This document shows positions 1 through 64,000 of a stretch of 64,000 nucleotides of DNA, one piece after another (within the stretch, counting starts at the first letter, position 1; each line of letters starts with the position of its first letter). Made by a program: the position numbers and the translations under genes. The notes under the pieces are model-generated. The model ran no database searches and had not been told where the DNA came from. It was given only the letters and a program-made list of their open reading frames with translations. The DNA comes from an uncultured Acidimicrobiia bacterium (GTDB lineage: Bacteria; Actinomycetota; Acidimicrobiia; Spongiisociales; JAENVV01). Where the stretch lies: assembly GCA_964600365.1 (NCBI GenBank), contig CAZRJG010000002.1, positions 36,180 to 100,179 on the forward strand, read 5' to 3'.

Positions 1-2
1 CC

Positions 3-1079
3 GAGCAAGACGTCGCCCGGATGTTCTGTGACATCACCACACCCGACGGGGTGGCGTTCGAGGGAGACCCCCGCCATGTCCTCCGGCGGACGCTGCGAAC
101 CGCCGCCGAGGAGGGCTACCGCTTCTACGTCGGCCCCGAAATGGAGTTCTTCTACTTCGAGGACAGCTCACCGAATCCCGTGGTCCTCGACCACGGGGGT
201 TACTTCGACCTCACCCCCCTCGATGTCGCCCAGGAGTACCGGCGCATGACCATCGACCACCTCGAGCACCTCGGGATCCCGGTGGAATCTTCCCACCACG
301 AGGTGGCCCCGAGCCAGCACGAGATCATCCTTCGCTACGACGATGCGCTCACCATGGCCGACAACGTGATGACCGCCCGCCTCGCGGTCAAAGAGGTGGC
401 GATGGCCCGGGGCAAGTACGCCACGTTCATGCCCAAGCCCCTCGAGGGACACGATGGCTCGGCACTGCACCTCCACCTCTCCCTGTTCTCGGGGGACGAC
501 AACGCCTTCCACGATCCCGATGCGGCCGATGGCCTCAGCGACGTGGGTCGCTCGTTCATCGCAGGACTCCTCCACCACGCCCCCGCCTTCACTGCCATCA
601 CGAACCAGTGGGTGAACTCCTACAAGCGGCTCGTGGGGGGCTTCGAGGCACCGGCACACACCACGTGGGCCCACAACAACCAGTCGGCCCTCGTGCGGAT
701 CCCCACCCCCAAGTCGGGGAAGCAGGAGTCGTCACGCATCGAGCTTCGCTCGCCCGACGCGGCATGCAATCCGTACCTCGCCTTCGCCGCTCTCCTCGCC
801 GCGGGCCTCGATGGTGTCCGAAGGGGCCTGGAGCCCATGACAGAGCTCGACGGCAACGCCTTCACCCTCTCCGACGCACAGTTGGCCGAACGCGGAATTC
901 GCAGGCTCCCCCAGACGCTGTCCGAGGCCCTCGACGCCCTCGAGGGGTCGGAGCTCATGCGGGCGACGCTCGGCGAGCACACCACCGACTGGTTCCTCAA
1001 GAACAAGCGACGCGAGTGGGAGCGGTACCAACACCACGTCTCGCGCTTCGAGTTGGAGCAGTACCTCCCGGTGCTCTGA
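3..1079 (+). CDS. glnA: Glutamine synthetase, 5'-truncated at window edge (catalytic C-terminal domain present)
   Basis: The reading frame is open from nt 3 with no upstream stop. The translation carries the GS catalytic-domain signature (GPEMEFFYF, HLHLSLF, NxYKRL, SxRIP-like motifs). It ends TGA at 1077-1079. Confidence 0.85.
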   Translation, partial: EQDVARMFCDITTPDGVAFEGDPRHVLRRTLRTAAEEGYRFYVGPEMEFFYFEDSSPNPVVLDHGGYFDLTPLDVAQEYRRMTIDHLEHLGIPVESSHHEVAPSQHEIILRYDDALTMADNVMTARLAVKEVAMARGKYATFMPKPLEGHDGSALHLHLSLFSGDDNAFHDPDAADGLSDVGRSFIAGLLHHAPAFTAITNQWVNSYKRLVGGFEAPAHTTWAHNNQSALVRIPTPKSGKQESSRIELRSPDAACNPYLAFAALLAAGLDGVRRGLEPMTELDGNAFTLSDAQLAERGIRRLPQTLSEALDALEGSELMRATLGEHTTDWFLKNKRREWERYQHHVSRFELEQYLPVL

Positions 1080-1705
1080 TGACGATCGCAGTCCACCCCG
1101 CCGAACTCAGCCCCCTCGTGGAGGAGGCGTTGCTCATGCTCGGGCGGGACCATGAGCTCGTGGACGAGGACGCCCTCACGGGTACTCCCTCGTGGAGCTG
1201 CCTCCTCCTCGACCTCGGCGACCAACCCGCGCGGCGGCTTCGCCTCTCCCGACCCATCGCTGAGTCAGGGGTCCCGGTCGTGGTCATCATCCCCTCGGAC
1301 CGACTCCTCCTCCTCGAACAGGAGTCGTGGCCGGCCGACTTCGTGATCGACGTCGCCGATCCGATCGAGATCCGGATCCGCCTCTCCCGCGCGATCGGGG
1401 ACGAGGAGGCGTCCGATGAGCTCGTCCACGAGGACCTCGTACTCGACCTCGCGACGTACCAGGCCACCGTCGGGGGCGACCCGATCGACCTCACGTACAT
1501 GGAGTACGAGTTGCTCCGGTACTTCGTCGAGCACAAGGGCCGCGTGTGGTCGCGCGAGCAGATCCTCCAGCACGTATGGGGCTACGACTACTTCGGCGGC
1601 GCCAGGACCGTCGACGTCCACGTCCGTCGCCTCCGGGCCAAGATCGGTGAGGAGCGGGCCAATTGGATCACGACGGTGCGTTCCGTCGGCTACCGCTTCG
1701 GCTAG
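1079..1705 (+). CDS. OmpR-family winged-helix regulator with a degenerate receiver-like N-domain (GlnR-like orphan regulator)
   Basis: The C-terminal region (LTYMEYELLRYFVEHKGRVWSREQIL...GYRFG) is a typical OmpR/PhoB wHTH. The N-domain has the receiver-like LLLDL and VVVIIPSD motifs but lacks the N-terminal acidic DD pocket. The ATG overlaps the glnA stop (TGATG). Confidence 0.7.
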   Translation: MTIAVHPAELSPLVEEALLMLGRDHELVDEDALTGTPSWSCLLLDLGDQPARRLRLSRPIAESGVPVVVIIPSDRLLLLEQESWPADFVIDVADPIEIRIRLSRAIGDEEASDELVHEDLVLDLATYQATVGGDPIDLTYMEYELLRYFVEHKGRVWSREQILQHVWGYDYFGGARTVDVHVRRLRAKIGEERANWITTVRSVGYRFG

Positions 1706-1715
1706 GCGCCGCTTC

Positions 1716-2582
1716 CTAGAGCGAGGCCCACGGCTCGTTCGAGAGGTACTTCCACCCTGCGTCGGGCAGGAGCATCACCGACGTGCCCCCCTCCCGGGTG
1801 AGCGTGTCGATGGCTGCGTGGATGATGGCCCCCGACGACGTCCCGACGAAGTGACCCTCCGCCAAGATCGTCTCGTGGACCATGGCCTCTGCCGTGGCGC
1901 GGGGCACCTGGTGGCGATCGGTCACGAGTGAGAGGTCCGCCACCGGCGGCTGGAACGGGTCGTCCTGGGAGCGCATTCCGCTGATCGGGTCCTCGTAGAA
2001 GGGTTCGACGGAATGGATCCGGATGCCCGGCCACCTATGCACGAGGCCTCGGCTGTTCCCCGTGATGGTGCCACCGGTCCCATACGCGGCGTGCATGTGG
2101 GTCGGGGGCTCCTCGAGCGGCCAGTCGCGGACGATCTCGAGCGAGGTCCCGAAGAAATGGGCGTAGGCGTTCCACCGGTTCGCGTACTGGTTGAGGATCA
2201 CTCCCTCGCCCTCGGCAGCGAGTTGCTCGGCGCGGCCGAGGGCATCGGCAGGGGCCCCTTCGACCTCGATGAGCTCGGCGCCGTAGGCCCGGAGCAGCGT
2301 CTTGCGCTCCTCGGTCGCTGAGGCGGGCAGGCAGATAGCCACAGGGTGGCCATTCGTCACCCCGAGCCGGGTGAGGCCGATCCCCGTGTTCCCCGACGTC
2401 GCCTCGACGATCGGTTCGCCCGGACGCAAACGGCCTGTCTGGCGGGCGTTGATGAACATGAACCACGCCGGTCGATCCTTGATCGAGCCCGTCGGGTTGT
2501 ACCACTCGAGCTTGGCGAACAGCCTCGTCCCAGCAGGCGCAAGGCTGCGGAACTCGACGAGAGGTGTGTTGCCCGGTTGCAT
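1716..2582 (-). CDS. PLP-dependent cysteine synthase family protein (CysK/CysM-like)
   Basis: SIKDR lysine motif, GNTGIGLT and GTGGTITG glycine loops; 288 aa. Confidence 0.8.
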   Translation of the reverse strand: MQPGNTPLVEFRSLAPAGTRLFAKLEWYNPTGSIKDRPAWFMFINARQTGRLRPGEPIVEATSGNTGIGLTRLGVTNGHPVAICLPASATEERKTLLRAYGAELIEVEGAPADALGRAEQLAAEGEGVILNQYANRWNAYAHFFGTSLEIVRDWPLEEPPTHMHAAYGTGGTITGNSRGLVHRWPGIRIHSVEPFYEDPISGMRSQDDPFQPPVADLSLVTDRHQVPRATAEAMVHETILAEGHFVGTSSGAIIHAAIDTLTREGGTSVMLLPDAGWKYLSNEPWASL

Positions 2583-2643
2583 GGTGCTCCAAACAGAACG
2601 CCCCGGCGGGGAGCCGGGGCGTCAGAACTGGCGTGGTCGGCTC

Positions 2644-3015
2644 CTACGAGAAACTATTCCCGCATCCACACGAACGAGTCACGTTCGGGTTGTTGATCGA
2701 GAATCCGGAACCCATGAGACCGTCCTTGAAGTCGAGCGTCGCTCCACGGATCATGTCGGCGCTCTGGGGATCCACGAGCACCCGGACGTCGCCATCGGTG
2801 CCGAACGTCTCGACGATGTCATCGTCCTCGACCTGCGTGTCGAAGTACATCTCGTACGAGAAGCCCGAGCAGCCACCTGGGCGAACGGCCATTCGCAAGG
2901 CGAGATCGGGATCGCCCTCGGCTGCGACGAGTTCGCGGATCTTCTCCACGGCGAGGTCGGTGAGCTGCACCGTCGTGCCGGGGGCCTTGGACTTGATGAA
3001 GAGCGACTGTTCCAT
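2644..3015 (-). CDS. Iron-sulfur cluster insertion protein ErpA/IscA (HesB family)
   Basis: HesB signature: C..GCSGFSY... and C-terminal GCGCG(N)SF. The internal Met at 3015 gives the canonical length of about 123 aa; the longer ORF to 3060 is probably an N-terminal over-extension. Confidence 0.8.
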   Translation of the reverse strand: MEQSLFIKSKAPGTTVQLTDLAVEKIRELVAAEGDPDLALRMAVRPGGCSGFSYEMYFDTQVEDDDIVETFGTDGDVRVLVDPQSADMIRGATLDFKDGLMGSGFSINNPNVTRSCGCGNSFS

Positions 3016-3116
3016 GTGGTGCGTTCCTCCTGGGTGGGCGAGTATATCGGCGGTTTCCACTAGCGCGGTAGGGGAAACCCCGCAACTACCCCTGTCGCCC
3101 GCATACCCTTGATTCC

Positions 3117-4247
3117 ATGCCGATTATCGACGACATCTACACCGCGCTCAAGGGCGTGATCGACCCCGAGTTGGGCTCCGACGTCGTCGAACTGGGCATG
3201 ATCCACGACGTTCGCGTCGACGGATCACACGCCGACATCGACCTTGCGCTCACCATCGCCGAGTGCCCCCAGCGAGGGCAGTTGGAGGAGGACACCCGAC
3301 GCAAGGCCCGATCCGTCTCGGGTATCGAGACCGTCGAGGTGCACACAACGGCAATGACGGGTTCGCAGCGGTCGGCCCTCATGGAGACCGCCCGCAGGAA
3401 GGCCCGGCAGCGGGCCGCGCCAACCGCGATCGCACCGACGACCCGCGTGCTCGCCATCGCCTCCGGGAAGGGCGGCGTCGGCAAGTCCACCACGACCGTG
3501 AACCTCGCCGCTGCGCTCTCGGGAGCAGGCCGCAGCGTCGGCATCCTCGACGCCGACATCTGGGGCTTCTCCATCCCTCGCATGCTCGGCACCCGTGATC
3601 GGATCACCGCAAACGACGACCGACAGCTCATCCCGGTCATGGCCCAGGGCCTCGAGATCGTCTCGACCGGCCTCATCACAGAGTCCGAGGAGACCGCGCT
3701 CATGTGGCGTGGCCTCATGCTGAGCAAGGCCCTCGAGCAGTTCCTCACCCAGGTGCGGTGGAGTGCCCTCGACTACCTCCTCATCGACATGCCACCCGGC
3801 ACGGGCGACGTCCAGATGGCCCTCTCGCGCATGCTCCCCCAGGCCGAGATGGTGGTCGTGACCACTCCCCAGCGCACCGCACAGAAGGTCGCAGTCCGGG
3901 TCGCCGACATGGCCCGACGGTCCTTCATGCCGATCGCGGGGGTGGTCGAGAACATGACCTCCTTCGTGTGCGACCACGGCGAGGAGTATGCCCTGTTCGG
4001 TCGCGGGGGCGGGGACGCCCTCGCCGAGGAACTCGAGGTACCCGTGCTCGGTCGGATCCCGCTGGACTCCAGCCTCGTAGAAGGCGGGGACACGGGCAGG
4101 CCAGCAGCCATCCACGATCCCAGCGGTCCCGCTGGCAGCGCGTTCGGTGCGCTCGCGACCCGGATCCTCGAGGTCGTCCCACCAGCGGAGGCATCGTGCG
4201 GGGTGCGGATCGAGGAACTCCTCGAGTCACTCCCGCCCCGGCCCTGA
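3117..4247 (+). CDS. Mrp/ApbC Fe-S cluster carrier ATPase with N-terminal DUF59
   Basis: N-terminal DUF59 (VIDPELGSDVVELGMI), Walker A (ASGKGGVGKST) and the CxxC region (FVCDHGEE). It is divergent from the HesB gene. Confidence 0.85.
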   Translation: MPIIDDIYTALKGVIDPELGSDVVELGMIHDVRVDGSHADIDLALTIAECPQRGQLEEDTRRKARSVSGIETVEVHTTAMTGSQRSALMETARRKARQRAAPTAIAPTTRVLAIASGKGGVGKSTTTVNLAAALSGAGRSVGILDADIWGFSIPRMLGTRDRITANDDRQLIPVMAQGLEIVSTGLITESEETALMWRGLMLSKALEQFLTQVRWSALDYLLIDMPPGTGDVQMALSRMLPQAEMVVVTTPQRTAQKVAVRVADMARRSFMPIAGVVENMTSFVCDHGEEYALFGRGGGDALAEELEVPVLGRIPLDSSLVEGGDTGRPAAIHDPSGPAGSAFGALATRILEVVPPAEASCGVRIEELLESLPPRP

Positions 4248-4285
4248 TCCCGATCGGTGTCCTTCGGCCCACGTCACCCAAGGAA

Positions 4286-4430
4286 GCCCTCGTGGCCCGA
4301 CCTCATCCTCCTCGACATCAACATCCCGAAGAGGCGCTCCGTGGAATCCCCGTGGTGACCATCACCACCTCGGGTGACACCGAGGACGTCCGCCTCGCCT
4401 ACCGGAGCGGCACACGCTCCTGTCGCTGTC
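4286..4430 (+). pseudogene. Remnant of a response-regulator receiver domain (frameshifted, N-terminus missing)
   Basis: Two adjacent frames read SWPDLILLDINIPKRRSVES(stop) and then IPVVTITTSGDTEDVRLAYRSG. These are the classic PDLILLDinMP and vvvLTtsgeeedv..ay receiver motifs. No start codon and no acidic pocket segment. Confidence 0.35.
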
Positions 4431-4522
4431 GGGGTTGTCGGGGAGCTCCACGATGCGAAACCAGCCGTGGCCGATCGTCATCGGGGCGTCGACGAGTTCC
4501 TCCCGCCTCCTGCGCTGATCCC

Positions 4523-5743
4523 TCAGGGACAGAGCCCTGCGACGAGCGGCGTAGGGTTCACCGCCGACCCACCGCCGGGGTGGTACTCGAAATGCAGGTG
4601 CGGGATGTGCTCGGGCGCGTTCCCACTGGTTCCCACATAGCCCAGCATCGCCCCCACGCCCACCGACTGCCCCTGCGAGAGCCCCGGGGCATGGGAATCG
4701 AGGTGCGCGTAGTAGAAGGTGTCGCCGGAGTCCCCGGCAAGCCACACGGTGAACCCACCGAGCGACGAATTCCGCATGCTCCTGACCGTGCCCGACTCGA
4801 TGGCAACGACCGGGGTCCCTCGGGCGGCGAGCATGTCCACACCCTCGTGTGAACGACCACCCGATCGGGGAGCGCCCCAGGTGTCGGTGAACCTGGAGTA
4901 GCCACCCACTGGACACACCTGCGACGCCGAGACCGCCACCTCCGTCGTGGTCGTGGTCGTCGACGTCGTGCTCGGAAGCGTGGTCGTCGTCGTCGTGGGC
5001 GCACTCGTCGACGTCGGAGTTGGAAGCGTGGTCGTCGACGTCGTGCTCGGAAGCGTGGTCGTCGTCGTGGTCGTGGTCGTCGAGGTGGCGAGCCTCGCCG
5101 CCTCCTCTGCGGCAGCGCGAGCTGCTGCTTCAAGGGCCGCCTGGCGAGCAGCTTCCTCCTCGGCGGCCCGGCGCATCCGGAGGTCGCGGTAGATGGCGCT
5201 CGCCTCCTCCAGGCGGAGGTTCACCTCGTTGGCCCGCGCTTCGAGTTCCGGCCCGACGATGGCGAGGTCGGCCTCGGCGACGGCCACGTCGGCCTCCAGC
5301 CGTCGGAGGGCGGCGATCCTCGCGTCGAGCTCATTGAGCATCGCCCGGTCCGACTTGCCGACCTCCTCCAGGTAACCAACCCCGGCCCCGGCGCTCTCCA
5401 CCGTCTCGCTCACGAAGAACGCGGCGACGTTCGCCACCGAAGCATCCATGTAGATCTCGACGGCGCGCGCGAGGGCAAGCTCCTCGAGCTGGCGCACTTC
5501 GAGCCGAGCATCGAGCAACGCCGCAGCCAGCGCGTCGGCCTCCGCCTCGAGCAGCGCGTCCCTACGGAGGGTCTCCTCCCACAGCCCGACGACCTCGTCG
5601 AGTTCTGCGCCGAGTTCCTCGAGTCGACGTTCGGCCTCGTCGAGGTCCTCGTCGGAGACCTGGAAGGCCGCCGTGGGCAGGGCGACGACGAGCACGAGGG
5701 CAACGAGGGCCAGGAGGCGCGCCCGCACCATGAGCCGGCTCAT
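4523..5743 (-). CDS. Secreted M23 family metallopeptidase (coiled-coil N-region, Thr-rich linker, C-terminal LytM domain)
   Basis: Signal-like start MSRLMVRARLLALVALVLVVALP. C-terminal M23 motifs (HEGVD, YYAHL, HLHFEYH). The central run TTTTTTTTTLPSTTSTTT is encoded by direct repeats. Confidence 0.8.
   Translation of the reverse strand: MSRLMVRARLLALVALVLVVALPTAAFQVSDEDLDEAERRLEELGAELDEVVGLWEETLRRDALLEAEADALAAALLDARLEVRQLEELALARAVEIYMDASVANVAAFFVSETVESAGAGVGYLEEVGKSDRAMLNELDARIAALRRLEADVAVAEADLAIVGPELEARANEVNLRLEEASAIYRDLRMRRAAEEEAARQAALEAAARAAAEEAARLATSTTTTTTTTTLPSTTSTTTLPTPTSTSAPTTTTTTLPSTTSTTTTTTEVAVSASQVCPVGGYSRFTDTWGAPRSGGRSHEGVDMLAARGTPVVAIESGTVRSMRNSSLGGFTVWLAGDSGDTFYYAHLDSHAPGLSQGQSVGVGAMLGYVGTSGNAPEHIPHLHFEYHPGGGSAVNPTPLVAGLCP
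4954..5066. repeat. Perfect 40-bp direct repeat (two copies, 73 bp apart) inside the Thr-rich linker of the M23 peptidase gene
   Basis: gtggtcgtcgacgtcgtgctcggaagcgtggtcgtcgtcg occurs at 4954-4993 and again at 5027-5066, embedded in (ggtcgtcgt)n microsatellite-like sequence. Confidence 0.8.
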
Positions 5744-6534
5744 CGCAGGAGCCTCACCAACGAGCCCCACAGGTCGGTGGTCCGCTCGAACGCCACCGCG
5801 CCGTCATCCACGAGCTTGCCGACGTGGGCGGCGACCGAGTGCGCGGCGATGGGGTGGAGTTCGGGGTCCACGTCGGCATACACGTCTTCGACGATCGCTC
5901 CGATGCTCCCGGCGCCCGACCGGAGGGCCGCGATGACCTGCTCCTCGCGCTCGAGCCTGTGGGAGATGTAGTGGTCGATCACCCCGGCGGGGTCGTCGAT
6001 CTCAGGACCGTGGCCAGGGAAAAGGCGCTCGAGCGTGAGGTCGCGCACCTTGCGGAGGCTGGCGAGGTAGGCGGTGAGGTCCTGCACCATCACCGTGGAG
6101 CCGCCCATGATGTGGTCCCCGGTGAACATCCACCGATCGAGCACGAAACACAGGTGGTCATCGGCGTGACCGGGCGTGTGGAGGACCTCGAGCGAGGAGC
6201 CGGCCACCTCCACGGTGCTGCCCTCCGAGAGCTGCTCGTCGGGCCGGAACTCGGCCGAGGGTGCGTAGCCCAGCGCCACCGTCCCCCAGTTCCGGGCCAG
6301 GGGGTTGGCCAGCGGCGCATGGTCGAGGTGGGTGTGGGTGACAACGACGGAGGCGACCCGCCTTCCGGCAACGACCCGATCGATCGCAGCAGCGTGCGCA
6401 TCGATCACGGGACCGGGGTCGAGCACGATCACCTCGTCGGCGTCGCCGATGACCCACGTATTCGTGCCGAGTCCTGTCCAGGGGCTGGGATTGGGGGCGA
6501 GGACCTTCTCGACCCTCACGCGTCGTGCTCCCAC
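5740..6534 (-). CDS. MBL-fold metallo-hydrolase (hydroxyacylglutathione hydrolase-like)
   Basis: VVTHTHLDHA (HxHxDH), HTPGHADDH; 264 aa. Confidence 0.75.
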   Translation of the reverse strand: MGARRVRVEKVLAPNPSPWTGLGTNTWVIGDADEVIVLDPGPVIDAHAAAIDRVVAGRRVASVVVTHTHLDHAPLANPLARNWGTVALGYAPSAEFRPDEQLSEGSTVEVAGSSLEVLHTPGHADDHLCFVLDRWMFTGDHIMGGSTVMVQDLTAYLASLRKVRDLTLERLFPGHGPEIDDPAGVIDHYISHRLEREEQVIAALRSGAGSIGAIVEDVYADVDPELHPIAAHSVAAHVGKLVDDGAVAFERTTDLWGSLVRLLR

Positions 6535-6995
6535 GCGTCGACGTCGATGACCGTGCCGGTCTCCCCCGACACGACGACCTGGCCAGCGAATCGCTTCGCG
6601 ACTCGCGCGTGGATGAGATCCCGCACTGCGGGGACGAGGAGTGCGAAGCCCACGACGTCAGTGAAGAACCCCGGGGAGATGAGCAGGGCGCCCGAGACGA
6701 GGATCGCCGCGCCGTGCGTGAGCTCGCGACCGGGCAGGGATCCCGAGGAGAGCCGTTCCCGGAAACGAGACATGACGGCGAGGCCGGCGCGGCGCACCAA
6801 CACGGATCCCGCAAGTGCGGTCCCGAGGGCGATCAGCAGTGCCGCCAGGAGCCCGATCTCGCGCTCGACCAGCACGAAGACCACGAGCTCCACCAGCGCA
6901 ACCGCTCCGAACACGCCGAAGAGGCTCACGACGGGCAGGATACCGGGGGCATGGATATGGGCCCGGGCGCCCCCGGGGTGTCCGCGAGCGCCCAC
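6516..6995 (-). CDS. fxsA: FxsA family inner-membrane protein
   Basis: The C-terminal part of a long antisense ORF matches FxsA: two N-terminal TM segments and the LLISPGFFTDVVGFALLVPAVR motif. Start assigned to a GTG at 6993-6995; start uncertain. Confidence 0.6.
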   Translation of the reverse strand: MGARGHPGGARAHIHAPGILPVVSLFGVFGAVALVELVVFVLVEREIGLLAALLIALGTALAGSVLVRRAGLAVMSRFRERLSSGSLPGRELTHGAAILVSGALLISPGFFTDVVGFALLVPAVRDLIHARVAKRFAGQVVVSGETGTVIDVDAWEHDA

Positions 6996-7022
6996 CCCCT
7001 CCGACCGAATACCCTCCGCTCG

Positions 7023-8333
7023 ATGTCCCTCCGCGACCTTCCTTCGGTCCATGAGCTCGCAGCGACGCTCGACGGCCTGCCAGAGCGTATCCGGATGCTC
7101 GTTGCCCGCGAGTCGATCGAGCATGCCCGCGAGGTCTTGCTCGCCGGCGGAGAGGCCGAGGCAACCGCCGATGCCCTCCGGATGGCTGCGTCCCTCCGTC
7201 GCAACCGACCCACCTCGATCCGGAACGCCACAGGGATCATCGTCCACACGAACCTCGGGCGCGTGCCGCTCCACCCGGACGCCGCGCGGGCGCTCGCCTC
7301 CGCGGCCGGTGGCTACGGCAACGCCGAGTTCGACCTCGGAAGTGGTCGGAGGGGTGGCAGGGGGGCGTGGCTGCGGGTCCTTCTCACCGAACTCACCGGC
7401 GCCGAGGATGCCCACGTCCTCGGGAACAACGCCGGGGCCCTCTTCGCCACGCTCCAAGTCCTTGCGGAAGGACGGGAGGTCCCCGTCTCGCGCGGTGAAC
7501 TCATCGAAATCGGGGGCTCCTACAGACTCCCCGAACTCATGGCGGCGAGCGGCGCGCACCTCGTCGAGGTGGGCACGACGAATAGGACCAGGCCCGCCGA
7601 CTACGCAGCGGCACTCGCCCCTTCCACTGCCCTGCTGCTCAAGGTGCATCCATCCAACTACCGCGTGGTCGGCTTCTCTGAGGAGGCCCCACTCGCTGAA
7701 CTCGCCGCGATCGCGCAAGGTGCCGGAATCCCCCTCGTCCACGACGCGGGATCCGGCCTGCTCGACGCGACGACGCCCTGGATTCCCGGCGGGCCACCTC
7801 CCTGGCTCCGCGGGGAGCCCGGCGTGCGACAGTCGGTCGAGGTCGCCGACCTCACCCTGTTCAGCGGGGACAAGCTCCTCGGAGGACCCCAGGCGGGCGT
7901 GATCGTCGGCTCCGGCGAGCTGGTGGAGTCCATCCGGAGCCATCCCCTCGCGAGAGCGATGCGGATCGATGGACCCACGATGGCCGCCCTCACGACCACC
8001 CTCGAGTACTACGCCGACGGCAGGGCCGACGAACTCCCGATGTGGCGCATGGCGCTGGCCACCGGCGAGGCACTCCGAGAGCGCTGCAGCGTGCTCGCAT
8101 CTGCGCTCGGGGGAACGGTCGAGGACGGATCGTCCCTCGTGGGAGGCGGAAGCACGCCCGGCATGGGGATCTCCTCCCCCGTGGTGCGCCTCGTGGGGCG
8201 CGGCGATGACCACGAGCAGCTCCTCGCCGCCGACCCGCCGATCCTCGCCCGGCGCGACGCTGGCGACCTCCTCATCGACCCAAGGACGCTCGACCCCGCC
8301 GAGGACGCAGACGTCATCGCTGCGCTCGCCTGA
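7023..8333 (+). CDS. selA: L-seryl-tRNA(Sec) selenium transferase
   Basis: Collinear with E. coli SelA from the N-terminal (S)LRDLPSV...HTNLGR motif through the PLP-lysine motif [17 protein letters not shown] and [11 protein letters not shown]. Start 7023; an alternative ATG lies at 6957. Confidence 0.85.
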
Positions 8334-10099
8334 TGCCGCTCATCGGCACCGCAGGACACGTCGACCACGGCAAGTCCACCCTCATCGCCGCCCTCACCGG
8401 ACGGGATCCGGACCGCTGGGCCGAGGAGAAGGAGCGAGGCCTGACGATCGACCTCGGCTTCGCATGGACTCACCTCGGCGACACCGAGGTGTCCTTCGTC
8501 GATGTGCCCGGCCACGAGCGGTTCCTCAAGAACATGCTCGCCGGGATCGAACCGATCGACGTCGCCCTGTTCGTCGTGGCAGCGGATGAGGGTTGGTCGG
8601 CCCAGTCGGAGGAACACCTCTCGGTCATCGACCTCCTCGGCATCTCCACGGGTGTCATCGCCCTCACAAAGGTTGATCGCGTCGACGACGACCTCGTGGA
8701 ACTCGCTTCCCTCGAGGCAGAGGAACGCCTCACCGGGACGTCGTTGGAAGGGGCACAGGTCGTGCCGGTCTCCGCTGTGCGGGGCGACGGAATGGACGCA
8801 TTGCGCAGCGCCCTCGCCGGGCTCGTCGCGCACGCGACCCCTCGGCCCGGCCCGCCGACCCTCTGGATCGACCGCTCCTTCTCGGTTGCGGGCGCCGGGA
8901 CCATCGTCACGGGCACCCTGTCGGGGGGATCGGTTGCGGTCGGCGACGACCTCATCCACCTCCCCACGGGGGATCGCACGCGAATCCGCACCATCCAGAG
9001 CCATGAGACGGACCTCGCCGAGGTCGGCCCGGGGCGACGGATCGCACTCGGGGTTCCCGACCTCTCCCGTGGGGCGGCGGTCCGCGGGTCCGTGCTCACG
9101 GTTCCCGGGGTGCGCACCACCTCGACCACGCTGCTGGTCGACCTCCACCCCGCCCGTGGCTTCGAGGACGCCACCTCGAGCCGCGGTGCGTTCCACGTCC
9201 ACCTGGGATCGGGCGACTGGCCGGCAACACTCCGGACCATCGATGAGAGGACCGCACTCGTGGACCTCGACACCCCGATCCCGGTGGTGGTCGGGGATCG
9301 CTGCATCATCCGCGATGCGGGGCGACGAGCCGTGGTGGCGGGAGGTGTCGTCCTCCATCCCTTCCCCGAGCGTCGTCGACGAGCCGCCGCCGCGGCCGCA
9401 GTGCGCCTCCGATCCACACGAGGGGGCACGCCGGATGACGTCGCCGACGCACTGCTCGAGACAGCCGGCGTCGCCGAGCTCGCCAGGCTCGCAACCGCGT
9501 CGGGGGGCGGCGCGCCTCGACGGGCGGTGGTCGCAGGCACGGTGGCCGCCACTCGGGAACAGTTGGAGGCCGCTGCCGGGCGGGCGGTCGCGGCGGCGCG
9601 GGCCCATCACCTGGAACACCCGCTCAGAGACGGCATCCCCAAGGCCGAGCTGGGTGCGGCATCGGGCCTCCCGCCCGAGTTCGTGGATGCCGTCATCGCC
9701 GCAAGGCCGGAGCTCGAAGCAGTCGGCGCAACGGTCGCCGCCGACGGGCATCGGCCCGGGCTCTCCCACGCCCACGAAGCCGCGTGGCGTGCAGCTCGCG
9801 GCCTCCTGTCCGACGCTGGCTTCTCGCCGCCCCGGGCCAGCGAGCTCCTCGCCGACGGCGAGCTCACACACGTGCTCACGCGGCGAGAACAGCTCGTCCA
9901 GGTCGGTGAGTTCCTGTACCTCCCGGACACGCTCGCCGAGGTGGAAGGGGTGCTTCGCACGCTCCCGTCACCGTTCACCGTCTCGGAGGCGAAGGACGCG
10001 CTGGGCATCTCGCGCAAGCACGCGGTGCCGCTCATGGAGTGGTGCGATGCGAACGGCGTGACCCGGAGGTCGGGCGACGGCCGGGCGGTGCGGGACTAG
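8333..10099 (+). CDS. selB: Selenocysteine-specific elongation factor
   Basis: GTPase motifs ([21 protein letters not shown]) followed by a long winged-helix C-terminal extension; 588 aa. The ATG overlaps the selA stop. Confidence 0.85.
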
Positions 10100-10398
10100 C
10101 GACCGGCAGAGGCCGAGAGAGCCCGCTTGCGGTCGGACTCGGTCATGCCGCCCCAGATGCCATACGCCTCGCGCAGCGTGAGGGCGTACTCTCGGCATTC
10201 GGTGAGGACGGGACACACCTGGCAGATCGCCTTCGCCCGCGTCTCGCGGCGCTCGCGATCGTCCTTCCTCTCGAAGGCGGTGGGCGGGAAGAACAGGTGT
10301 GCGTGGTTCCCTCGGCACATGCCCTCGGTATGCCAATCGGTCACCTGCTGCTGCACCACCACACTCCTCACTGCCTCGCGGTCGTGCCGAGGGAACAT
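10096..10398 (-). CDS. WhiB-family (Wbl) Fe-S transcriptional regulator
   Basis: Four-Cys pattern C..C....C.VC..C plus GIWGG and a basic tail. It is convergent with selB. Confidence 0.8.
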   Translation of the reverse strand: MFPRHDREAVRSVVVQQQVTDWHTEGMCRGNHAHLFFPPTAFERKDDRERRETRAKAICQVCPVLTECREYALTLREAYGIWGGMTESDRKRALSASAGR

Positions 10399-10401
10399 AG
10401 T

Positions 10402-10437
10402 GGGGGGATCCCAAGGTGTCTAGGGATGGATCCCCCC
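10402..10437. promoter_or_regulatory. 10-bp perfect inverted repeat GGGGGGATCC(N16)GGATCCCCCC immediately upstream of the whiB start
   Basis: Read directly from the sequence; it lies 4 to 40 nt 5' of the whiB ATG on the coding strand. Confidence 0.3.
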
Positions 10438-10576
10438 GACGCGCGCAGTTCCCACGTCCGGCGCATCGATCACTCACGGCCTGAGTCGTCCCTCAAACGC
10501 AGGATCAAACGCCAGCCGAGTTCAGTGGGGACACATTCGGGTCAAGGGACTCGATCTGGCGCGGAAGGAGACCGGA

Positions 10577-10828
10577 ATGCCGCTCTACATGGATGTCCAC
10601 ACGCTCGAAGGAGGCGTCGCTGCGGCGGACGTCGCCGAGGCCCACAAGGCTGACCTGGCAACACAGGGCGCACACGGCGTCAACTACCTGAAGTACTGGG
10701 TGGACGAGGAGGCGGGGAAGATCTTCTGCCTCGTCGACGCGCCAGACGCCGAAGCAGCGAACACCGTCCACCGAGAGGCACACGGCCTCGTCGCAGATGA
10801 GATCTACCCCGTCAGCGAACACGAGTAG
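10577..10828 (+). CDS. DUF4242 domain protein (SCO4226-like small metal-binding protein family)
   Basis: MPLYMDVHT...YLKYWVDEEAGKIFCLVDAPDAEAANTVHREAHGLVADEIY matches the DUF4242 consensus; 83 aa. Confidence 0.6.
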   Translation: MPLYMDVHTLEGGVAAADVAEAHKADLATQGAHGVNYLKYWVDEEAGKIFCLVDAPDAEAANTVHREAHGLVADEIYPVSEHE

Positions 10829-10914
10829 CGGTACGCATCGCGGGCGGTTCGTTGCGAACACCACCCGCGATGCGCCGCCTCCCGACCGATGCCACGTGCA
10901 AGGATCCAGCCTCG

Positions 10915-12738
10915 ATGCCCATACAGATCCAACTCCTCGGGCAACCCCGCATCTCCTGCGAGTCCAAGGAGGCGTATCGGTTCAGGGGCCGGAAGAGTTG
11001 GGCCCTGCTCGCCGTCCTCCTCCTGAGTGACAGAACCCGGACCCGTTCCGAACTCGCATCACTGCTGTTCTCCGAAGCGAACGACCCGCTCCGTGCACTT
11101 CGCTGGAGCCTTGCCGAGATCCGTCGCGCGCTGGGCGAATCGGGCTCCGTCGAGGGCGACCCGGTGGAGATCCGCCTCCCACCGGGATCGGTGGTCGACA
11201 TCGAGGTGCTGACACGGGGCTCGTGGCGGGACGCCGTGCGCCTCGAAGGACTGGGTGGCGACCTCCTCGACGGCTTCGCCATCCGGGATGCGCCCGCCTT
11301 CTCTTCCTGGCTGCTCTCCGAGCAACGGCACGTCGCCGCGGTGTCGGAGGCGATCCTCCACGAAGCGGCACTGGGGTCGATGTCCGCGGGCGACACGACC
11401 GACGCCATCCGGTTCGCGGTGCGTGCGACGACGCTGAATCCCTTCGACGAGAACCACCAGGCGCTCCTCCTCCGGCTGTACCGCCGAGCCGGCGATGAGG
11501 AGTCGGCAGCGCGCCAGTTCGCTGCGTACAAATCCCTCGTCGACCGGGAGTTGGGCACGACACCCGGGCCGGTCATCCATGCGGCGATGCGTGTCGAGCC
11601 AGCGGACCTCGCCGCCGAGCCGAGTCCCGCAGAGGTGGAGGCGATCATCGAGGCCGGCTCGGCCGCCGTGGCCGCGGGGGCCATCGAGTCGGGCGTCGAG
11701 TCCCTTCGGACCGCGGTACGCCTCGCCGATCGCGCGGGGGAACGGGGCGCTCGCATCCGGTCCCGTCTCGTCCTCGCCGAGGCACTCATCCACTCCCTCA
11801 GGGGCTTCGACGAGGACGGCGTCGCGGCACTCCACGAGATCGAGGCAATCGCCAAGGGCCCAGGCGACAACCCCTCGGTGGCCCGGGCGCGCGTCGAACT
11901 GGGCTACGTCGACTTCCTCCGGGCCCGCTACGACCGCTCCGTGAAGTGGCTCACCGATGCCCTTCGGACCGATGCCGACCTGCCAACCATCGCCAAGGCG
12001 TCGACGTACCTCGGGTGCGTCGAGAGCGACCGGGCCGACTACCCGACCGCCCGCGCGCTCCTGGAGCGGGGGCTGCGATCCGCGCAGGACGCGGGGAGCC
12101 TCCGACTCGAGGCGTTCGCAGCGTCGATGCTGGGGCGGATCGACCTGCTCCGGGGCGACCTCACCGCGGCGACACGGCATCTCGACCGAGCCACGGAGGT
12201 GGCCGAGCGGGACCACTGGCTCGCCTTCCTGCCGTGGCCCCAAGCGCTCCGCGGGGAGGTCGCGCTCACCCGTGGCGATCTCGACGAGGCCGAGGAGTCG
12301 CTGCACCATGCCTTCGCCCGTGCTTGTCAGCTCGGCGATCCCTGCTGGGAGGGACTTGCCTCGAGGGGCCTCGCCCTCGTCGCGGAACGCCGGGGTGACG
12401 TCGGGTCGGCATTCGACCTCCTCGTCGACGCGCGCAGGCGAAACGGCCGGTTCGCCGACCCCTACGTGTGGCTCGACGGCTACATCCTGGACACGCAGTG
12501 CACGCTGGGGCTTCGCCACGACCATCCCGACACGGCCAGGTGGGTCGAGGCGATGCAGGACCTCACGTCCCGGACCGACATGAAGGAACTCGTTGCACGA
12601 GCGCTGCATCACAGCGGTCGACTGGGGAACGCCGGCGACGGGGAGGCGGCCGCAATGGTCGCCTCGGAGATCGAGAGCCCCGTGCTCACCGGGCTGATCG
12701 GGAACGCGCCCGGGCGAGCATCGGGCCGGGCGGGCTAG
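10915..12738 (+). CDS. SARP/AfsR-family transcriptional regulator (OmpR-type wHTH + BTAD + TPR-like C-region)
   Basis: The N-terminal part (IQLLGQPRISCESKEAYRFRGRKSWALLAVLLL...) is an OmpR-like DNA-binding domain. It is followed by a BTAD (LYRRAGDEESAARQFAAYKSLVDRELGTTPG) and Ala/Leu-rich TPR-like repeats. Start taken at the internal Met 10915. Confidence 0.75.
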   Translation: MPIQIQLLGQPRISCESKEAYRFRGRKSWALLAVLLLSDRTRTRSELASLLFSEANDPLRALRWSLAEIRRALGESGSVEGDPVEIRLPPGSVVDIEVLTRGSWRDAVRLEGLGGDLLDGFAIRDAPAFSSWLLSEQRHVAAVSEAILHEAALGSMSAGDTTDAIRFAVRATTLNPFDENHQALLLRLYRRAGDEESAARQFAAYKSLVDRELGTTPGPVIHAAMRVEPADLAAEPSPAEVEAIIEAGSAAVAAGAIESGVESLRTAVRLADRAGERGARIRSRLVLAEALIHSLRGFDEDGVAALHEIEAIAKGPGDNPSVARARVELGYVDFLRARYDRSVKWLTDALRTDADLPTIAKASTYLGCVESDRADYPTARALLERGLRSAQDAGSLRLEAFAASMLGRIDLLRGDLTAATRHLDRATEVAERDHWLAFLPWPQALRGEVALTRGDLDEAEESLHHAFARACQLGDPCWEGLASRGLALVAERRGDVGSAFDLLVDARRRNGRFADPYVWLDGYILDTQCTLGLRHDHPDTARWVEAMQDLTSRTDMKELVARALHHSGRLGNAGDGEAAAMVASEIESPVLTGLIGNAPGRASGRAG

Positions 12739-13133
12739 CTGCACCCGGTACGCCGGTACACGACCATCCACGCACTCCCGAAGCGCTCCCGTTCCTCGTC
12801 GGTCGACCGGCGCAGGAACGGTCCCTCCCGCGGCGACCACCCCTCGGGAGTGGGTTCGAGCAGGTTCGCTTCGGTGCGACGGGAGTAGCTGCTCAACCGG
12901 TTCCCCAGGTAGGTGAGCACCGAGTAGCGGGTACCCGATCCGTACAGCCCGTAGCGCTCCACGAGCGCGTCCCATCGATCCGGGAACGCCGCCGCGAAGG
13001 CATCGGCGAACGCCAGGATCGAAAAGGAGGGGGCCATCAGCTCGATCGTCGCCTCCACCTCTTCGTCGGGGACGAGGGGGATCCTGTCTCCATCCGCTGC
13101 GTGGCCCGAGGCTACGCGCGCACGCGCCGCCAT
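12735..13133 (-). CDS. Hypothetical protein (132 aa)
   Basis: Coding-like composition. It is convergent with the SARP gene, and the two stop codons overlap inside a GCTAGC palindrome. No family recognised. Confidence 0.4.
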   Translation of the reverse strand: MAARARVASGHAADGDRIPLVPDEEVEATIELMAPSFSILAFADAFAAAFPDRWDALVERYGLYGSGTRYSVLTYLGNRLSSYSRRTEANLLEPTPEGWSPREGPFLRRSTDEERERFGSAWMVVYRRTGCS

Positions 13134-13163
13134 CGGGTTCCCGCCCCCGGCACCCGACCGACA

Positions 13164-13200
13164 CCAGGCAGGGCCGCCCCGTCGGGGCGGCCCTGCCTGG
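13164..13200. other. Very stable GC hairpin: 17-bp perfect stem CCAGGCAGGGCCGCCCC / GGGGCGGCCCTGCCTGG with a 3-nt loop
   Basis: Read directly. It abuts the att-like tRNA-fragment repeat. A related 9-bp-stem hairpin (GGGCCGCCC-CGAA-GGGCGGCCC) sits at 15235-15256 next to the intact tRNA-Pro. Confidence 0.6.
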
Positions 13201-13208
13201 TGTCTCTT

Positions 13209-13253
13209 GGTCGGGACGGTCGGATTTGAACCGACGACCTCAGCGTCCCGAAG
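13209..13253 (-). repeat. attR-like partial copy of the tRNA-Pro 3' half (anticodon loop to CCA end; 43/45 identical to 15273-15317)
   Basis: tggtcgggacggtcggatttgaaccgacgacctcagcgtcccgaa compared with tggtcgggacggtgggatttgaacccacgacctcagcgtcccgaa. The 5' half of a tRNA is absent, so this is not a second tRNA gene. Confidence 0.7.
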
Positions 13254-13346
13254 GCGCCCGCCATGGACTGAGGCGTACTCCTGCGGACCAAAACCCCAGG
13301 TCAGAGCAGTACGGTGACTGCCGCGAACTGCGGTGGACGCCTACGG

Positions 13347-13368
13347 ACGCGCGATGGACGCGCGATGG
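13347..13368. repeat. Tandem 11-mer GACGCGCGATG x2 (copy A), candidate integrase arm-type site
   Basis: An identical 22-mer recurs at 15194-15215, just inside the other end of the island. Confidence 0.4.
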
Positions 13369-13380
13369 AGCGGGGTTCGG

Positions 13381-13662
13381 TCAGGCGACCTCGAGGAACC
13401 GGCGGATCGCCTCACGGATGATCTCGCTGGTGGTGGTGTGCTCGGCTTCGGCGCGCGCTTCGATCGCAGCTCGCAGTTCGGGGTCGATGCGGACCGGCAC
13501 GACGTCGGCCGGACCCGATCCCATCGGAGGCCGACCCCGGCGCCGGGTCTTGAGGGCTTCGACGTCGTATTCGGTCTCGGCGACCTCGTTGGCGAGTGCG
13601 TCGATCTCCTCGTCGGTGAGGGTGCGGCCGCTGCGCGTGCGATGGGTCTTCGCTTCCGTCAT
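13381..13662 (-). CDS. BrnA-like antitoxin with C-terminal ribbon-helix-helix domain
   Basis: 93 aa. The C-terminal part (VVPVRIDPELRAAIEARAEAEHTTTSEIIREAIRRFL) is an RHH fold. The ATG overlaps the upstream toxin stop by 4 nt (ATGA). Confidence 0.65.
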   Translation of the reverse strand: MTEAKTHRTRSGRTLTDEEIDALANEVAETEYDVEALKTRRRGRPPMGSGPADVVPVRIDPELRAAIEARAEAEHTTTSEIIREAIRRFLEVA

Positions 13663-13922
13663 GGCATGTCCTCCCTGGTCTGCGGGAGCAAGTCGTAGAA
13701 GGTCGGTCGGAGCGGCATGGCGTGGATCACCAGATTGATGTCGTCGGCGAGTTCGAGCCAGATGATCTCCAGCAGATTGCCAGCTCGGTCGGGTCCGATG
13801 GCAAGGGCTTTGGGTGGGTCTGCGTCGGGGTCGAGGTCGATAATGGTGATGGCATGGTCGAGGGCGTGGAGGATGGCGGCATCGTCGATACCGTGCTTGC
13901 GGGCCGACCGGTGGATCTCCAC
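13659..13922 (-). CDS. BrnT-like (DUF497) toxin, toxin-first operon
   Basis: 87-aa core (VEIHRSARKHGIDDAAILHAL...AIGPDRAGNLLEIIWLEL...VIHAMPLRPT) resembles the BrnT/DUF497 layout KHG(I/V)..EA ... iG..r.G.lL.vv ... I(S/H)A(R/M). GTG start chosen just downstream of a palindromic operator. The 154-aa ORF extension upstream is judged spurious. Confidence 0.5.
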   Translation of the reverse strand: MEIHRSARKHGIDDAAILHALDHAITIIDLDPDADPPKALAIGPDRAGNLLEIIWLELADDINLVIHAMPLRPTFYDLLPQTREDMP

Positions 13923-13925
13923 ATC

Positions 13926-13945
13926 ACAATATTGTAATACGAAAG
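13926..13945. promoter_or_regulatory. Palindromic operator ACAATATTGT (10-bp perfect, imperfectly extended) overlapping a -10-like TACAAT, immediately 5' of the toxin start
   Basis: On the coding (minus) strand the sequence reads ...CGTATTACAATATTGTGATGTGG.... RHH antitoxins typically autoregulate at such palindromes. The spacing suggests a leaderless or near-leaderless transcript. Confidence 0.35.
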
Positions 13946-14085
13946 TCAGGTGAAGGGAACCGACTGTCTGACATCGCTGGGGGATACGCCTACGTGTCAG
14001 CGTGTCGCCTGCGGCCGATCCTGGAAGTGCCGTTCCCGGGTGCTTTGCGGAATGTGCGATATGGCACCGTATTTGGTGTTCTGGG

Positions 14086-14460
14086 CTACTCGGCGAGGTC
14101 GATGGTTCCGTCGCGTCGGCCACCTTCGGAGAAGGTTCGGAATCCGATCAGGGCCATGAGGAACCAGACGGCGCCGATGAGCAGTTCGAGGCCTAGCTCC
14201 CCGAACGCCCCAGACGAGATCCCGTTTGTGAGCAGGTCCCGCGTACCGAGGAGTCCGTGGTGGAGCGGAAGTAGGTTGGCGATCTGTTGCACCCATTCGG
14301 GAAAGACCTCGGTGGCGACGTTGACGCCGCCGATGGCGACGAGGGTGTAGAAGACGAAGTTGAAGAGGATGTTGCCGATGCGGAGGCGTCGGATGCTGAT
14401 CGCGGCGAGGAAGAGGCCGAGCCCGTAGGAGCCGAGAGCGACGGCGATGAGGCCGACCGG
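14086..14460 (-). pseudogene. C-terminal fragment (about 125 aa) of an ABC-2 type transporter permease, 5'-truncated
   Basis: The frame reads ...WWLLPVGLIAVALGSYGLGLFLAAISIRRLRIGNILFNFVFYTLVAIGGVNVATEVFPEWVQQIANLLPLHHGLLGTRDLL...GAVWFLMALIGF and then stops. No N-terminal part is present; the sequence upstream switches to the integrase fragment at about 14461. Confidence 0.5.
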
Positions 14461-14462
14461 CA

Positions 14463-15194
14463 GAAGCCACCAGTGGCCGGCTCAACGCCGCCGTGCTCGA
14501 CGATCGGATCGCCCGGTCACCCTGTCGGGGCATTCGGCTGCCGGCCATCCAACCGACCGACCGGCCCGTGCTCACGGCTTCCCAGTTGGCGGATCTCACT
14601 GAGGCGCTGGGACCCGACTACGGGCTGATGGTGCATCTCGGGGCGGTGCTCGGGCTGCGGTGGGGTGAATGCGCCGGACTCCGCATCGGTCGGATCGACT
14701 TCGACCGAGCGACCGTCGCCATCACCGAACAGGTCACCCGGGGCGCCGGAGGCCGCTCGGTCCTCGGGCCACCCAAGTCCCAGGCCGCCCGCAGGACCCT
14801 GGCCGCACCGCCGGTGCTCACAGATCTCATCGCCGAGCACCTCGAGCGTCGGGGGCTCACAACCAGAGACACCCATGCCTTCCTGTTCGCCGGCTTGGAC
14901 GGTGGACACCTCGACTACTCGAACTGGCTGCACCGAATCTGGTATCCCGCCCGCCAACAAGCCGGTGTCGAGTGGGCCCAATTCCACGACCTCCGCCGAG
15001 CAAACGCCACCGGACTCGTCCTCGAAGGCATCGACCTCAAGACCGCCCAAACCCGACTCGGGCACACCGACCCGAGGCTGACACTCGGCATCTACGCCCA
15101 AGCCAGCACCGAAGCCGACCGCCACGCCGCCGAACGACTCGGCGACCGATTCCTCCCGAAACGGGACCACGACAACGGAAGAGGCCTTATCTGA
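14463..15194 (+). pseudogene. Tyrosine recombinase (phage integrase) catalytic domain only, N-terminal arm/core-binding domains missing
   Basis: R...HxLRH...Y-type catalytic region (LGLRWGECAGLRIGRID...HDLRRANATGLV...RLGHTDPRLTLGIYAQ). The frame opens at about 14463 without a plausible start or N-domain. The stop lies immediately before tandem 11-mer copy B. Confidence 0.6.
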
Positions 15195-15215
15195 CGCGCG
15201 ATGGACGCGCGATGG
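15194..15215. repeat. Tandem 11-mer GACGCGCGATG x2 (copy B)
   Basis: Identical to 13347-13368. Confidence 0.4.
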
Positions 15216-15272
15216 AAACCCCTCCCAAACCAGCGGGCCGCCCCGAAGGGCGGCCCTGACCTGGGGTTTCTC

Positions 15273-15349
15273 TGGTCGGGACGGTGGGATTTGAACCCAC
15301 GACCTCAGCGTCCCGAACGCTGCGCGCTGCCAAACTGCGCCACGTCCCG
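15273..15349 (-). tRNA. tRNA-Pro (anticodon CGG)
   Basis: Manual fold: acceptor CGGGACG/CGTCCCG, D-arm GCGC-AGTTTGGCA-GCGC, anticodon stem CAGCG/CGCTG with loop TTCGGGA (U33, CGG, G37), T-arm GTGGG-TTCAAAT-CCCAC, discriminator A, encoded CCA. Confidence 0.85.
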
Positions 15350-15394
15350 ATCGGGTGCGTGAGGATAGGACGCGCGACAGCCCAAACGGAACCG

Positions 15395-16651
15395 TCAGGC
15401 GGGTCGCACGACACGGATCGTGGCGATCCGGTTCCGATCCATGTGGTCCACGACGAGCTCGATGTCACCGATCGCCACCTGATCACCCGGCTCGGGGATC
15501 GACCCGTGCTCGGCGAGGAAGAGGCCGGCGAGCGTGGCGTACGGACCGTCGGGCAGCACCTCACCAATTGCCTCAGCGACCGCGTCGAAGGGGATGCGTC
15601 CATCGGCGAGCCACAGGTCCTCCCCTACGGCCACGATGCTCGGGCTCCCGGGGTCGAACTCATCACGGAGGTCACCGATCAACTCGCCGACGAGGTCCTT
15701 GGGGGTGATGAGGCCGTCGAACCCACCGTGCTCGTCCAGCACGATCGCGTACCCGATCCGCCGAACGCGGAAATCGCGGAGTGCATCGAGGAGCGCCGCC
15801 GACTCGGGGACGAACTGGGGGGTGCGAACGAGTGAGCGCAACTCCGTGGAGGACACGTCGGGGCCGAGCCGGAGGACGTCCTTGACGTAGAGCACACCCA
15901 CGAGGTCATCGAGCGATCCCTCCTCGGCCAGGACAGGGAACCGGGAGTGTCCCGTCTCGGCCACGACCTGCCTGATCGCCTCGACATCGAGTGGGAGGCG
16001 AAGGGACACGACGTCGACGCGGGGGGTCATGACCTCCCGCACGGGACGATCGGCGGCTGCGAAGAGCGCATCGATGATCTGGTGGGTGTGCTCCCCGATC
16101 CCTCCCACCGCGAGGCCCATCGCCGCGAGGGCCCGGATGTCGTCCTCGGTCACCTCCGGTGCATCCCTACGGATCCCCCACCGCGTCGGGCGGAGGAGCC
16201 CGCGGCTCACCCCCATGAACACACGGGAGACCGGGGTCAGGATGCGTCGGAGCCAGTACAGGGGGATCGAGGCGAACAGCCCATACGACTCCGGGTCGCG
16301 GGAGGCCATGGTCTTGGGCGTGATCTCACCGAGGACGAGGATCACCGCCGTCATCCCGAACGTGGCAAGGATTGGGCCGAGTGGCTCCCCGACGAGTTCC
16401 GTGGCGAGCACCGTCGCGATCGTTGCGGCGAGGATGTTCACGAAGTTGTTCGCTACGAGGATCGTGCCGATCGTCCCCTCGGCGTCGTCCGACAACGCTG
16501 CGAGCCGCTCGCCGCGCCGGCCATTGCTGCGCAACTGGTCGAGACGCTCGCGAGGGATCGCGACGACTGCGGTCTCCGAACCCGAGAGGAACCCCGAGGC
16601 AATGAAGCAGAGCCCGAGGACGGCGACGAGCCCGAGTTGGGTGGGGGTCAC
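15395..16651 (-). CDS. CNNM/HlyC-CorC family transporter (DUF21 TM domain + CBS pair + CorC_HlyC)
   Basis: N-terminal 4-TM DUF21, central CBS pair, C-terminal transporter-associated domain; GTG start. Confidence 0.85.
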   Translation of the reverse strand: MTPTQLGLVAVLGLCFIASGFLSGSETAVVAIPRERLDQLRSNGRRGERLAALSDDAEGTIGTILVANNFVNILAATIATVLATELVGEPLGPILATFGMTAVILVLGEITPKTMASRDPESYGLFASIPLYWLRRILTPVSRVFMGVSRGLLRPTRWGIRRDAPEVTEDDIRALAAMGLAVGGIGEHTHQIIDALFAAADRPVREVMTPRVDVVSLRLPLDVEAIRQVVAETGHSRFPVLAEEGSLDDLVGVLYVKDVLRLGPDVSSTELRSLVRTPQFVPESAALLDALRDFRVRRIGYAIVLDEHGGFDGLITPKDLVGELIGDLRDEFDPGSPSIVAVGEDLWLADGRIPFDAVAEAIGEVLPDGPYATLAGLFLAEHGSIPEPGDQVAIGDIELVVDHMDRNRIATIRVVRPA

Positions 16652-16652
16652 G

Positions 16653-17021
16653 TCAGACCGACGACCCCGCGGGGATCGCGGCGCGGAGCTCCTGGGCAGT
16701 GAACGGCTTCGTCACCCATGCGTCGGCACCCGACCGATCGGCGAGGAAGCGATCAGCGGCACGATCGAGCAGGAGGACGAGGGGCGCCTCGGCGAGCTGG
16801 TTGGCAGCGATGGCATCCTTGCAGGCCCGCACCACGGCCATACCCCCCATGGAGCCGACCTGGAGGTCGATGACGATCGCCTCGGGAGCCACTTCTGCGG
16901 CTCGGCTCACGGCGGCGCGCGGATCGGACTCGGTCACGATCGAGCGGCGCGGCCCTGAGAGGGCCGCCTCGACATCGTTTCGCACCCAGTCGTCATCGGC
17001 GATGAGGAGCACAGTGGCCAT
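16653..17021 (-). CDS. Single-domain response regulator (CheY-like receiver only)
   Basis: LLIADDD...VIDLQVGSMGG...WVTKPF receiver motifs; 122 aa. The stop abuts the start of the CNNM gene. The longer 539-aa ORF upstream is antisense to purF and judged spurious. Confidence 0.75.
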   Translation of the reverse strand: MATVLLIADDDWVRNDVEAALSGPRRSIVTESDPRAAVSRAAEVAPEAIVIDLQVGSMGGMAVVRACKDAIAANQLAEAPLVLLLDRAADRFLADRSGADAWVTKPFTAQELRAAIPAGSSV

Positions 17022-17108
17022 GGGGTCCAGAGGGTAGCGCCCGGGAACGACGACCGATCGAGCAGGAACAGCACGAGCCCTACGAACGGACCTCCGTACG
17101 CCTCCCGG

Positions 17109-18536
17109 ATGCGCACTACCCTCATAGAGGTGATCGACACGGATGGGCGCCCCGGGGAGGCTTGTGGCGTCTTCGGCGCCTGGGCCCCGGGCGGACAGGC
17201 AAGCCTCCTCACCTACTTCGGGCTCTTCGCCCTCCAACACCGCGGCCAGGAGAGCGCAGGCATCTGCGCCTCGAACGGAGAGACCGCAACGGTCTTCAAG
17301 GAGCTCGGCCTCGTTCCGCAGGTCTTCGACGAGCAGGTGCTTGCAGGCCTCGAGGGGCACATGGCGATCGGCCACACTCGCTACTCCACGACCGGCTCCC
17401 CCAAGTGGGCGAACGCCCAGCCGGTGTTCCGCCAGGTCGGCAACCGCTCCCTCGCACTCGGCCACAACGGGAACCTCACCAACACCGTCGACCTCGCCGC
17501 CGAGGCGGGGCTCGCAGACGTCACCGACACCGAGGTGCTCATCGAGCTCCTTGCCCGGAAGGCAGACCAGTTCGGACCCGAGTTCGAGCTGGACCAGGCG
17601 CTCGCAGGCATCCTCTCCCGTGTGCAGGGTGCGTTCTCGCTCGTCGTCATGGACCAACGCACCCTCGTGGGCGTGCGCGATCCGAACGGGTTCCGTCCCC
17701 TCTGTCTCGGCTCCCTCGAGGACGGCGGGTGGGTGCTCGCCTCCGAGACGGCGGCACTCGACATCGTCGGGGCAACCTTCGTCCGTGAGTTGGGACCCGG
17801 CGAGATGGTCGTCATCGACGAGAAGGGCGTCCGCAGCCTCTGCTTCGCCGAACCGACCCCTCGCCTCTGCGTCTTCGAGTTCGTGTACTTCGCCCGCCCC
17901 GACTCGCGGCTCCACGGCCGGGACATCCATGGCAGCCGTCAGGAGATGGGACGGATCCTCGCCGCCGAGCAACCCGTCGATGCCGACGTCGTGGTACCCG
18001 TCCCCGAGTCGGGCATCCCTGCCGCCCAAGGGTTCTCCGCCGCCTCGGGCATCCCCTACGCAGACGGGCTCGTGAAGAACCGCTACGTCGGGCGCACGTT
18101 CATCGAGCCCACGCAGTTGCTCAGGGACCGCGGCATTCGCGTCAAACTCAACCCGATCCGTTCGACGCTCGAGGGAAAGCGGGTCGTCCTCGTCGACGAC
18201 TCGATCGTCCGGGGGTCCACCACCCAGAAACTCGTCGCCATGGTCCGCCAGGCCGGAGCCGCCGAGGTGCACCTCCGCATCTCGTCACCGCCCTACAAGC
18301 ACCCCTGCTTCTACGGGATGGACACGTCCGACGCATCCAAGCTGCTCGCAGCGCGCATGGACGTCGACGAGATCGCAGCGCATATCGACGCCGACACCCT
18401 CGGCTACCTCAGCCTGTCCGGCCTCCTCGACGCAACCGGTTCGGCCGAGGAGGGATTCTGCACCGCGTGCCTCTCGGGGGTGTATCCCACCGAAATCCCC
18501 GACGGGCTCACCAAGCACAGCCTCGAACTCGCATGA
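17109..18536 (+). CDS. purF: Amidophosphoribosyltransferase
   Basis: N-terminal MCGVFG-type Ntn motif (ACGVFGAW), PRTase motif (VVLVDDSIVRGST), C-terminal Fe-S cysteines. Confidence 0.9.
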   Translation: MRTTLIEVIDTDGRPGEACGVFGAWAPGGQASLLTYFGLFALQHRGQESAGICASNGETATVFKELGLVPQVFDEQVLAGLEGHMAIGHTRYSTTGSPKWANAQPVFRQVGNRSLALGHNGNLTNTVDLAAEAGLADVTDTEVLIELLARKADQFGPEFELDQALAGILSRVQGAFSLVVMDQRTLVGVRDPNGFRPLCLGSLEDGGWVLASETAALDIVGATFVRELGPGEMVVIDEKGVRSLCFAEPTPRLCVFEFVYFARPDSRLHGRDIHGSRQEMGRILAAEQPVDADVVVPVPESGIPAAQGFSAASGIPYADGLVKNRYVGRTFIEPTQLLRDRGIRVKLNPIRSTLEGKRVVLVDDSIVRGSTTQKLVAMVRQAGAAEVHLRISSPPYKHPCFYGMDTSDASKLLAARMDVDEIAAHIDADTLGYLSLSGLLDATGSAEEGFCTACLSGVYPTEIPDGLTKHSLELA

Positions 18537-19543
18537 CGTCGAAGGCGTACCAGAGCGCCGGTGTGGACACCGCTGCGGCGGACCGCCTCGTCGAGCGCAT
18601 CGGACCCGCCGTCACCGCCACCTGGGGTGACCGCGTCGTCGGCGGATTCGGCGGGTTCGCCGCTGGCATCAGGATCCCCGATGGGTACCGGGACCCGGTC
18701 CTCATGCTCTCCACCGACGGCGTGGGGACGAAACTCGAACTGGCCCGGGCGCTGCAGCGATTCGACACCGTGGGCCACGACCTCGTTGCGATGTGCGTCG
18801 ATGACCTCGCCGCCGTCGGTGCCGAACCGGTGGCCTTCGTGGACTACGTGGCCGTCGGCGCGCTCGACGGTAACCGGGAGGCCGCACTCGTGTCCGGCAT
18901 CGCCGATGCCTGCGCGATCGCAGGCTGTGCCCTCGTCGGTGGGGAGACGGCCGAGCATCCGGGGGTCATGGGTGCCGACCAGTTCGACCTCGCCGGCACC
19001 GCGCTCGGCGTCGTCGAGGCGGACGGCCGACTCCACCCCGGCCTCGTGCAGGACGGGGACGTGCTCATCGGCGTCGATTCGCCCAACCTGCGCTCGAACG
19101 GTTTCTCCCTCGTGCGCCGGATCCTGGAGTCATCGGGCGACGACCCCCACATCGACGGCGTCCCGGCGCTCGAGGTGCTCCTCGAACCCTCCGTGATCTA
19201 CGCGCCGGCTGCGGTGCGAGCCGCCCGCCTCGACGGGGTGCACGGCCTCGTGCATGTCACGGGCGGTGGCCTTCCGGGCAACGTTCCGCGTGTACTCCCC
19301 GATGGCCTCGGGGCAACGATCGATCGGGGTGCATGGACGCCGCCGACGGTCTTCTCCTGGCTCGCGTCCGAGGGCCACCTTTCGGAAACGGACCTCCTCG
19401 GCGCTTTCAACATGGGCATCGGCTTCGTCGCAGTCGCGACCCAGGCAGCGGCCGACGAGGTCGCCGCGGTTTTCGCAGGCGAGGGACATCCTGCACGGGT
19501 GATCGGGCGGGTCGGGACGGGTAGCTCGCTCACGATCTCCTGA
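18533..19543 (+). CDS. purM: Phosphoribosylformylglycinamidine cyclo-ligase
   Basis: AIR synthase motifs (DGVGTKL, GGETAE). The ATG overlaps the purF stop. Confidence 0.9.
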   Translation: MTSKAYQSAGVDTAAADRLVERIGPAVTATWGDRVVGGFGGFAAGIRIPDGYRDPVLMLSTDGVGTKLELARALQRFDTVGHDLVAMCVDDLAAVGAEPVAFVDYVAVGALDGNREAALVSGIADACAIAGCALVGGETAEHPGVMGADQFDLAGTALGVVEADGRLHPGLVQDGDVLIGVDSPNLRSNGFSLVRRILESSGDDPHIDGVPALEVLLEPSVIYAPAAVRAARLDGVHGLVHVTGGGLPGNVPRVLPDGLGATIDRGAWTPPTVFSWLASEGHLSETDLLGAFNMGIGFVAVATQAAADEVAAVFAGEGHPARVIGRVGTGSSLTIS

Positions 19544-19898
19544 TCAGAGCAGAGCTGCTCGAGCCAGGCCGTGAATCCGTCGTCGAGGCTCACGAGTTCG
19601 GCCACCGTTGACCTCTTGGTCACGACTCCGTCCCGTTCGATCGTGCCCCCGCCTCCGCCGGTGAGCTCGAGTGTGCCGCCGCCGAGAGGGCCCCAGACGC
19701 CGAGCCCGACCTGGATCGAGGCTCGACCCGGTGGGAAGGAGTTCTTGGCCCAGCTCCTCCTCTGCTGAGCGCCAGTCCGTCGTGCTCCATGGGAACCGCT
19801 CGCCGGTCGGCTCGCCTGGTACACCGGGTGGCGCGCTCGCCCTCAGGGTCCGCGCCGTGGGCGGAACGGTCGCGTACGCGCAGGAGATGGGTGCCGAC

Positions 19899-21389
19899 TC
19901 AGCGGAGGCGGCGCTCCGCACACCGCACCATGCGGATCGTGAGGAAGGCGCCACCCACGACCATCGCGAGGCCTGACAGCCAATCGCCGAACCGGACGTA
20001 GGGCGTGGGTCCCGCGTCGCGGGCACGGACCGTCCCCGTGACCACCGCCTCCTCGTACAGGGGGCTGATCTCGCCGGGTTCACCGTCCCGAATGACGGTC
20101 GACGCACCGGTGATCGCCGAATGCACCACATCGAGGCCGAGTTCGGCGGAACGCATCCGCGTCATCCATATGAGCTGGTCGGCCGCAGCACCACGGCCGT
20201 ACGAGGACTCGTTCGTCGCCACCACCAGCAGCTCTGCGCCGATCGTGGCGTGTTCGCGCGCGTACCGGCCGAACGCTCCCTCGAAGGAGATCACGGAGCC
20301 GATCGCGACATCCCCGAGCAGGAAGAGCTTGGGCCCGTCGCCCGACAGCATGTCCCGCGAACGCATCCCGGGCAGGTCCCCGAACACCGCCCGCCACGGC
20401 ACACGCTCCCCGAAGGGCACGGGGTGCTGCTTGCGGTACTCCTGCAACATCTCGCCGGCCGGGGAGAAGAAGACGTTCGCATTCACGAACCACTGGTCCT
20501 CCACAGGCCGGTCGGTCCCGATGAGGAAGGCGGCGTCGAGACGGCGGGCCTCGGCGCTGATCGCTGCCGCCACCTCCTCGTTGATCCGCGGGTCGGTGGT
20601 GAACCCGGTCGAGGATTCGGCCCACACGACGAGGTCGTAGGTGTCGGGTTCGAGGGTTGAGGTGAGGTCGAGGTGCTGCTCGGTGATGCGAGTCCGCTCG
20701 TTCACGCACCCGACCTGCGGGCATGGCGAGTTCCCCTGGACGATGGCGACCTCCAGCTCCCGCCCCGTTGCACCGGGATCGAGCACCACGCCGAGGATGA
20801 GGACCACGGCGAGCACCCCGAGTCCCGCCATCGCCGGCCGGCGGTCACGCGACTCGATCGTGAGCGCAAGTCCCATCGAGGCGACGGCAAGGACGACCGT
20901 CCACCCCGTGGCACCGAAGATCGCAGCCGCGTCGCGCGCCGCCTCGAACGAGGCGACGGAGTACCCGGGATCGGCCCATTCGAGGGCGAAGACGGGCAAC
21001 CATCGAAGCACCGCGAAGACGCCAAGCCACGAGCCGACCGTGATCGCAGCGCTCGCCATGCGCCGTTCGTCCCGAACTGCCCGGGTCACCCACCCGAAGG
21101 GGGCGAAGAACACCGCGTGGACGACACCGAGGAGGATCCACGCAACGTCTGCGAGTCCAACCTCGAGGTTGCGGAGCCACACCATGAGGCCCGCCGAGAA
21201 CAGAAAGCCGAACAGCGCCGCAAGCGCCCCCGCGCGACCGGACGAAGACGTGCGACGAAGGCCGACCACGAGGAGCGCAAGTGCTCCAACGGCGGCAAAG
21301 GGCACCCCGAATGGGGGGAAGGCGGCCACCATGAGGCCCGCGGCGAGGAGGATGAACAGGACCGGCAACGCGCGGTGAAGGCTAGGCAC
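19899..21389 (-). CDS. lnt: Apolipoprotein N-acyltransferase
   Basis: Multi-TM N-domain followed by a CN-hydrolase domain (E-K-C triad context WAESST...ICFE-like) and a C-terminal TM. Start assigned to the GTG at 21387-21389; the upstream 180 codons of the 677-aa ORF are Arg/Ser-rich and would collide with the divergent IMPase gene. Confidence 0.8.
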   Translation of the reverse strand: MPSLHRALPVLFILLAAGLMVAAFPPFGVPFAAVGALALLVVGLRRTSSSGRAGALAALFGFLFSAGLMVWLRNLEVGLADVAWILLGVVHAVFFAPFGWVTRAVRDERRMASAAITVGSWLGVFAVLRWLPVFALEWADPGYSVASFEAARDAAAIFGATGWTVVLAVASMGLALTIESRDRRPAMAGLGVLAVVLILGVVLDPGATGRELEVAIVQGNSPCPQVGCVNERTRITEQHLDLTSTLEPDTYDLVVWAESSTGFTTDPRINEEVAAAISAEARRLDAAFLIGTDRPVEDQWFVNANVFFSPAGEMLQEYRKQHPVPFGERVPWRAVFGDLPGMRSRDMLSGDGPKLFLLGDVAIGSVISFEGAFGRYAREHATIGAELLVVATNESSYGRGAAADQLIWMTRMRSAELGLDVVHSAITGASTVIRDGEPGEISPLYEEAVVTGTVRARDAGPTPYVRFGDWLSGLAMVVGGAFLTIRMVRCAERRLR

Positions 21390-21426
21390 GGGCCAGGCAC
21401 TGGCCCGGGGCCGATAGCCTGCGCCG

Positions 21427-22206
21427 ATGGACGACCTCTCCGTTGCGCGTGCCGCTGCGACCGCCGCCAGCGCTGTGATCGCCGCCTCGGACGCCCGATC
21501 CGCCCGCCTGAAGGGGGCCGTCGACCCCGTCACCGAGACCGACTTGGCCGCGGAGCGGGCGATCCTCGAGGTCCTCCGCACCCATCGACCCGACGATGCG
21601 GTCCTGGCCGAGGAGTCCGGGGGTGCGGTCGACGGGCGCACCTGGGTGGTCGACCCACTCGACGGGACGGTCAACTTCGTGAACGGCATCGACCACATCG
21701 CCGTCTCCGTGGGACTCTGGGACGGGGACGAACCCTTGGTCGGCGCCATCCTCGACGTCGCTCGATCCCGCATGTACTCCGCTGCTCGCGGCGCGGGGGC
21801 GTGGTGCGATGGTCGTCGGCTCCGCGTCTCAGATCGACCGACCAATGAGGCCATCGTGGCATCCGGATACCCGTACGACAGGAGGGAACGAGCCGTCGCG
21901 TACGGCGACTTCACGGCTCGCCTCCTCGCCACCGTACGAGGGGTGCGGCGCTTCGGCGCTGCTGCGCTCGACCTCGCGTGGGTCGCAGAAGGGCGCGTCG
22001 ACGCCTATGTGGAGCCGGGGATCCCCGCGGGCGTGCAGCCATGGGACGTCGCTGCCGGCATCCTCCTCGTTCGGGAGGCGGGGGGGCGGGTCGTGAACGA
22101 ACATGGCAATCCGGCCGGGCTCAGCGAGCGACTCTTCGTCGCGGGAGGGGAACCAACGATCGACGGCATCCTGCGATGCCTCGACGGGTGGTCCGACGGG
22201 CGCTAG
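21427..22206 (+). CDS. Inositol monophosphatase family protein (SuhB/ImpA/CysQ-like)
   Basis: LAEESG, VVDPLDGT and WDVAAG motifs. Confidence 0.8.
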   Translation: MDDLSVARAAATAASAVIAASDARSARLKGAVDPVTETDLAAERAILEVLRTHRPDDAVLAEESGGAVDGRTWVVDPLDGTVNFVNGIDHIAVSVGLWDGDEPLVGAILDVARSRMYSAARGAGAWCDGRRLRVSDRPTNEAIVASGYPYDRRERAVAYGDFTARLLATVRGVRRFGAAALDLAWVAEGRVDAYVEPGIPAGVQPWDVAAGILLVREAGGRVVNEHGNPAGLSERLFVAGGEPTIDGILRCLDGWSDGR

Positions 22207-22232
22207 GCGCCCGACCCGCGTACGCTCACCGG

Positions 22233-23216
22233 ATGTTCCAAGACGCCATCACCGAGTTCTGGGAGTGGTGGGCCGACGCGCGCGACGATGTCTCCGAGGA
22301 GCTTCGCACCGGCGGGCTCTCCGACGGCACGATCGACGAGATCGGGGACCGGGTGTGGCGCATCCACCCCGAGTTGGAGTGGCAGATCACCGGGGGCATC
22401 GACGCCCGGAACTCGCTCAACCTCGTGTCCGGGGGAACCCGGCTCCTGCGCCTCGTCGCCGAGCTGTGGACCCGCATGGGCCCCGGCGGGGACGACGAGT
22501 GGGAGCACCATCCCGCCCGGCTCCCGTTCGGACTGGAACCGTTCGAGATCGACGGTATCGAGATCGATCCGTCCGAGGCCCGGTTCACCTCGGACTGGGA
22601 CGAGGTCTACGAGCGCCTCGACCTCACCATCTCCCATCCTGCGTTCGACGACCTCTCGGAGGACGGCGCACGGGGCGCCGCGATCCACCTGCTCGATGGA
22701 ACCCTCGGCGAGGATGCCGTCGAGCGCTGGATGGGCATCCTCGAGACCTCTCCGGACCCGGTCACGGGACAGCCCCTCTTCACCCTCCGCTCCGATGTCG
22801 ACGGGATTGCCGCTGCGGCCACGGGACAGGGGTGGGAGCGGGTCGACGACCAGTACGAGGGCGTCGTGGTCGCCACGGCGAACCGCGCCGTGAAATGGAT
22901 CGACCACATCCGCAAGCCGATCTACGGCGAGGTCACGATCACAGCACTCGCCTCCGACGAGGACGGGCTCCCCGTGCCGCTGGAGCAGAAGCGGATCGAC
23001 GCGGCCGTCGACGACCTGTTCGATCGGCTCGGCCACCACGCCGTGTGCATCGGCATGGCTACCGGAGAGGGCGAGCACACGGTGCACTTCTTCACCGAGC
23101 TCGGCGAGTCCGTCGAAGATGCCCTCCGGGAGTGGCGCGAGGCGCACGACAACCGGGACATCACGATCGAGCTCGCACCGGACGAGCAGTGGTCGAACGC
23201 AGAACAGTGGGACTGA
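22233..23216 (+). CDS. Hypothetical acidic protein (327 aa)
   Basis: Start at the internal Met after the IMPase stop. Asp/Glu/Trp-rich with coding-like composition. No family recognised. Confidence 0.5.
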   Translation: MFQDAITEFWEWWADARDDVSEELRTGGLSDGTIDEIGDRVWRIHPELEWQITGGIDARNSLNLVSGGTRLLRLVAELWTRMGPGGDDEWEHHPARLPFGLEPFEIDGIEIDPSEARFTSDWDEVYERLDLTISHPAFDDLSEDGARGAAIHLLDGTLGEDAVERWMGILETSPDPVTGQPLFTLRSDVDGIAAAATGQGWERVDDQYEGVVVATANRAVKWIDHIRKPIYGEVTITALASDEDGLPVPLEQKRIDAAVDDLFDRLGHHAVCIGMATGEGEHTVHFFTELGESVEDALREWREAHDNRDITIELAPDEQWSNAEQWD

Positions 23217-23248
23217 CTACGTCAGTGGTCAGTAGCCAGTAGTCAGTC
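23211..23248. terminator. Nested inverted repeat GACTGACTAC(N18)GTAGTCAGTC with an inner hairpin ACTGAC-TAC-GTCAGT, between two convergently arranged genes
   Basis: Read directly. No U-tract, so the terminator function is uncertain. Confidence 0.3.
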
Positions 23249-23253
23249 GTCGG

Positions 23254-24801
23254 ATGGTACGTCGGGTCGTCACTGGGGAACGGGTCCGGACCGCCGCCGG
23301 CGTGCTCGGGGACGCGGTCCTCATCGACGGCGGGATGGTCGCAGCCGTCGGCCGCCGAGAGGACTTCTTCGTCCGGGGACTCGAGGAGCTGGCGTACCCC
23401 GGAGCGACCATCGTGCCCGGGCTCGCCGATGCACACTTCCACCCCACTGGCTGGGCGACTGCCGTCCATCGGCTCACCCTCCACGATGCCCGGACGATCG
23501 AGGACGTGGTCACTGCGGTTGCGAACTGGTCGGATGCGATGGAGCCCGGAACGCCCCTCGTCGCGACCCGCCTCGACGACCAACGCCTCGAGGAGCGTCG
23601 GCTTCCCTCTCGGATGGACCTCGACGCGATCGGCCGTCCCGTGCTCCTCTACCGGGTGTGCGGGCACGTGGCGGTCGCGAACACGGTGGCGCTCGAGGCC
23701 GCCGGTGTCGGGCCCGCGACGCTCGACCCCCCGGGCGGCTCCCTGGACCGCGATCCGTTCGGCCACCCGAACGGCATCCTCAGGGAGACGGCGATCGGCA
23801 TCGTCTCCTCGGTCGTGGGGGGGCGTGGCGACGGCCTCCCTCCCGCGGCCGTCATCTCGGCACTCGGCTCGCTGCACGAGGTGGGCCTCACACGGCTCGG
23901 GGCAATGGTCGCCTACGGAGCCGACCCGTCGTGCGGTGGGCCCTCCGAGTTGGGCTCGCTCCTCGCCGCAGCCCCTGACTCCCCCGTCGAGATCGATGTG
24001 TTCGTGATCGCCGACGATCCCGATCACCTCACCGATGCCGCCCACCGGATCGACTCCACGCCAGGACCGATCCGGTTCGCAGGCGTGAAGATGTTCTCGG
24101 ACGGAAGCTTTGGTGGGCACACCGCAGCGCTCCGAGCGCCGTACGACGACGTCGGCACCGCCGGAGCGATGCGCCTCCCCACCGCGCATCGCGAGCTGGC
24201 CCAACGCGCACTCGACCTCGGTGGGCGGGTGGCGATCCACGCCATCGGCGACCGCGCGGTTGGTCGCGTCCTCGACGAATTCGAACGGCTGGCCTACGCC
24301 GGTGTGGACGGCCGAAGGCTCCGCGTCGAGCACGCCTCCCTCATCGGCGACGCCGACCGGGAACGCTTCGCCGAGATCGGTGCGATCGCATCGATGCAGC
24401 CCGCGTTCCTCCCCTCTGACGGACCATGGCTCCCCACTCGCCTCGGTGACCGCATGCGTGATGTCTTCGCCCATCGGTCAGCACTCGACGCCGGGATCAC
24501 CGTTGCCGGGGGATCCGATTGCCCCGTTGAGCAGCCCTCCCCCCTGTGGGGCATGGCCGCAGCCCGGGATCGAAAGGGCATCTCCCCTGCCGAGGAGGTG
24601 TCACCCGAGGCCGCCCTGGCGATGTTCACCGACGGCGTGGCTGCGGCGCTCGGGGAGGAGCAACCCCTCACACCCGGAAGCCCCGCCCACCTCACCGTCC
24701 TCGCAGACGACCCGGTCGAAGGTCCCGCCGGGGAACTACCCACGATGGGTGTCGAGTCCGTGTGGGTCAGGGGGCGTGAGGCGTGGCGCGCCGGAGGCTG
24801 A
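23254..24801 (+). CDS. Amidohydrolase family metal-dependent hydrolase (Amidohydro_3-like)
   Basis: HxH metal motif (DAHFHP), conserved downstream H/D residues; 515 aa. Confidence 0.8.
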   Translation: MVRRVVTGERVRTAAGVLGDAVLIDGGMVAAVGRREDFFVRGLEELAYPGATIVPGLADAHFHPTGWATAVHRLTLHDARTIEDVVTAVANWSDAMEPGTPLVATRLDDQRLEERRLPSRMDLDAIGRPVLLYRVCGHVAVANTVALEAAGVGPATLDPPGGSLDRDPFGHPNGILRETAIGIVSSVVGGRGDGLPPAAVISALGSLHEVGLTRLGAMVAYGADPSCGGPSELGSLLAAAPDSPVEIDVFVIADDPDHLTDAAHRIDSTPGPIRFAGVKMFSDGSFGGHTAALRAPYDDVGTAGAMRLPTAHRELAQRALDLGGRVAIHAIGDRAVGRVLDEFERLAYAGVDGRRLRVEHASLIGDADRERFAEIGAIASMQPAFLPSDGPWLPTRLGDRMRDVFAHRSALDAGITVAGGSDCPVEQPSPLWGMAAARDRKGISPAEEVSPEAALAMFTDGVAAALGEEQPLTPGSPAHLTVLADDPVEGPAGELPTMGVESVWVRGREAWRAGG

Positions 24802-25606
24802 ACCGCCGGGCGATGAGCACAGCGAAGAACGCCAGCACGGGGATGATCGCGACGGTTGCCGACGCTGCCGTGCCGAGGTGGTAGCTCAGCAGGAGTCCCA
24901 CGACCACCGACGCCACCCCGATGAGGGACGCCACGAGCATCGTCACCGGCACCGTCCTGGCCACCAGCGCGGCGGTTGCCGCCGGACCGATGAGCAGGCC
25001 GAACACGAGGAGCGTCCCCACCGTCCGGAATGAGCCGACGATCGCAAGGGTGATGAGTCCCAGGAGCACGAAGTGCGAGAGCGCAGGACGCATCCCGAGC
25101 ATGGAGGCCTTCTGCTCGTTGAACGACAGGACGAGGAACGGGCGGTAGAAGACCTGCGAGACGATCGCCACGACCCCGACCACGACCGTGAGGGTGACGA
25201 GGTCGCCCCGCGTCACACCGAGGGCGTCACCGAAGAGGATGGTCGTGAGGCTCCCAGCGAAGGAATCCATCCTCGAGACGAGGATGACGCCGAGGGCGAG
25301 CATGCCCACGAAGAGGAGTCCGATGCCGGTGTCCTCGCTGAACGAGGCCAGTCGATGGACGAGTCCGATGCCCGCCACCACCACGACGGCTGCGAGCGCA
25401 GCGCCGACGAGGGGTGGGATGTCGAGCAGGATGGCGAGGGCGATGCCGGGGATGACACCGTGGACGAGGGCATCGCCGAAGAAGCTCATCCCCCGCAGCA
25501 CCACCCACGTGCCGACCACAGCTGCGGCAATGGCTGCAAGCGATCCGGCGAGGAGGGCGCGCTGCTGGAACGCGAACTCGAACGGCTCGAGCAACCAGTC
25601 CATCAT
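24767..25606 (-). CDS. znuB: Metal (Zn/Mn) ABC transporter permease, ABC-3 family
   Basis: 8-TM hydrophobic protein with a ZnuB/MntB-like pattern. It forms an operon with the upstream substrate-binding protein gene. Confidence 0.8.
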   Translation of the reverse strand: MMDWLLEPFEFAFQQRALLAGSLAAIAAAVVGTWVVLRGMSFFGDALVHGVIPGIALAILLDIPPLVGAALAAVVVVAGIGLVHRLASFSEDTGIGLLFVGMLALGVILVSRMDSFAGSLTTILFGDALGVTRGDLVTLTVVVGVVAIVSQVFYRPFLVLSFNEQKASMLGMRPALSHFVLLGLITLAIVGSFRTVGTLLVFGLLIGPAATAALVARTVPVTMLVASLIGVASVVVGLLLSYHLGTAASATVAIIPVLAFFAVLIARRFSLRRATPHAP

Positions 25607-26532
25607 CCTGCCCCGAGGGCGTCAGCGATGCGCCGGGCGTTCTCGAGCAGGAATCCCTCGATGGTGTCGGTTGGGGCGTTCCCGTCCGGTCCCGCGGTGA
25701 CCAGTCGCACCACGGAGACCTCGCCGTCGAACTCGGCGGCGAGCGCCTCGGCGACCGTCGTGGAAGCGGACGTATCGATGAAGATCGCCCGAATCCCCTC
25801 CGCTTCGATCCGCCCAGCAAGCGCCGCCAGCTCCTGGGAGCTCGGGGCTGCATCGGTCGAGCCGCCGGGGATCACGACACCGACCACCTCGAAGCCGAAC
25901 CGGTCGGCGAAGTACCCGAAGGAGTCGTGGTTCGACACCAGCCGCCGATCCTCGACCCCGTCGAGCAGGTCGACCATCTCTGCGGCGAGAGCGTCCATCC
26001 GATCAGCGTACGCCGCGGCCGCTTCGACCGCGCCCACGTCGCCGAAGCGTGCGTCCATCTCCACGGCGAGGGCCCGGGCGACGAGGCCGATCCGCACCGG
26101 ATCGAGCCAGACATGGGGATCCTCGTCGGCGTGGTCCTCATCGGCGAGGTCCTCGTCTTCGTGGTCACCGAACGGAAGCGGATCGGCAGCCTCGCCGGCC
26201 ACGAAGACGGGGATTCCGTCGGTCCCGGCGGCATCGACGGTATCGGCGAGACCCTCCTCGAGGCCGAGGCCGTTCACCACGATGAGGTCCGCACGGCGGA
26301 GATCGGCTGCCTGGGCGGCCGAGGGGACGAAGTCGTGGGGGTCCACGCCTGCGGGGAGGAGTACCTCCACGCGGAGTCGGTCGGAGGGGTCCAGGGCATC
26401 CACGACCTCGGCCCACACCGACGTGGAGACCACGACGAGCGGGCGATCGTCATCGGACGATCCATCGCTACACGCGGCGAGCACGAGCGAGAAGGCAAGC
26501 ATGAGCACGGTTGACCGTTGGAGCCAGGGCAT
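25603..26532 (-). CDS. znuA: Metal ABC transporter substrate-binding lipoprotein (ZnuA/TroA family) with a His/Asp/Glu-rich loop
   Basis: Lipobox LAAC, a cluster-9 SBP fold and an acidic/His-rich insertion (DHEDEDLADEDHADEDPH) typical of ZnuA. Start at the internal Met (26530-26532). Confidence 0.8.
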   Translation of the reverse strand: MPWLQRSTVLMLAFSLVLAACSDGSSDDDRPLVVVSTSVWAEVVDALDPSDRLRVEVLLPAGVDPHDFVPSAAQAADLRRADLIVVNGLGLEEGLADTVDAAGTDGIPVFVAGEAADPLPFGDHEDEDLADEDHADEDPHVWLDPVRIGLVARALAVEMDARFGDVGAVEAAAAYADRMDALAAEMVDLLDGVEDRRLVSNHDSFGYFADRFGFEVVGVVIPGGSTDAAPSSQELAALAGRIEAEGIRAIFIDTSASTTVAEALAAEFDGEVSVVRLVTAGPDGNAPTDTIEGFLLENARRIADALGAG

Positions 26533-26552
26533 GTCGAGAACACCATGTTGGG

Positions 26553-26565
26553 AATGATTATCATT
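26553..26565. promoter_or_regulatory. Zur/Fur-box-like palindrome AATGAT-T-ATCATT in the znuA / zur divergent intergenic region
   Basis: Perfect 6-1-6 palindrome matching the core of actinobacterial Zur boxes (TGAnAATcATTnTCA-like), sited between the divergent znuA and zur starts. Confidence 0.5.
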
Positions 26566-26570
26566 ATACT

Positions 26571-27020
26571 GTGCTCGTGGGATTGGATGAATCGACCGAC
26601 CTCCAGGTACGCACCCGGCTCGGGGAGCGCGGTGCGCGGCTGACGGCGACCCGCCGCGCCGTCCTCTATGCGCTCCTCGAGCGTCCGGGCCCATCCCCCG
26701 TTGCAGAGCTCGACGGCGACCTCCCGGACATCCCCCTCTCCTCCCTCTACCGATCCCTCAGCGTCCTCACCGAGGCGGGGATCATCGTCTCGCTGCCCGG
26801 GGGCGAGGGCGTCTCCCTCTACGAGCCCGCCGAATGGCTCTCCGGGCACCACCACCACTTTGTGTGCCGCGTCTGTGGCACAGTGCAGGACGTGGACGTG
26901 GACGTCGATGTGGAGGAGGCCCTCGAACGGGTCTCGGCATCCGCGGCGCGACGCGGGTTCAGGGTGGAGGACCACCGACTCGCCCTCGAAGGGCGCTGCG
27001 CGGGGTGCGTCGATGCCTGA
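26571..27020 (+). CDS. zur: Fur-family zinc uptake regulator
   Basis: Fur fold with HHHF, CxxC...CxxC metal sites. GTG start chosen immediately after the Zur box; the TTG at 26511 is an alternative. Confidence 0.75.
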   Translation: MLVGLDESTDLQVRTRLGERGARLTATRRAVLYALLERPGPSPVAELDGDLPDIPLSSLYRSLSVLTEAGIIVSLPGGEGVSLYEPAEWLSGHHHHFVCRVCGTVQDVDVDVDVEEALERVSASAARRGFRVEDHRLALEGRCAGCVDA

Positions 27021-27807
27021 AATCGTCGCCACCGACATCGTGGTCCTCCGCGACGGGAGGACCGCCGTCGACACCTCATCGTTCACCATCCCCGACGGCA
27101 TGATCACCGCCGTCATCGGGCCGAATGGCTCCGGCAAGTCCACGATCCTCCATGTCATCGGTGGGCTGCTCGAACCGGCATCCGGAACCCTCACAGTGGG
27201 AGGTTTCCCTCCCCACCAGGTGCGCGAGCGGGTGTCCTACGTCCTCCAGACCACGCAGGTGAACGACGCAATGCCGCTCACCGTCGGCGAGACGGTGCTC
27301 ATGGCTCGGTTCTCAGGCAAATCATGGCTCGGGCGCATCACCGCGGCGGATCGGAACGCCGCGGCGGAGGCCATCGAGCGACTCGACCTCGGGGACATCG
27401 CGGGACGGCACCTCGCCGAGCTCTCCGGTGGCCAGCGACAGCGCACCTTCGTCGCCCAGGGCCTCGCCCAGGACCACGACGTCCTGCTGCTCGATGAGCC
27501 TCTCACCGCACTCGATGCCCCCTCCGCCCAGGTGATCGATGACGTCGTCCACGCCGAGCAGGCCTCCGGCCGCACCATCGTGCTCACGACCCACGACCTC
27601 GGCGAGGCATCAGCCGCAGACCACGTCATCCTGCTCGCGGGGCAGGTGATCGCCAGCGGCGCGCCCGGCGATGTGCTCACGCCGGCCAACCTCGAGCAGG
27701 CCTACCGGTCGGGGCATCCGCACTCACACGAACACGGCGGGAACTTCTTGGACGACCCTGCCCACGTGACCGATGGGCGCCACGCACATCGGACGATGGA
27801 AGGCTGA
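27013..27807 (+). CDS. znuC: Metal ABC transporter ATP-binding protein
   Basis: Walker A GPNGSGKST, signature LSGGQRQR, Walker B LLLDEP, His-rich C-tail. The ATG overlaps the zur stop. Confidence 0.8.
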   Translation: MPEIVATDIVVLRDGRTAVDTSSFTIPDGMITAVIGPNGSGKSTILHVIGGLLEPASGTLTVGGFPPHQVRERVSYVLQTTQVNDAMPLTVGETVLMARFSGKSWLGRITAADRNAAAEAIERLDLGDIAGRHLAELSGGQRQRTFVAQGLAQDHDVLLLDEPLTALDAPSAQVIDDVVHAEQASGRTIVLTTHDLGEASAADHVILLAGQVIASGAPGDVLTPANLEQAYRSGHPHSHEHGGNFLDDPAHVTDGRHAHRTMEG

Positions 27808-27949
27808 GGGGACGTTCCGCACAGAGCGAACGTCTGTCCCCTCGTCGAGGCAGCCCCCCTACCCCCGCCTCCGGCGGCGGTACCTTCCCCCGCACGCGGG
27901 GGACAGAGGTCGAAGCCAGGCCGGATTCGTCTCCGAGTACCGTCGCCAC

Positions 27950-28660
27950 ATGTCCGCTCCGTACGACCTCCACGCCTACCCGCCGCCCGACTCCCCACAT
28001 CGGTTCGTCCCGCACTCGCTCCCCCATCGGAGCGATGAGGATCTGGTCGCAGCCGGCCGTGCGTTCGCCTCCCACATGGCGGGGAGGAGGAGCATCAGGA
28101 TGTTCGGCGACCGACCGGTTCCCCGTTCCGCGATCGAGGCGGCGATCACCGCTGCGTCCTCCGCCCCCTCCGGCGCCCACATGCAGCCATGGACATTCGT
28201 CGCGATCGCAGACCCGGAGGTGAAGGGGGCCATCCGTTCGGCAGCAGAGGAGGAGGAGCGCGAGAACTACGACGGCGGACGCCTCGGGCCCGAATGGCGC
28301 GACGCCCTCGAACCCCTCGGGACCGATTGGCGGAAGCCGTTCCTCGAGCGCGCGCCGTGGCTCGTCGTGCTGTTCGAGCGGCGGATGGGGGTTCGCGACG
28401 ACGGGACCACGTTCCACCACTACTACGTGAAGGAGTCGGTCGGCATCGCCGCGGGGATCTTCGTCACCGCCCTCCACACCATGGGCCTGGCGACGCTCCC
28501 CCACACCCCGAGTCCCATGGCGTTCCTCACGACGGTCCTCGGACGACCGCGCACGGAGCGGCCGTTCGCCCTCTTCCCGATCGGGTTCCCCGCTGACGGG
28601 TGTGTCGTCCCCGACTTGGAGCGCAAGTCGCTCGCCGAGGTGAGCACCTGGTTCGAGTAG
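27950..28660 (+). CDS. Nitroreductase family protein
   Basis: RRSIRMF...P FMN-binding start motif and nitroreductase fold length; start at an internal Met. Confidence 0.75.
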   Translation: MSAPYDLHAYPPPDSPHRFVPHSLPHRSDEDLVAAGRAFASHMAGRRSIRMFGDRPVPRSAIEAAITAASSAPSGAHMQPWTFVAIADPEVKGAIRSAAEEEERENYDGGRLGPEWRDALEPLGTDWRKPFLERAPWLVVLFERRMGVRDDGTTFHHYYVKESVGIAAGIFVTALHTMGLATLPHTPSPMAFLTTVLGRPRTERPFALFPIGFPADGCVVPDLERKSLAEVSTWFE

Positions 28661-28663
28661 TCG

Positions 28664-29044
28664 TTACTCCTCGCGGGGTTCGAGGCTCAGGCTCGCGGAG
28701 TTCACGCAGAAGCGGAGTCCCGTGGGCGCCGGGCCATCGGAGAACACGTGGCCGAGGTGGGCGTCGCAGTTGGCGCACGTGATCTCGGTGCGGACCATGC
28801 CGTGGGACGTGTCGGTCTTCTCGGTGATGCGCCCATCATCCACCGCCTCGAAGAACGACGGCCATCCCGAGCCCGAGTCATACTTCGACTTCGAGTCGAA
28901 GAGGTCGACCCCGCACACGACACAGCGGTACATGCCGGGGCGCTTCTCGTTCCAGTACTCCCCCGAGAAGGGCGGCTCGGTGCCGCACTGCTGCGTCACG
29001 TGCCACTGCTCGTCGGTGAGTTTCGCTTTGAGGTCGTCGGTCAT
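28664..29044 (-). CDS. msrB: Peptide-methionine (R)-S-oxide reductase
   Basis: Two CxxC zinc motifs (CGTEPPF...CVVCG / [12 protein letters not shown]) and the catalytic RFCVNS. Confidence 0.85.
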
Positions 29045-29147
29045 GGTGAGGAGGGTACGGAGCCGAGCCGGTTGTCGGCGCGGGATCGGGGACAACAATC
29101 GGTGAACACGCAGATCCCAACCGGGACTGGCTCCTAGCCTCCACCCG

Positions 29148-29843
29148 ATGAAGACCATCGGGCTCATCGGCGGCATGAGCTGGGAATCGTCCATCGAGTA
29201 CGAGCGGATCATCCACGAGGAGGTGCGGAGCCGACTCGGCACGACGCATTCGGCGAGGACGATCCACTGGACGTTCGACTTCCACGAGATCGAGGCACTC
29301 CAGGAGGCCGGGGACTGGGAGGCCGCCGGAGGGGCCCTCATCGGCGCAGCCCGGGCGCTCCGGGGCGCCGGTGCGGACCTGCTCCTCATCTGCACGAACA
29401 CGATGCACCTCGTCCACGACCGCGTGCAGGCGGCGGTCGACGTGCCCGTGCTCCACATCGCCGACGCAACGGCGACGGCGGTCGCGTCGGAGAAGATCAA
29501 GACGGTGGGCCTCCTCGGGACGGCCTACACCATGGAGCACCCCTTCTACCGGGGACGACTCGAGTCGCACCACGGACTCGAGGTGCTTGTGCCCGATGTT
29601 GAGGACCGGGCCGACGTGCACCGCGTGATCTACGACGAACTGGTTCGAGGCGTCATCAGCGATGCCTCTCGCGCCCGGTACCTCGAGGTCATCGACACCC
29701 TGCTCGATCGGGGAGCAGAGGGAATCATCGCCGGGTGCACCGAGGTCGAGCTCCTCGTACACGCCGAGGACATCGCGGTCCCCTTCTTCCCCACCACACG
29801 GATCCACGCACGCGCCGCGGTGGACATCGCCCTGGACGCGTGA
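29148..29843 (+). CDS. Aspartate/glutamate racemase family protein
   Basis: [12 protein letters not shown] and CTNTMH cysteine motifs; second cysteine motif GCTE. Confidence 0.8.
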
Positions 29844-29944
29844 GACGCCCGCCAGGGGCGGGCGTCTCACGGCAGATGGGGCTCCGGGGAGGGCGAAGAC
29901 CCCATATGGAGGGACGAGTGGGGAGGCCACTCGCCTGGGTGGAT

Positions 29945-30139
29945 CTACTCGTCGTCGACGAAGCGGCCACGCACCCGGGGGTACGTGATCGGGGCGTGCT
30001 GGTTGCAGAACTCGCGCTTGTTGTAGCGGGAGAGTCGCGTCGGGCAGTCGGACTGCTTACAGACACGCACGCCTTCGATTGCCTTGGACGGACGAACACC
30101 GCCGCGAAGGCGCTGTCCTTTGAGAGTCGTTTCAGCCAT
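29945..30139 (-). CDS. Small conserved-looking zinc-ribbon protein (64 aa)
   Basis: MAETTLKGQRL...CKQSDCPTRLSRYNKREFCNQH (C-x4-C-x12-C-x2-H). Good SD (GAGGAA) 7 nt upstream. Start at an internal Met of a longer ORF. Confidence 0.45.
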   Translation of the reverse strand: MAETTLKGQRLRGGVRPSKAIEGVRVCKQSDCPTRLSRYNKREFCNQHAPITYPRVRGRFVDDE

Positions 30140-30323
30140 GGTGGTTCCTCGTTTCGCCGCAATGGGGTCGGTGGATGTCGGGGTCCGACCTCTCGACCGC
30201 GGTGCTACTCGCTGTTCATACGGAGCAACGCGGGAGACCGGATCGGTATTCCCCCTATTCGTGTGGGACTTATTTTGCCGACCGAACCTCTGACGTGTCA
30301 AGTCTCAATCGCGCGGAGCACGG

Positions 30324-30872
30324 TCAGGGCCGCGTCCCCGGGTCGTCGACGGGGGTGATTCGACGCTCATACATACGCACCCGGACCGTGCCGCTCTTCG
30401 TCTCCTGCTCCCCGACGGCCGTGAAGCCATGGCGGAGGTGGAACCGATGCGATCCGCCGTTCGGGGGGCGAACGTTCACCTCGGCGAGCACCACGGGATA
30501 CCCGGCACGGGCCGCGTGGCCGATCGTCTCCTCGTACAAACTCGAACCGATTCCCTGACCGTGGGCGCGGGGATGCACGGCGATCCGATCCACATAGAGG
30601 AAGTGGTCGTAGCGCTCCGAGAACCAGCGATAGTTGTCGCTCGGATAGTCGAGTCCCGGCCCATCGATCGCAAGCACGAAGCCGGTGGGGCCATGGAAGT
30701 CCCGATGGACCATCGCGAGCCCCGGCCAGTCGAGAAGCCTTCGGAGCTCCGACATCGGGATCTCGTTCACCGCCGGCGCCTGGGCGTTGTTGATCGAGAG
30801 TAGCTGTCGATGGTCGCGCCGACGCGGTGGGCTCACGACCGCCCACCACGGGTGCCCCGACCCGCCCCGCAT
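30324..30872 (-). CDS. GNAT family N-acetyltransferase
   Basis: Acetyl-CoA motif (IAVHPRAHGQGIGSSLYEE) and GNAT core. Start uncertain: Mets at 30872 or 30755. Confidence 0.65.
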   Translation of the reverse strand: MRGGSGHPWWAVVSPPRRRDHRQLLSINNAQAPAVNEIPMSELRRLLDWPGLAMVHRDFHGPTGFVLAIDGPGLDYPSDNYRWFSERYDHFLYVDRIAVHPRAHGQGIGSSLYEETIGHAARAGYPVVLAEVNVRPPNGGSHRFHLRHGFTAVGEQETKSGTVRVRMYERRITPVDDPGTRP

Positions 30873-30982
30873 CCGACTCATCCACCGACGCATGGCAGAG
30901 GAGGATATCTCGGGGACGGAGATCGGAGAACGCAGCGTACGGCCCAGCTGCATGCTGACAGCTGACAGCCAACGACTCCAGG

Positions 30983-31009
30983 GACCCCTCCCCCCTAGGG
31001 GTGGGGACC
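30983..31009. promoter_or_regulatory. Candidate CsoR operator: GC-rich pseudo-palindrome GACCCCTCCCCCCTAGGGGTGGGGACC upstream of csoR
   Basis: CCCCTAGGGG perfect palindrome flanked by GACCCC / GGGGAC. It resembles the C/G-tract pseudo-palindromes bound by CsoR-family repressors and lies 5-30 nt upstream of the csoR start. Confidence 0.3.
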
Positions 31010-31013
31010 GCGT

Positions 31014-31319
31014 ATGCTTCCTCACATGAAGCCCGAGCACAAGACCGCTGCCCTCAACCGCCTCAAGACGGTACGGGGCCACCTCGACTCCATCATCGGC
31101 ATGGTGGAGGACGAGCGGTACTGCCCGGACATCATGAAGCAGCTCTCGGCGGTGCAGGGGTCCATGGAGCGGGTCAACCGCATCCTCCTCCAGAACCACC
31201 TCGAGACCTGCTTCACCCACGCCGTCAACGAGGACCGCACCCAAGAGGTGGTGGACGAGTTGATGGAGTTCACCCGTTACACGAAGGCCATCACCGGCCC
31301 GAGCGAGGAGCAACGATGA
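31014..31319 (+). CDS. csoR: CsoR/RcnR family copper-sensing transcriptional repressor
   Basis: W-x-Y-C ... H ... C ligand pattern (RYCPDI...HLETCFTH) and a helical bundle. The start may be the Met at 31026. Confidence 0.8.
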
Positions 31320-31516
31320 CCACCCTCTCTGTCCCAGACATCTCCTGCGGCCACTGCAAGTCGTCGATCGAGGGCGCCGTCGGTGCACTCGCCGGCGTCG
31401 CCACCGTCGAGGTGTCCATCGACAACAAGTCCGTCGACGTGGCGTTCGATTCGCCCGCCGACCTCGAGGCGATCATCGCCGCCATCGAGGGCCAGGGCTA
31501 CGAAGTCGCGCGCTGA
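31316..31516 (+). CDS. copZ: Heavy-metal-associated copper chaperone
   Basis: HMA domain with a CGHC metal-binding motif; overlaps the csoR stop. Confidence 0.8.
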
Positions 31517-31524
31517 CCCCCGCC

Positions 31525-33660
31525 ATGGCAACCACCGAGACGACCTTCGACGTAGAAGGCATGACCTGCGCCGCCTGTGCGACGCGCATCGAGCGCGTCC
31601 TCTCCAAGCAGGACGGCGTCGAGCAGGTCGCCGTCAACTTCGCGACCCGTGAGGCGAAGGTGATCGGCGCTGCTGCGCCTTCCGACCTCGCCTCGGCGGT
31701 GGACCGCATCGGGTACGGCATCCACGAGATCCTCGAGGGTGACGAGCGGCCCGACATCGTCGCACGCTACGAGGAGGAACAGGCCGAGCAGTGGAAGCGC
31801 TTCGTGGGGGCCTCCGTCCTCGCGGTGCCGCTCATCGTGCTCGCCATGGCCCTCCCCATGGCGACGTGGAACACGTGGCTCCAGTTCGCACTCGCCACGC
31901 CGATCGTGGTCTGGTTCGGCAGGCAGTTCCACATCGCTGCCGCGAAGCAGCTCAGGTCGTTCGGGGCGAACATGGACACCCTCGTCTCCCTCGGCACCCT
32001 CGCCGCATGGACATGGTCCGTATGGGCCTCCCTCACCGGCCAGCACGTGTTCTTCGAGACCGCCGGGGCGATCATCGCCTTCATCCTGCTCGGGAAGTTC
32101 TTCGAGGCACGGGCGAAGGGCCGAGCCTCTGCGGCAGTGACCAAGCTGCTCGAGCTCGGAGCAACGGAGGCGCGGGTCCTCCAAGGCGAGAAGGAGATCA
32201 CGATCCCCGCTGATCGCCTCCGGGTCGGCGACCACATGGTCGTCCGCCCCGGGGAGAAGATCCCCACCGATGGAAAGGTGATCGAAGGCTTCTCGTCGAT
32301 CGACGAGTCGATGCTCACCGGCGAATCCGTCCCCGTCGACAAGGTCGTCGGCGACAACGTGTTCGGGGCGACGGTGAACCAGCAGGGCCGCATCGTCGTG
32401 GAAGCCACGGCAACCGGGCGCGAGACCGCCCTGTTCCGCATCGCCCGCCTCGTCGAGGACGCCCAGGCGTCCAAGGCCCCCGTGCAGCGGCTGGCTGACC
32501 GGGTCTCGGCCGTCTTCGTCCCGATCGTCGTCGCCATCGCCATCGTGACGTTCGCCGCGTGGGTCCTCATCTCCGGGGACGTCGGGGCTGCGATGACCGC
32601 CGCCGTCGCCGTACTCATCATTGCCTGCCCCTGCGCCCTTGGCCTCGCCACGCCCACCGCGATCATGGTGGGATCCGGCAAGGGAGCCGAGTCCGGCATC
32701 GTGTTCAAGGGAGCCGAGGCCTTCGAGCGCTCCAGCACCATCGACACCGTCCTCTTCGACAAGACCGGCACCCTCACCCGGGGCCACATGACGCTCACCC
32801 GGGTGTTCGGCGACCCCATCGTCCTGCAGCGGGCCGCCGCCGTCGAAGCAGCCTCGGGGCACCCGATCGCCGTCGCCATCGTGCTCGGCGCCGAGGAACG
32901 GGACCTCCCGATTCCCAAGGTCAGTGACTTCATGGACATGCCCGGACGGGGCGTCGTGGGCACCGTCGACGGCGAGGAGGTCGTCGTCGGTCGACCGATG
33001 CTCCTCGAAGAACTCGGTCTCCAGGTGGAGCAGTACCACCAGGACGAACTCACCACGTACGAGACGTTCGGCGCCACCTCGGTCATGGTCGGGTGGGGCG
33101 GGAAGTCCCGGGGCGTGCTCGGAGTCGCCGACTCCCTCCGCTCAACGGCGAAGGCCGCCGTTGCAGGCCTCCACGAACTCGGACTCGACGTCGCGATGGT
33201 GACGGGCGACAACCCCGCCACCTCCCGCACGATCGCCAAGGAGGTCGGTATCGATCGGGTCCGGGCGGGCGTCCTCCCGGGCGGCAAGGACCAGGAGGTC
33301 ATCAGGCTCCAGGACGAGGGCCGGACCGTTGCCTTCGTGGGCGACGGCATCAACGACGCCCCCGCCCTCACCCGGGCCGACATGGGCATGGCCGTGGGCA
33401 CCGGGACCGACATCGCCATCGAGGCCGGCGACGTGATCCTCATGAGCGGGGACCCCACGCTCGCCCTCACCGCCGTCCGCCTCGGGAAGGCGACGTTCCG
33501 GGTCATCCGCCAGAACCTCTTCTGGGCGTTCTTCTACAACACCGCGATGATCCCGCTCGCCGCTCTCGGCTACCTCAACCCGATGTTCGCCTCGGCGGCC
33601 ATGGCCCTGTCATCGGTGAGCGTCGTCGGCAACTCGCTTCGGTTGCGCCGCTTCCGGTAG
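31525..33660 (+). CDS. copA: Copper-translocating P1B-type ATPase
   Basis: N-terminal HMA (GMTCAAC), CPC in TM6, DKTGT phosphorylation site, GDGxND; 711 aa. Confidence 0.9.
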
Positions 33661-33695
33661 GGAACAGGCGGCGCGCCCTCGGCGTTCCCACCTGC

Positions 33696-34871
33696 GTGAC
33701 CCAAGCGCAGGCCCTCGTCCGGATCGCCACGGCCCAACTGCTCGCCCTGGGGCTGTGGTTCTCGGCCTCGGCCGTTGCGCCCCAACTGGCCGAGGCCTGG
33801 GAACTCAGCGACGGCCAGGTGGCCTGGCTCACCATGGCCGTGCAGGTCGGGTTCGTGGTGGGCGCGCTCGTGTCGGCCGTCCTCAACCTCAGCGACATGT
33901 GGTCCGCGAGGAAGCTGTTCTTCGGCGCCGCACTGGTGGGCGCGGCCGCAAACCTCGGCCTGCTCCTCGTCGAGGGGCCGTCGGCCGCCCTCGGGCTCCG
34001 TTTCGCCACCGGCGTCGCCCTCGCAGGGGTCTATCCATCGGGCATGAAGGTGATGGCCGGGTGGTTCGCCAAGGGGCGCGGCATGGCCCTCGGGGTGCTC
34101 GTCGGCGCGCTCACCCTCGGCAGCGCCACTCCCCATCTCGTCCGGGGGATGGGGCTGGAGTGGAGGGGCGTCGTGGTGTCCGCCTCCCTGCTTGCCGCGG
34201 CAGGCGCAGGTCTCATGCTGACGACCCGCGACGGACCACACCAGGCCCCACCTCGACCCTTCGAGTGGCGACTCGTGGGCTCGGTCCTCGCCACCCCGGG
34301 CTGGCGGAGGTCGACCGCGGGGTACCTGGGGCACATGTGGGAGCTCTACGCGATGTGGACGTGGATCGCAGCGTGGGTTGCTGCCTCTGCCGGGGCTGCC
34401 TCCTCCCCCTACCCGAATCCCTCCACGACCGCCTTCGGGGTGATCGGGATCGGTGCGATCGGATCATGGGGAGCCGGCGTGCTCGCCGACCGGGTCGGGA
34501 GGCCCGTCGTGGCGGGCGCAGCGATGGCGGCGTCCGGGACGGTCGCACTGCTCAGCCCACTGCTCTTCGGCGCCCACCCGTGGATCGTCCTCCCTGCGCT
34601 CCTGCTGTGGGGGATCACCGTGATCGCAGACTCTGCCCAGTTCTCGGCTCTCGCCACCGAGACGACACCGCCAGACAGGATCGGAACTGCGCTCACCCTG
34701 CAGACCGCGCTCGGGTTCCTCCTCACCCTGGCCTCGATCCGCCTCGTCCCCGTCATCGCGGCCAACCTCACGTGGCAGTGGGCCTTCCCCGTCCTCGCCG
34801 TGGGACCGGCGCTCGGCGTCCTCGCCATGCGTGCGCACGCCCGAGCCGAGCCGGGCGTGCGGCCCGGGTAG
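33696..34871 (+). CDS. MFS transporter
   Basis: 12-TM hydrophobic profile with MFS-like loops; GTG start just after the copA stop. Confidence 0.7.
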   Translation: MTQAQALVRIATAQLLALGLWFSASAVAPQLAEAWELSDGQVAWLTMAVQVGFVVGALVSAVLNLSDMWSARKLFFGAALVGAAANLGLLLVEGPSAALGLRFATGVALAGVYPSGMKVMAGWFAKGRGMALGVLVGALTLGSATPHLVRGMGLEWRGVVVSASLLAAAGAGLMLTTRDGPHQAPPRPFEWRLVGSVLATPGWRRSTAGYLGHMWELYAMWTWIAAWVAASAGAASSPYPNPSTTAFGVIGIGAIGSWGAGVLADRVGRPVVAGAAMAASGTVALLSPLLFGAHPWIVLPALLLWGITVIADSAQFSALATETTPPDRIGTALTLQTALGFLLTLASIRLVPVIAANLTWQWAFPVLAVGPALGVLAMRAHARAEPGVRPG

Positions 34872-34881
34872 CGTCACCTCG

Positions 34882-35484
34882 GTGACCGGTCCCCGAACGC
34901 AGCCTCCCCGCTGGCTCATCCCGGTCGCCGTCGGCGCCATCGTCTCGATCCTGTGGGGACTCGGCGCGCTGATCCTGTCCGGCCGGGACGACACCGCGGA
35001 ACGACCGAGCCGGATCGCCCTCGGACGCACCGAGGACGGCGCCGCGATCAGAGTCCTCGTCGAGGGCTGCGACACCCTTTCAGTGCTCCGCGTGTCGGTC
35101 CTCCTCGGTCCCGAGCCCGTCTGGGAGTTGCGGGGGACGGCGCCACCCAGCCGTACTGCGTTCGTTGTGGGGCAGTCCGCCGACCCACTCGTGGTCACGA
35201 CCCCCCTCGGCGAACCGCTCGGACGCGACGTGCGCTACACGGTCGAAGTCGAGTCGGATCGCGTGGAGGCAGCCGGATTCACGCCCCGCCAGGTGCCCCC
35301 CGTTGGCGTTCTCCACGACGGCGTGGAACGCACGACCGACGGGTTCGTCCGCTTGGTCGACGACGCATGGTGCCGACCGGAGACAGAGCTGCCCCTCGTG
35401 GGATCACTCGTCGCCCAGCTCGTCATCGTGTTCGCCGGGGCGGCGTTCGCCGTCGTCGCTGCCGGGCTCCTCGGGGACGACTGA
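34882..35484 (+). CDS. Hypothetical membrane protein (N- and C-terminal TM segments)
   Basis: Coding-like composition, TM helix at both ends. The GTG start is uncertain. Confidence 0.4.
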   Translation: MTGPRTQPPRWLIPVAVGAIVSILWGLGALILSGRDDTAERPSRIALGRTEDGAAIRVLVEGCDTLSVLRVSVLLGPEPVWELRGTAPPSRTAFVVGQSADPLVVTTPLGEPLGRDVRYTVEVESDRVEAAGFTPRQVPPVGVLHDGVERTTDGFVRLVDDAWCRPETELPLVGSLVAQLVIVFAGAAFAVVAAGLLGDD

Positions 35485-36987
35485 CTACCAGTCGACGAGG
35501 ACGAGCAACTCCATCGTCGTCGTCCCACCGTTGGTCGCGCCTCCCGCGACCACGGCATCGATGGCGTCGTGGGCGAAGACGTCGGTGAGCCCGGAGAGGT
35601 CCATGTCGGGGAGCGAGACGTCCCCGCCGAGGTCCGCGAAGCCGGTCAGGCCCTCGAACAGGAGCCCGAGGTCGAGGTCCTGGAGGCCCTTCGGGTCGAT
35701 CCAGAGCAGGACGGACGATCCGTCCTCCAATGCCCCCACGGCTGCCTGCCACTCCTCCGTGTCGACGAGCAGCGGGCCCTCCCCAAGGGCGTTCTCCCGG
35801 GTTCCCGAGAGGGTGAGGGTGTCGTCCGTCGCCGAGAGCACGGCGAGGTCACCGAGGAATGGGATCGAGAGCGAATACGCAGTTCCGTCGTCGGTCTTCT
35901 CTTCCTCGATGCCCCCTAGGGGGAGCTCCAACCGCTCGCCGACGAGGCCGAGCAGGGACTCGGCGAGGGCGTGGGGATCGGGGCTCTCGACGGAGAGCAC
36001 CAGGTCGATCGGCGCTCCGAGCACCTGGCCGAGCAGGGCATCGTTCGAAGAGACGAGACCGAATCCGACCGAGCCGTCGAGCAGTTCGACCACGCCGAGC
36101 AGGTCCTGGAGGCCGGGGACCGCCTCCCCCCGGTCGCCGAAGGGGATGCCGAGGTCGGGGATCGCCGCCACCGCGCCCAGCGCGGTGTCAGCCGGAAGCA
36201 TCTCGACGAGTGAGTCGTCGATGACCTCCCCGAAGAGGTCCGCATCGGTGGTGATCCCCCACCGGATCCCGACATCATCCACCCCATAGGTGATGACCGC
36301 AGGGGCGAGGCGCTCCGCATCCAGGGCAAGGCCGGTGCCGAAGAGCGATGTGTCACCGCCCAAGAGGGCGGGGAGGTCGAGCCAGGCGACGAGGAGGTCG
36401 TCGCCCACGAGCGCCCGGGCCTCCTCCACATCGAGGATCGAAGTCGAGGCGAGCGCCGCAAGCGAGGCATCGAGCCCATCCCCCGCACAGAGGTAGACAC
36501 CGGCACCGAGTCGGCCCACGGTCGCCGTCATGCCATCGAACTCGAGCACGTGGACGGTGCCGCCCTCCACGTCCCGCGCCGACTCGGATCGGATGCCGTC
36601 GAGGGCGCGGACCTCGTCGACGAAGGCATCGGCCCCGGAACGGTCGTCGACCTCGGCGATCACGCATCGGTCGTGGGAGGAGGGGGATGCCCACATGGCG
36701 ACGGGTCCCGCCGACCACGGCATGACGTCCTCGATGATCGAGATGCCCATCCCCTCGGTGACGAGGTCGTCGAGGAGTCCGAGGCCCGGAAGGTCGCCAT
36801 CGAAGGCGGCCTGCGCACGTTCGGAGGACGCTTCCTCTTGGATCGCACGCAGGTCTGCCGAGACCACGATCGCAGCGTCCTCGGGAACGGCGGCAAGCGG
36901 GTCGAGGTCGGCATCGAAGGCCACGACGATGAGGGCCACCCCGACGACGAGGCTGGCGACCCCCACCCAGATGATCGATGACTTCAT
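35485..36987 (-). CDS. Membrane-anchored Asp/Gly/Leu-rich hypothetical protein (possibly DUF3352-like)
   Basis: N-terminal TM (IIWVGVASLVVGVALIVVAF), 500 aa, acidic and low in complexity. The family assignment is tentative. Confidence 0.5.
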   Translation of the reverse strand: MKSSIIWVGVASLVVGVALIVVAFDADLDPLAAVPEDAAIVVSADLRAIQEEASSERAQAAFDGDLPGLGLLDDLVTEGMGISIIEDVMPWSAGPVAMWASPSSHDRCVIAEVDDRSGADAFVDEVRALDGIRSESARDVEGGTVHVLEFDGMTATVGRLGAGVYLCAGDGLDASLAALASTSILDVEEARALVGDDLLVAWLDLPALLGGDTSLFGTGLALDAERLAPAVITYGVDDVGIRWGITTDADLFGEVIDDSLVEMLPADTALGAVAAIPDLGIPFGDRGEAVPGLQDLLGVVELLDGSVGFGLVSSNDALLGQVLGAPIDLVLSVESPDPHALAESLLGLVGERLELPLGGIEEEKTDDGTAYSLSIPFLGDLAVLSATDDTLTLSGTRENALGEGPLLVDTEEWQAAVGALEDGSSVLLWIDPKGLQDLDLGLLFEGLTGFADLGGDVSLPDMDLSGLTDVFAHDAIDAVVAGGATNGGTTTMELLVLVDW

Positions 36988-37023
36988 TCGGGAATCCCTT
37001 CTTCTGCAGAAGGGTATCCCTGC

Positions 37024-38445
37024 TCAGGATTCATCGACGATGGCACGGTCACCCCGCGACCACATCACCGCCATGAGCACCACCTGCATCCCGATCGCAA
37101 TGAGGAACGCCTCGTCGAAGAGGTCGCGGGCCCCGGCGCGGATCGAGTCGAGGTCGCCGCCGAGCGTACGAACGCGCCCCAGGACCCACTCGGTGAGCAG
37201 GGACGTGCCGAGGGCCATGCCCACGAGTCGGAGCACGATCACGCCGGCCGATGTCTTCCCCCGCTCACCGGGGGTCCGCCGGATCAGTCGATCGGCGGTG
37301 ATCGCGAGGAAGCCACCGAATCCCACGCCTGCGAGTACGAGTCCGGGGACGAGCGACCACTCCGTATCACCCCAGCCGCGACTCAACGCGAGTCCGAGGA
37401 GCGCGAGCGCTGATGAGGCGCCCACGAGGAAGCGCTCGTCCCACCTCGCTCCGAGACGTCCCCCGAGGGGCGCTGCGGCCGCCATCGGGATGGTGAACGC
37501 CGAGAGCAGGACGCCCGTGATGAGGGCCGCACGATCGACGTCCTCCTCGAGGAGGGTCGAGACGTAGAGGGGGACCGCGGCGAGGACGAAGAAGATGAGT
37601 GCGCCGAGGAAGGCATTCCCCACCGACTCCCGCCACCCCTCGACGATCACCCGGACCGGCACGAGCCTGCCCGCAAAGGCGACGGCGACGACACACCCCG
37701 CAACGGCCAGGGCCACACGGACGGGGAGTCCGAAGGGCCCGCCCGCGGCGAGCGCAACGAGCGCGATCCCCGACGCCCCGAGGATCGACCCGGGCCACCC
37801 ACCCCCCGGACGGGCGGCTTCGGGCTGCATCCCTCGTCGCACCACGACGTACGAGATGGCTGCGAGGGGGATGTTCACCCAGAAGATGACTCGCCAGTCG
37901 ACCACCTGGACGAGCAAGCCGCCGTAGAGGTGACCGAGCATCCACCCCGCCATGTCGACGCCGGCGATGAAGCCGAGGTCTCGCAGGCGACGGGAGGGGT
38001 CACCGGAGACGGCCGCCATTGCGGCGGGCACCACAGCGCCCGCGCCGAGTGCCTGGAGGCAACGCGCCGCAATGAGCACCCCGAGGGCAGTCATCTCGGG
38101 GTCGGGGCGGGCCTCGAACAGGCGAAAGGCCAGCGAGAGCACCCATCGGGTTGGCTCCCCCGTCGCCGTGGCCACGAAGAGCGAACCCACCACGAACACT
38201 CCGGTGGCGACGAGGAACGCATGGCGTGACCCGCGCCGATCGGTGAGGACCCCACCGAGCGCCACCGCCGCGGCATAGGCGATGAGGTAGCCGGTGACCA
38301 TCCATGACGCCGTGCGCAGGCCTCCCGGGAGGGGGATGGCGAGCTCCGCCACCACGGCGGGGAGCACCGCCGTGACAACGGTGAGGTCCAACGCGCCCAG
38401 CAGGACCGGCAGGGCGAGCACCCACCGGTTCACGGTGCGGTTCAT
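37024..38445 (-). CDS. MFS drug:H+ antiporter (DHA2-like; P55/Rv1410c-like partner of LprG)
   Basis: 14-TM profile; start at the internal Met MNRTVNRWVLALPVLLG. It lies directly downstream of, and overlaps, the lprG-like gene. Confidence 0.8.
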   Translation of the reverse strand: MNRTVNRWVLALPVLLGALDLTVVTAVLPAVVAELAIPLPGGLRTASWMVTGYLIAYAAAVALGGVLTDRRGSRHAFLVATGVFVVGSLFVATATGEPTRWVLSLAFRLFEARPDPEMTALGVLIAARCLQALGAGAVVPAAMAAVSGDPSRRLRDLGFIAGVDMAGWMLGHLYGGLLVQVVDWRVIFWVNIPLAAISYVVVRRGMQPEAARPGGGWPGSILGASGIALVALAAGGPFGLPVRVALAVAGCVVAVAFAGRLVPVRVIVEGWRESVGNAFLGALIFFVLAAVPLYVSTLLEEDVDRAALITGVLLSAFTIPMAAAAPLGGRLGARWDERFLVGASSALALLGLALSRGWGDTEWSLVPGLVLAGVGFGGFLAITADRLIRRTPGERGKTSAGVIVLRLVGMALGTSLLTEWVLGRVRTLGGDLDSIRAGARDLFDEAFLIAIGMQVVLMAVMWSRGDRAIVDES

Positions 38446-39110
38446 GACGGGGGTTCGACGACGTGGTCGGGGCCGTAGTCGAAGACGTCGATCACCCAAC
38501 GACCCGTCTCATCGGTGACCGCAACGCGACGGAACTCGCCCTCGTCGCTCACCCACAACTCGGCACGACCCACGGTGTCGGGGATGAGGCCGGCGGAGAT
38601 CTCAGAGAGGCGGACCGCATCCAGGTCCACGGCCACCTGGTGGAGGGACTCACCGGGAAGGCCATCGGCTTCGCCGCGGCCGACGTACTCAGGGTTCGTG
38701 AAGTCCTCGGAAAGGACAGCGGAGAGGCCATCGGCACCAAAGAGGCCTGCGACGGTGATGGCGTCCATCGGATCGATCTCGGACCACTCCCCCGAGAGCG
38801 GATCCTGCTGCCACGACCGGTCGTCGATGCTCGCGACCGCGGCCTGGACGATGAGTCCGCCCAGGGCGACCTTGACGTCGGTGTACACGCCCGAGGGCGC
38901 CTCGTACTCGCCACTCGCCGAACGGATCTTCCACCCACCGATGTCGCGCAGTTCTCCCTCGCGGGTCACCCTGAACGCGAACCCGTCGGCACGGAGGAGT
39001 GCATCGGCCGCCTGGTCGACGAGGCCCTGGGGATCGGGAGGGGGCTCCTCGGCGCACCCGGCGAACACCCCCGTGAACAGGATCGCGAGCACGACGAGTC
39101 GGGCCGTCAT
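38442..39110 (-). CDS. lprG: LppX/LprAFG family lipoprotein (LprG-like glycolipid carrier)
   Basis: Lipobox FAGC and the fold length. The arrangement, lipoprotein then MFS pump with overlapping stop/start, matches the mycobacterial lprG-p55 operon. Confidence 0.7.
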   Translation of the reverse strand: MTARLVVLAILFTGVFAGCAEEPPPDPQGLVDQAADALLRADGFAFRVTREGELRDIGGWKIRSASGEYEAPSGVYTDVKVALGGLIVQAAVASIDDRSWQQDPLSGEWSEIDPMDAITVAGLFGADGLSAVLSEDFTNPEYVGRGEADGLPGESLHQVAVDLDAVRLSEISAGLIPDTVGRAELWVSDEGEFRRVAVTDETGRWVIDVFDYGPDHVVEPPS

Positions 39111-39207
39111 GGGGTACAGGGTACGGGCGTGCCGACGTTGCGGCCGCGACATGCAAGAGGGCGACGCCATAGGCGTCGCCCTCGAGACCTTGCGGCCGAA
39201 GCCGGTA

Positions 39208-39300
39208 TCAGCGCTTCCGCTTGTGGCGGTTCTTCTTGAGGCGCTTCCGATACTTGTGCTTCGACATCTTCTTGCGCCGCTTCTTGACGAGCGAACCCAT
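39208..39300 (-). CDS. 30S ribosomal protein bS22 (30 aa, highly basic)
   Basis: MGSLVKKRRKKMSKHKYRKRLKKNRHKRKR closely resembles actinobacterial bS22 (MGSVIKKRRKRM.KKKHRKLL...). Not listed as a separate ORF by the ORF track. Confidence 0.7.
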   Translation of the reverse strand: MGSLVKKRRKKMSKHKYRKRLKKNRHKRKR

Positions 39301-39390
39301 GGTTGAACCTCGAAAACGGAGAGGGGGTAAGCGCAAAACGTAGGCGCGAAGGGGGAGTTTCGCAAGCCGAGCGGGCGTAGGGTGGTGCCC

Positions 39391-41091
39391 ATGGATGCCG
39401 TTGCACGCGCACGCGAATGGATCGCCGGGGACCCCGATCCCCTGACCCGTGGGGAACTCCAAGCCCTCATCGACCATGGCGACGAGAACGCCCTCCGGGA
39501 GCGGATGACAGGACCCCTCCGGTTCGGGACCGCGGGGATCCGCGGCGCCGTCGAGGCCGGCGACGCCCGGATGAACCGCGCCACCATCATCCGCACGACC
39601 GCGGGCCTCGCCGCCTACCTCTCGGAACGATTCGGCACTGGCGGCACCGTGGTTGTCGGCTTCGACGCACGCCTCAGCTCGGAGCAGTTCGCCCGGGACA
39701 CGATCGGCGTCCTGGTGGCTGCTGGTTTCGACGTACGGTTCTTCGGCGAGCCGACCCCGACACCCGTGATCGCCTACGCGGGAAAGGTCCTCGACGCGAT
39801 CTCGACCGTCATCATCACCGCCAGCCACAATCCTCCCCAGGACAACGGGTACAAGGCCTACGACGCAAACGCTGCGCAGATCGTTCCGCCGGTGGACGGG
39901 CTGATCGCGGCGGCGATCGATCGGGTCGGGCGGGCGATCGACGTCGCCTGTGACGAGGTCGACCTCATGGCGCCCCCGGAAGGGGCGAAGGCCATCGGAC
40001 CCGACCTGTTCGACCAGTACTGGGCGGAGGCCGCGGCTGAGCGCCCCCACGTGGCGGGCGCCCCCATCCGCATCGTCACGACCCCGCTCCACGGCGTCGG
40101 TGGCGCACCGGTCGTGGAGTTCCTCGCACGTGGAGGTCACACCGACGTCCACCCCGTCACCGAGCAGTTCGCTCCCGACGGCCACTTCCCCACGGTCGCC
40201 TTCCCGAACCCGGAGGAGCCCGGGGCACTCGACCTCGCCACCTCGTTGGCGACGGAGATCGACGCAGACGTCGTGCTGGCGAACGACCCCGACGTGGACC
40301 GACTCGCGGTCGCACTTCCCTCACCCTCGGGGTGGCGCCCCCTCACGGGGAACCAGATCGGCGTCCTCCTCGCCGACCACGTGCTCTCCCACTGGTCCCA
40401 CGATCAGCGGCCGCTCGTCGCCAACTCCATCGTCTCGTCTCCCATGCTCTTTGCCGTGGCGGAGGCGTACGGGGCCCGATGCGAACAGACCCTCACGGGA
40501 TTCAAGTGGATCTGCAACGCGGCAATGGACCTCGAGGAGTCCGACGGGATCCGGTTCGCGATGGGATTCGAGGAGGCAATTGGGTACTCGATCGGGCCGG
40601 TCGTGCGGGACAAGGACGGCATCGGTGCGGCACTCGTGTTCGCCGACCTCGTAGGGGCCGTGAAGGCCAGAGGGCGTTCCGTCTGGGACCTCCTCGCCGA
40701 CCTCGCCGTCCGAGATGGGCTGTGGGTCTCTGCGCAGCACTCCGTCGTGCGTCCCGGGACGGAGGGAGCCGCCGATATCAGTGCGGCCATGGCGAAGCTC
40801 TCCGGCGACCACCCCACCGCGCTCGGAGGACGAGCCGTCGGCGCAGTCACGGACTACCGGACCGGACAGGAGTCACGCCCGCGCTGGCTCCCCAACACGA
40901 GCCTCGTCGCCCTCGAGCTCGATGGCGGTCGCGTGCTCGTGCGACCGTCGGGCACCGAACCGAAGCTGAAGATCTACGTCGACCTCCGCGCCGACTTCGA
41001 CGCGGCCGATGACTTCCTCGCCCGCGAGGAGGCACTCACCTCCGATGCCCGCGCCATCGGCGCCGAGATGGCCGAGTGGTTGGGGATCTGA
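39391..41091 (+). CDS. Phospho-sugar mutase (phosphomannomutase/phosphoglucomutase, alpha-D-phosphohexomutase family)
   Basis: Active-site TASHNP and the four-domain length; 567 aa. Confidence 0.8.
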   Translation: MDAVARAREWIAGDPDPLTRGELQALIDHGDENALRERMTGPLRFGTAGIRGAVEAGDARMNRATIIRTTAGLAAYLSERFGTGGTVVVGFDARLSSEQFARDTIGVLVAAGFDVRFFGEPTPTPVIAYAGKVLDAISTVIITASHNPPQDNGYKAYDANAAQIVPPVDGLIAAAIDRVGRAIDVACDEVDLMAPPEGAKAIGPDLFDQYWAEAAAERPHVAGAPIRIVTTPLHGVGGAPVVEFLARGGHTDVHPVTEQFAPDGHFPTVAFPNPEEPGALDLATSLATEIDADVVLANDPDVDRLAVALPSPSGWRPLTGNQIGVLLADHVLSHWSHDQRPLVANSIVSSPMLFAVAEAYGARCEQTLTGFKWICNAAMDLEESDGIRFAMGFEEAIGYSIGPVVRDKDGIGAALVFADLVGAVKARGRSVWDLLADLAVRDGLWVSAQHSVVRPGTEGAADISAAMAKLSGDHPTALGGRAVGAVTDYRTGQESRPRWLPNTSLVALELDGGRVLVRPSGTEPKLKIYVDLRADFDAADDFLAREEALTSDARAIGAEMAEWLGI

Positions 41092-41092
41092 C

Positions 41093-41911
41093 TCAACCGA
41101 CGAACACTGCGAGGCGGTCGAGTTCGGAGATCACCTCTCCCGGTGTGCCGGCGGGAACGGTGAAGACCGCCCGTCGGACGCCGCGCTGACGGAGCCCCTC
41201 GAGCGTCGCATCGTCGCGATTCGGAGCCCACACGCTCACCGCGAATCGGTCCGGGTCCTCACCCCTGCGCGCACACTCGGCAAGGAAGGCGTCGTGGTCC
41301 TGCTCGAACCTCCGCCCGAACGGGATCCAGCCGTCCGCGAAGTCGAAGAGGGCGTCGAAGTTCTTCGGGCCGGACGCCGCGCCGAGTACCACCGGGGGAT
41401 GGGGGCGCTGCACCGGCTTCGGCCATGCCCATGACGGCGCGAGATGGACGAGCTCGCCCTCGTAGGACGCCTCCTCTTGGGTCCATAGCGCCTTCATGAG
41501 GCGGACCTTCTCGGCGACCAGTCGCCTCCGGGTCCGGGGTTCCACCCCATGATGGCCCATCTCCTCGCGGTTCCACCCGAAGCCCACCCCGAACTCGACC
41601 CGGCCCCCCGAGACCACGTCGAGCGAGGCGATCTGCTTCGCGAGCCAGATCGGGTCGTGCTGCGCCACGAGCGTGACACCCGTTCCCAGGCGGATCCGCT
41701 CCGTCGTCGCCGCCATCGCGGCGAGCGCCACGATCACATCGTGGGTGTGCCAGTAATACTCGGGCAGGCTGGGGTTCGAGGCAAGGCTCGTAGGGATGTG
41801 GGAGTGCTCGGGGAGGAAGAGGGACTCGAATCCACGGGCCTCGACCGCGCGCCCGAGCTCCACGGGCTGGAGCGTGGTGTCAGTGACGAAGATGGCGATC
41901 CCGACGTCCAT
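41093..41911 (-). CDS. LLM-class F420-dependent oxidoreductase
   Basis: Luciferase-like monooxygenase TIM-barrel motifs (FESLFLPEH..., GGRVEFGVGFGW). Confidence 0.75.
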   Translation of the reverse strand: MDVGIAIFVTDTTLQPVELGRAVEARGFESLFLPEHSHIPTSLASNPSLPEYYWHTHDVIVALAAMAATTERIRLGTGVTLVAQHDPIWLAKQIASLDVVSGGRVEFGVGFGWNREEMGHHGVEPRTRRRLVAEKVRLMKALWTQEEASYEGELVHLAPSWAWPKPVQRPHPPVVLGAASGPKNFDALFDFADGWIPFGRRFEQDHDAFLAECARRGEDPDRFAVSVWAPNRDDATLEGLRQRGVRRAVFTVPAGTPGEVISELDRLAVFVG

Positions 41912-41923
41912 CGAACCATCGCC

Positions 41924-42772
41924 TCAGCGAAGTCCGTCAACGGCGACGGGGAGGACGCGAACCTCGCCCTCCCCTGCGAGCCGTCGGGTGCAGGCGTCGA
42001 CCACGGCATCCACTCGCGGCTCGGCCGCGATCGCCAGGATCGTCGGTCCGGCACCCGACCAGCACGCGTGCGCTGCCCCTGCTCCGCGGGCCGTGGCGAT
42101 GAGGTCCCCGGCGAGCGGGTGGAGACCCGCCCTGGGGGCCTCATGCAACTCGTCCCCCCCGGCCTCGGCGAGCGTGGGCTCTTCTCCGGTGCGCAGCCCT
42201 TCGACCAGGGAGATGAGCCGACTCAATGAGCGCACGACTGCGTCGCGCGGGACCTCGGACGGCAGCACGTCACGCGCCTGCTTGGTGAGCAGTTGGAACG
42301 AGGGGATGGCAGCCACGATCGTCCACCGGGGGTCGAGGGCGAGCCGGACGGGCCGACCGCTGGGGAGCACACAGACGAGGCCTCCATACACCGCAGCGGC
42401 AGCGTTGTCGGCGTGGCCTTCCCGATCGGCGACCATCGCGAAGACCCGGTCGGGATCGGCGTCATCACCGACGGCGCGGAGCGCTGCGGCAACCCCTGCG
42501 GCATAGGCCGCTGCCGACGATCCGAGTCCCCGGGCGAGCGGGATGTCATTCGCCACGGTGAGCCGGAGCGGGCGGTCGTCGCCGACGGCGTCCTTGGCGG
42601 CTCGCAGCACGAGGTCCTCTCCCTGCTCAAGGGAGTGCCGGCCGACGTGGACACACGCCCACTCCTCGGCGGGTTCGGCGCTCACCTCACAGCGGAGCTC
42701 GAAGCCGAGGGCCACGACGTCGAATCCGGGGCCGATGTTTCCCGAGGATGCGACGGCGGAGGCGGTGGGCAT
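41924..42772 (-). CDS. thrB: Homoserine kinase
   Basis: GHMP kinase motif (PLARGLGSSAA) and an N-terminal SSGNIGPGFD. Confidence 0.8.
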   Translation of the reverse strand: MPTASAVASSGNIGPGFDVVALGFELRCEVSAEPAEEWACVHVGRHSLEQGEDLVLRAAKDAVGDDRPLRLTVANDIPLARGLGSSAAAYAAGVAAALRAVGDDADPDRVFAMVADREGHADNAAAAVYGGLVCVLPSGRPVRLALDPRWTIVAAIPSFQLLTKQARDVLPSEVPRDAVVRSLSRLISLVEGLRTGEEPTLAEAGGDELHEAPRAGLHPLAGDLIATARGAGAAHACWSGAGPTILAIAAEPRVDAVVDACTRRLAGEGEVRVLPVAVDGLR

Positions 42773-42828
42773 GGGCGGGGAGGTTAGTGACGCCCGACTT
42801 GGCCCGACCCCGGTCGTAGGCTTCCCAT

Positions 42829-43041
42829 GTGGACATCCTCGGGTTGGACACCCTGTTCGCGGAAATGCTGCTCGGCGTGGGCCTCGCGATGCTCATCGGC
42901 AATGGCTTCGCGTGGTGGAAACATCGTCGGAACGAGACCCCCGACTTCGAGGGGGCCCAGTTCCGACCCGGCCGAGTGGTCTTCCTCGGCGGTATCGGAC
43001 TCTTCATCGCCATCTGGGCAGGCCTTTCCCTGATCGGGTAG
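42829..43041 (+). CDS. Small two-TM membrane protein (70 aa)
   Basis: Two hydrophobic helices separated by a basic loop (WWKHRRNE). Confidence 0.35.
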   Translation: MDILGLDTLFAEMLLGVGLAMLIGNGFAWWKHRRNETPDFEGAQFRPGRVVFLGGIGLFIAIWAGLSLIG

Positions 43042-43095
43042 GTGTCGATCGGCAGGCTGCGGGGTCCGATCGAAGGCACCGCCCGGCAGTCGCGG

Positions 43096-43839
43096 TCAGA
43101 CCAATCGCGGCGGTTCGGGACGGACCGTCCCTGCCACCCTGGATCGGCGCTCCTGCCAGGACAGGTGCAGGGTGGACGGATGGCCGATCTCCTCTCCCTG
43201 GAGCACCCGCACCTCACCCGACTCCTCTCCCCACGCGCTCCTGGCCCGGGCGAGGGCGACCGCTGCTGATCCCGTCGCGGGGTCCTCGAACTCCGACCCG
43301 GCGAAGAACCGGGCTCGGACGGTGGCGCCGGCGTCTGCCACGACGTAGACCCATTCGGCTCCCGGTTGCGACTCGATCGCCGCCACCGCGTCCACCGACG
43401 CCACCTCCCAGATGATGTAGGGCATCGGCATGTGGACCACACATGCCCGGATCGGGTCCGGGAGCCAGCCCGGCCAACGGCCGCCAAACTCCTCGACGCG
43501 CTGGTCGAGCGGCGCCTCGATCCACCCCCTGTCACCGACCGTTCCGCACCGGATGGGACCGATCGGGGGTCGCAGTGACCTGATCCGTTCGCCGTGATGG
43601 GCCAGCCACCACGCAGCCCCGACGAGCGGGTGCCCGGCGAACGGCAGTTCGGCGAACGGCGTGAAGATCCGCACGACGCCCCCGGGGAAGAGGAAGATCG
43701 TCTCGGAGTACCCGACCTCGGCGGCGATAACCTGCATCTCGGCTGTCGACCGGGCCACGCCGTCGCTCACGATGCCAAGGTGGTTGCCGCTGGCCTCCCC
43801 GCGGGTGAACACTCGGACTACGTCGACCCTCACCTCCAT
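43096..43839 (-). CDS. PhzF family isomerase
   Basis: VDVVRVFT..GN.LGIV, SETIFL and FAGHPLVGAAW motifs. Confidence 0.75.
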   Translation of the reverse strand: MEVRVDVVRVFTRGEASGNHLGIVSDGVARSTAEMQVIAAEVGYSETIFLFPGGVVRIFTPFAELPFAGHPLVGAAWWLAHHGERIRSLRPPIGPIRCGTVGDRGWIEAPLDQRVEEFGGRWPGWLPDPIRACVVHMPMPYIIWEVASVDAVAAIESQPGAEWVYVVADAGATVRARFFAGSEFEDPATGSAAVALARARSAWGEESGEVRVLQGEEIGHPSTLHLSWQERRSRVAGTVRPEPPRLV

Positions 43840-43847
43840 GCGGGCCC

Positions 43848-45428
43848 CTACTCCAGCGCCATCACCTCGGCCGGATCCCGGCCGAGGTCACCGAGGAGCA
43901 CCCAAGCAGCGTTGCGGCCGGGCGCCCCGGTGATGGAACCCCCGGGGTGCGTGGTACCGCCCGTCTGGTAGAGGCCCGGGATCGGCATCCGATGCTGCGC
44001 CCACCCCGGCACGGGGCGCTGGGCCCCGGTGAACCCGATGCCCCGATCGCCTCCGTGGGGTGCTCCGTTGACCATGTGGCGGTTCTGCTGCTCGATGTCG
44101 AGCGGCGACTTCACCAGGCGTCCGAAGATGACCTCGTCGGTGAAGTTCGGCGCATGCCGACGAAGTGTCTCCAGTTGTCGGTCGAGGAGCTCGTTCTTCA
44201 CGGCACCCCATCGGGCAGGGCCGCCGCCCGGGTCGTAGGCATTGAACGTGACCATCTTCACGGTGTGGTTGCCGTCGGGGGCCCGGTTGGGATCGGCGAG
44301 GGTGGGCGTGGCAACGAGCAGAAAGGGCCATTCCTCGGTGAAGTACCCATCCGACACCTTCCGGGCGTTCCTCGTCTGGTCGTCGATCCACCCTGCGACG
44401 CCGGCGGACGCCGCCGACTGGGGGCCTGCGTGCGTCGTGAACTCGGGTGCTTCGGTCGCCGCGAAATACGCAGCAAAGAACGGAACCCCGACGTGATACG
44501 TCTCGACGCCGTACACGAAGTCCTCCCCCCACGCCTCGGCGGGGGCCATGTCCACCAGGTGCTTCACGTGGATGGTGGAGACGACCGCCTTGCGAGCACG
44601 CCACTCGCGGCCATCCTCGCTCCGGATCCCGACGCACCGGCCGTCCTCGAGGATGAGCTCGTCGACGACCACATCGCACTCGATCGTCGCTCCCCGGTTG
44701 GTGAGGTACCCGACGAGCGCATCGATGAGCTTGCCGGAACCACCCTTGGGGATCGACCAGCTCCTCGCCTGACGACCACTCACGATCTGATAGGCGAGGA
44801 GGCCTGAGCCAGCGCCGTCGATCGGCACGGCGGTCTGCGAGGCCATCCACGCCATGAAGGCCCGGGAGTGGGGATCCTCGAACTCGTGGAGGATGACATC
44901 CCGCGCGCTCATCATGCTCCGCCGCATCCAGATGTTGCCCCGCGGGTGCTCGACAAGGAGGTCGGCGGCGGTCGGTCCGCGCCCGGTCGGGCGGAACCGG
45001 GTCGCACCGAGGATCGCCTTCACCTCGTCGTACTCCTCGACGAGCCGGCGATACGCCGCAGCGTCCTTCTCCGAGTACCGGGCGAACTCGGCGCACGTCT
45101 TCTCGATGTCGAGCCACATGGTGAGCGCCTCACCATCGGGGAACGCCACCACCTCCACTGGGTCCGGATCGATGTACGACAAGCCGTACTGCGCGACGAG
45201 GCCCAACTCGTCCCTGCGGATGAGGGGGTTCACCTGGATCAGCGTGTGCCCCGTCGAGCAGGTGTCCACCATGTAGCCGGGGAAGACCTCCTCGGTCGTC
45301 GCCCCACCACCGGGGATCGGACGGGCGTCGACGATGGCGCACTCATAGCCGGCAGCGGCGAGGTAGGCCGCTGTGATGAGGCTGTTGTGCCCGGCCCCGG
45401 CAATGACGATGTCGGCGGTCCGTGTCAC
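43848..45428 (-). CDS. NAD(P)/FAD-dependent oxidoreductase, phytoene-desaturase (CrtI)-like
   Basis: N-terminal Rossmann GAGHNSL...D and the 526-aa CrtI-family fold. Confidence 0.75.
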   Translation of the reverse strand: MTRTADIVIAGAGHNSLITAAYLAAAGYECAIVDARPIPGGGATTEEVFPGYMVDTCSTGHTLIQVNPLIRRDELGLVAQYGLSYIDPDPVEVVAFPDGEALTMWLDIEKTCAEFARYSEKDAAAYRRLVEEYDEVKAILGATRFRPTGRGPTAADLLVEHPRGNIWMRRSMMSARDVILHEFEDPHSRAFMAWMASQTAVPIDGAGSGLLAYQIVSGRQARSWSIPKGGSGKLIDALVGYLTNRGATIECDVVVDELILEDGRCVGIRSEDGREWRARKAVVSTIHVKHLVDMAPAEAWGEDFVYGVETYHVGVPFFAAYFAATEAPEFTTHAGPQSAASAGVAGWIDDQTRNARKVSDGYFTEEWPFLLVATPTLADPNRAPDGNHTVKMVTFNAYDPGGGPARWGAVKNELLDRQLETLRRHAPNFTDEVIFGRLVKSPLDIEQQNRHMVNGAPHGGDRGIGFTGAQRPVPGWAQHRMPIPGLYQTGGTTHPGGSITGAPGRNAAWVLLGDLGRDPAEVMALE

Positions 45429-45484
45429 GAAGGGTTCTCCCGGGGTTGGTCTGTCGCCACCCTACAAAGGATTGCAGCGGCTCG

Positions 45485-46129
45485 TCACAGGACCCTGCTG
45501 GCGACCTCCACGACTTCCGACGGCTCGGCACGAACCCGATGGTTGAGGTCGATGAAGTCGTACCGGATCATCCCCTCCGTGTCGATCACGTAGGTCGCCG
45601 GGAGCGGGAGCAGCCACCGTTCGTTCCCATTCATCGCAGCGAGGTCACGATCGTGGTTGCGGTAGTACTCGACCTGTTCGGGGACCATCTCGTACACGAG
45701 GTTGAACGACGCGGCCACCTCGCTCCCCACGTCGGAGAGGACGGGAAAGGTGAGCTCAGCCTCGTCCACGAGCGCGAGCGACACATCGGGGAGGTTCGGC
45801 GAAACCGCGACAAGGGTCACTCCTGCGGCTTCCGCCGACTCGAGCGCCCTCTGCAGCGCCCGGAGTTCCAAGTTGCAGAAGGGGCACCACGACCCGCGGT
45901 AGAAGGAGAGCACGACCGGTCCCGCGACGAGGAGGTCGGAGAGCGCGACCGGACTGCCATGCGCATCCGGCAAGGTGAACATCGGCGCGGAATCGCCTGC
46001 GCGGAGGGCCTTCTCGAGGAGGTCGGATGCCGCCAGCGCCTCGGCCTGGGCTCGGTACACGGCCGCTCGTTCGGCGTCGAACGACTTCGCCCCAGCGGCA
46101 CGCGCCGCCAGCTCATCCCTCAATGACAA
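45485..46129 (-). CDS. Peroxiredoxin-like / AhpC-TSA family redoxin
   Basis: Thioredoxin fold with WCPFC. Confidence 0.75.
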   Translation of the reverse strand: MSLRDELAARAAGAKSFDAERAAVYRAQAEALAASDLLEKALRAGDSAPMFTLPDAHGSPVALSDLLVAGPVVLSFYRGSWCPFCNLELRALQRALESAEAAGVTLVAVSPNLPDVSLALVDEAELTFPVLSDVGSEVAASFNLVYEMVPEQVEYYRNHDRDLAAMNGNERWLLPLPATYVIDTEGMIRYDFIDLNHRVRAEPSEVVEVASRVL

Positions 46130-46226
46130 CGTTGCACTCCTCGCGTCCGAGGCCCGATCCTACGGGCGAGGGGCATCGAAGCAAGGGCACCCAGGACGGA
46201 CGAAGCCCGTCGCGCCGATAGTGATC

Positions 46227-46272
46227 CCGCGTCCTTCGGGTGTAGTCCAACGGTGGAACGGGAGCTTTCCCA
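46227..46272 (+). pseudogene. Degenerate tRNA-Gly-like fragment (5' half only)
   Basis: CGGGTGTAGTCCAACGGTGGAACGGGAGCTTTCCCAACCCG is about 75% identical to positions 2-45 of the bona fide tRNA-Gly(CCC) at 52462. It cannot be folded into a cloverleaf. Confidence 0.35.
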
Positions 46273-46433
46273 ACCCGCGTTCTTGTTCGTTCTGGGCTTG
46301 CTTGGAAGGCATTCCGGAGTTCGTGCCCGTCAGGTTGCCCAACAGCCAACAGCAGTGACGGCCGCCCACCCGATTCCTCCCCAATCGGTGTCCTCGTGCC
46401 GCCACATGCCCGTGAGGGAGCGACCGGCGAGCG

Positions 46434-47105
46434 CTATCCCGGTCGATCTCGCAGGTAGGCGAGCACTGCGGCGACGCGCCGATGCGTGTCCGACTCGTCC
46501 GGGCTGAGGCCGAGCTTCACGAAGATCGAGTTGATGTGCTTCTCGACAGCCGACTGGCTCACGTACAGCGCGTCGGCAACTGCCTGGTTCGACTTTCCTT
46601 GCGCCATCTCGGCGAGGACGTCGAGTTCTCGCGCGGTGAGCGTGTCGAGCATCGACTCCGAGAGACGCCGCCTGCGGTTCACAAGGCCGTCTACGACCTT
46701 CGGGTCGATCACCGAGCCCCCATCGATGACCTCGCGGATCGCCCGGAGGAGTTCGGCGACGTCGCCGACGCGATCCTTCAGGAGGTAGGCAAGGCCTTCA
46801 GTACCGTCCTTGAAGAGGTCCAACGCGTACATGGCATTGGCGTGCTGCGAGAGGATCACGATGCCCACCCCCGGGTGGGCGCTGCGGATTCGGTGGGCGG
46901 CGTCGATCCCCTCGGTCTGGTGGGTTGGGGGCATACGGATGTCCACGATCGCCACGTGCGGGCGTTCATCAGCAAGGGCAGCGAGGAGATCCCTTGGGTT
47001 GTCGACCGACGCGACTACCTCGACCTCCCCAGTCGATTCGAGGAGTTGGCGCGTCCCCTCCCTGACGAGGAAGTGGTCCTCGGCGAGCACGGCTCGAATC
47101 ATGGT
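46434..47105 (-). CDS. NarL/FixJ-family response regulator (receiver + LuxR-type HTH)
   Basis: Receiver (AVLAEDH...VAIVDIRMP) and a LuxR HTH (LTARELDVLAEMAQGKSNQAVADALYVSQSAVEKH). Start at an internal Met. Confidence 0.85.
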   Translation of the reverse strand, partial: TMIRAVLAEDHFLVREGTRQLLESTGEVEVVASVDNPRDLLAALADERPHVAIVDIRMPPTHQTEGIDAAHRIRSAHPGVGIVILSQHANAMYALDLFKDGTEGLAYLLKDRVGDVAELLRAIREVIDGGSVIDPKVVDGLVNRRRRLSESMLDTLTARELDVLAEMAQGKSNQAVADALYVSQSAVEKHINSIFVKLGLSPDESDTHRRVAAVLAYLRDRPG

Positions 47106-49105
47106 GCCTCCGCCGGAAGCCAGGCCCGTACCGTGGTGCCCGAGCCCGATGCCGACTCGACGTCGAGGCCCCCACCGAGCGCCTCGCATCGATCCCGGAG
47201 GCCGGCAAGGCCGCGCTCGGGTACCGCCGCGGGATCGAAGCCGGGTCCGTCATCGGCGATCTCCACGACAAGGTTCTCTCCTGCGAGGAGGCTGACCCGC
47301 ACCCGTGCACTGGGCGCGTGCTTGAGGGCGTTCGCAAGTCCCTCCGACACCACGAACCACGCTGCGCCCTCGATGTCGGTGGCGAACCGTGCCTGTCGCA
47401 GCGCCGGGGCGACGCGGAGCCTGATCTCCCCCGGGAACGACGCAACGCGCTCCTCGACCGCTTCGACGAGGCCCCCATCGGACAACACTGAGGGGTGGAT
47501 CCCTTGGGCCAGGTCACGGAGGTCCCCGAGGATCCGCTGCGCCTCGGCCTGCAGCTCCGAGAGCGCGCTCGGGTCCAGCGCGTCCGACTCGGCCTGTGAT
47601 CGCGCCATCCCGAGACGGGCGATGAGAGCCACGAGTTCCTGCTGCGTGCCGTCGTGGATGTTGCGCTCTATCCGACGGCGCTCTTCCTCTTGAGCAGAGA
47701 CGATCCGACCCGCGAGGCGCGCCGAGCCGATCGCCATCGCCGCCTGGGAGGCGAGCGTGTCGATGAGGCGTCGGTCGGCGGTCCCGAAAGGCCTGTCGGT
47801 CTTGCGGCCACACTCCACCGACCCAAGGCGCGTCTCTCGGTAGATGAGCGGCACGACGACCTCGGGCAGACCGGTCACACTTCCCACCATCGCAGTCTCA
47901 TCGCCCGCGATGACCCGGACCCACTCGAGTCGCAATGCGTCGCGCAGCGTCGACGCGAGACGGGGAAGCACCTCATCCGGGTGCTCCTCGGTGAGTCCCG
48001 CAAGGACCTCGAAGGGATCGGCACGCTCACCGAAGAGCGTTCGGTCCGCCCACGAAACGAGGCGCTGACGGGCAGGCTGAAAGGCGATCGCTCCGAGCAC
48101 CGCGAGGACCACAGCTAGGTCGCCACCGATCCGGTCATCGGCGGCGACGCCGAACGCCGTGGCAACCCCCACCCACAAGAGCATCACGGAGACCGAAAAC
48201 ACCGAGAAGACAAGCGACTTCCGTGCAAGTGAGTCCCTTCGTATCCATTCCGGCTCGAGGACGGCGATGGCGATCGAGAGTGGCCCGACCGCCATCGGCA
48301 GGGAAAGGAGGGCGAGGAGCACACCATGGGTGAGCAGTGGCATAGCCCCGAGCGCCCCGAGGCTGTAGGTGCCGATGCCGACGACGACCGTGGTGCCAAG
48401 CCCGTACAGGATCCACCGCAGCCGTCGCCGATCGCGTTCATCGCTCTCGCGGAAGCGACGCCACACGAGCCACATTCCCCCCAGGATGAGGATGCCGTGG
48501 GACTCGAATGCCATCACGGAAACGGGGCCGAGACCCGCCCAACTCTCCACGAAGAAGGGACTCGCCACCTCGAGACCGTCGAACTCGATGGAACGGTGGT
48601 AGGCCAGGGGGTTCGTCATGAGGACGAGCGGCCCGATGAGCACGGTCCACCACATCCATCGCAAACCCTTGGGTCGACCGGACCGATCCCACTCTCCGTC
48701 GGGGAGCGACGCGCAGAGCATGGTGAGCAGCACCACCCCGAGTAGACCGCCAACAAGGGTGAGCGCGACCGGAATCCACATCCAGTCCGCGACACCGGAC
48801 CGACTGATCGACCTGGCAACGATCCCTTCGAGTCCGAACGGAAGTGCAAGCGTCAGCAGGGCTGCCCACGTGAGCAGCTCTCCCGCACGGTTCCCGGGAC
48901 GGCGGAGCACGATCCACGCCCCAGCGAGGAAGAACGGCCCAGGGCCGGTGATGAGCCAGATGAAGTGGATCCATCCGGGCTCCACGCCTGCCGATGGCAG
49001 GGCAGCACCGGCGAGGAGCGCGAACGCACCGAGGACGAGCGCGACGAGTATCGATGGTCGGGCCACGGGTCGATTGTCGCCCACCGAGGTGGGGCCGTCC
49101 ACCAC
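47099..49105 (-). CDS. Sensor histidine kinase (HisKA_3/NarX-type) with a large polytopic N-terminal membrane domain
   Basis: H-box (NIHDGTQQELVAL), HATPase_c at the C-terminus, about 10 TM helices; overlaps the response regulator start. Confidence 0.8.
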   Translation of the reverse strand: MVDGPTSVGDNRPVARPSILVALVLGAFALLAGAALPSAGVEPGWIHFIWLITGPGPFFLAGAWIVLRRPGNRAGELLTWAALLTLALPFGLEGIVARSISRSGVADWMWIPVALTLVGGLLGVVLLTMLCASLPDGEWDRSGRPKGLRWMWWTVLIGPLVLMTNPLAYHRSIEFDGLEVASPFFVESWAGLGPVSVMAFESHGILILGGMWLVWRRFRESDERDRRRLRWILYGLGTTVVVGIGTYSLGALGAMPLLTHGVLLALLSLPMAVGPLSIAIAVLEPEWIRRDSLARKSLVFSVFSVSVMLLWVGVATAFGVAADDRIGGDLAVVLAVLGAIAFQPARQRLVSWADRTLFGERADPFEVLAGLTEEHPDEVLPRLASTLRDALRLEWVRVIAGDETAMVGSVTGLPEVVVPLIYRETRLGSVECGRKTDRPFGTADRRLIDTLASQAAMAIGSARLAGRIVSAQEEERRRIERNIHDGTQQELVALIARLGMARSQAESDALDPSALSELQAEAQRILGDLRDLAQGIHPSVLSDGGLVEAVEERVASFPGEIRLRVAPALRQARFATDIEGAAWFVVSEGLANALKHAPSARVRVSLLAGENLVVEIADDGPGFDPAAVPERGLAGLRDRCEALGGGLDVESASGSGTTVRAWLPAEAP

Positions 49106-49219
49106 ACCTCCCCCATTTCGACCCTGTGGCAGTCCACACCCCCGAAGTCAGGTGGGCACGGTTCCCGACGACACAACCACCTCATACGTTGGGGGCACCC
49201 CACCAACGGAGGAGTCACC

Positions 49220-49816
49220 ATGGACACGAAGGTCGGCGCGATCGTCACCCTCATCCTGTTCGGAGCGGCCGCCACGCCGCTTGCATCAATGGAGTACCTG
49301 CCCACAGCCGAGCAATCGCTCACATTCCTCATCGAGAAGGAGACGGCGCTCGTGGTCAGCTCCTACTTGTTCGGTCTCGCCTCCGTCGCCCTGGTCTGGG
49401 TGACGAGCCGCCTCCGTTCCCACATCGGCGATTCAGAAGGCGCAGGGACTGCAGCGGTGACCGGCGCTGGTCTTGCCGCCGTGGCCATGCTCGTGGGTCC
49501 GTTCATCGCAATCCCCCAGGCGGCCCGAGCCGCTGCCGGTGAACTCGACGCCATGCTGGCAACCGTCTCCATCGACCTCCTGAGCGTCGGACTCGGCAAC
49601 GTCGCTGCCTACGGCTTCGCGCTCATCGCAGTCGGTCTCGGGTTCGCTGGCATGCGCTCGGGGCGACTCCCCCGCTGGATCGTCGTCAGTGGGTTCGCCC
49701 TCGCCGCCGTGCTCCTCACGCCCATCCAGTGGGCGGCAGGCCTCATCGTCCCGATCTGGCTGGTCGCTACCGCCTTCCTGGTGCGGACCGACGACCGGGT
49801 GAAGGCGCTCGTATGA
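49220..49816 (+). CDS. Hypothetical integral membrane protein
   Basis: GGAGG SD 8 nt upstream of the ATG; 5-6 TM helices. Confidence 0.5.
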   Translation: MDTKVGAIVTLILFGAAATPLASMEYLPTAEQSLTFLIEKETALVVSSYLFGLASVALVWVTSRLRSHIGDSEGAGTAAVTGAGLAAVAMLVGPFIAIPQAARAAAGELDAMLATVSIDLLSVGLGNVAAYGFALIAVGLGFAGMRSGRLPRWIVVSGFALAAVLLTPIQWAAGLIVPIWLVATAFLVRTDDRVKALV

Positions 49817-50742
49817 ACGAGCGCTCCTACCGCCTCGCTGAGCAGCGCCTCTGGGCCTCCTATGGAATCGAGCCGAGCGAGCAGCGCGTCCGACTCGCCT
49901 GCACCGGTACCGAGGTGCGGGTCCAGGAGGTCGGCGCGGGAACGCCGATCATCTTCATCCACGGGGGACCGAACGCGGGAGCGACGTGGGCTCCGATGCT
50001 CCCGTACCTCGATGGGTACCGATGCCTCCTCCTCGACCGCCCGGGAACCGGCCTGAGTGACCCCTACACCCTCAACGTGGAGCACCTCCGAAGCATCGCC
50101 AGCCGGTTCGTGGCCGACGTCCTCGATGGGCTCGAGCTCGAGTCGGCCGACGTGATCGCCTCTTCCTTCGGCGGCATGCTCGCCCTGTACTCGGCGGCAG
50201 CCACACCCAATCGGTTCGATCGCATGGTGCAGATGGCGGCCCCCGCGATGGCACCGGGCTCACCGCTCCCACCGTTCATGCGGCTCGTCTCGATGGGATG
50301 GGTGCGATCCCTCCTCGATCGCCTCCCGCGGAGCCCAAAGGCAACAGAGATGATCATGCGCCAGCTCGGCCACGGGAAGAGCGTCGACGCGGGACTCCTC
50401 CCGGCTCCACTCATGGAGTGGTACGAGAAGCTCATGGAACACACCGAAACCCAGGCGAGCGACGGTGCGATCATCGGCCAGGTCGCGACTCCGTTCGGGT
50501 TCCGCCGCGAGTACGACATCCCCTGGGACACGCTCGGGCAGATCACAGTTCCGACGCTCTACGTGTGGGGGATCGAAGACGGCTTCGGCGGCGAGCACGT
50601 TGCCCGTCCGCTCGTCGAAGCCATGCCCAAGGCCGAACTCGTGATGCTCCCCGACACGGGACACCTTCCCTGGTTCGACAAGGCGGAGGACGCCGCACGT
50701 CTCAGTATCCAGTTCCTCCAAAGACAGCACGAGGACGCCTGA
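49813..50742 (+). CDS. Alpha/beta hydrolase fold protein
   Basis: HGGP oxyanion motif, nucleophile elbow SSFGG; ATGA overlap with the upstream gene. Confidence 0.75.
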   Translation: MNERSYRLAEQRLWASYGIEPSEQRVRLACTGTEVRVQEVGAGTPIIFIHGGPNAGATWAPMLPYLDGYRCLLLDRPGTGLSDPYTLNVEHLRSIASRFVADVLDGLELESADVIASSFGGMLALYSAAATPNRFDRMVQMAAPAMAPGSPLPPFMRLVSMGWVRSLLDRLPRSPKATEMIMRQLGHGKSVDAGLLPAPLMEWYEKLMEHTETQASDGAIIGQVATPFGFRREYDIPWDTLGQITVPTLYVWGIEDGFGGEHVARPLVEAMPKAELVMLPDTGHLPWFDKAEDAARLSIQFLQRQHEDA

Positions 50743-51377
50743 TGGGCATCGGGATGCGCTGGCTCTACCGGACGTGGTACCGGTGGGGGACGCCACCGTG
50801 GGTGATGGGACCGAGAGAGGAGCTGGTGCGCCTCCTCGCCGAGGACATCGTCCCCGTGGGTCGAGCGCTCGACCTGGGGTGTGGGACTGGTGCGAACGCC
50901 ATCCACCTCGCCGAGCACGGTTACGAGACGACCGGAATCGACTACGCCGACTCCGCAATCGACCGGGCAAGGGAGTCGGCGGCCGAAGCCGGAGTCGACG
51001 TCCGGTTCGTCGTCGGGGACGTCACGGACATGCCCGAGGTCGAAGGTCCCTTCGACCTCGTCGTGGACTACGGCACCTTCGACGACCTCCCCGATGCACA
51101 GCGACCGGCGGCCGTGCAGGAGATCCTCCGGGTCACCGAGCCGGGCTCCCGCGTGCTGCTCTGGTGCTTCGAGAAGGACCGGGACCGCTGGGCGCCCTTG
51201 TGGAGAACCGTCTTCGGCGGCGAGGGTTCCCTCCGACCCGGGGAGGCCGAGGCGAGCTTCGCTCCCTGGTTCGACGTGGAGTGCATCGGGCGGGGCGAGA
51301 CCGATCACCCCCTGATGCCACACTGGGCTGCGTACCTGCTCCAGCGGACCCACGATCGGGACGGTGTGCACCGATGA
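50742..51377 (+). CDS. Class I SAM-dependent methyltransferase
   Basis: Motif I LDLGCGTG and the acidic motif-II loop; ATGA overlap. Confidence 0.75.
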   Translation: MGIGMRWLYRTWYRWGTPPWVMGPREELVRLLAEDIVPVGRALDLGCGTGANAIHLAEHGYETTGIDYADSAIDRARESAAEAGVDVRFVVGDVTDMPEVEGPFDLVVDYGTFDDLPDAQRPAAVQEILRVTEPGSRVLLWCFEKDRDRWAPLWRTVFGGEGSLRPGEAEASFAPWFDVECIGRGETDHPLMPHWAAYLLQRTHDRDGVHR

Positions 51378-52243
51378 GGCTCTGGATCAAGATCCCACTC
51401 TGGATCGTCGGCGTGCTCGTCCTAGCTGTCGCATTCGCGTGGGGAAACGGCGAGCGGGTGCTCGCCCAGCGCGTCGAGCTGCCGGCAGTCGATACTCCAG
51501 AGGTGTCGTTCGACGAGGCGTCGCTCGCCCGGGGCGAGCACCTCGCAAGAGCCGTGTCGGCGTGCGCCGACTGCCACACACCCGACCTCGGCGGAAATCC
51601 CAAGTGGGCCCTCGAGCCGGGGTTACTCCCCACCCCGAACCTCACCCCGAGCGGCGTCGGCGCCGACTACTCGGAGGAGGATTGGGCGAGGGTGCTACGC
51701 AAGGGCATCGCCGTCGATGGCCGGCGCCTTCTGATCATGCCCTCCCAGGCGTACGCAGCGATGTCGGACGATGACCTCGGCGATCTCATCGCCTTTCTCA
51801 TGTCCGTCCCTGCGGTGGAACGAGAGATTCCACCACGAGACGGGAAGTTCCTTGCATCGCTGCTCGTGGGAGTCGGCGGATTCCCGACGGCCGACCAACT
51901 CGCCGGAGGCACGCATCCGATGGCACCCATCGAGGCAGTCGACGCCTCGTACGGCGAGTACCTCACGAAGATCGCTGACTGCGCTGCCTGCCACGGGCCG
52001 AACCTCGCCGGAAACTCAGGCCCAGGAGGCGCGCCCGGCGTGAACATCACGCCGGGCGGAGACGTCGACGAGTGGACCTCTGAGGAGTTCCTCACCCTTT
52101 TCCGGACGGCCCTCAGACCCGATGGCACCACGGTCGCGCAGATGCCCATCGCGGATGCCTATATGGGCATGACAGACGACGAGATCGAGGCAATCCGGCT
52201 CTATCTGCTCTCGCTCCCCGACCTCGAGGACGAAGGGCCCTAA
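51374..52243 (+). CDS. Membrane-anchored diheme c-type cytochrome
   Basis: N-terminal TM anchor and two CxxCH motifs (CADCH, CAACH). Confidence 0.75.
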   Translation: MRLWIKIPLWIVGVLVLAVAFAWGNGERVLAQRVELPAVDTPEVSFDEASLARGEHLARAVSACADCHTPDLGGNPKWALEPGLLPTPNLTPSGVGADYSEEDWARVLRKGIAVDGRRLLIMPSQAYAAMSDDDLGDLIAFLMSVPAVEREIPPRDGKFLASLLVGVGGFPTADQLAGGTHPMAPIEAVDASYGEYLTKIADCAACHGPNLAGNSGPGGAPGVNITPGGDVDEWTSEEFLTLFRTALRPDGTTVAQMPIADAYMGMTDDEIEAIRLYLLSLPDLEDEGP

Positions 52244-52461
52244 CCGCACCTCAATGCCTGACCCCACCAGAGAGGGGCGCGCGGTGCTGCTCGACATCGA
52301 GCGTGGTGCGATCCGCTTCGCGTGCTCCGTTTCGTGATGTGGGGCCTGCAAACGGCCTTCTCGACCACCTTGGCGACGCACTCGTCGCTGTTGCAGAGGC
52401 ATCGTCAGACGGCAGGCCGGAGCGCACGAACCCCGCCGAACGGGCTACGATTCGCCGTCCT

Positions 52462-52535
52462 GCGGGTGTAGTTCAATGGTAGAACACGAGCTTCCCAAGC
52501 TTGAAACGCGGGTTCGATTCCCGTCACCCGCTCCA
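52462..52535 (+). tRNA. tRNA-Gly (anticodon CCC)
   Basis: Manual fold: acceptor GCGGGTG/CACCCGC, D-arm GTTC-AATGGTA-GAAC, anticodon stem CGAGC/GCTTG with loop TTCCCAA, T-arm GCGGG-TTCGATT-CCCGT, encoded CCA. Confidence 0.9.
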
Positions 52536-52621
52536 CACCGCACAAGCTCCCAACGAGCCCGAACACGAGGCCCTCACCAAGAGCTTTCCGCCCCTCGATC
52601 CAGGTCCCCCCGGATGGGGGG

Positions 52622-53028
52622 ATGGGACCCACGGCCCGCAGGGGCGTGGGAGGGGGGAGGAACATCTGTCACCCCCCTCCCGTTCGCTGCGCTCACGGGT
52701 CCCGTCCCCTCAGGGGGGACCCGCCACGCTGCCTCACCGACCTCTACGATCATCTCATGGTCGTTGAATCCATCACGCAGGACCGGGAAGAGGCCGAGCT
52801 CTGCATCCAGCGGCTCCGCATCGTTGAGGACCCGCCCGAGGCGCTCGTTGCGTCCATCGCATTCCCGTAAGAGAACGACACGATCAGCGTCAACGTGTGG
52901 GACACCCCTGGCGCCGTCGCCGACAACTACATCGAGCGCGTGGCACCACTGATCGAGGAACTCGGGGAGCCCAAGACGGGGAAGCCGTATCGGCACGGGC
53001 CGCCTGTCCACGTCTACTCCCGCAGGTG
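52622..53028 (+). pseudogene. Decayed gene fragments (two frames) downstream of tRNA-Gly
   Basis: Frame A reads ...LTDLYDHLMVVESITQDREEAELCIQRLRIVEDPPEALVASIAFP(stop). The adjacent frame B reads ENDTISVNVWDTPGAVADNYIERVAPLIEELGEPKTGKPYRHGPPVHVYSRR(stop). Both look protein-like, but there is no start and no continuity. Confidence 0.3.
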
Positions 53029-53084
53029 AACCGGTAACCACCCACATCCGTTCGATGTCCTAACTTCGAAAGAAGGGAAGAGAC

Positions 53085-53465
53085 ATGACATCGAATCGCA
53101 CGCTTTGGATCCTGCAGTGGGTCTTCGGGCTCTACTTCATCGGGGTGGGGATCACCCACTTCACCGTGCCCGAGGGACTCCCAGCAATGATGGGATGGAT
53201 GTACGACCTCTCCGACGGGCTCCACCTGGCGTCTGGCACAGCCGAAATCCTCGGCGGTCTCGGCCTCATCCTGCCCGGCCTCACGAAGATCCGGCCCGAG
53301 CTCACGCGGCTCGCCGCCGGCGGGCTCGTGCTCGTCATGATCGGCGCAGCGATCTGGCACCTCGGCCAAGAGGACCAGATGCAGAACGTCGTCTTCAACG
53401 TCGTGATCGCCGCCTTCATGGCCTGGATCGCCTACGGCCGCACGAAGAACCCGCTCACGACCTAG
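53085..53465 (+). CDS. DoxX family membrane protein
   Basis: Four-TM DoxX pattern; SD GAAGGGAAGAG upstream. Confidence 0.75.
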   Translation: MTSNRTLWILQWVFGLYFIGVGITHFTVPEGLPAMMGWMYDLSDGLHLASGTAEILGGLGLILPGLTKIRPELTRLAAGGLVLVMIGAAIWHLGQEDQMQNVVFNVVIAAFMAWIAYGRTKNPLTT

Positions 53466-53517
53466 AGCTTCCCCTGCGCCTCCGGGGAGTGCACGGGCGC
53501 CGTTGCGACGGCGCCCG

Positions 53518-54216
53518 TCACGCGTTCCGGCCGAAGAACGACATCGCCCACTCGCTCACGACTGCATCGTCATGGGCCATTGACCCGAGCCGCTCACGGG
53601 CATCTGCCTTGAGGTCGTCGGGGAGTCCCTGACCACGCCGATCGATGAGGAGATCGAAGTAGTGCGGCTGGTACTCGGGGTGGTTCTGGATCGTGAGGAT
53701 GTGGTCGCCGATCCGCATCGCGCCCACATCGACACCCTCGGTTCGGCCGATCACCTCGGCGCCCGGAGGCGGTACCACGACGATGTCACCGTGGAACGCC
53801 GGGATCGTCACCTCGCCGCCGTCCCACCAGTCGGTGGCGTCGAGTTGGTACGTGCCGGGCCCCAACCTGAACTCCGATGACCGGCGCGTCTTCCCGCCGA
53901 GCGCCTCGGTGACGATGTGGTGGCCAAAGCAGACCCCGAGGAGCCGAGCGCGGTGCGCGTGGACGTCACGGACGAAGGAGCGCAGCGCCTCGATCCACGG
54001 CTCGTCGTCATACGCCGAGAAGCCTGATCCGCCGATGATCCAGCCGTCGCACTCGTCGGGTGAGGAGGGGAGCTCCCCACCAATGGCGTCATAGGCGACG
54101 ACCTCTACCGAGGGGTCCGCCTTCCTGAGCATGTCCCGGTACATTCGGTCGTAGTCCCCGTGCTCCTCGAGCAAGTCATCGTCCACGTGCGCGCAGAGGA
54201 GGACACCGAACCTCAT
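53518..54216 (-). CDS. Class I glutamine amidotransferase-like protein (GATase1)
   Basis: Catalytic GVCFGHH cysteine elbow and a downstream HPE; start at an internal Met. Confidence 0.75.
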   Translation of the reverse strand: MRFGVLLCAHVDDDLLEEHGDYDRMYRDMLRKADPSVEVVAYDAIGGELPSSPDECDGWIIGGSGFSAYDDEPWIEALRSFVRDVHAHRARLLGVCFGHHIVTEALGGKTRRSSEFRLGPGTYQLDATDWWDGGEVTIPAFHGDIVVVPPPGAEVIGRTEGVDVGAMRIGDHILTIQNHPEYQPHYFDLLIDRRGQGLPDDLKADARERLGSMAHDDAVVSEWAMSFFGRNA

Positions 54217-54926
54217 CGGAGCGCCTTGACCGCCTCGATGGCGAAACCGACCAGGGTGCGCCGCAAGTTGCGCAACGGGCGGACGAGACCCGAGTTGTCC
54301 CATTCTCCTCCGACGAACGTGTCGGCCACGTAGAGGAGGTATCCAAGGCGCACGCCACGGAACGACGCAATGGCGAACATGCTCGCCGCCTCCATCTCGA
54401 CGGTGACGCACCCCTGTCCGGCGCGCTTCTCGGCCATCGCCCTGGTCTCCCGGAACACCGCATCGGTCGTCCAGGTCCGTCCCCTCGTGAAGGTCACGCC
54501 CCTCGAGCGCAGCACCTCGACGAGGGCCATGGCAACCTCGGGGTCGGGTCGGGCGGGGACGTTCGGGGCGAGGTAGTGGTACGAGGTGCCCTCGTCGCGG
54601 ACCGCCTCCGACGGTACGACCACCGTGCCGGGATTCATCGAGGACGCAAGGCCACCTGCGCTTCCGATCGCGATGATCGTGGTGCACCCGAGGGCGATCA
54701 CCCGCTCGAGGACGATCGCAGAGGCGGGAGCCCCCACGGGCATCTGGGCGACCAGACACGGGTATCCATCGATGTCGACCTCGTGGATCGGCAGCCGGGC
54801 GCCCTCCATGGTCACTTCGTCGACCTTGTGGCCGTCGCGTCCGAGGTCGTCGACGATCTCGCCGAACCACGTCACCACCGCAGTGGTCGGCACGTCCACG
54901 GATGCCGCGAGCGACGCCGGATCCAT
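54213..54926 (-). CDS. Purine/pyrimidine nucleoside phosphorylase family 1 protein
   Basis: PNP_UDP_1 motifs (GSAGGL, VEMEAAS); start at an internal Met. Confidence 0.7.
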
Positions 54927-55050
54927 GATGGACGAAGGCTCCGGGTCGAAATCGAGGATCGGTGGCTGCACGCCTGCAAGGGTAGATCGTGGACGGGGCC
55001 GGGAGGGGCGTCGTCCTAGGATGCCCGCCGGAGACAGGAGGACCCCACCA

Positions 55051-55617
55051 ATGATCTTCTCGGACCGCTCGATCAAGGAGGCGATTGCCGCCGGGCGCAT
55101 CACCATCGACCCCTACGACGAGTCATACGTCCAACCATCCTCGGTGGACCTCCGCGTCGATCGCTACTTCCGGGTCTTCGAGAACCACAGGTACGCGCAC
55201 ATCGACCCGCGCACCCGCCAGGAGGACCTCACCACCATCGTGGAGGTCCCGCCCGACGAGGCGTTCGTCCTGCACCCCGGCGAGTTCGTGCTCGGATCCA
55301 CGCTCGAGCGGGTTCACCTCGGCAACGACATCGTCGCCCGCCTCGAGGGAAAGTCGAGCCTCGGCCGGCTCGGACTCCTCATCCACTCGACGGCGGGGTT
55401 CGTGGACCCCGGGTTCGACGGGTACCTCACGCTCGAGCTGTCGAACGTCGCAAACCTGCCGATTGCCATCCACCCGGGCATGCGGATCGGCCAAATCAGC
55501 TTCTACCAGATGACCACCGAGGCCGAGCACCCCTACGGGAGCAGCGAGGCGGGTTCGAAGTACCAGGGACAGCGCGGGCCAACGCCATCACGCATCCACA
55601 GGGACTTCGGGAAGTAG
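55051..55617 (+). CDS. dcd: dCTP deaminase
   Basis: [12 protein letters not shown]...IDPYDES...SSVDLR, with the catalytic E in the [12 protein letters not shown] context; SD CAGGAGGA. Confidence 0.9.
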
Positions 55618-55791
55618 CCCAGGTTCTCCTCAAGGACCCGATCCGGGCGCCGATACCTAGGGGGACAATCCAGGAGGCGGCGCAGGCTCCAATCCCTCCT
55701 CCGCATGCCCTTGCACTCGAGAGTGCGCCACCTCTAGCTCGGCCCCCGTCTTCCGGGGGCCGAGTGCTGTACGGGGACAACCGGGCCTTCG

Positions 55792-57171
55792 CTAGATCGA
55801 GGTGTCGCGGGCGAGGTCGCCGAATGCCGTGAACGCGGGGGCAAAGCTCATGTAGAGCCGACCCGTGCTCCCGGCGCGATGCTTTGCCACGAGGATCTCA
55901 GCAGTGCCCCGGTCCTCGGACTCGGGGTTGTAGTACTCGTCTCGGTAGATGAACAGGACGATGTCGGAGTCCTGCTCGATCGCCCCCGACTCACGTAGGT
56001 CACCGAGCTGAGGTCGCTTGTCCGTTCGGGCCTCGAGGGCACGATTCAACTGGCTGAGGGCGATGATGGGGACGCGGAGCTCACGAGCGAGGTTCTTGAG
56101 CCCACGACTGATCTCCGCGATCTCCTGCTGGCGGTTCTCGCGGGTTCTCCCCTGCATGAGCTGGAGGTAGTCGATCACCACGAGGTCGAGCCCGTGGCGG
56201 CGCTGGAGCCGACGGCACTTCGCCCGCACGTCGGTGACCGTGAGGTACGAGCTGTCGTCGATGAACATCGGTGCCTGGTCCATCTTCCCCGCCGCCTCGA
56301 GCACGCGCGGCCACTGTTCGGGACCCAGCCGGCCCGAACGGAGCAAGCCGTTGTCGATGCGGGCGGTGGCACAGATGAGCCGCTGGATGATCTCCTCTTG
56401 GCTCATCTCGAGTGAGAAGACCGCCACGGTGCCGTCGTTGAGGGCGATGTTCCGGGCGATGTTCATGGCGAGGGCCGACTTGCCCATTCCCGGGCGGGAG
56501 GCGATCACCATGAAGTTCTCTGGCTGGAGGCCGCTCAGGCGCTCGTCGAGGTCGCGGAACCCGGTGGGGAGCCCCACAAGGCCACCACCCCGGTTGCCGA
56601 ACTCCTCGATCTTCTCGAGGGTCGGGTCGATGAAGGCCGAGATGGGCTGGAGCGTGTCGCCGACGCGACGCTCGGCGACCCGGAAGACCGCCTGCTCCGC
56701 CTCGTCGATGACCCAGTCGATGTCCTGGTCGGTCGAGGTGGCGAGCTGCCCGATCTCGCCTCCTGCGGTGAGGAGGCGACGACGCACCGACTCCTCGGAG
56801 ACGATGCCGGCGTAGTACTCGACGTTGGCCGCGGTCGGCACTGCGGTCGACAGCGTGGTCAGGAAGCCGAGGCCGCCGACCCGCTCGAGCTCGCCCTTGC
56901 GACGAAGGATGTCCGAGACGGTGATGGCGTCCACCGGCTGACCGCCGTTGTAGAGGTCGTGGATCGCCTCGAAGACCGCCTGGTGGGCCGGAACGTAGAA
57001 GTCCTCGCTCCGGAGTGCCTCCATGCCGACGTTGATCGCATCGACCGAGAGCAGCATCGCGCCGAGGACGGACTCCTCGGCATCGCGATTGTGGGGCGGA
57101 ACGCGCAACCCGCCCGACGCCCGCGGCGGCCCAGCAGGTGGGCCGTCGAAGTCGCCGGGCGGGTACGACAC
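55792..57171 (-). CDS. dnaB: Replicative DNA helicase (no intein)
   Basis: N-terminal PHNRDAEESVLGAML, Walker A ASRPGMGKSA, Walker B DLVVIDYLQLM, arginine finger. Confidence 0.9.
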   Translation of the reverse strand: MSYPPGDFDGPPAGPPRASGGLRVPPHNRDAEESVLGAMLLSVDAINVGMEALRSEDFYVPAHQAVFEAIHDLYNGGQPVDAITVSDILRRKGELERVGGLGFLTTLSTAVPTAANVEYYAGIVSEESVRRRLLTAGGEIGQLATSTDQDIDWVIDEAEQAVFRVAERRVGDTLQPISAFIDPTLEKIEEFGNRGGGLVGLPTGFRDLDERLSGLQPENFMVIASRPGMGKSALAMNIARNIALNDGTVAVFSLEMSQEEIIQRLICATARIDNGLLRSGRLGPEQWPRVLEAAGKMDQAPMFIDDSSYLTVTDVRAKCRRLQRRHGLDLVVIDYLQLMQGRTRENRQQEIAEISRGLKNLARELRVPIIALSQLNRALEARTDKRPQLGDLRESGAIEQDSDIVLFIYRDEYYNPESEDRGTAEILVAKHRAGSTGRLYMSFAPAFTAFGDLARDTSI

Positions 57172-57186
57172 GTCCTGTTGGTCCGG

Positions 57187-57636
57187 CTAGGCCGGGATGA
57201 CGTCGATGGTGAGGGGGAACTGCACCTCGGCGTGGAGCACGACCTGGACCTCGTGGAGGCCGATGCTCTTGATCGGGCTCTCGAGGCGCACGGTCTTGCG
57301 ATCGAGCTTCACACCGGTGAACTTCTCGATCCCCTCCACGACGTCGGCCACGCCGACGGAACCGAAGAGGCGACCCTCGTCGCCGGCCTGGGCCGCAAGC
57401 ACCACTCGGGTGCCGACGAGGGACTTGGCGACACTCTCGGCGTCGGATTTCGCCTTCCGCTTGGCCTCGATGCGGGCCTGCACGCGGCGCTCTGCGTCCT
57501 CGAGGGCGCCTTCGGTCGCCTTGACCGCAAGTCGCTTGGGGAGCAGGTAGTTCCGGGCGTATCCGTCTGCCACATCGACGACGTCACCCTCCTCACCGAG
57601 TTCGGCGACATCCGAGATCAGGATGAGCTTCATCAT
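57187..57636 (-). CDS. rplI: 50S ribosomal protein L9
   Basis: MKLILISDV...G..G(D/E)[12 protein letters not shown]. Confidence 0.9.
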
Positions 57637-57893
57637 CGGGCGATGTAGGGCAGAAGGGCCATCTCACGGGCGTTCTTCACCGCACCGGCGAGCTTGCGTT
57701 GGCATTGCTCGCAGGCACCGGTGACGCGACGCGCCCGGATCTTGCCTCGGTCTGAGATGTACTTCCTGAGGACTGCGGTGTCCTTGTAGTCGATGGACGC
57801 TGCAGGTTTCCCGTCCACGCAGAACGGGCAGGGCTTCTTCTTGTAGCGCCGATTGTCGGGGCGACGCCGGCGCGGCTTTCGTGACTGTGCCAT
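57633..57893 (-). CDS. rpsR: 30S ribosomal protein S18
   Basis: KKPCPFC...IDYKD...[11 protein letters not shown]. Confidence 0.9.
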
Positions 57894-57905
57894 TGGTGAT
57901 ATCTC

Positions 57906-58355
57906 CTAGAACGGTGCTTCGTCGGGACCGAAGTCATCCCGAGCGACCGGTGCGGCGGGGGTCTGCGACGTGCTGTCGCCCCACGAGCCGCTTCCACTGC
58001 GGGCGATGCGGTTGACCTGGGCGGTGGCCCAACGAAGGCTCGGGCCGATCTCGTCGACGACGAGATCGAGGCTGGACCGCTTCTGGCCCTGGTTGTCCTC
58101 CCACTCGTTGGTCTGGAGGCGCCCGGTGACGATGACGCGGTCGCCCTTGTGGAGCGATTCGGCGATCTGCTCGGCCATCTCCCGCCACACGGTGCCGCGG
58201 AACCAGGTCGTCTCCTCTTGCCAGTCATCGCTGTTGCGGGCGCGGTAGCGCCGATTCGCAGCAATTCGCACGTTCGCCATGGCGATGCCGGACTGGGTGT
58301 AGCGGAGCTCGGGGTCCTCAACGAGGTTGCCGACGACGGTGATGTTGTTGCTCAT
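57906..58355 (-). CDS. ssb: Single-stranded DNA-binding protein
   Basis: OB-fold N-domain ([16 protein letters not shown]...A.VRIA) and an acidic C-tail ([10 protein letters not shown]). Confidence 0.9.
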
Positions 58356-58418
58356 GCGGTCCCTTCTTCGATGTGGTTCGTCGTCCCATTCCTACCGAAT
58401 GAGTGTGACGCGAACCAC

Positions 58419-58718
58419 CTACTGCTCGTCGGTCCTGATGATCTTGTGGCGAACCACGGCGTCGGAGAGTCCCAACGCGCGATCGAGGTCCTCGACGGGC
58501 GCGAGTACCTCCGTCTCGAACGAGACGACCGAGTAGTAGCCCTCGGTGATGTGGTTGATCTCGTAGGCGAAGCGACGCTTCCCCCAGAAGTCGGAATCCC
58601 CGACGGTGGCCCCACGGGCAGCGAGCAGGGCCTCGATCTCGGAGACCCGGGACCTCGCATCGTCCTCGCTCATCTCGGGACGATGGATCGTCATGATTTC
58701 ATACGTGCGCAATGGCAT
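58419..58718 (-). CDS. rpsF: 30S ribosomal protein S6
   Basis: [14 protein letters not shown]...; GGAGG SD upstream. The coordinate may be off by 1 nt. Confidence 0.9.
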
Positions 58719-58898
58719 CGACCTCCTTCGGACATCCGCCGTGCGGATGGCCCCATCAATGGGGCAGGGGTTCGGATAGTGACTTCCCGGCATCGCCGGG
58801 CCCGCGAGGGTAACCGGCCGGGAACGGCTACCCGCGGTCGGGCACGGGGTGGCTTTCGCGACCACGGGGTGCCGACGCGCCGCTCCTATCCTCGCCGC

Positions 58899-59660
58899 AT
58901 GGAGATTGGAGCCCACGTCCCCTCGGCAGACCCACTCGGCGAAGCCGCCCAACGCAACGCCGACATCGTCCAGGTCTTCCTCTCGAACCCGCAGCAGTGG
59001 AAGGCGCCCAGGGAAAGGGATGACGCAGCAGCGTTGGCGGGTGCCGACGTCGACATCTACGTCCACGCCCCCTACCTCATCAACGTGGTCTCCCCGAACA
59101 ACCGCGTCCGCATCCCCTCGCGAAAGTCGCTCCAGCAGACCTGTGAGGCAGCAGCCTCGGTCGGCGCCCGCGCCGTGGTGGTCCACGGTGGCCACCTCAC
59201 CGATGCCTCCGAGCCACTCGAGGTGGGCTTCGAACGGTGGCGAAAGGCACTCGAGTCGCTGGACACCGACGTGCCCGTCCTCATCGAGAACACCGCTGGG
59301 GGCGACCGCGCGATGGCAAGGCGGCTCGACGTCCTCGCACTGCTCTGGGACGAGATCGGTGATCTCTCCCCGGGCTTCTGCCTCGACACCTGCCATGCAT
59401 GGGCCGGGGGCGAGCCACTCGACGAGGTGGTCGAGCGCACCATCACCATCACGGGTTCGATCGACCTCGTGCACTTCAACGACTCCCGGGACGCGTTCGA
59501 TTCACGTCGCGACCGACACGCCAATCTCGGCGACGGCGAGATCCCCGAGGACCAGTTGGTGAGCGTGCTCCGGACGGCCAACGCCCCGATCGTCGTCGAG
59601 ACCCCGGGCGGCGGCGAGGAGCAGGCGGCCGACATCGCATGGCTCCGCGAGCGCCTCTGA
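58899..59660 (+). CDS. nfo: Deoxyribonuclease IV / endonuclease IV family (AP endonuclease 2, TIM barrel)
   Basis: Metal-binding H/D/E pattern ([34 protein letters not shown]). Confidence 0.8.
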
Positions 59661-60328
59661 ACCGCACCCGCTCCTCGTTCCTGCGAGGCCTGCGAGACGC
59701 CGCTCCGATCTTCGTGGCCGTCGGGGCATTCGGCATGGTGTTCGGCCTGCTCACCGCACAGTTGGAGGGTCCGCCGTGGCTCCCATTCACGATGAGCGCG
59801 ATCGTCATCTCGGGGGCGGCGCAGTTCGCGATGGTTGCGCTGTGGGGTGCCGGGACACTCCCCATCCTCATCGCTGTGCTCGGCCTCTCACTCCGGCACC
59901 TCCCCATGGCAGTGCGACTGTCGGGCCTCATCGGGGAACGACCCCTCCTCACCCGACTCGGACTCTCCTACGTGCTCACCGACGAAACCTTCGGTCTCAC
60001 CCTCGCGGCCGCAGAGCGGGACGATGTCGACCTCGTCGCCTACAAAACCGCGGCCGACCTCATGCTGTGGGTGTCTTGGATCGGGGGCACCCTGCTCGGC
60101 GCAGGCGCAGGGGCCACCATCGACCCGGGAGCCATCGGTGCCGACGTCCTCTTCGCCGTGCTGTTCCTGTCGCTTGGGGTTCCCCTCATCCGCTCCCGAC
60201 GCGATATGGGAGCCGCCTCTGCGGCAGCGGTGTGCGCACTCATCGCCATCCCGGTCCTCCCCGACGCATGGGAGATAACCGGAGCGGCCTTCACCGCCGC
60301 GGCCGTGGGGACGGTGTGGCGTGGATGA
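59639..60328 (+). CDS. azlC: AzlC family branched-chain amino acid exporter permease
   Basis: [24 protein letters not shown]-terminal motif and 5-6 TM helices. The start ATG is 22 nt inside the nfo 3' end. Confidence 0.7.
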
Positions 60329-60629
60329 ACTCATCCTCGTCGGCCTCGCCGGGGCGATCACGTTCGGAAGTCGGGCCACGTTCATGGTGCGGCCCCCACG
60401 TCGGCTCCCGGAACCGGTGCGCCGATTCCTCGACGTCTTCCCCCTCGCCCTCTTCATCGCCCTCGCGGTGCAGGGCCTCGCCAAGCCAACTCTCGTCGAC
60501 GGCGCCTCGCCGATCCCCGCCGCCTTCGCAGCCGCAGGTGCCCTGGTCGCCGGCCGACGCACCGGGAACTCGCTGCTGTGGATGCTCGCCGGGGGAGCCG
60601 CAGGATACGTGGCGGGGAGCCTCCTGTGA
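60321..60629 (+). CDS. azlD: AzlD family protein (partner of AzlC)
   Basis: About 100-aa, 3-TM protein; GTG start overlapping the azlC stop. Confidence 0.65.
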   Translation: MDELILVGLAGAITFGSRATFMVRPPRRLPEPVRRFLDVFPLALFIALAVQGLAKPTLVDGASPIPAAFAAAGALVAGRRTGNSLLWMLAGGAAGYVAGSLL

Positions 60630-61117
60630 GGTGGCTCGTGCTGGGGACAGTGCTGCTGACCGCATGCACGGCGGCCACGCCTGCGACGACCACCGCTCCC
60701 CCGGCATCGTCGTCCACACCCACGACGGCAGCCGTCGGGCTCGTCGTGCCCGACCAACTCGGCGCCTTTCCGATCGGACTCGTCGTGCTCGCGGGCGAGT
60801 CGGTGCCCGTGGCCGTTGCCGACACGCAGCCGCGCCGGAACCAGGGCCTCCGCGAGGTCACTGACCTCGGGGACCTCGGAGGCATGCTCTTCGTGTTCGA
60901 CGGCCCCGTTCGCTCCTCGTTCACCATGCGCGACACCCGCATCCCCCTCGACCTCCACCACCTCGACGCCGACGGAACGGTCCTCGAGATCATCTCGATG
61001 GAGCCGTGCGACGGGCCGTCGTGCACCTTCCCGGCCTCCGTCGACTTCTCCTACTCGTTGGAGACCCCGGCGGGTGCCTTCGACCTCTCCGTGGGGGACA
61101 CGGTCGGACTTCCATGA
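60626..61117 (+). CDS. DUF192 domain lipoprotein
   Basis: Lipobox LLTAC, Thr/Pro-rich linker, DUF192-like core (AVADTQPRRNQGL...LGGMLFVF...LDLHHLDADGTVL); GTG start overlaps the azlD stop. Confidence 0.6.
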   Translation: MRWLVLGTVLLTACTAATPATTTAPPASSSTPTTAAVGLVVPDQLGAFPIGLVVLAGESVPVAVADTQPRRNQGLREVTDLGDLGGMLFVFDGPVRSSFTMRDTRIPLDLHHLDADGTVLEIISMEPCDGPSCTFPASVDFSYSLETPAGAFDLSVGDTVGLP

Positions 61118-62022
61118 GGGTGCGTAGCCTCGACCGCATGGAGCTTCCATTCGGGCAGGTCGTCGATCTCATCTCCGAGGCGGTCATCGTCGCCAAGGCC
61201 GCACCCCTCGACCAGCCCGGCCCGGAGGTCGTGTACGTGAATTCCGCGTGGCAGGCCCTCACGGGGTATCGCGCCGAGGACATCGTCGGCTCGGTGCCCG
61301 ACATCGAGCATGGCCTGTGGTCGGACTCGGAGATGCGCGAGCGGATCCAGGATGCCTTCGTGCACGGAAGGCCATACCAGTGCACACTCAAGAACACCCA
61401 CGCCGATGGGAGCAAGTACTGGGTGGAGATCACCGTCACCTCCCTCGATACCGACAGCGATGCGTGCTACTTCGTTGCCCTCGAGCGCGACATCACCGAT
61501 GAGGTCGAACTCAAGGCGGCGGCGCACCGGCTCGCCTCCACCGACCCGATCACGGGCGTGCTCTCCAGGAAGGCCTGGCTCGCGGAGCTCGAGCGCGCCC
61601 TGGCGCTCCGGAAGCGGTACGAGCGGCCGTGGAGCGTCGTGCTCGTCGACCTCGACGGCCTCTCCGAGTTCCGGGCGCACCACGAGATCGGGGCAACGAC
61701 CCGCGTGATCCAATCCCTCGCCGAACGCATCCGCCCCATCGCCCGGGAACAGGACGTGATAGGCCGCTTCGGGCACGACGACTTCGCCATCCTCCTGCCG
61801 GAGACAGACGGCGAGGCGGCACACCTCGTCGCTGAACGCGTCCGGCGGTCAGTCGAGCGGGTTCCCATCGATGTGGACGGCGAACCGCACCACTTCACCG
61901 CGAGTGTCGGACTGGTCGAACCGTCCGGGGAGCACACGATCGCCGACGCCGTCGCCCGGTTCGAGGCTTCCCTCGCCGAGGCGAGGGACCGCGGCGGCAA
62001 CACGGTCGTGTCGGGCCGATGA
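61114..62022 (+). CDS. PAS domain protein with a degenerate GGDEF domain (A-site RFGHDDF instead of R(Y/F)GGEEF)
   Basis: N-terminal PAS (VYVNSAWQALTGYRAEDIVG). GGDEF fold (SVVLVDLDGLSEFRAHHEIGATTRV...DVIGRFGHDDFAILLPET...ASVGLVE) with a non-canonical signature. Confidence 0.7.
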   Translation: MRVRSLDRMELPFGQVVDLISEAVIVAKAAPLDQPGPEVVYVNSAWQALTGYRAEDIVGSVPDIEHGLWSDSEMRERIQDAFVHGRPYQCTLKNTHADGSKYWVEITVTSLDTDSDACYFVALERDITDEVELKAAAHRLASTDPITGVLSRKAWLAELERALALRKRYERPWSVVLVDLDGLSEFRAHHEIGATTRVIQSLAERIRPIAREQDVIGRFGHDDFAILLPETDGEAAHLVAERVRRSVERVPIDVDGEPHHFTASVGLVEPSGEHTIADAVARFEASLAEARDRGGNTVVSGR

Positions 62023-62702
62023 GGCTCGTCATCATCCGCCACGCCGAACCTGCGTGGGCACCCGGAGGTCGCGCGACGACGGTGCCCGACCTTTCCGACC
62101 TCGGCCGCCGGCAGGCCAGGCGCCTCCCCGACCATCCCCTCATCGGGGACCGCATCACCGACCTTTGGGTCTCCCCGATGCCACGGGCACAGCAGACCGC
62201 CGTACCGGTCGCTGCCCACCTGGGACTGGATCCGACCACGCACGACTTCCTCGCCGAGATCGGAAGCCCGCCCGAATGGGAGGGGCAACCCCAGGAGTAC
62301 ATCGACCAGGTGTTCCGCGACCTCATCGGCCGGCCGCTCGACGGGTGGTGGGAGGGATTCCCCGGCGGCGAGTCATTCCGCGACTTCCATCGCCGTGTCC
62401 ATGACGGGTTCGAGCACGCCCTCGGGGGGATCGGCGTCCGCCGCTCGTCACTCCATCCCGAGCTGTGGGAGGAGGAACTCCCCGACCGCACGATCTGCAT
62501 CGTGGCCCACCAAGGGACGAACGCCCTGCTCCTCGGACTCCTCCTCGACCTCGAGGTGGTGCCGTGGGAGTGGGAGCGGTTCGCTTGCGCCCACGCGTCG
62601 GTCTCCCTCGTCTCGACCGCCCAGGTCGGGCGGGCTCGGGCATTCAGCCTGCGGGCCTTCAGTGATGTGCGACACCTCCCGGTGGGGATGATCACGCGCT
62701 GA
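62019..62702 (+). CDS. Histidine phosphatase family protein (phosphoglycerate mutase-like)
   Basis: RHAEP catalytic motif and a second His in the IVAHQG context. Confidence 0.75.
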   Translation: MRLVIIRHAEPAWAPGGRATTVPDLSDLGRRQARRLPDHPLIGDRITDLWVSPMPRAQQTAVPVAAHLGLDPTTHDFLAEIGSPPEWEGQPQEYIDQVFRDLIGRPLDGWWEGFPGGESFRDFHRRVHDGFEHALGGIGVRRSSLHPELWEEELPDRTICIVAHQGTNALLLGLLLDLEVVPWEWERFACAHASVSLVSTAQVGRARAFSLRAFSDVRHLPVGMITR

Positions 62703-62931
62703 TCGCGCAGGAGCCCCGAGAGACGCTTCCGCCTGTCGGGGCTCCACCGGCCTCGGTATCCGGTCATGCGCTGCTCCGTCGTGGTCTGGCTCGCGCCTAC
62801 GTTTCCGGGAGGCAGACATCCATCTTCGCGCAGAGAGTGGTTGCGGTGCCACCCCCTCTTTCGCGCAGATTTCGCGATCTTCGACACGCCCCGTCAGGGC
62901 GAACCCTTCCGGCCCGTTTACCCTCTGCCCG

Positions 62932-63483
62932 ATGCCCGATCCCCGCACGGCGCTCCTCGCACACCTCACCGAGCACGCCCTCCGCACCGACGGTCCGTTC
63001 ACCCTGCGGTCAGGCGCCATTGCCGACTGGTACATGGACGCCCGCCAGACCACGTTCGACGGCGAGGGAGCACGACTCGTTGGCGAGGCAGTGGCCTCCG
63101 TCCTCGACGATCGCGTGGTCGCTGTCGGCGGACTCACCATGGGAGCCGACCCGATCGCCGTCGCCACGGCGATCGCTGCCAGCGCATCGGGGCGGGACCT
63201 CACTGCGTTCTCGATCCGCAAGGAGGCCAAGGACCACGGCATGGGAGGGCGACTCGTCGGGCCCGCCCGTCGCGGGGATGCGGTGTGCCTGCTGGAGGAC
63301 ACGACGACCACAGGGGGCGCGTTCTTCGAGGCGTACGAGGCCGCGCAGGACGCAGGACTCGAGGTCATCCAGGCGATCTGCCTGTTCGACCGCTCCGGCG
63401 ACATCGTGACCGACCGCATGGCAGAGGCAGGGATCCCCTATCGCGCCCTCGTGGTCCCCGAAGACCTCGGGGTGTCATTGTGA
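62932..63483 (+). CDS. pyrE: Orotate phosphoribosyltransferase
   Basis: PRPP-binding motif VCLLEDTTTTGG; 183 aa. Confidence 0.85.
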   Translation: MPDPRTALLAHLTEHALRTDGPFTLRSGAIADWYMDARQTTFDGEGARLVGEAVASVLDDRVVAVGGLTMGADPIAVATAIAASASGRDLTAFSIRKEAKDHGMGGRLVGPARRGDAVCLLEDTTTTGGAFFEAYEAAQDAGLEVIQAICLFDRSGDIVTDRMAEAGIPYRALVVPEDLGVSL

Positions 63484-64000
63484 GGGCTCTTCGCCTCGTC
63501 GTCCGACGTTCGATCTTTCGCGTCTGGCTCCTCGGCGTCCTCGGCCTCCCCCTCATCTTCATCGCGGTGGACTACGTGTGGGGAACCTTCGGGTTCCTCG
63601 ATCTGCTCGGTTCGTGGGCGTACGGCGCGAAGGACGTCGAGGCATTCGAACCCCGCGACGACGTGCTGGTGGCGATCCTCGGGTCGCTCGGGATCGCCTG
63701 CACCGGCTTCACCCTCAAAGAGGTCATCGCGCCCCGCCGACTCCTCGTCGCCGACGACGACGGGGTGCACATCCCCCTCCGGGGTCCCCTCCGCGGCACC
63801 GACGGGATCTCCTGGTACCAGGTGAAGGAACTGCGCGCCGAGGACGACGCGCTCCTCATCGAGGTCCAGTCCCGGGGCGACCTCCCCGAGGACCCCTGGG
63901 GCGCCCGATGGATCGATGACCACACCCTCCGCCTCGACAGCACGTGGTGGGACCGATCGCCCGAGTCCGTACTCGGCAGGGTGCAAGCGCTCGGCTTCCG
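63480..64000 (+). CDS. Hypothetical membrane protein, 3'-truncated at window edge
   Basis: Open frame from a GTG overlapping the pyrE stop, with no stop before the window end. Two N-terminal TM segments are followed by a soluble region. The frame is absent from the ORF track, probably because it has no stop in the window. Confidence 0.4.
   Translation, partial: MRALRLVVRRSIFRVWLLGVLGLPLIFIAVDYVWGTFGFLDLLGSWAYGAKDVEAFEPRDDVLVAILGSLGIACTGFTLKEVIAPRRLLVADDDGVHIPLRGPLRGTDGISWYQVKELRAEDDALLIEVQSRGDLPEDPWGARWIDDHTLRLDSTWWDRSPESVLGRVQALGF

Follow-up and report, generated by a model that had tools for sequence, protein, structure and literature searches.

The DNA analysed here, a 64-kb stretch from an uncultured member of the Acidimicrobiia (the window), carries beside the 3' end of a tRNA-Pro(CGG) gene a 2-kb island, whose gene content is limited to a toxin-antitoxin pair and to fragments of ABC-2 and integrase. 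The features of interest are listed below; the two arms are named according to the reading argued for further on.

13160..13204, no strand: perfect hairpin with 22-nt arms (inverted-repeat search), outside the island beside the displaced tRNA fragment, in the original chromosomal flank
13208..13255, minus strand: left att copy, the displaced 3' part of tRNA-Pro, 45/48 identical to the right copy
13291..13307, plus strand: inverted-repeat partner AAACCCCAGGTCAGAGC (inverted-repeat search), in the putative P' arm about 45 nt past the anticodon loop
13336..13345, plus strand: degenerate third P'-arm unit, gacgcctacg (10 nt), keeping the phase of the perfect pair (by sequence reading)
13346..13369, plus strand: putative P' arm (distal, attL side), two perfect tandem 11-bp units GACGCGCGATG (13346-13356 and 13357-13367) followed by GA (exact repeat)
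13381..13662, minus strand: ribbon-helix-helix (RHH, CopG-type) antitoxin-like gene, its stop 11 nt past the 24-nt P'-arm block (13 nt past the second unit)
14463..15194, plus strand: integrase remnant reduced to the catalytic domain, corresponding to residues 131-371 in full-length homologues of 374 aa
15193..15216, plus strand: putative P arm (int and tRNA side, attR side), two perfect tandem 11-bp units followed by GA (exact repeat)
15235..15256, no strand: G+C-rich hairpin GGGCCGCCC-cgaa-GGGCGGCCC, element-borne, between the P-arm units and the tRNA (repeat comparison)
15253..15269, plus strand: inner inverted-repeat arm GCCCTGACCTGGGGTTT, a conserved TGACC element beside the tRNA 3' end (inverted-repeat search)
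15273-15320, minus strand: right att identity block, the 3' 48 nt of tRNA-Pro (repeat comparison)
15273..15349, minus strand: tRNA-Pro(CGG), the integration target, anticodon loop TCCCGAA at 15311-15317 on the plus strand

The att identity block covers the tRNA gene between its anticodon loop and its 3' end, the tRNA being restored by element DNA; in the left copy identity stops just beyond the anticodon loop (13246-13252). Inside these att copies lies an exact 24-nt repeat, GACGCGCGATG twice followed by GA (full block GACGCGCGATGGACGCGCGATGGA), at 13346-13369 and 15193-15216. When the two copies were compared, no homology flanking the 24-nt blocks was found on either side. The sequence-only reading had reported the repeat as a 22-mer present at both island ends: it does exist, at 13346-13367 and 15193-15214, i.e. 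1 nt below the coordinates then given. The spacings claimed, about 95 bp inside the att-like repeat and about 55 bp inside the tRNA-proximal border, are approximately right, since the left pair starts 90 nt past the partial tRNA copy and the right pair ends 58 nt before the 3' end of tRNA-Pro(CGG) at 15273. The right copy is indeed adjacent to the integrase stop codon, except that it does not follow it: the TGA (15192-15194) shares its last two bases with the start of the pair.

An exact 24-mer pair is expected by chance in 64 kb with a frequency of about 1e-5 ((6.4e4)^2/2 / 4^24). The window holds four exact 11-mer units, every one of them at the island ends; at one mismatch or less there are five matches (7.8 expected from shuffles), four of which are these same units. 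The motif, with four units at two places in 64 kb, is thus not dispersed in the manner of REP repeats; such a dispersal, according to the sequence-only reading, would have broken its link to the element. The genome-wide count suggested at the same time showed the motif to be rare and bound to elements: a scan of 185,579 species genomes with the exact 22-mer returned 44 stretches, mostly from Acidimicrobiia, with no more than two loci per genome. About three quarters of the occurrences in the genome collection fall within one of two recurring contexts, either int stop, 22-mer, hairpin and tRNA, or left arm, 22-mer and RHH gene. No match was found among the 2.9 million viral contigs of IMG/VR, either to the 22-mer or to a free attP (two unit pairs 180-210 nt apart).

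To cover relatives, 80 metagenome loci were picked by integrase homology alone; the pair was counted over 44 non-duplicate loci. A pair was scored when a tandem of 11-bp period, with at least 9/11 identical positions, lay at between 100 and 45 nt from the tRNA 3' end, on the int side. Such a pair at fixed distance from the tRNA was present in 37 of the 44 non-duplicate loci, against 45 of 6051 background windows (0.7%). It lies at -80 from the tRNA 3' end in the window and likewise in homologous loci, and it forms the best-conserved block outside the tRNA in the P-arm alignment. Place and phase are constant; what changes from lineage to lineage is the unit core (GCGCGAT, GCGGGAT, GTGCCAT, GTGCGAT, GTTCGAT, GCGGCCT, GTGGGAT and others). 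In each of seven complete elements of 2-15 kb, that of the window included, the two arms share the element's own unit type at equal distances; these elements represent six or seven unit types, L105 and L131 both being of the GCGGG type. In all seven, att identity breaks off in the interval from the end of the loop TCCCGAA to that of the stem. The 11-bp unit bears no resemblance to the anticodon stem-loop CAGCG TCCCGAA CGCTG. One unit type is used by elements located at tRNA-Pro, Ile, Thr, Val, Ala and Arg, in line with a modular integrase whose arm-binding domain is conserved and whose core specificity can change.

The RHH gene is a conserved cargo at the P'-arm end in relatives, and a P'-arm context ending at the RHH stop was seen in 11 genome loci. 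Upstream of the perfect pair, phased GGAC/GGAT units are also present in L056, L125, L129 and L131.

The integrase of the window has lost its first ~145 residues; the putative arm-binding domain and the core-binding domain are gone. Its full-length homologues appear to possess an extra N-terminal domain of beta-beta-beta-alpha type, which is missing from the window integrase. A protein search listed 1,979 homologues, and 398 of the first 600 metagenome stretches matched by pattern encode one. The Pfam arm-domain models are not significant on these homologues: on the four that were searched no arm-binding family reached threshold, and Arm-DNA-bind_4 gave E=0.25 for P0072 alone. Among PDB entries, the homologous integrases are closest to Tn1549 Int (E 5e-9). 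No second integrase copy able to act in trans was found in the 64-kb window.

Over 45 loci, the identity of the unit core follows that of the integrase N-domain (Mantel rho 0.29, p=0.0005), with no such correlation for the remaining integrase (rho -0.12, p=0.91). Units were also forecast beforehand from the N-domain: the pair was at the forecast place in 7/7 blind cases, and its sequence was exact in four (P0072, P0101, P0053 and P0020) and one or two bases off in the three others (P0116, P0114 and P0094). Column-wise mutual information with the unit class placed six N-domain columns in the top 25, versus 3.3 expected, no more than a mild enrichment. The naming of specificity residues from per-column mutual information was given up, that measure being confounded by column entropy and phylogeny.

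We propose, with a probability of about 0.8, that the 24-nt blocks represent the P and P' arm-type sites recognized by a heterobivalent tyrosine integrase, itself part of a family of integrative elements in Acidimicrobiia that targets the anticodon loop of tRNA genes, mostly of tRNA-Pro(CGG). The units are short (11 bp), in tandem and on the same strand on both arms, and they flank the core from within the element, in agreement with the claimed split between attL and attR. Checked on sequence, the predictions of this reading came out as expected for rarity, fixed place, same unit on both arms, tracking of the N-domain and a layout with precedents. That the integrase is the binder, and that it bridges arm and core, is our inference from these sequence data.

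The main rival for the role of binder is Xis, or recombination directionality factor, i.e. the HTH_17 protein, for which the tandem units would be sites serving to bend the arms during excision. Intact relatives do have an HTH_17 gene (a small putative Xis) upstream of int and overlapping its start, and binding to tandem direct repeats is established for the Xis of lambda and that of L5. Over the 21 loci with a readable Xis, moreover, the correlation of unit identity is about as strong with Xis (rho 0.28, p=0.02) as with the N-domain (0.29), and Mantel statistics cannot separate the two because xis and the coding region of the N-domain are physically adjacent. What makes a Xis site unlikely is the placement of the pairs and the sorting of Xis types. 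Known Xis sites are confined to a single arm, where they separate arm sites from core; the pairs are found here at the outer ends of both arms and form no core-proximal cluster on one of them. GCGCGAT goes with two very different Xis types (L068 versus L045, L046, L132 and others), as does GTGCCAT (L071 versus L111 and L125), and such a layout is assigned to the integrase in the mv4 and Cluster J precedents.

That the units are sites for a host protein, for instance a bending or nucleoid factor, or that they serve the tRNA or int as regulatory or terminator signals, appears quite improbable. Host factors bind the arms of lambda attP, and the right-hand units are downstream of int, near a terminator-like hairpin of the tRNA; the left pair, however, is downstream of neither tRNA nor int. 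The unit is identical on both arms of a given element and different between elements, including elements of a single host clade. Differing classes even occur together in one genome or locus (L014, L012), and the host factor is disfavoured because of this coexistence. Finally, the chromosomal flank left of 13208 has a hairpin (13160..13204) beyond which no arm units were found.

Still less probable is that the pairs serve chiefly to recombine tandem elements, by homologous or secondary integrase-mediated exchange, thereby building and trimming composite islands, with intasome assembly as a secondary role. Tandem arrays exist (e.g. L014), and some junctions show a P-arm pair fused directly to a P'-arm flank, for example at position 4075 of L038 (int, 22-mer, RHH flank) and in L076/L077, where AATGTGCCAT is joined to CCGCGCGATGG. 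These junctions are few, though, and direct repeats of 22-24 bp about 200 bp apart are expected to recombine as a by-product; the co-variation with the N-domain and the fixed geometry would be left unexplained. A dispersed REP-like repeat, or a 24-nt match due to chance or to a duplication remnant unlinked to the element, is hardly credible: the unit is G+C-rich like the genome and, at one mismatch, no commoner than in shuffles, but its exact copies are confined to the island ends and to at most two loci per genome, the 22-mer is missing from the viral contigs, and its position relative to the tRNA is fixed across independently chosen loci.

Two other candidates were discarded. The RHH antitoxin as binder was rejected since its gene has the units at its 3' end and since, in most relatives (L125, L129, L131), units are present where such a gene is missing, and replication iterons since the units are present in elements without any rep gene.

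If the blocks are integrase arm sites, the following scheme can be drawn. In the excised form the ends would join, 15193-15317 to 13253-13369, to give an attP of about 242 bp. From the int side, this would begin with the int stop and a unit pair, followed after about 20 nt by the hairpin, the TGACC element and the tRNA 3' part, then the anticodon loop, where crossover is placed, about 45 nt, GGTCA, about 40 nt and the second unit pair. The two pairs would be about 110 bp either side of the anticodon loop, in direct orientation. The N-terminal domain of one protomer, a three-stranded sheet, would grip each 11-bp unit while the core-binding and catalytic domains of the same protomer grip the anticodon stem-loop; bridging of the arm and core contacts would give the recombination complex, and integration would divide the pairs between attL and attR. 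In the window the sites are probably relics, because the integrase has lost its first ~145 residues and therefore its N-terminal domain, through which it can no longer bind.

Among the closest layouts is that of the Lactobacillus phage mv4, whose attP (215 bp) has two pairs of adjacent 11-bp direct-repeat arm sites at its ends (bioRxiv 10.1101/2023.11.06.565760). The mv4 integrase is a heterobivalent enzyme of the Tn916 family; as here, the target is the 3' part of a tRNA, attP measures about 215-240 bp with one 11-bp pair per arm end, and a 7-bp strand-exchange region is flanked by inverted core sites. The differences are an unrelated unit sequence, a host of another phylum, integrases that are only distantly related, and a crossover near the tRNA 3' end instead of the probable anticodon loop. 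The mv4 arm sites were established by binding assays; those described here are predicted from sequence.

In Cluster J mycobacteriophages, paired 10-bp putative arm sites flank the tRNA common core downstream of int (PMC3706429). L5 and Cluster J share with the present elements actinobacterial hosts and an attP just 3' of int (PMC3706429; PMC10865867), a common core that overlaps the tRNA from anticodon loop to 3' end, paired imperfect direct repeats of about 10 bp on both sides of it, and an integrase with an N-terminal arm-binding domain, putative in the present case. However, their consensus is TGCATAC... and not GACGCGCGATG, actinobacteriophage integrases reach at best about 30% protein identity to ours, and no co-variation of site and N-domain was seen in Cluster J (PMC3706429), whereas it is present here. 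They are also phages, while the elements of the present family are islands, AICEs or a satellite-like element; the 22-mer is absent from IMG/VR. The attP of lambda (about 240 bp) likewise has arm sites distinct from the core and arms that are split between attL and attR, and its P' arm has contiguous direct repeats, as in the window (where a degenerate third unit is added). It differs by its uneven 2+3 arrangement (P1, P2, P'1-P'3) with interspersed IHF, Xis and Fis sites, by an intergenic target instead of a tRNA, and by an Int N-domain that has no detectable sequence homology to the N-domains considered here.

In AICEs, attP is located directly downstream of int, and the pSAM2 type shows tRNA integration and the order rep, xis, int, then attP, as in our elements. 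pSAM2 itself integrates in a tRNA-Pro gene. The integrase family includes AICEs, since one relative, L125, combines FtsK/SpoIIIE, RepSA, HTH_17 and Int in a single element. The window island is not one: a pSAM2-type AICE has Int, Xis, a replication initiator and an FtsK-like protein, and the island has no transfer or replication genes. Unlike AICEs, most relatives carry toxin-antitoxin pairs, defence-like genes or a capsid gene as cargo. The integrases of actinomycete plasmids and AICEs are about 30% identical or less to those of the family.

The blocks are most likely arm-type sites, which are of a known kind, on an element family of uncultured Acidimicrobiia that is large and undescribed. 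One integrase/attP design appears to be common to this family, which spans AICEs, defence-like islands, a capsid-bearing satellite-like element and toxin-antitoxin mini-islands. In the window, the unit sites would fix the true ends of the decayed island, as the sequence-only reading had suggested in using them to support its boundaries, and the integrase fragment would derive from a once complete lambda-type enzyme, the island being no longer self-mobile. Paired 11-bp units together with a tRNA fragment provide a simple signature to delimit islands of this kind in metagenome-assembled genomes. The current view of recombination by tyrosine integrases is not altered by these results.

The lineage-specific variants of the unit constitute a ready data set on arm-site specificity. 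A recognition code can be put forward tentatively, the odds being rather against it: the dozen or so 7-bp cores would correspond to a small number of changes in strands 2 and 3 of the N-domain, perhaps at position 16 (D/E/R/Q) and positions 26-28 (TYT / REvS / aYK / ERS), so that arm specificity and the orthogonality of elements stacked at one tRNA gene might become predictable and re-engineerable. As part of the same tentative proposal, the phased GGAC array and the TGACC inverted repeat might be further, undescribed protein sites in the same attP. TGACC is found in 35 of the 44 homologous loci versus 4.5% of background windows, and its partner AAACCCCAGGTCAGAGC is kept in the left arms of complete elements. 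The G+C-rich hairpin at 15235..15256 is likely a replacement terminator for the tRNA. Judged by eye and unscored, the stem of this tRNA-proximal hairpin varies across loci in an apparently compensatory manner.

The 22-mer GACGCGCGATGGACGCGCGATG, two tandem 11-bp units that the sequence-only reading had proposed as candidate integrase arm-type sites, does occur twice at the ends of the island, a decayed element at tRNA-Pro(CGG), on the forward strand at 13346-13367 and 15193-15214, i.e. 1 nt lower than first placed. The exact repeat is 24 nt long (the 22-mer plus GA, 13346-13369 and 15193-15216) with no similarity beyond either copy; by our own arithmetic, chance would give ~1e-5 such exact 24-mer pairs over a 64-kb stretch. 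The 11-mer, with at most one mismatch, was not enriched in the 64-kb window (5 matches versus 7.8 expected from shuffles), four of the five being the paired units themselves. The features of the island are:

13208-13255, displaced copy of the 3' 48 nt of tRNA-Pro (45/48 identical)
13296-13304 and 15257-15265, second conserved attP element (inverted repeat 13291-13307 / 15253-15269)
13336-13345, degenerate third unit (gacgcctacg) preceding the left pair
13381-13662, reverse strand, ribbon-helix-helix (RHH) gene
14086-14481, reverse strand, C-terminal fragment of an ABC-2 permease
15273-15349, reverse strand, tRNA-Pro(CGG)

The left pair begins 90 nt inside the tRNA fragment and the end of the right pair is 58 nt short of the tRNA 3' end, close to the ~95 and ~55 bp first estimated; the right pair does not quite follow the integrase stop, as had been thought, since the TGA (15192-15194) overlaps its first unit. 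Of the three mismatches between the tRNA copies, two compensate each other in the T stem. Left of 13208 the DNA contains a perfect hairpin but lacks units, so that the units are part of the element and not of the chromosomal flank of the tRNA. The integrase frame comprises the catalytic domain only (it aligns to residues 131-371 of 374-residue homologues), and no second integrase copy was found within the window. At 14463-14481 the permease fragment (-) abuts the integrase fragment (+, from residue ~131); this junction is a deletion or rearrangement scar which removed the N-terminal 130-145 residues of the integrase together with the DNA upstream, where xis presumably lay. The only intact cargo is a toxin-antitoxin-like pair (13381-14123), an RHH/CopG protein (C-terminal RHH) and a DUF4258-like partner (weak match), also between the island ends. 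The hairpins at 13160-13204 (perfect 22-nt arms, beside the tRNA fragment) and at 15235-15256 (placed by the element next to the live tRNA) are 73% similar, which has two readings: mimicry of the tRNA terminator region by the element, or a 'chromosomal' flank that itself remains from an older element.

The 22-mer is rare. When one genome per species was scanned (185,579 species), exact matches came from 44 stretches; nearly all belong to Acidimicrobiia metagenome-assembled genomes, and no genome has more than two loci. The 22-mer had no match in 2.9 million viral contigs. About three quarters of the occurrences fit one of two contexts seen in the window. In the first, the int stop precedes the 22-mer, which is followed by ~55 nt with a hairpin and by a tRNA (Pro-CGG in most cases, otherwise Thr or Arg); in the second, the 22-mer stands between a conserved left-arm sequence and the stop codon of this RHH gene. 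A common, dispersed motif is rejected. One match (L029) is a coding coincidence inside a kinase gene. In Acidimicrobiia, at least 11 genomes have the end of this RHH gene beside distal-arm units. In four loci (L005, L023, L034, L041; assemblies labelled Ktedonobacterales and Gemmatimonadetes, and one site beside tRNA-Arg) the 11-mer is in three or four tandem copies, so that this unit class is not confined to Acidimicrobiia or tRNA-Pro, binning errors being possible.

A test independent of the motif used the integrase fragment as query: 18 full-length homologues were aligned, and 80 metagenome loci were fetched by protein homology alone (48-89% identity). With positions anchored on the 3' terminus of the tRNA downstream of int, a tandem ~11-bp pair of uniform strand stood at about -80 to -58 in nearly all loci. 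A pair of 11-bp period (at least 9/11 identity) was present in the 55-nt zone of 37 of the 44 non-duplicate loci versus 45 of 6,051 background windows. When the int-side arms of the 12 closest loci are aligned, conservation outside the tRNA is highest at the pair, the DNA before it (coding or non-coding) and the 20-nt spacer after it being variable. Place and phase are constant; the sequence of the unit depends on the lineage (variants GACGCGCGATG, GACGCGGGATA/AACGCGGGATG, GATGTGCCATG, GATGTGCGATG, GATGTTCGATA, CGCGGCCTG, GACGTGGGATA, GCGCGCAA and GCGCACG), and the window's class also occurs in elements at tRNA-Ile, Thr, Val, Ala and Arg.

The loci spanning both ends have one lineage-specific unit common to both arms, 90-101 nt inside the tRNA fragment in the distal arm and ~80 nt before the tRNA in the proximal one.

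Complete elements, their size and the unit on both arms
Window element, 2.1 kb: GACGCGCGATG
L056, 14.7 kb: GATGTTCGATA AATGTTCGATG
L105, 8.7 kb: GCGGGCT-type
L097, 3.9 kb: GTGGGAT
L125, 12.3 kb: GGATGTGCCATG x2
L129, 10.9 kb: GGATGTGCGATG x2
L131, 9.1 kb: GCGGGATG and an odd second unit TTGCGGGATG

The att identity block of all seven elements stops past the end of the anticodon loop (TCCCGAA) but no later than the end of the anticodon stem, which places the crossover inside the loop. Relative to this loop, the centres of the window's pairs are at about -110 and +107, in a reconstructed attP of ~242 bp.

Other elements recur in these arms. TGACC(W)G precedes the tRNA 3' end by 15-19 nt in 35 of 44 homologous loci (versus 4.5% of background windows). 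All seven complete elements have an inverted copy in the distal arm, ~41-50 nt past the anticodon loop, so placed that the crossover is roughly the centre of symmetry of the two; this element may be the site of a bending factor or of Xis, or an extra integrase site. In the distal arm, GGAC/GGAT recurs every 10-11 bp upstream from the perfect units (window 13261-13369, at 13335, 13345, 13356 and 13367; L056, L125, L129; L131, TGGACtcgtcTGGACacaccTGGACgcggg), with a further pair nearer the core and nothing similar on the int side; they might be additional, weak arm sites, or sites of Xis. Arm units also mark junctions between stacked elements: in L038 (4075-4096) int, 22-mer and RHH-side flank follow each other, the core between two pairs being deleted; in L076/L077, ~130 nt after the int stop, AATGTGCCAT is fused to CCGCGCGATGG; in L014 (4615-4852) a class-A pair and a tRNA fragment precede the GACGCGGGATA AACGCGGGATG pair of a different element.

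The full-length homologues have 372-374 residues, of which Pfam covers 64-154 (core-binding) and 166-346 (catalytic) and leaves residues 1-60 (MSVHLRWTKEGARRYDVRLRDPTGKTYTRTFRTRREAEAFE…) without coverage. A model of this N-domain (31-sequence alignment, pLDDT 77) has strands at 2-7, 13-20 and 26-31 and a helix at 34-50. Identity of the 7-bp unit core correlated with that of integrase residues 1-55 (Mantel rho 0.29, p=0.0005, 45 loci) and not with that of residues 62-360 (rho -0.12, p=0.91). Column-wise mutual information showed only a mild N-domain enrichment (position 26 at the top; 13, 28 and 16 in the top 12). Cores predicted from the first locus set were recorded before new loci were fetched; the pair was at the predicted place in 7/7.

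Predicted and observed cores, by integrase protein
P0072: G[TC]GCCAT, GTGCCAT; exact
P0101: CGCGGCCTG, identical; exact
P0053: GTGCGAT, GTGCGAT; exact
P0020: GCGCGAT, GCGCGAT; exact
P0116: GTGGGAT, GCGGGAT; 1 base off
P0114: GCGGGAT-like, GCGGGCA / GCGGGCT; 2 bases off
P0094: GCGGGAC / GCGGGCT, GCGGGAT; 1-2 bases off

Fixed position, identity of both arms and co-variation with the N-domain, all comparative evidence, argue for the arm-type reading: the 24-nt blocks are probably integrase arm-type sites (probability about 0.8). In the window, these putative sites are relics of a dead element.

As the main alternative, the HTH_17 (Xis-like) protein, whose gene overlaps the int start in intact relatives, might bind the pairs instead. 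Unit identity tracks Xis as well as the N-domain (rho 0.28 versus 0.29, 21 loci with readable Xis), a comparison that cannot separate the two because their coding regions are adjacent. However, one unit goes with two very different Xis types (L068 versus L045/L046/L132; L071 versus L111/L125), the pairs sit at the outer ends of both arms, and published layouts ascribe such pairs to the integrase, which makes Xis an improbable binder. A host factor is unlikely, since a single locus can contain distinct unit classes (L014, L012).

Published attP layouts share the design of the feature in the window. In Cluster J mycobacteriophages attP lies downstream of int, and putative 10-bp arm sites stand in pairs to either side of a 44-bp common core that begins in the anticodon loop of a tRNA (PMC3706429); phages of Clusters K and L are described in like terms (PMC10865867). 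In AICEs, attP follows int directly and overlaps the 3' end of a tRNA. By tblastn, actinobacteriophage integrases (Gordonia, Arthrobacter, Mycobacterium) are ~30% identical, in alignments which include the N-domain, since they start at residue 7-14. The integrases of the window's family are at most ~30% identical to any annotated phage or plasmid integrase. What is new is this family of uncultured Acidimicrobiia elements with visible site/domain co-variation.

Many integrase copies at tRNA-Pro in genome assemblies are pseudogenes, as in the window; in Acidimicrobiia assemblies (L002-L043) they are often frameshifted or truncated (L006, L009, L014, L031, L036) beside still perfect arm units, and decay in place seems common. 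At the Xis position upstream of int (L045-L132), two very different HTH_17-like small proteins (KLLLKPEEAAELLSIGRSKVYELI… and …ISEIAQLLGVTPQRAGQIARDHADFPAPV…) are swapped between otherwise related elements. Very different cargo is carried within this one integrase family: an AICE (L125: FtsK/SpoIIIE, RepSA, Xis, Int), defence-like islands (L129: RelA_SpoT, N6_N4 methylase, ResIII helicase; L126: methylases, HATPase), a 9-kb satellite-like element (L131: Phage_capsid gene and Fic), mini-islands (the window, with its toxin-antitoxin pair; L028: Xis, Int, SEC-C-motif ORF) and, in L132, a toxin-antitoxin pair (HepT-like/NTP_transf_2) between int and tRNA.

What the first reader, a model, noticed from the sequence alone, without database searches (positions are those of the whole stretch)
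13381..13945. BrnT/BrnA-like toxin-antitoxin operon: toxin first, ATGA overlap, palindromic operator over a TACAAT -10
An 87-aa DUF497-like toxin (KHGI...AIGPDRAGNLLEII...VIHAMPLRPT) precedes a 93-aa antitoxin whose C-terminus is a ribbon-helix-helix (VRIDPELRAAIEARAEAEHTTTSEIIREAIRRFL). Toxin-first order and a C-terminal RHH are the hallmarks of BrnTA and not of most type II systems.

The toxin stop and antitoxin start overlap (ATGA). Directly 5' of the chosen GTG start lies a perfect 10-bp palindrome, ACAATATTGT, embedded in TATTACAATATTGTGATG. It overlaps a consensus-like -10 (TACAAT) and has almost no leader, which suggests a leaderless autoregulated transcript.

The ORF caller's 154-aa version of the toxin is probably a 5' over-extension.
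Basis: partly seen in the sequence, partly recalled or inferred. Interest (0 to 1): 0.6.

Follow-up and report, generated by a model that had tools for sequence, protein, structure and literature searches.

The report
RelS-like toxin with RHH antitoxin
This is an intact two-gene toxin-antitoxin module on the remnant of a mobile element; its toxin is a close relative of the recently described M. tuberculosis RelS ribosomal-RNA-cutting toxin but has a different, ribbon-helix-helix antitoxin, so it is an interesting variant rather than a new kind of system.

Summary
On the minus strand an 87-aa ORF (GTG at 13922) overlaps a 93-aa ORF by ATGA, and an AT-rich palindrome lies just upstream.

The toxin does not reach Pfam BrnT (PF04365). 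Its nearest characterised relative is M. tuberculosis RelS (Rv2663, PDB 9SDC; 47% identity, K9/H10/H67/R72 kept). RelS is a BrnT-fold RNase that cuts the 16S rRNA anti-Shine-Dalgarno region. The antitoxin has a C-terminal ribbon-helix-helix (PF01402), as in BrnA, and is unrelated to RelS's partner RelI.

All 80 related Acidimicrobiia loci keep the toxin-antitoxin pair. All 78 loci with the toxin's first residue aligned start it with GTG, and 70 of 72 analysed loci lack a Shine-Dalgarno there. The antitoxin usually has one, encoded in the toxin's tail.

What is conserved is a roughly 19-nt motif (aTTnCGTATTACRATAWTG), usually 11 nt before GTG. RelS-RelI loci carry a different upstream motif.

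The module sits next to a tRNA-Pro 3' fragment, at the end of a decayed integrative element.

Autoregulation, a leaderless transcript and the rRNA target are inferred, not shown.

Verdict: a new variant of a known kind, of moderate interest.

The parts
13659..13922 (-). Toxin gene: 87 aa, GTG start at 13922-13920, TGA stop at 13661-13659. RelS-family, BrnT-fold RNase.
   Evidence: ORF and sequence. The family profile hits PDB 9sdc_C RelS at E 8.4e-17. BLASTP against RelS gives 47% identity over 79 aa. The AF2 model has pLDDT 88.4; its top fold hits are BrnT 3u97 and 7vd7_A. Most of the 120 listed homologues are 87 aa.
13381..13662 (-). Antitoxin gene: 93 aa. It has an acidic N-terminal helical region and a C-terminal ribbon-helix-helix (residues about 54-91).
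   Evidence: PF01402 RHH_1 at E 1e-7, residues 57-91; 32 of 32 diverse relatives hit RHH_1. PDB profile hits cover only the RHH domains of ParD/CopG-type antitoxins, and there is no hit to RelI. A homologue lies directly downstream of the toxin in 80 of 80 loci.
13659..13662 (-). ATGA overlap of the toxin stop and the antitoxin start (translational coupling).
   Evidence: Sequence. A 4-nt overlap occurs in 64 of 72 related loci, and the stop is TGA in 72 of 72.
13669..13675 (-). Shine-Dalgarno GGGAGGA for the antitoxin, 6 nt before its ATG, encoded in the toxin's disordered C-terminal tail (…TREDMP).
   Evidence: Sequence. An SD-like element precedes the antitoxin start in 62 of 72 loci, against 2 of 72 before the toxin start. 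Toxin residues 85-87 have pLDDT below 50.
13927..13945 (-). Conserved AT-rich upstream motif (window: CTTTCGTATTACAATATTG; family consensus aTTnCGTATTACRATAWTG). Proposed promoter -10 region plus operator.
   Evidence: Eleven positions are invariant or nearly so in 76 sequences (75 related loci plus the window), while flanking positions carry 0.1-0.3 bit. The distance from TAC to GTG is 11 nt in 57 of 76. The core is unique in the window. Homology between loci starts at about 13944. The motif is absent from RelS-RelI loci.
13926..13935 (.). It is a lineage-specific variant inside the conserved motif.
   Evidence: It is the only 10-bp palindrome in the window with at least 8 A/T. It is perfect only in the A-variant subset of loci, for example L013, L014 and L022; most loci have TACGAT.
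13928..13936 (-). Two overlapping -10 candidates: TACAAT (13936-13931, 8 nt before the GTG) and AATATT (13933-13928, 5 nt before the GTG).
   Evidence: Sequence and the position-specific counts. The two-hexamer sigma-70 scan found no promoter here, so this rests on the -10-like element and its conservation only.
13954..13959 (-). TTCCCT (TTCCAT in relatives), 17 nt upstream of TACAAT. A weak -35-like element conserved only among closer relatives.
   Evidence: positions -19 to -14 relative to the motif. It matches TTGACA at only 2 of 6 positions.
13923..14123 (-). Non-coding 5' extension of the ORF caller's 154-aa version.
   Evidence: GC3 is 0.52 here against 0.82 in the 87-aa part. The extensions of longer database calls are unrelated to one another.
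13208..13255 (-). Duplicate of the 3' 48 nt of tRNA-Pro(CGG) (94% identical); an attR-like end of the element, about 125 nt downstream of the antitoxin stop.
   Evidence: Repeat family D1. The same layout, toxin-antitoxin pair followed by a tRNA-Pro fragment, appears in many relatives.
15273..15349 (-). Intact tRNA-Pro(CGG); the attL-side integration target, in the same orientation as the toxin-antitoxin operon.
   Evidence: ARAGORN and Rfam at 66.3 bits. tRNA-Pro(CGG) lies directly upstream of the pair in L009, L015, L016, L017, L021 and L052.
14493..15194 (+). Truncated tyrosine integrase: catalytic domain only, 233 aa.
   Evidence: PF00589 at E 1.3e-17, residues 29-206.

Best explanation
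The locus is an intact type II toxin-antitoxin operon. It pairs a RelS-family toxin (BrnT fold) with a BrnA-style antitoxin that carries a C-terminal ribbon-helix-helix (RHH).

Shown by sequence and comparison:
- The toxin is homologous to M. tuberculosis RelS.
- It keeps the residues whose loss abolishes RelS toxicity.
- The two genes are always found together and usually overlap by 4 nt.
- The toxin always starts with GTG and has no Shine-Dalgarno (SD).
- The antitoxin has an SD that is encoded in the toxin's tail.
- A strongly conserved AT-rich motif abuts the toxin start.
- The module is the attR-proximal cargo of a decayed integrative element at tRNA-Pro(CGG).

Inferred mechanism:
1. Transcription starts within or just after the AT-rich motif. 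This gives a leaderless mRNA, or one with a leader of at most about 3 nt.
2. The toxin is translated poorly (GTG, no SD). The antitoxin is translated well (SD plus coupling), so antitoxin stays in excess.
3. Antitoxin dimers bind the motif through the RHH and repress the operon.
4. The acidic N-terminal helix of the antitoxin (residues about 17-29) covers the basic catalytic face of the toxin.
5. The freed toxin stops translation by cutting RNA, most likely the 3' anti-SD region of 16S rRNA on 30S subunits, as RelS does.
6. The module's selfish stability explains why it survives while the rest of the element decays.
For: Toxin identity:
- The family profile hits 9sdc_C RelS at E 8.4e-17.
- BLASTP gives 47% identity, E 1e-20.
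- K9, H10, H67 (= RelS H64) and R72 (= RelS R69) are kept. H10, H67 and R72 are nearly invariant across 86 diverse representatives.
- In RelS the K9A, H10A and H64A substitutions severely reduce toxicity, and RelS cuts 16S rRNA between C1520 and U1521 (PMC13284704).

Antitoxin:
- RHH_1 is above threshold.
- Public sources name the homologues 'ribbon-helix-helix protein, CopG family', and three of them 'DUF4415 family'.

Pairing and translation signals:
- 80 of 80 loci keep the pair.
- A 4-nt overlap occurs in 64 of 72 loci. An SD precedes the antitoxin in 62 of 72 and the toxin in 2 of 72.
- The toxin starts with GTG in all 78 sequences shown (77 related loci plus the window).

Cis element:
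- The motif is invariant at 11 positions and sits at a near-fixed distance from the GTG.
- In L015 only 75 nt, including a hairpin, separate tRNA-Pro from the GTG, so the promoter must lie within the conserved block.
- RelS-RelI loci, which have an HTH antitoxin, carry a different conserved upstream element abutting the start codon. So the extended motif tracks the antitoxin class.

Mobile context.
Against: - Nothing here is experimental. Toxicity, neutralisation, DNA binding, the transcription start and the RNA target are all inferred.
- The two-hexamer sigma-70 scan found no promoter in 13100-14400, and the -35-like TTCCCT is a poor match.
- Neither -10 candidate sits the ideal 6-7 nt from the GTG (8-11 nt for TACRAT, 5-8 nt for RATAWT).
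- The motif is not a consistent palindrome or repeat, so no RHH half-site model is established.
- By eye I saw no co-variation between the antitoxin beta-strand and the motif variants.
- The toxin is below the Pfam thresholds for both BrnT and DUF4258.
- RelS R61 and K71, which contribute modestly in RelS, are L64 and T74 here.
- The 47% identity does not guarantee the same cleavage site. BrnT itself cleaves mRNA in vitro.
Confidence: 0.75

Rival explanations
1. It is a canonical BrnT/BrnA member: a ribosome-independent mRNA-cleaving RNase, neutralised and autoregulated by BrnA.
For: - The fold matches BrnT.
- The gene order is toxin first and the antitoxin's RHH is C-terminal, as described for brnTA (PMC11980606).
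- 13 of 86 family representatives hit PF04365 weakly.
- Many RelS relatives carry PF04365 and are named 'BrnT family toxin'.
- 11 of 32 antitoxin relatives hit PF14384 weakly.
Against: - The window toxin gives no PF04365 hit at E up to 1.
- Identity to BrnT is only 16-18% in the structural alignments, against 47% to RelS.
- The antitoxin scores 13.3 bits against the PF14384 cut-off of 26.1.
Confidence: 0.15
2. The AT-rich motif is only a promoter, or only an AU-rich, SD-independent ribosome or S1 loading site in a longer leader. In that case it is not an operator for the antitoxin.
For: - The motif contains -10-like hexamers.
- It has no consistent dyad symmetry.
- Antitoxin beta-strand variants (P56 to T, S or A; D60 to A) coexist with an unchanged motif.
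- AU-rich leaders can replace an SD (general knowledge).
Against: - Eleven invariant positions over about 14 nt exceed what a -10 hexamer or generic AU-richness requires.
- RelS-RelI loci have an equally placed but entirely different conserved element.
- Homology between loci begins at the motif, and in L015 a tRNA terminator hairpin lies just upstream. That leaves no room for a distant promoter.
Confidence: 0.2
3. The toxin belongs to DUF4258/Ntox49 (the colicin-like BECR branch) rather than to the BrnT/RelS branch.
For: DUF4258 is the best Pfam hit for the window toxin (E 6e-4), and 19 of 86 family representatives hit it (best 1.5e-7).
Against: - The hit is below the gathering score (20.5 bits against 25).
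- DUF4258 modules are tabulated with the antitoxin first (PMC11980606), whereas the toxin is first here.
- The solved-structure match is to RelS, and the fold matches are BrnT and 7vd7.
Confidence: 0.05
4. The pair is a decaying, non-functional remnant of the degraded integrative element.
For: The neighbouring integrase is truncated. One relative (L010) has an in-frame stop at toxin codon 6.
Against: - Both ORFs are intact and have coding-type GC3 (0.82 and 0.84).
- The catalytic residues are kept.
- The genes, their overlap, the SD and the upstream motif are conserved across 80 loci.
Confidence: 0.05

Closest known systems
RelS-RelI (Rv2663-Rv2664) of Mycobacterium tuberculosis (Han et al., NAR 2026, PMC13284704; PDB 9SDC)
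   Same: - The toxins are homologous: 47% identity, with the same N-terminus MEI/VxxSARKHGI.
- K9, H10, H64 and R69 are conserved.
- Both have a C-terminal alpha3 helix.
- Both have the toxin first and are actinobacterial.
- Both have an integrase or mobile-element context.
- The start codon abuts a conserved promoter-like element in both clades.
   Different: - The antitoxin here is an RHH protein with no detectable similarity to the HTH-type RelI.
- The genes overlap by ATGA here, instead of the gap of about 10 nt.
- The upstream element is an AT-rich CGTATTACRATAWTG block here, not GTAAAG-N5-CTTTAC inverted repeats.
- The toxin is about 10 residues longer, with a tail that encodes the antitoxin's SD.
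- The rRNA target is not shown here.
BrnT-BrnA of Brucella abortus (Heaton et al. 2012; PDB 3U97; Pfam PF04365/PF14384)
   Same: - The Lys-His pair and the Arg are conserved.
- The toxin is first.
- The antitoxin has a C-terminal RHH that, in BrnA, autoregulates the operon.
   Different: - Neither protein reaches the Pfam gathering score.
- Identity to BrnT is 16-18%.
- The toxin has the extra C-terminal helix that BrnT lacks, as RelS does.
- The likely target is rRNA rather than free mRNA.
ParD/CopG-type RHH antitoxins (e.g. PDB 6x0a, 5ceg, 8u12 Rv0298)
   Same: The RHH DNA-binding domain is similar in sequence over residues 55-90.
   Different: In those proteins the RHH is N-terminal and the toxin-binding region is C-terminal. 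Here the order is reversed, and the partner toxin is not ParE or RelE.
DUF4258 (PF14076) / Ntox49 toxins
   Same: There is weak sequence similarity over residues 5-69, and 19 of 86 family representatives hit the model.
   Different: The hit is below threshold. DUF4258 modules are reported with the antitoxin first and no known function, and a 2026 preprint places them in the colicin-like BECR branch.

Membership tests
RelS-RelI toxin-antitoxin system | Toxin homologous to RelS (Rv2663) | tested here: met
   The profile hits 9sdc_C at E 8.4e-17. BLASTP gives 47% identity over 79 aa, E 1e-20.
RelS-RelI toxin-antitoxin system | Residues essential for RelS toxicity (K9, H10, H64) present | tested here: met
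   K9, H10 and H67 align with RelS K9, H10 and H64, and R72 aligns with R69. H10, H67 and R72 are at least 90% conserved in 86 representatives. Position 9 is K or R in relatives.
RelS-RelI toxin-antitoxin system | Cognate antitoxin is RelI (ClpC2-like HTH protein) | tested here: not met
   The antitoxin is an RHH_1 protein. Its profile does not hit the RelI chain of 9SDC even at E up to 10. True RelS loci have an 80-98-aa HTH partner with no Pfam hit.
RelS-RelI toxin-antitoxin system | Cleaves 16S rRNA between C1520 and U1521 in 30S subunits | not testable with these tools
   This needs primer extension or 3'-end sequencing after induction.
BrnT-BrnA (PF04365 / PF14384) | Toxin matches PF04365 at the gathering score | tested here: not met
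   There is no PF04365 hit at E up to 1 for the window toxin. 13 of 86 family representatives hit it weakly, best 1.8e-4.
BrnT-BrnA (PF04365 / PF14384) | BrnT fold (RelE-like alpha/beta) | tested here: met
   [not shown]
BrnT-BrnA (PF04365 / PF14384) | Toxin gene precedes antitoxin gene in one operon | tested here: met
   The arrangement is conserved in 80 of 80 loci.
BrnT-BrnA (PF04365 / PF14384) | Antitoxin with C-terminal RHH | tested here: met
   PF01402 covers residues 57-91 of 93. The AF2 helices at 61-73 and 78-91 follow a beta-strand region.
BrnT-BrnA (PF04365 / PF14384) | Antitoxin matches PF14384 (BrnA/DUF4415) at the gathering score | tested here: not met
   The score is 13.3 bits against a cut-off of 26.1, E 0.11. 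11 of 32 relatives hit it, best 3.7e-3, and none reaches the cut-off. JGI labels 3 homologues 'DUF4415 family'.
BrnT-BrnA (PF04365 / PF14384) | Antitoxin represses its own promoter | not testable with these tools
   Only a conserved candidate operator was found.
DUF4258 (PF14076) | Matches PF14076 at the gathering score | tested here: not met
   The score is 20.5 bits against a cut-off of 25, E 6e-4.
Type II toxin-antitoxin module (general) | Conserved adjacent small toxin and DNA-binding antitoxin genes, in a mobile context | tested here: met
   80 of 80 loci are paired. The context includes tRNA-Pro att repeats and an integrase remnant.
Type II toxin-antitoxin module (general) | The toxin is toxic and is neutralised by direct binding of the antitoxin protein | not testable with these tools
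   This is inferred from RelS (PMC13284704).
Leaderless mRNA | No Shine-Dalgarno before the start codon | tested here: met
   70 of 72 loci, the window included, have no SD-like element at -18 to -4.
Leaderless mRNA | Transcription start coincides with the first base of the start codon | tested here: inconclusive
   The -10-like hexamers end 8 nt (TACRAT) or 5 nt (RATAWT) before the GTG in 57 of 76 loci, and 1-3 nt further away in 17 others. The sigma-70 scan was negative. Mapping the transcription start is needed.

The most novel reading that the evidence does not exclude
The toxin's target and the operon's translation signals may form a self-locking switch.

- If this RelS-like toxin removes the anti-Shine-Dalgarno end of 16S rRNA, ribosomes can no longer start on the SD-dependent antitoxin cistron.
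- The SD-less, leaderless-type toxin cistron would still be translated.
- A brief excess of free toxin would then reinforce itself. It might also shift the cell towards leaderless-mRNA translation.

The same asymmetry appears in the RelS-RelI loci examined. There the toxin's start codon abuts the promoter, and a GAGGTGA-type SD precedes the antitoxin. The asymmetry is therefore conserved across two antitoxin classes.
Probability: 0.15. Interest if true: 0.7.

Novelty: new variant of a known kind. Interest (0 to 1): 0.4.

Why it matters
- It assigns a likely function to a sizeable family. There are 932 clusters at 90% identity, and 1254 representatives at 50% identity for the wider RelS-like superfamily. 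The close homologues I checked are all annotated 'hypothetical protein' in Acidimicrobiia genomes.
- It shows that the newly described RelS toxin lineage has exchanged antitoxin classes: an RHH partner here, an HTH partner (RelI) in Mycobacterium and in a phage contig.
- It supplies what the RelS paper could not find for relSI: a clear candidate cis-regulatory element, and sequence features (GTG start, no SD, SD-bearing toxin tail, ATGA coupling) that explain how a toxin-first operon keeps its antitoxin in excess. Each of these is directly testable.
- It is also a clean example of a toxin-antitoxin pair outliving the integrative element that brought it.

Tried and rejected
- NCBIfam gave nothing for the toxin. 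PADLOC gave nothing for either protein.
- The two-hexamer promoter scan found no site.
- An exact 15-mer scan of metagenome contigs with CGTATTACGATATTG returned 120 hits and was truncated. Only 8 hits lie next to the toxin; the rest are unrelated contexts, mostly in low-GC DNA. The scan therefore says nothing about how specific the motif is.
- Exact look-ups of the window antitoxin and of P0121 found no contig on record, so the source genome was not identified beyond 'Acidimicrobiia-like'.
- The AF2 model of the antitoxin monomer was too weak (pLDDT 70, pTM 0.30) to justify a fold search.
- I looked by eye for co-variation between the antitoxin beta-strand residues and the motif variants and saw none. 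No formal test was made.
- I initially took ORF 14086-14292 (-) for an ABC-2 permease fragment. Pfam gave no hit, so I dropped that label.
- The viral collection holds only two distant relatives, so a phage origin for this clade is not supported.
Full report
**What is there.** The genes lie on the minus strand. An 87-aa ORF starts with GTG at 13922-13920 and ends with TGA at 13661-13659. A 93-aa ORF starts with ATG at 13662-13660 and stops at 13383-13381, so the stop and the start overlap as ATGA. The sequence cgTATTACAATATTGTGATGTG holds the perfect palindrome ACAATATTGT (13926-13935) and TACAAT (13931-13936).

A 10-bp palindrome is not rare here: the window has 103. This is the only one with at least 8 A/T. 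Its surroundings are one of only two AT-rich patches in a window of 68.4% GC.

The ORF caller's 154-aa version is an over-extension:
- Most of the 120 listed homologues are 87 aa.
- The extensions of the longer calls do not align with one another.
- GC3 falls from 0.82 in the 87-aa part to 0.52 in the extension.

**The toxin.** Pfam gives only a sub-threshold DUF4258 hit (20.5 bits against a cut-off of 25) and no BrnT hit. NCBIfam and PADLOC give nothing.

A profile of 94 homologues matches one solved structure, 9sdc chain C, at E 8.4e-17. That chain is M. tuberculosis RelS (Rv2663), published in June 2026 (PMC13284704). According to that paper:
- It is acutely toxic.
- It does not cut mRNA in vitro.
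- It cleaves 16S rRNA between C1520 and U1521, in the anti-Shine-Dalgarno (SD) core.
- K9A, H10A and H64A substitutions severely reduce its toxicity.

The wider family has 1254 representatives at 50% identity with E at or below 1e-3. Of 86 diverse members, 19 touch DUF4258 and 13 touch BrnT. Many closer relatives of RelS itself carry PF04365 hits and are named 'BrnT family toxin'. The informative assignment is RelS-like.

**The antitoxin.** Residues 57-91 match RHH_1 above threshold. All 32 diverse relatives do the same, while PF14384 (BrnA) is hit only weakly, by 11 of 32.

Against solved structures, only the RHH domains of ParD/CopG-type antitoxins match. The RelI chain of 9SDC does not match.

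The N-terminal half is predicted as a short hairpin plus two helices, the first of them acidic (residues 17-29). The monomer model is weak.

The architecture is therefore BrnA-like, with toxin binding at the N-terminus and the RHH at the C-terminus. The partner class differs from that of RelS.

**Comparative anatomy.** A scan of one genome per species found 251 relatives. The 80 best are all Acidimicrobiia or Actinomycetota MAGs.
- All 80 have the antitoxin homologue immediately downstream.
- In 72 analysable loci the toxin stop is always TGA, and 64 have the 4-nt overlap.
- An SD-like element precedes the antitoxin in 62 of those loci and the toxin in 2.
- In the window the antitoxin's GGGAGGA (13675-13669) is encoded by the toxin's low-confidence tail …TREDMP.
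- All 78 sequences shown (77 related loci plus the window) start the toxin with GTG.
- The antitoxin is more conserved than the toxin in 36 of 46 loci.

**The upstream element.** Anchoring the upstream regions shows a motif, aTTnCGTATTAC(G/A)ATA(T/A)Tg. G, T, A, T, A, C, T and A are invariant in 76 of 76 sequences (75 related loci plus the window), while flanking positions carry 0.1-0.3 bit. The distance from TAC to GTG is 11 nt in 57 loci, 12-14 nt in 17, and 10 and 29 nt in one each. The core occurs once in the window, against 0 expected.

Most loci have TACGAT. The invariant symmetric core is GTAnTAC, often CGTAnTACG.

There are two overlapping -10 candidates:
- TACRAT, which has a weak TTCCAT 17 nt upstream in closer relatives and ends 8-11 nt from the GTG.
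- RATAWT, which ends 5-8 nt from the GTG.

The simple sigma-70 scan is negative.

The promoter must nevertheless lie within the conserved block, for two reasons. Inter-locus homology begins at about 13944. In L015 only 75 nt, including the tRNA terminator hairpin, precede the GTG.

A transcript with no leader, or a leader of 3 nt or less, is therefore the likeliest reading. It remains unproven.

**Control clade.** I fetched RelS-RelI-type loci from Mycobacterium tuberculosis, Mycolicibacterium, Mycobacteroides, Tessaracoccus, Propioniciclava, Flexivirga and a Glycomyces-like genome. They lack the GTAWTAC motif.

They share a different layout:
- An inverted repeat GTAAAC-N5-6-(C)TTGAC, which contains a TTGACA -35.
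- About 17 nt further on, an inverted repeat GTAAAG-GTAnnC-TTTAC, which contains a TANNNT -10.
- Then 6 nt, then the ATG or GTG.

So in both clades the toxin's start codon abuts the promoter, and the extended conserved sequence changes with the antitoxin class. This supports an operator role for the Acidimicrobiia motif. It also suggests that relSI has operators, which the paper reported it could not find.

**Context.** tRNA-Pro(CGG) lies at 15273-15349 (-). Its 3' 48 nt are repeated at 13208-13255 with 94% identity. Between the two lie a truncated tyrosine integrase (14493-15194 +, catalytic domain only) and the toxin-antitoxin pair.

Many relatives show the same cassette, from the motif through the pair to a tRNA-Pro fragment. 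In L017 the pair alone, about 810 bp, sits between the tRNA and its repeat.

The module is therefore the attR-proximal cargo of a tRNA-Pro-targeting element, and it outlasts the rest of that element.

**Verdict.** This is a genuine, apparently functional type II toxin-antitoxin module. It pairs a RelS-family toxin with a BrnA-style RHH antitoxin, a partner swap within a known kind. It has an unusually well conserved promoter/operator block and a translation-signal asymmetry that plausibly keeps the antitoxin in excess. Interest is moderate.

The most novel reading not excluded is a self-locking switch. Anti-SD cleavage would silence the SD-dependent antitoxin and spare the SD-less toxin message.

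Noticed in passing
L203-L212 (e.g. L205 = M. tuberculosis CP069063 2975077-2978310, about 70 nt upstream of the toxin start at 1501): RelS-RelI-type loci from seven actinobacterial sources share two inverted repeats upstream of the toxin. GTAAAC-N5-6-CTTGAC overlaps a TTGACA -35. GTAAAG-GTAnnC-TTTAC overlaps a TANNNT -10 that ends 6 nt before the start codon. This looks like a leaderless promoter with two operators. The RelSI paper states that no inverted repeats were found upstream.
   Followed up: partly
window 13346-13369 and 15193-15216: An exact 24-nt direct repeat, GACGCGCGATGGACGCGCGATGGA (a tandem 11-mer), flanks the integrase-to-antitoxin segment. The 10-mer GGACGCGCGA recurs at 15368-15377, beyond the tRNA. 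Its role (integrase arm sites, or a recombination scar) is unknown.
   Followed up: no
window 13160-13204: A perfect 22-bp-arm hairpin with a 1-nt loop lies just past the tRNA-Pro 3' fragment. A 73%-similar copy follows the intact tRNA at 15235-15271. The tRNA's terminator region is therefore duplicated along with the att repeat.
   Followed up: partly
L017 19-904; also L009, L015, L021, L052: In some genomes the toxin-antitoxin pair lies directly after tRNA-Pro(CGG). In L017 it is the only content (about 810 bp) between the tRNA and a repeat of the tRNA's 3' end. This is a minimal islet that retains only the addiction module.
   Followed up: partly
L010 2822-3082: One close relative has an in-frame TGA at toxin codon 6 with an intact antitoxin. 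This may be toxin inactivation, or an assembly error.
   Followed up: no
L082 4001-4566 (IMG/VR contig; L081 is the same): A 76-aa RelS-like toxin with an ATG start is followed by an HTH, RelI-like ORF. The pair sits between a 583-aa ORF and a 486-aa ORF that look like terminase and portal genes. A phage-borne RelS-RelI-type pair is therefore likely.
   Followed up: partly
window 26548-26573: The only other AT-rich patch in the window holds the palindrome AATGATTATCATT. It lies between a ZnuA-like solute-binding ORF (25603-26694 -) and a Fur/Zur-like ORF (26511-27020 +, with CxxC motifs). It is probably a Zur or Fur box. The ORF assignments were made by eye, not by Pfam.
   Followed up: partly
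window 13727-13927 (-), frame +1 relative to the toxin: GTGATGTGG places an ATG (13924-13922) one frame off, overlapping the toxin's GTG, and opens a 65-66-aa ORF. If transcription starts at A13924, the 5'-terminal AUG would be out of frame with the toxin. I did not check whether this is conserved.
   Followed up: no
L058, about 50 nt upstream of the toxin start at 3001: This locus has two copies of the AT-rich motif (GTATTACAATATT and GTTACAATAAT) about 20 nt apart, upstream of the GTG.
   Followed up: no
L001-L080: The antitoxin is more conserved than the toxin: mean identity 80.9% against 76.6%, and higher in 36 of 46 loci. As far as I know (not checked here), type II pairs usually show the opposite.
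   Followed up: partly

Follow-up and report, generated by a model that had tools for sequence, protein, structure and literature searches.

A tightly packed six-gene string in an uncultured Acidimicrobiia clade is likely a lineage-specific assembly of functionally independent genes

The window, the whole 64,000-nucleotide stretch of DNA analysed here, comes from an uncultured Acidimicrobiia bacterium (GCA_964600365.1 CAZRJG010000002.1:36180-100179). Six plus-strand genes within it form a co-directional string that reads as gap-free by open reading frame geometry. The first, nfo (58899-59660), encodes deoxyribonuclease IV (AP endonuclease IV; 253 aa). It is followed by azlC (59639-60328; ATG start, 229 aa) and azlD (60321-60629; GTG start, 102 aa), which by family encode the large and small subunits of a bipartite AzlCD-type amino-acid exporter, and by genes for a DUF192 (COG1430/UPF0127) lipoprotein (60626-61117; GTG start, 163 aa), a protein with PAS and degenerate GGDEF domains (61138-62022; 294 aa from a conserved ATG, 302 aa from ATG 61114) and a histidine phosphatase of superfamily branch 1 (62019-62702; ATG start, 227 aa). 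A 229-nt gap separates the phosphatase gene from pyrE at 62932. The six gene families, as first named in an earlier note, were all borne out by Pfam and NCBIfam profile matches. Nfo matches PF01261 (E=1.7e-38) and is the NCBIfam equivalog NF002198 over its full length (residues 1-253; 393 bits versus a cutoff of 244). AzlC matches PF03591 from residue 23 (E=5e-28, 98.7 bits) and AzlD matches PF05437 (E=7e-11, 42.6 bits), both above the gathering cutoff; the azlC equivalog TIGR00346 scores far below its own (38.9 bits versus 332). The lipoprotein matches PF02643 (E=4e-20), gene 5 carries Pfam PAS_9 and GGDEF domains, and the phosphatase matches PF00300 from residue 3 (E=2e-29, 103 bits).

The azlCD pair resembles that of Bacillus subtilis in its adjacent, overlapping PF03591 and PF05437 genes (products of approximately 229 and 102 aa here), but no azlB-like regulator adjoins it, its neighbours being nfo and the DUF192 gene. 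BrnFE and YgaZH are relatives of AzlCD. Orthologs of AzlC elsewhere (50-58% identity) belong to free-standing azlCD pairs in unrelated contexts, and the free-standing pairs of three other Acidimicrobiia loci (L095, L097 and L099) have the identical 8-nt overlap and a 102-aa AzlD. The view that AzlCD exporters are poorly characterised does not hold for B. subtilis AzlCD, the only one whose function is established (10.1101/2022.07.07.499250; PMC10882977).

By inspection, the DUF192 protein has an N-terminal signal peptide, MRWLVLGTVLLTAC, with the lipobox LTAC (N-terminus MRWLVLGTVLL-TAC), which agrees with the lipoprotein pattern [LVI][ASTVI][GAS]C. In alignment A2, which comprises the window protein, six in-clade orthologs and four outgroup relatives, the lipobox Cys14 never varies, and most sequences of the wider alignment A1 have a Cys after a hydrophobic stretch. 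The protein also has two near-invariant C-terminal Cys residues. The DUF192 locus scan was run with the narrower A2, as the diversity of A1 was too high for it. The relatives of the DUF192 protein in the PDB are uncharacterised proteins only (3m7a and 3pjy), and a literature search on DUF192 returned no functional study. The NCBI sequence P0065 is identical to the window protein.

The suggestion that the GGDEF domain is degenerate is supported by its motif, which reads GHDDF (61771-61785) instead of GG[DE]EF, and GHDGF in the ortholog P0007. In addition, DLDGLSEFRAHHEIGATT stands where canonical GGDEF domains have D-x-D-H-F-K-x-x-N-D-x-x-G-H-x-x-G-D; it is conserved in 8/8 orthologs, none of which keeps the residues found at the aligned ND and GD motif positions of three canonical GGDEF proteins. 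The signature of an active diguanylate cyclase is thus absent in both the motif and the ND/GD residues. The I-site RxxD (REQD) is retained five residues before the motif at canonical spacing (REQD-VIGRF-GHDDF) and is invariant across orthologs. Judged by these residues, the domain is unable to make c-di-GMP, and at most could bind it through the retained RxxD. Some degenerate GGDEF proteins retain the RxxD inhibitory site and act as c-di-GMP receptors, for example PopA of Caulobacter. The window protein resembles such receptors in the loss of GG[DE]EF, the replaced ND/GD residues and the kept RxxD, but is a single PAS plus GGDEF protein of approximately 294 aa without receiver domains. Its orthologs are 72-95% identical within one narrow clade, and the next homologs, all outside the clade, are at most 28% identical. 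A LOV blue-light photoreceptor was considered and rejected: the match to YtvA_fam is weak (63 bits versus a cutoff of 250), and the stretch corresponding to GxNCRFLQ is GSVPDIEHGLWSD, which lacks the Cys. GGDEF genes found upstream of panB-DUF192 in six outgroups were likewise rejected as orthologs; they encode proteins of approximately 670 aa with a canonical GGEEF motif and a long N-terminal region unlike a single PAS domain (GAF-like by eye). The phosphatase encoded by the last gene has the branch 1 motifs R7-H8 (RHAE), SPMPRAQQTA, GGES and VAHQG, and reached no NCBIfam cutoff for the cobC, PspA or SixA equivalogs.

The earlier note had stated that every junction in the string overlaps, which stands for four junctions: nfo/azlC (22 nt, called likewise in L001, L007 and L102), azlC/azlD (8 nt), azlD/DUF192 (4 nt, GTGA) and PAS-GGDEF/phosphatase (4 nt, ATGA, in the window; 1 nt, TGATG, in other lineages). 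The DUF192/PAS-GGDEF junction is doubtful. It is a 4-nt overlap (ATGA) if translation starts at ATG 61114, or a 20-nt spacer after the DUF192 stop codon if it starts at ATG 61138. ATG 61114 is present in the window only; the same position is TTG in L007, is GTG followed by an in-frame TGA in L001, and has no start codon in L015, L101 and L103. ATG 61138 (MELPF...) is common to all lineages. Overlap at all junctions is therefore true of the open reading frames in this strain, but probably does not hold once the functional start of gene 5 is considered. Among the string genes, only azlD and the DUF192 gene have recognisable Shine-Dalgarno-like purine runs with suitable spacing.

A putative -10 element, TAGCCT (61125-61130), lies 7 nt before ATG 61138. 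Across five lineages (window/L007, L001-6, L015, L101/102 and L103), CGTAGCCTCG is invariant and the bases on either side vary. The block TAGCCT-N7-ATG (61125-61140) points to a candidate leaderless promoter for the PAS-GGDEF and phosphatase genes. A similar putative element, TATCCT (58887-58892), lies 6 nt before nfo ATG 58899 (TAATCT at the same place in L001). In leaderless units of Actinomycetota, as in the transcription start site maps of Mycobacterium and Streptomyces, a TANNNT -10 element lies approximately 7 nt before the start codon. The window has the same arrangement, read here from sequence alone: TANNNT-N5-8-start occurs at 15/68 gene starts, whereas its frequency over every ATG/GTG of the window is 0.66%, an approximately 30-fold enrichment. 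It always follows an intergenic gap, and the cases include those at nfo, at pyrE and at ATG 61138. This is evidence that leaderless promoters, with TANNNT approximately 7 nt ahead of the start codon, mark the heads of transcription units in this lineage. By contrast, TTTCGCGA, common to the nfo and pyrE upstream regions, was rejected as a shared element, as it is not enriched (3 found versus 1.7 expected).

Internal promoters or terminators had been named in advance as what would argue against a single coupled unit. A conserved candidate promoter, TAGCCT before ATG 61138, was found, but no hairpin lies inside the string. A hairpin (62710-62745) lies 8 nt after the phosphatase stop codon. It is GC-rich, has a 10-bp outer stem (GGAGCCCCGA/TCGGGGCTCC) and is nearly invariant in the clade; the 61-nt segment 62700-62760, which holds it and a small adjacent 4-bp hairpin, folds at -31.3 kcal/mol on the plus strand and -34.4 kcal/mol on the minus strand, with z approximately -3. 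The hairpin is a candidate terminator that lacks a U-tract and could serve either strand; the terminator scan did not call it because it has no T-run.

The string would thus probably form two leaderless transcription units, nfo to DUF192 and PAS-GGDEF to phosphatase. The first would be driven from TATCCT-N6-ATG, with the downstream cistrons translated by termination-reinitiation at the overlaps, and the second from TAGCCT-N7-ATG 61138, with the phosphatase coupled at ATGA or TGATG. Co-expression through stop/start coupling is plausible within each of these two blocks, and tight packing is the part of the proposed single coupled unit that stands; the conserved candidate promoter splits the string. 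Read-through from the first unit into the second is possible because no hairpin lies between them. Transcription would probably end at 62710-62745, and pyrE would have its own leaderless promoter, TACCCT-N7-ATG. Leadered promoters might conceivably also exist within the string.

Alternatively, the six genes could be one unit read from the nfo promoter, with the PAS-GGDEF protein starting at 61114, five coupled junctions, no meaning in the gene mix and TAGCCT conserved for another reason. The ATG (window) or TTG (L007) that overlaps the DUF192 stop codon agrees with this reading, the database gene caller having chosen the TTG in L007, as does the string itself, which has no hairpin or gap between its genes and in which a consensus scan called neither sigma-70-like sites nor terminators. 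However, in the four other lineages the upstream start either runs into a stop codon or is missing, and the invariant TAGCCT-N7-ATG fits the leaderless signature of unit heads in this genome. The consensus scan is moreover uninformative for high-GC Actinomycetota promoters, and found none at nfo or pyrE either. A single six-gene unit is considered unlikely, and two leaderless units are preferred.

A 180-nt divergent spacer precedes nfo, and its upstream half is filled by the promoter and 5' leader of rpsF on the minus strand (58719-58812), with a -10 element, TACCCT, at 58807-58812 and a two-hairpin motif at 58719-58775. This leader is conserved with covariation in 72 Acidimicrobiia loci, and in its fold the Shine-Dalgarno sequence is paired and a CC bulge is left. 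Binding of an rpsF leader by the S6:S18 complex and an rpsF-ssb-rpsR operon in Actinobacteria have been described (PMC3895269, PMC3854524). The leader here matches the motif of PMC3895269 in its two hairpins directly before rpsF, conserved CC bulge and paired Shine-Dalgarno sequence, and the operon here likewise runs rpsF-ssb-rpsR. No family in Rfam 15 matched the leader even at E<=10, and it lies on the opposite strand, outside the six-gene string. Over the whole window, Rfam at the gathering threshold returned two tRNAs only, and at E<=10 nothing credible was found in either conserved spacer. A covariance model of the phosphatase-pyrE spacer had no credible match in 80 outgroup loci. A conserved noncoding element of approximately 160 nt adjoins the string, and no RNA family accounts for it.

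Overlapping junctions are common in this genome. In the window, 19/39 co-directional pairs overlap, 15/34 (44%) of those outside the string, as counted from a crude in-house gene call that missed rpsR and rpsF and misplaced the start of the phosphatase gene. Database gene calls on relatives, also outside the string, give 5/10 (L007) and 4/10 (L001). A second run of three overlaps occurs at 49220-52243, and stop/start overlaps of 4 and 1 nt are the dominant junction type in the window. With a probability of approximately 0.44 per junction, one run of at least five overlaps is expected in roughly every three stretches of this length, and a whole genome should have many. The overlap run is not beyond chance for this genome, and the stop/start overlaps are a feature of genome-wide compactness. 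The string shares its 4- and 1-nt overlaps with the translationally coupled cistrons of compact bacterial operons (termination-reinitiation at ATGA, GTGA or TGATG), but its 22-nt nfo/azlC overlap is longer than coupling normally spans and its genes are of mixed function; otherwise nothing about it is distinctive.

Gene order was compared with 79 other Acidimicrobiia species genomes, at loci anchored on DUF192. The six-gene order is confined to the narrow clade in which the PAS-GGDEF proteins are 72-95% identical. It is kept in all clade members seen, spanning five sequence lineages, and this could reflect selection beyond recent common ancestry. Within the clade, the order carries no specific signal because the flanking genes are equally syntenic; it persists only where the flanks do. 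An apparent loss of nfo-azlCD upstream in L015 (CP070681, labelled a 1.7 Mb chromosome) was rejected, as 100-N scaffold joins every approximately 4.8 kb explain the gap; the C-terminal 16 AzlD residues are present directly after a join, and the genome size was disregarded owing to these joins. A pattern scan of metagenomes gave 0 matches, and searching metagenomes with the phosphatase protein recovered a single contig of 2.6 kb. None of the 79 outgroup genomes has azlC or azlD within 10 kb of DUF192 or an ortholog of the PAS-GGDEF gene, and the proposed fixed linkage of DUF192 and AzlCD to the PAS-GGDEF protein is likewise missing from AzlC-anchored loci. Of the 71 outgroup loci whose upstream sequence suffices, 52 have panB immediately before DUF192; among those with sufficient downstream sequence, DUF192 is co-directional with rpsF at no more than 450 nt in 45/73 and farther away in 22/73. 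Across the class, the DUF192 lipoprotein gene usually sits between panB and the rpsF operon. In 36 outgroup loci nfo is upstream of and co-directional with DUF192, and the phosphatase gene is on the opposite strand in 15/16. In L035, the closest outgroup, the order is X- pyrE- HisPhos+ nfo+ panB+ DUF192+ rpsF+.

The six genes are likely to be a compact string peculiar to this lineage, functionally independent of one another and not a conserved module. Local rearrangement in a single narrow clade of uncultured Acidimicrobiia would have assembled the string, next to the conserved rpsF-ssb-rpsR-rplI-dnaB cluster. The nfo, DUF192 and phosphatase genes would be old, class-wide residents of the neighbourhood that elsewhere have another order and orientation. 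The azlCD pair would be a self-contained two-gene cassette with an ancestral 8-nt overlap that takes the slot of panB in other Acidimicrobiia, and the PAS-GGDEF gene a clade-restricted addition inserted ahead of the phosphatase gene.

The last two genes might instead form a new signalling unit, with the PAS-GGDEF protein as a ligand or c-di-GMP sensor and the phosphatase as its output or partner. They are adjacent and coupled by ATGA or TGATG in every lineage compared and share the candidate internal promoter, the change in strand and position of the phosphatase gene coincides exactly with the appearance of the PAS-GGDEF gene, and the phosphatase catalytic motifs are retained. However, in outgroups the phosphatase gene is a long-standing neighbour of uppS/pyrE, encoded independently and without a GGDEF partner, and adjacency in a single clade is weak evidence; such a unit seems quite improbable. 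The more specific proposal of a c-di-GMP- or ligand-responsive switch, in which a new, catalytically dead PAS-GGDEF protein with an I-site and its own leaderless promoter was wired onto the ancestral phosphatase, is very improbable; if true, the position of the PAS-GGDEF gene directly after azlCD and DUF192 would be functionally relevant. Least probable, and for want of conservation largely refuted already, is one translationally coupled operon forming a signalling or export module in which AzlCD export, the secreted DUF192 protein or both are controlled by the PAS-GGDEF sensor: its genes are co-directional and gap-free, their order is retained in all clade members seen and a degenerate GGDEF domain with RxxD could serve as a c-di-GMP receptor, but the linkage is missing from the 79 DUF192-anchored genomes and the AzlC-anchored contexts where azlCD is free-standing, the PAS-GGDEF gene is clade-restricted, the in-clade flanks are just as syntenic, so that conservation there is uninformative, and a conserved candidate internal promoter divides the string.

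A lineage-specific string of independent genes is thus the preferred interpretation. The result removes one candidate module and is of little wider importance. Gap-free runs of heterogeneous genes are the norm in this compact, high-GC Acidimicrobiia genome, and such packing should not be taken as functional linkage unless the gene order outlasts close relatives.

The string comprises six plus-strand genes, and all six family assignments were borne out by Pfam and NCBIfam. As read from the sequence, they are nfo (58899-59660), azlC (59639-60328), azlD (60321-60629), the gene of a DUF192 lipoprotein (60626-61117), a PAS-GGDEF gene with two candidate starts (61114 or 61138 to 62022) and a histidine phosphatase gene (62019-62702). 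The genome has a GC content of about 68%. Upstream lies the divergent rpsF-ssb-rpsR-rplI-dnaB cluster, with the rpsF start at 58718; downstream, a 229-nt spacer separates the phosphatase gene from pyrE at 62932. The genes nfo and azlC overlap by 22 nt, and azlC and azlD, which has a GTG start, by 8 nt. The DUF192 gene also starts with GTG and overlaps azlD in GTGA; the phosphatase gene overlaps the PAS-GGDEF gene in ATGA. The phosphatase start at 62019 is forced, since it is the first start in the open reading frame and the catalytic RH motif falls at residues 7-8.

The observation in the earlier note that every junction overlaps is essentially correct, except that the DUF192/PAS-GGDEF junction is doubtful because ATG 61114 is not conserved. 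In the junction alignment across relatives the window alone has this overlapping ATG. Among contigs of the same clade, L007 has TTG at the matching position, L001 has GTG with an in-frame TGA two codons on, and L015, L101 and L103 have no start codon there. ATG 61138 (MELPF...) is common to all lineages compared, and the product is 293 aa in most database gene calls. The ten bases CGTAGCCTCG between the DUF192 stop and ATG 61138 are invariant in five lineages compared, with variable bases on either side, and include TAGCCT exactly 7 nt before ATG 61138.

Overlaps of this kind are frequent in the genome. A simple codon-usage gene caller yielded 39 co-directional neighbour pairs in the window, 19 of them with an overlap, in most cases of 4 or 1 nt. 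With the string set aside, 15 of 34 co-directional pairs overlap (44%), and a second series of three in succession lies at 49220-52243. Independent database gene calls for relatives gave overlaps outside the string at 5 of 10 pairs in L007 and 4 of 10 in L001. At the observed frequency, one series of five would be expected in roughly every three 64-kb windows. The string holds the longest series in the window, and its chain of overlaps is no statistical oddity for this genome.

Orthologs of the PAS-GGDEF protein form only eight protein clusters at 72-95% identity, after which identity drops to 28%. On the contigs with the 72%, 76% and 95% orthologs, the six genes are all there in unchanged order. 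The flanks are likewise kept, with dcd, dnaB, rplI, rpsR, ssb and rpsF on one side and pyrE, a 250-aa ORF, an RNase H gene, uppS and a cation-efflux gene on the other. Because the flanks are syntenic too, conservation within the clade is uninformative specifically on the six genes. In the 72%-identity relatives (L001-L006), DnaB (about 4183-6036 on the minus strand; 579-617 aa) contains an intein (Pfam Intein_splicing); the DnaB of the window and L007 (421-459 aa) is without one.

A scan for DUF192 across one genome per GTDB species gave 80 loci, almost all from Acidimicrobiia MAGs, onto which homologs of all string and neighbour genes were mapped by tblastn. One of these, L015, is from the window's clade and the other 79 are outgroup. 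L015 is CP070681.1, labelled a 1.7-Mb 'chromosome'; within the 20-kb stretch examined it is broken by a run of 100 N roughly every 4.8 kb, and it looks like a record of concatenated short contigs, which makes gene adjacency across a join unreliable. The usual outgroup order (L016-L094) is panB-DUF192-rpsF-ssb-rpsR-rplI-dnaB, all co-directional. DUF192 is co-directional with rpsF at a distance of at most 450 nt in 45 of 73 outgroup loci with enough downstream sequence, and farther away in 22. The gene directly upstream is panB in 52 of the 71 with enough upstream sequence, and nfo lies farther upstream, co-directional, in 36 outgroup loci. The opposite strand carries the phosphatase gene, beside uppS and pyrE, in 15 of 16. 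In L035, the closest outgroup locus, where nfo is 76% identical, the order is X- pyrE- HisPhos+ nfo+ panB+ DUF192+ rpsF+. The class-wide panB-DUF192-rpsF linkage is much older than the six-gene linkage of the string.

Neither azlC nor azlD had a match by tblastn, even at E<1, in the 79 outgroup DUF192 loci. Orthologs of AzlC with 50-58% identity occur commonly in Acidimicrobiia, and the three contexts examined each show azlC-azlD as a free-standing pair with the identical 8-nt overlap and an AzlD of 102 aa. The pair has as neighbours either a two-component system together with an inositol-phosphate synthase gene, or aldehyde dehydrogenase, RibD_C and PFK genes. Six outgroup loci (L016, L046, L047, L054, L082 and L092) have a GGDEF gene immediately upstream of panB-DUF192. 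These genes (L047 6820-8841 and L082 6791-8797, for example) encode proteins about 670 aa long that have canonical GGEEF, RxxD and a long N-terminal region that looked GAF-like by eye; their length and canonical GGEEF rule them out as PAS-GGDEF orthologs. The linkage of the six genes, which had been proposed as fixed, is thus confined to a clade whose flanks are equally syntenic, and the 79 outgroup loci have other arrangements.

Nfo scores above its equivalog cutoff in NCBIfam. AzlCD had been called poorly characterised; the bipartite B. subtilis exporter of the same family has been studied experimentally (10.1101/2022.07.07.499250; PMC10882977), so the description does not fit this family. 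It does fit DUF192, whose PDB relatives are all annotated 'uncharacterized protein' and for which a literature search found no functional paper. The N-terminus of the DUF192 product, MRWLVLGTVLLTAC, is a lipoprotein signal with the lipobox LTAC. The lipobox Cys is invariant in the narrower alignment A2 (window, six in-clade orthologs and four outgroup relatives) and present in most relatives of the wider alignment A1. The GGDEF domain is degenerate, as originally read: GHDDF replaces GG[DE]EF, and in an alignment with three canonical GGDEF proteins the residues at their conserved ND and GD motifs are lost; all orthologs share this state. RxxD (REQD) is still present, with canonical spacing. 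Given the loss of the GGDEF motif and the ND/GD residues, the protein is no cyclase; judged from its sequence, it could at most be a candidate c-di-GMP-binding or scaffold protein. The PAS domain is weakly LOV-like, and a LOV reading was rejected because the photoactive Cys motif is absent. The phosphatase retains its catalytic motifs and matched no equivalog in NCBIfam.

A TANNNT motif shortly before the start codon is a signature of leaderless transcription in other Actinomycetota. In the window it occurs 5-8 nt before 15 of 68 gene starts (22%), compared with 0.66% of all ATG/GTG, and all 15 starts come after an intergenic gap (examples are 3117, 22233, 26571, 31026, 38442-39110 on the minus strand, 39391, 58899 and 62932). 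It therefore seems that leaderless mRNAs are common in this organism. Plus-strand -10-like sequences precede nfo (TATCCT, 58887-58892; TAATCT in L001), the conserved PAS-GGDEF start 61138 (TAGCCT, 61125-61130) and pyrE (TACCCT, 62919-62924, invariant); the motif is absent before azlC, azlD, the DUF192 gene and the phosphatase gene. Eight nucleotides past the phosphatase stop is a hairpin (62710-62745) that hardly varies and whose GC-rich outer stem is 10 bp long; the folding energy of the 61-nt stretch containing it (62700-62760) is about -31 kcal/mol, with z about -3. We infer two units as the most economical model of expression: nfo-azlC-azlD-DUF192 and PAS-GGDEF-phosphatase, with possible read-through from the first into the second, stop/start coupling within each, and both presumably terminating at the hairpin. 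Among the string's genes, only azlD and DUF192 have Shine-Dalgarno-like purine-rich stretches at a useful distance, which fits the remaining internal cistrons relying on reinitiation.

Two conserved elements flank the string. In the rpsF-nfo spacer, the half nearer rpsF is the known S6:S18-type rpsF leader; promoter (-10 TACCCT) and 5' leader occupy 58719-58812 on the minus strand. Its two-hairpin sequence, CCCCUGCCCC..GGGGCC AUCCGC..GCGGAUG UCCGAAGGAGG, fits the published S6:S18-binding rpsF leader (PMC3895269), and its conservation ahead of rpsF extends, with covariation, to 72 Acidimicrobiia loci; an Rfam 15 search of the spacer left it undetected. Upstream of this motif, a hairpin at 58786-58800, CCCGGCatcGCCGGG, is a clade-specific additional stem, with two compensatory pair changes in the L001 form, CCCACCtgtGGTGGG. 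At the other end, the first 160 nt or so of the spacer between the phosphatase gene and pyrE (62703-62862) show 83-91% identity among five lineages of the clade, and identity decays to about 50% in the adjacent 45 nt or so (62863-62905). The minus strand gives the element its better fold (z = -2.6 versus -1.3 on the plus), and there three L001 substitutions give G-U pairs rather than the A-C mismatches of the plus strand. An Rfam search at E<=10 found no match for it, a covariance-model search of 80 outgroup loci no credible match, and a metagenome pattern scan 0 matches. One possible reading is a clade-specific sRNA that is convergent with the phosphatase gene, another a 3'UTR/terminator element.

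The comparisons suggest how the string may have arisen. The genes nfo, DUF192, the phosphatase gene, pyrE and uppS would be old neighbours of the rpsF-dnaB cluster, and the uppS-to-rpsF block was probably inverted and reshuffled in the window's clade, which would require at least two inversions. The azlCD cassette occupies the place that panB has in other genomes, and the window has no panB. The clade-restricted PAS-GGDEF gene was probably added ahead of the phosphatase gene at its new position. GC content is even along the string and the nearest relatives of AzlC are Acidimicrobiia, so nothing points to distant horizontal transfer. A conserved signalling or export module, as the earlier note had inferred, is not supported, with azlCD missing beside outgroup DUF192 and free-standing elsewhere, and PAS-GGDEF restricted to the clade. 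The string is an ordinary, lineage-specific, compact gene series.
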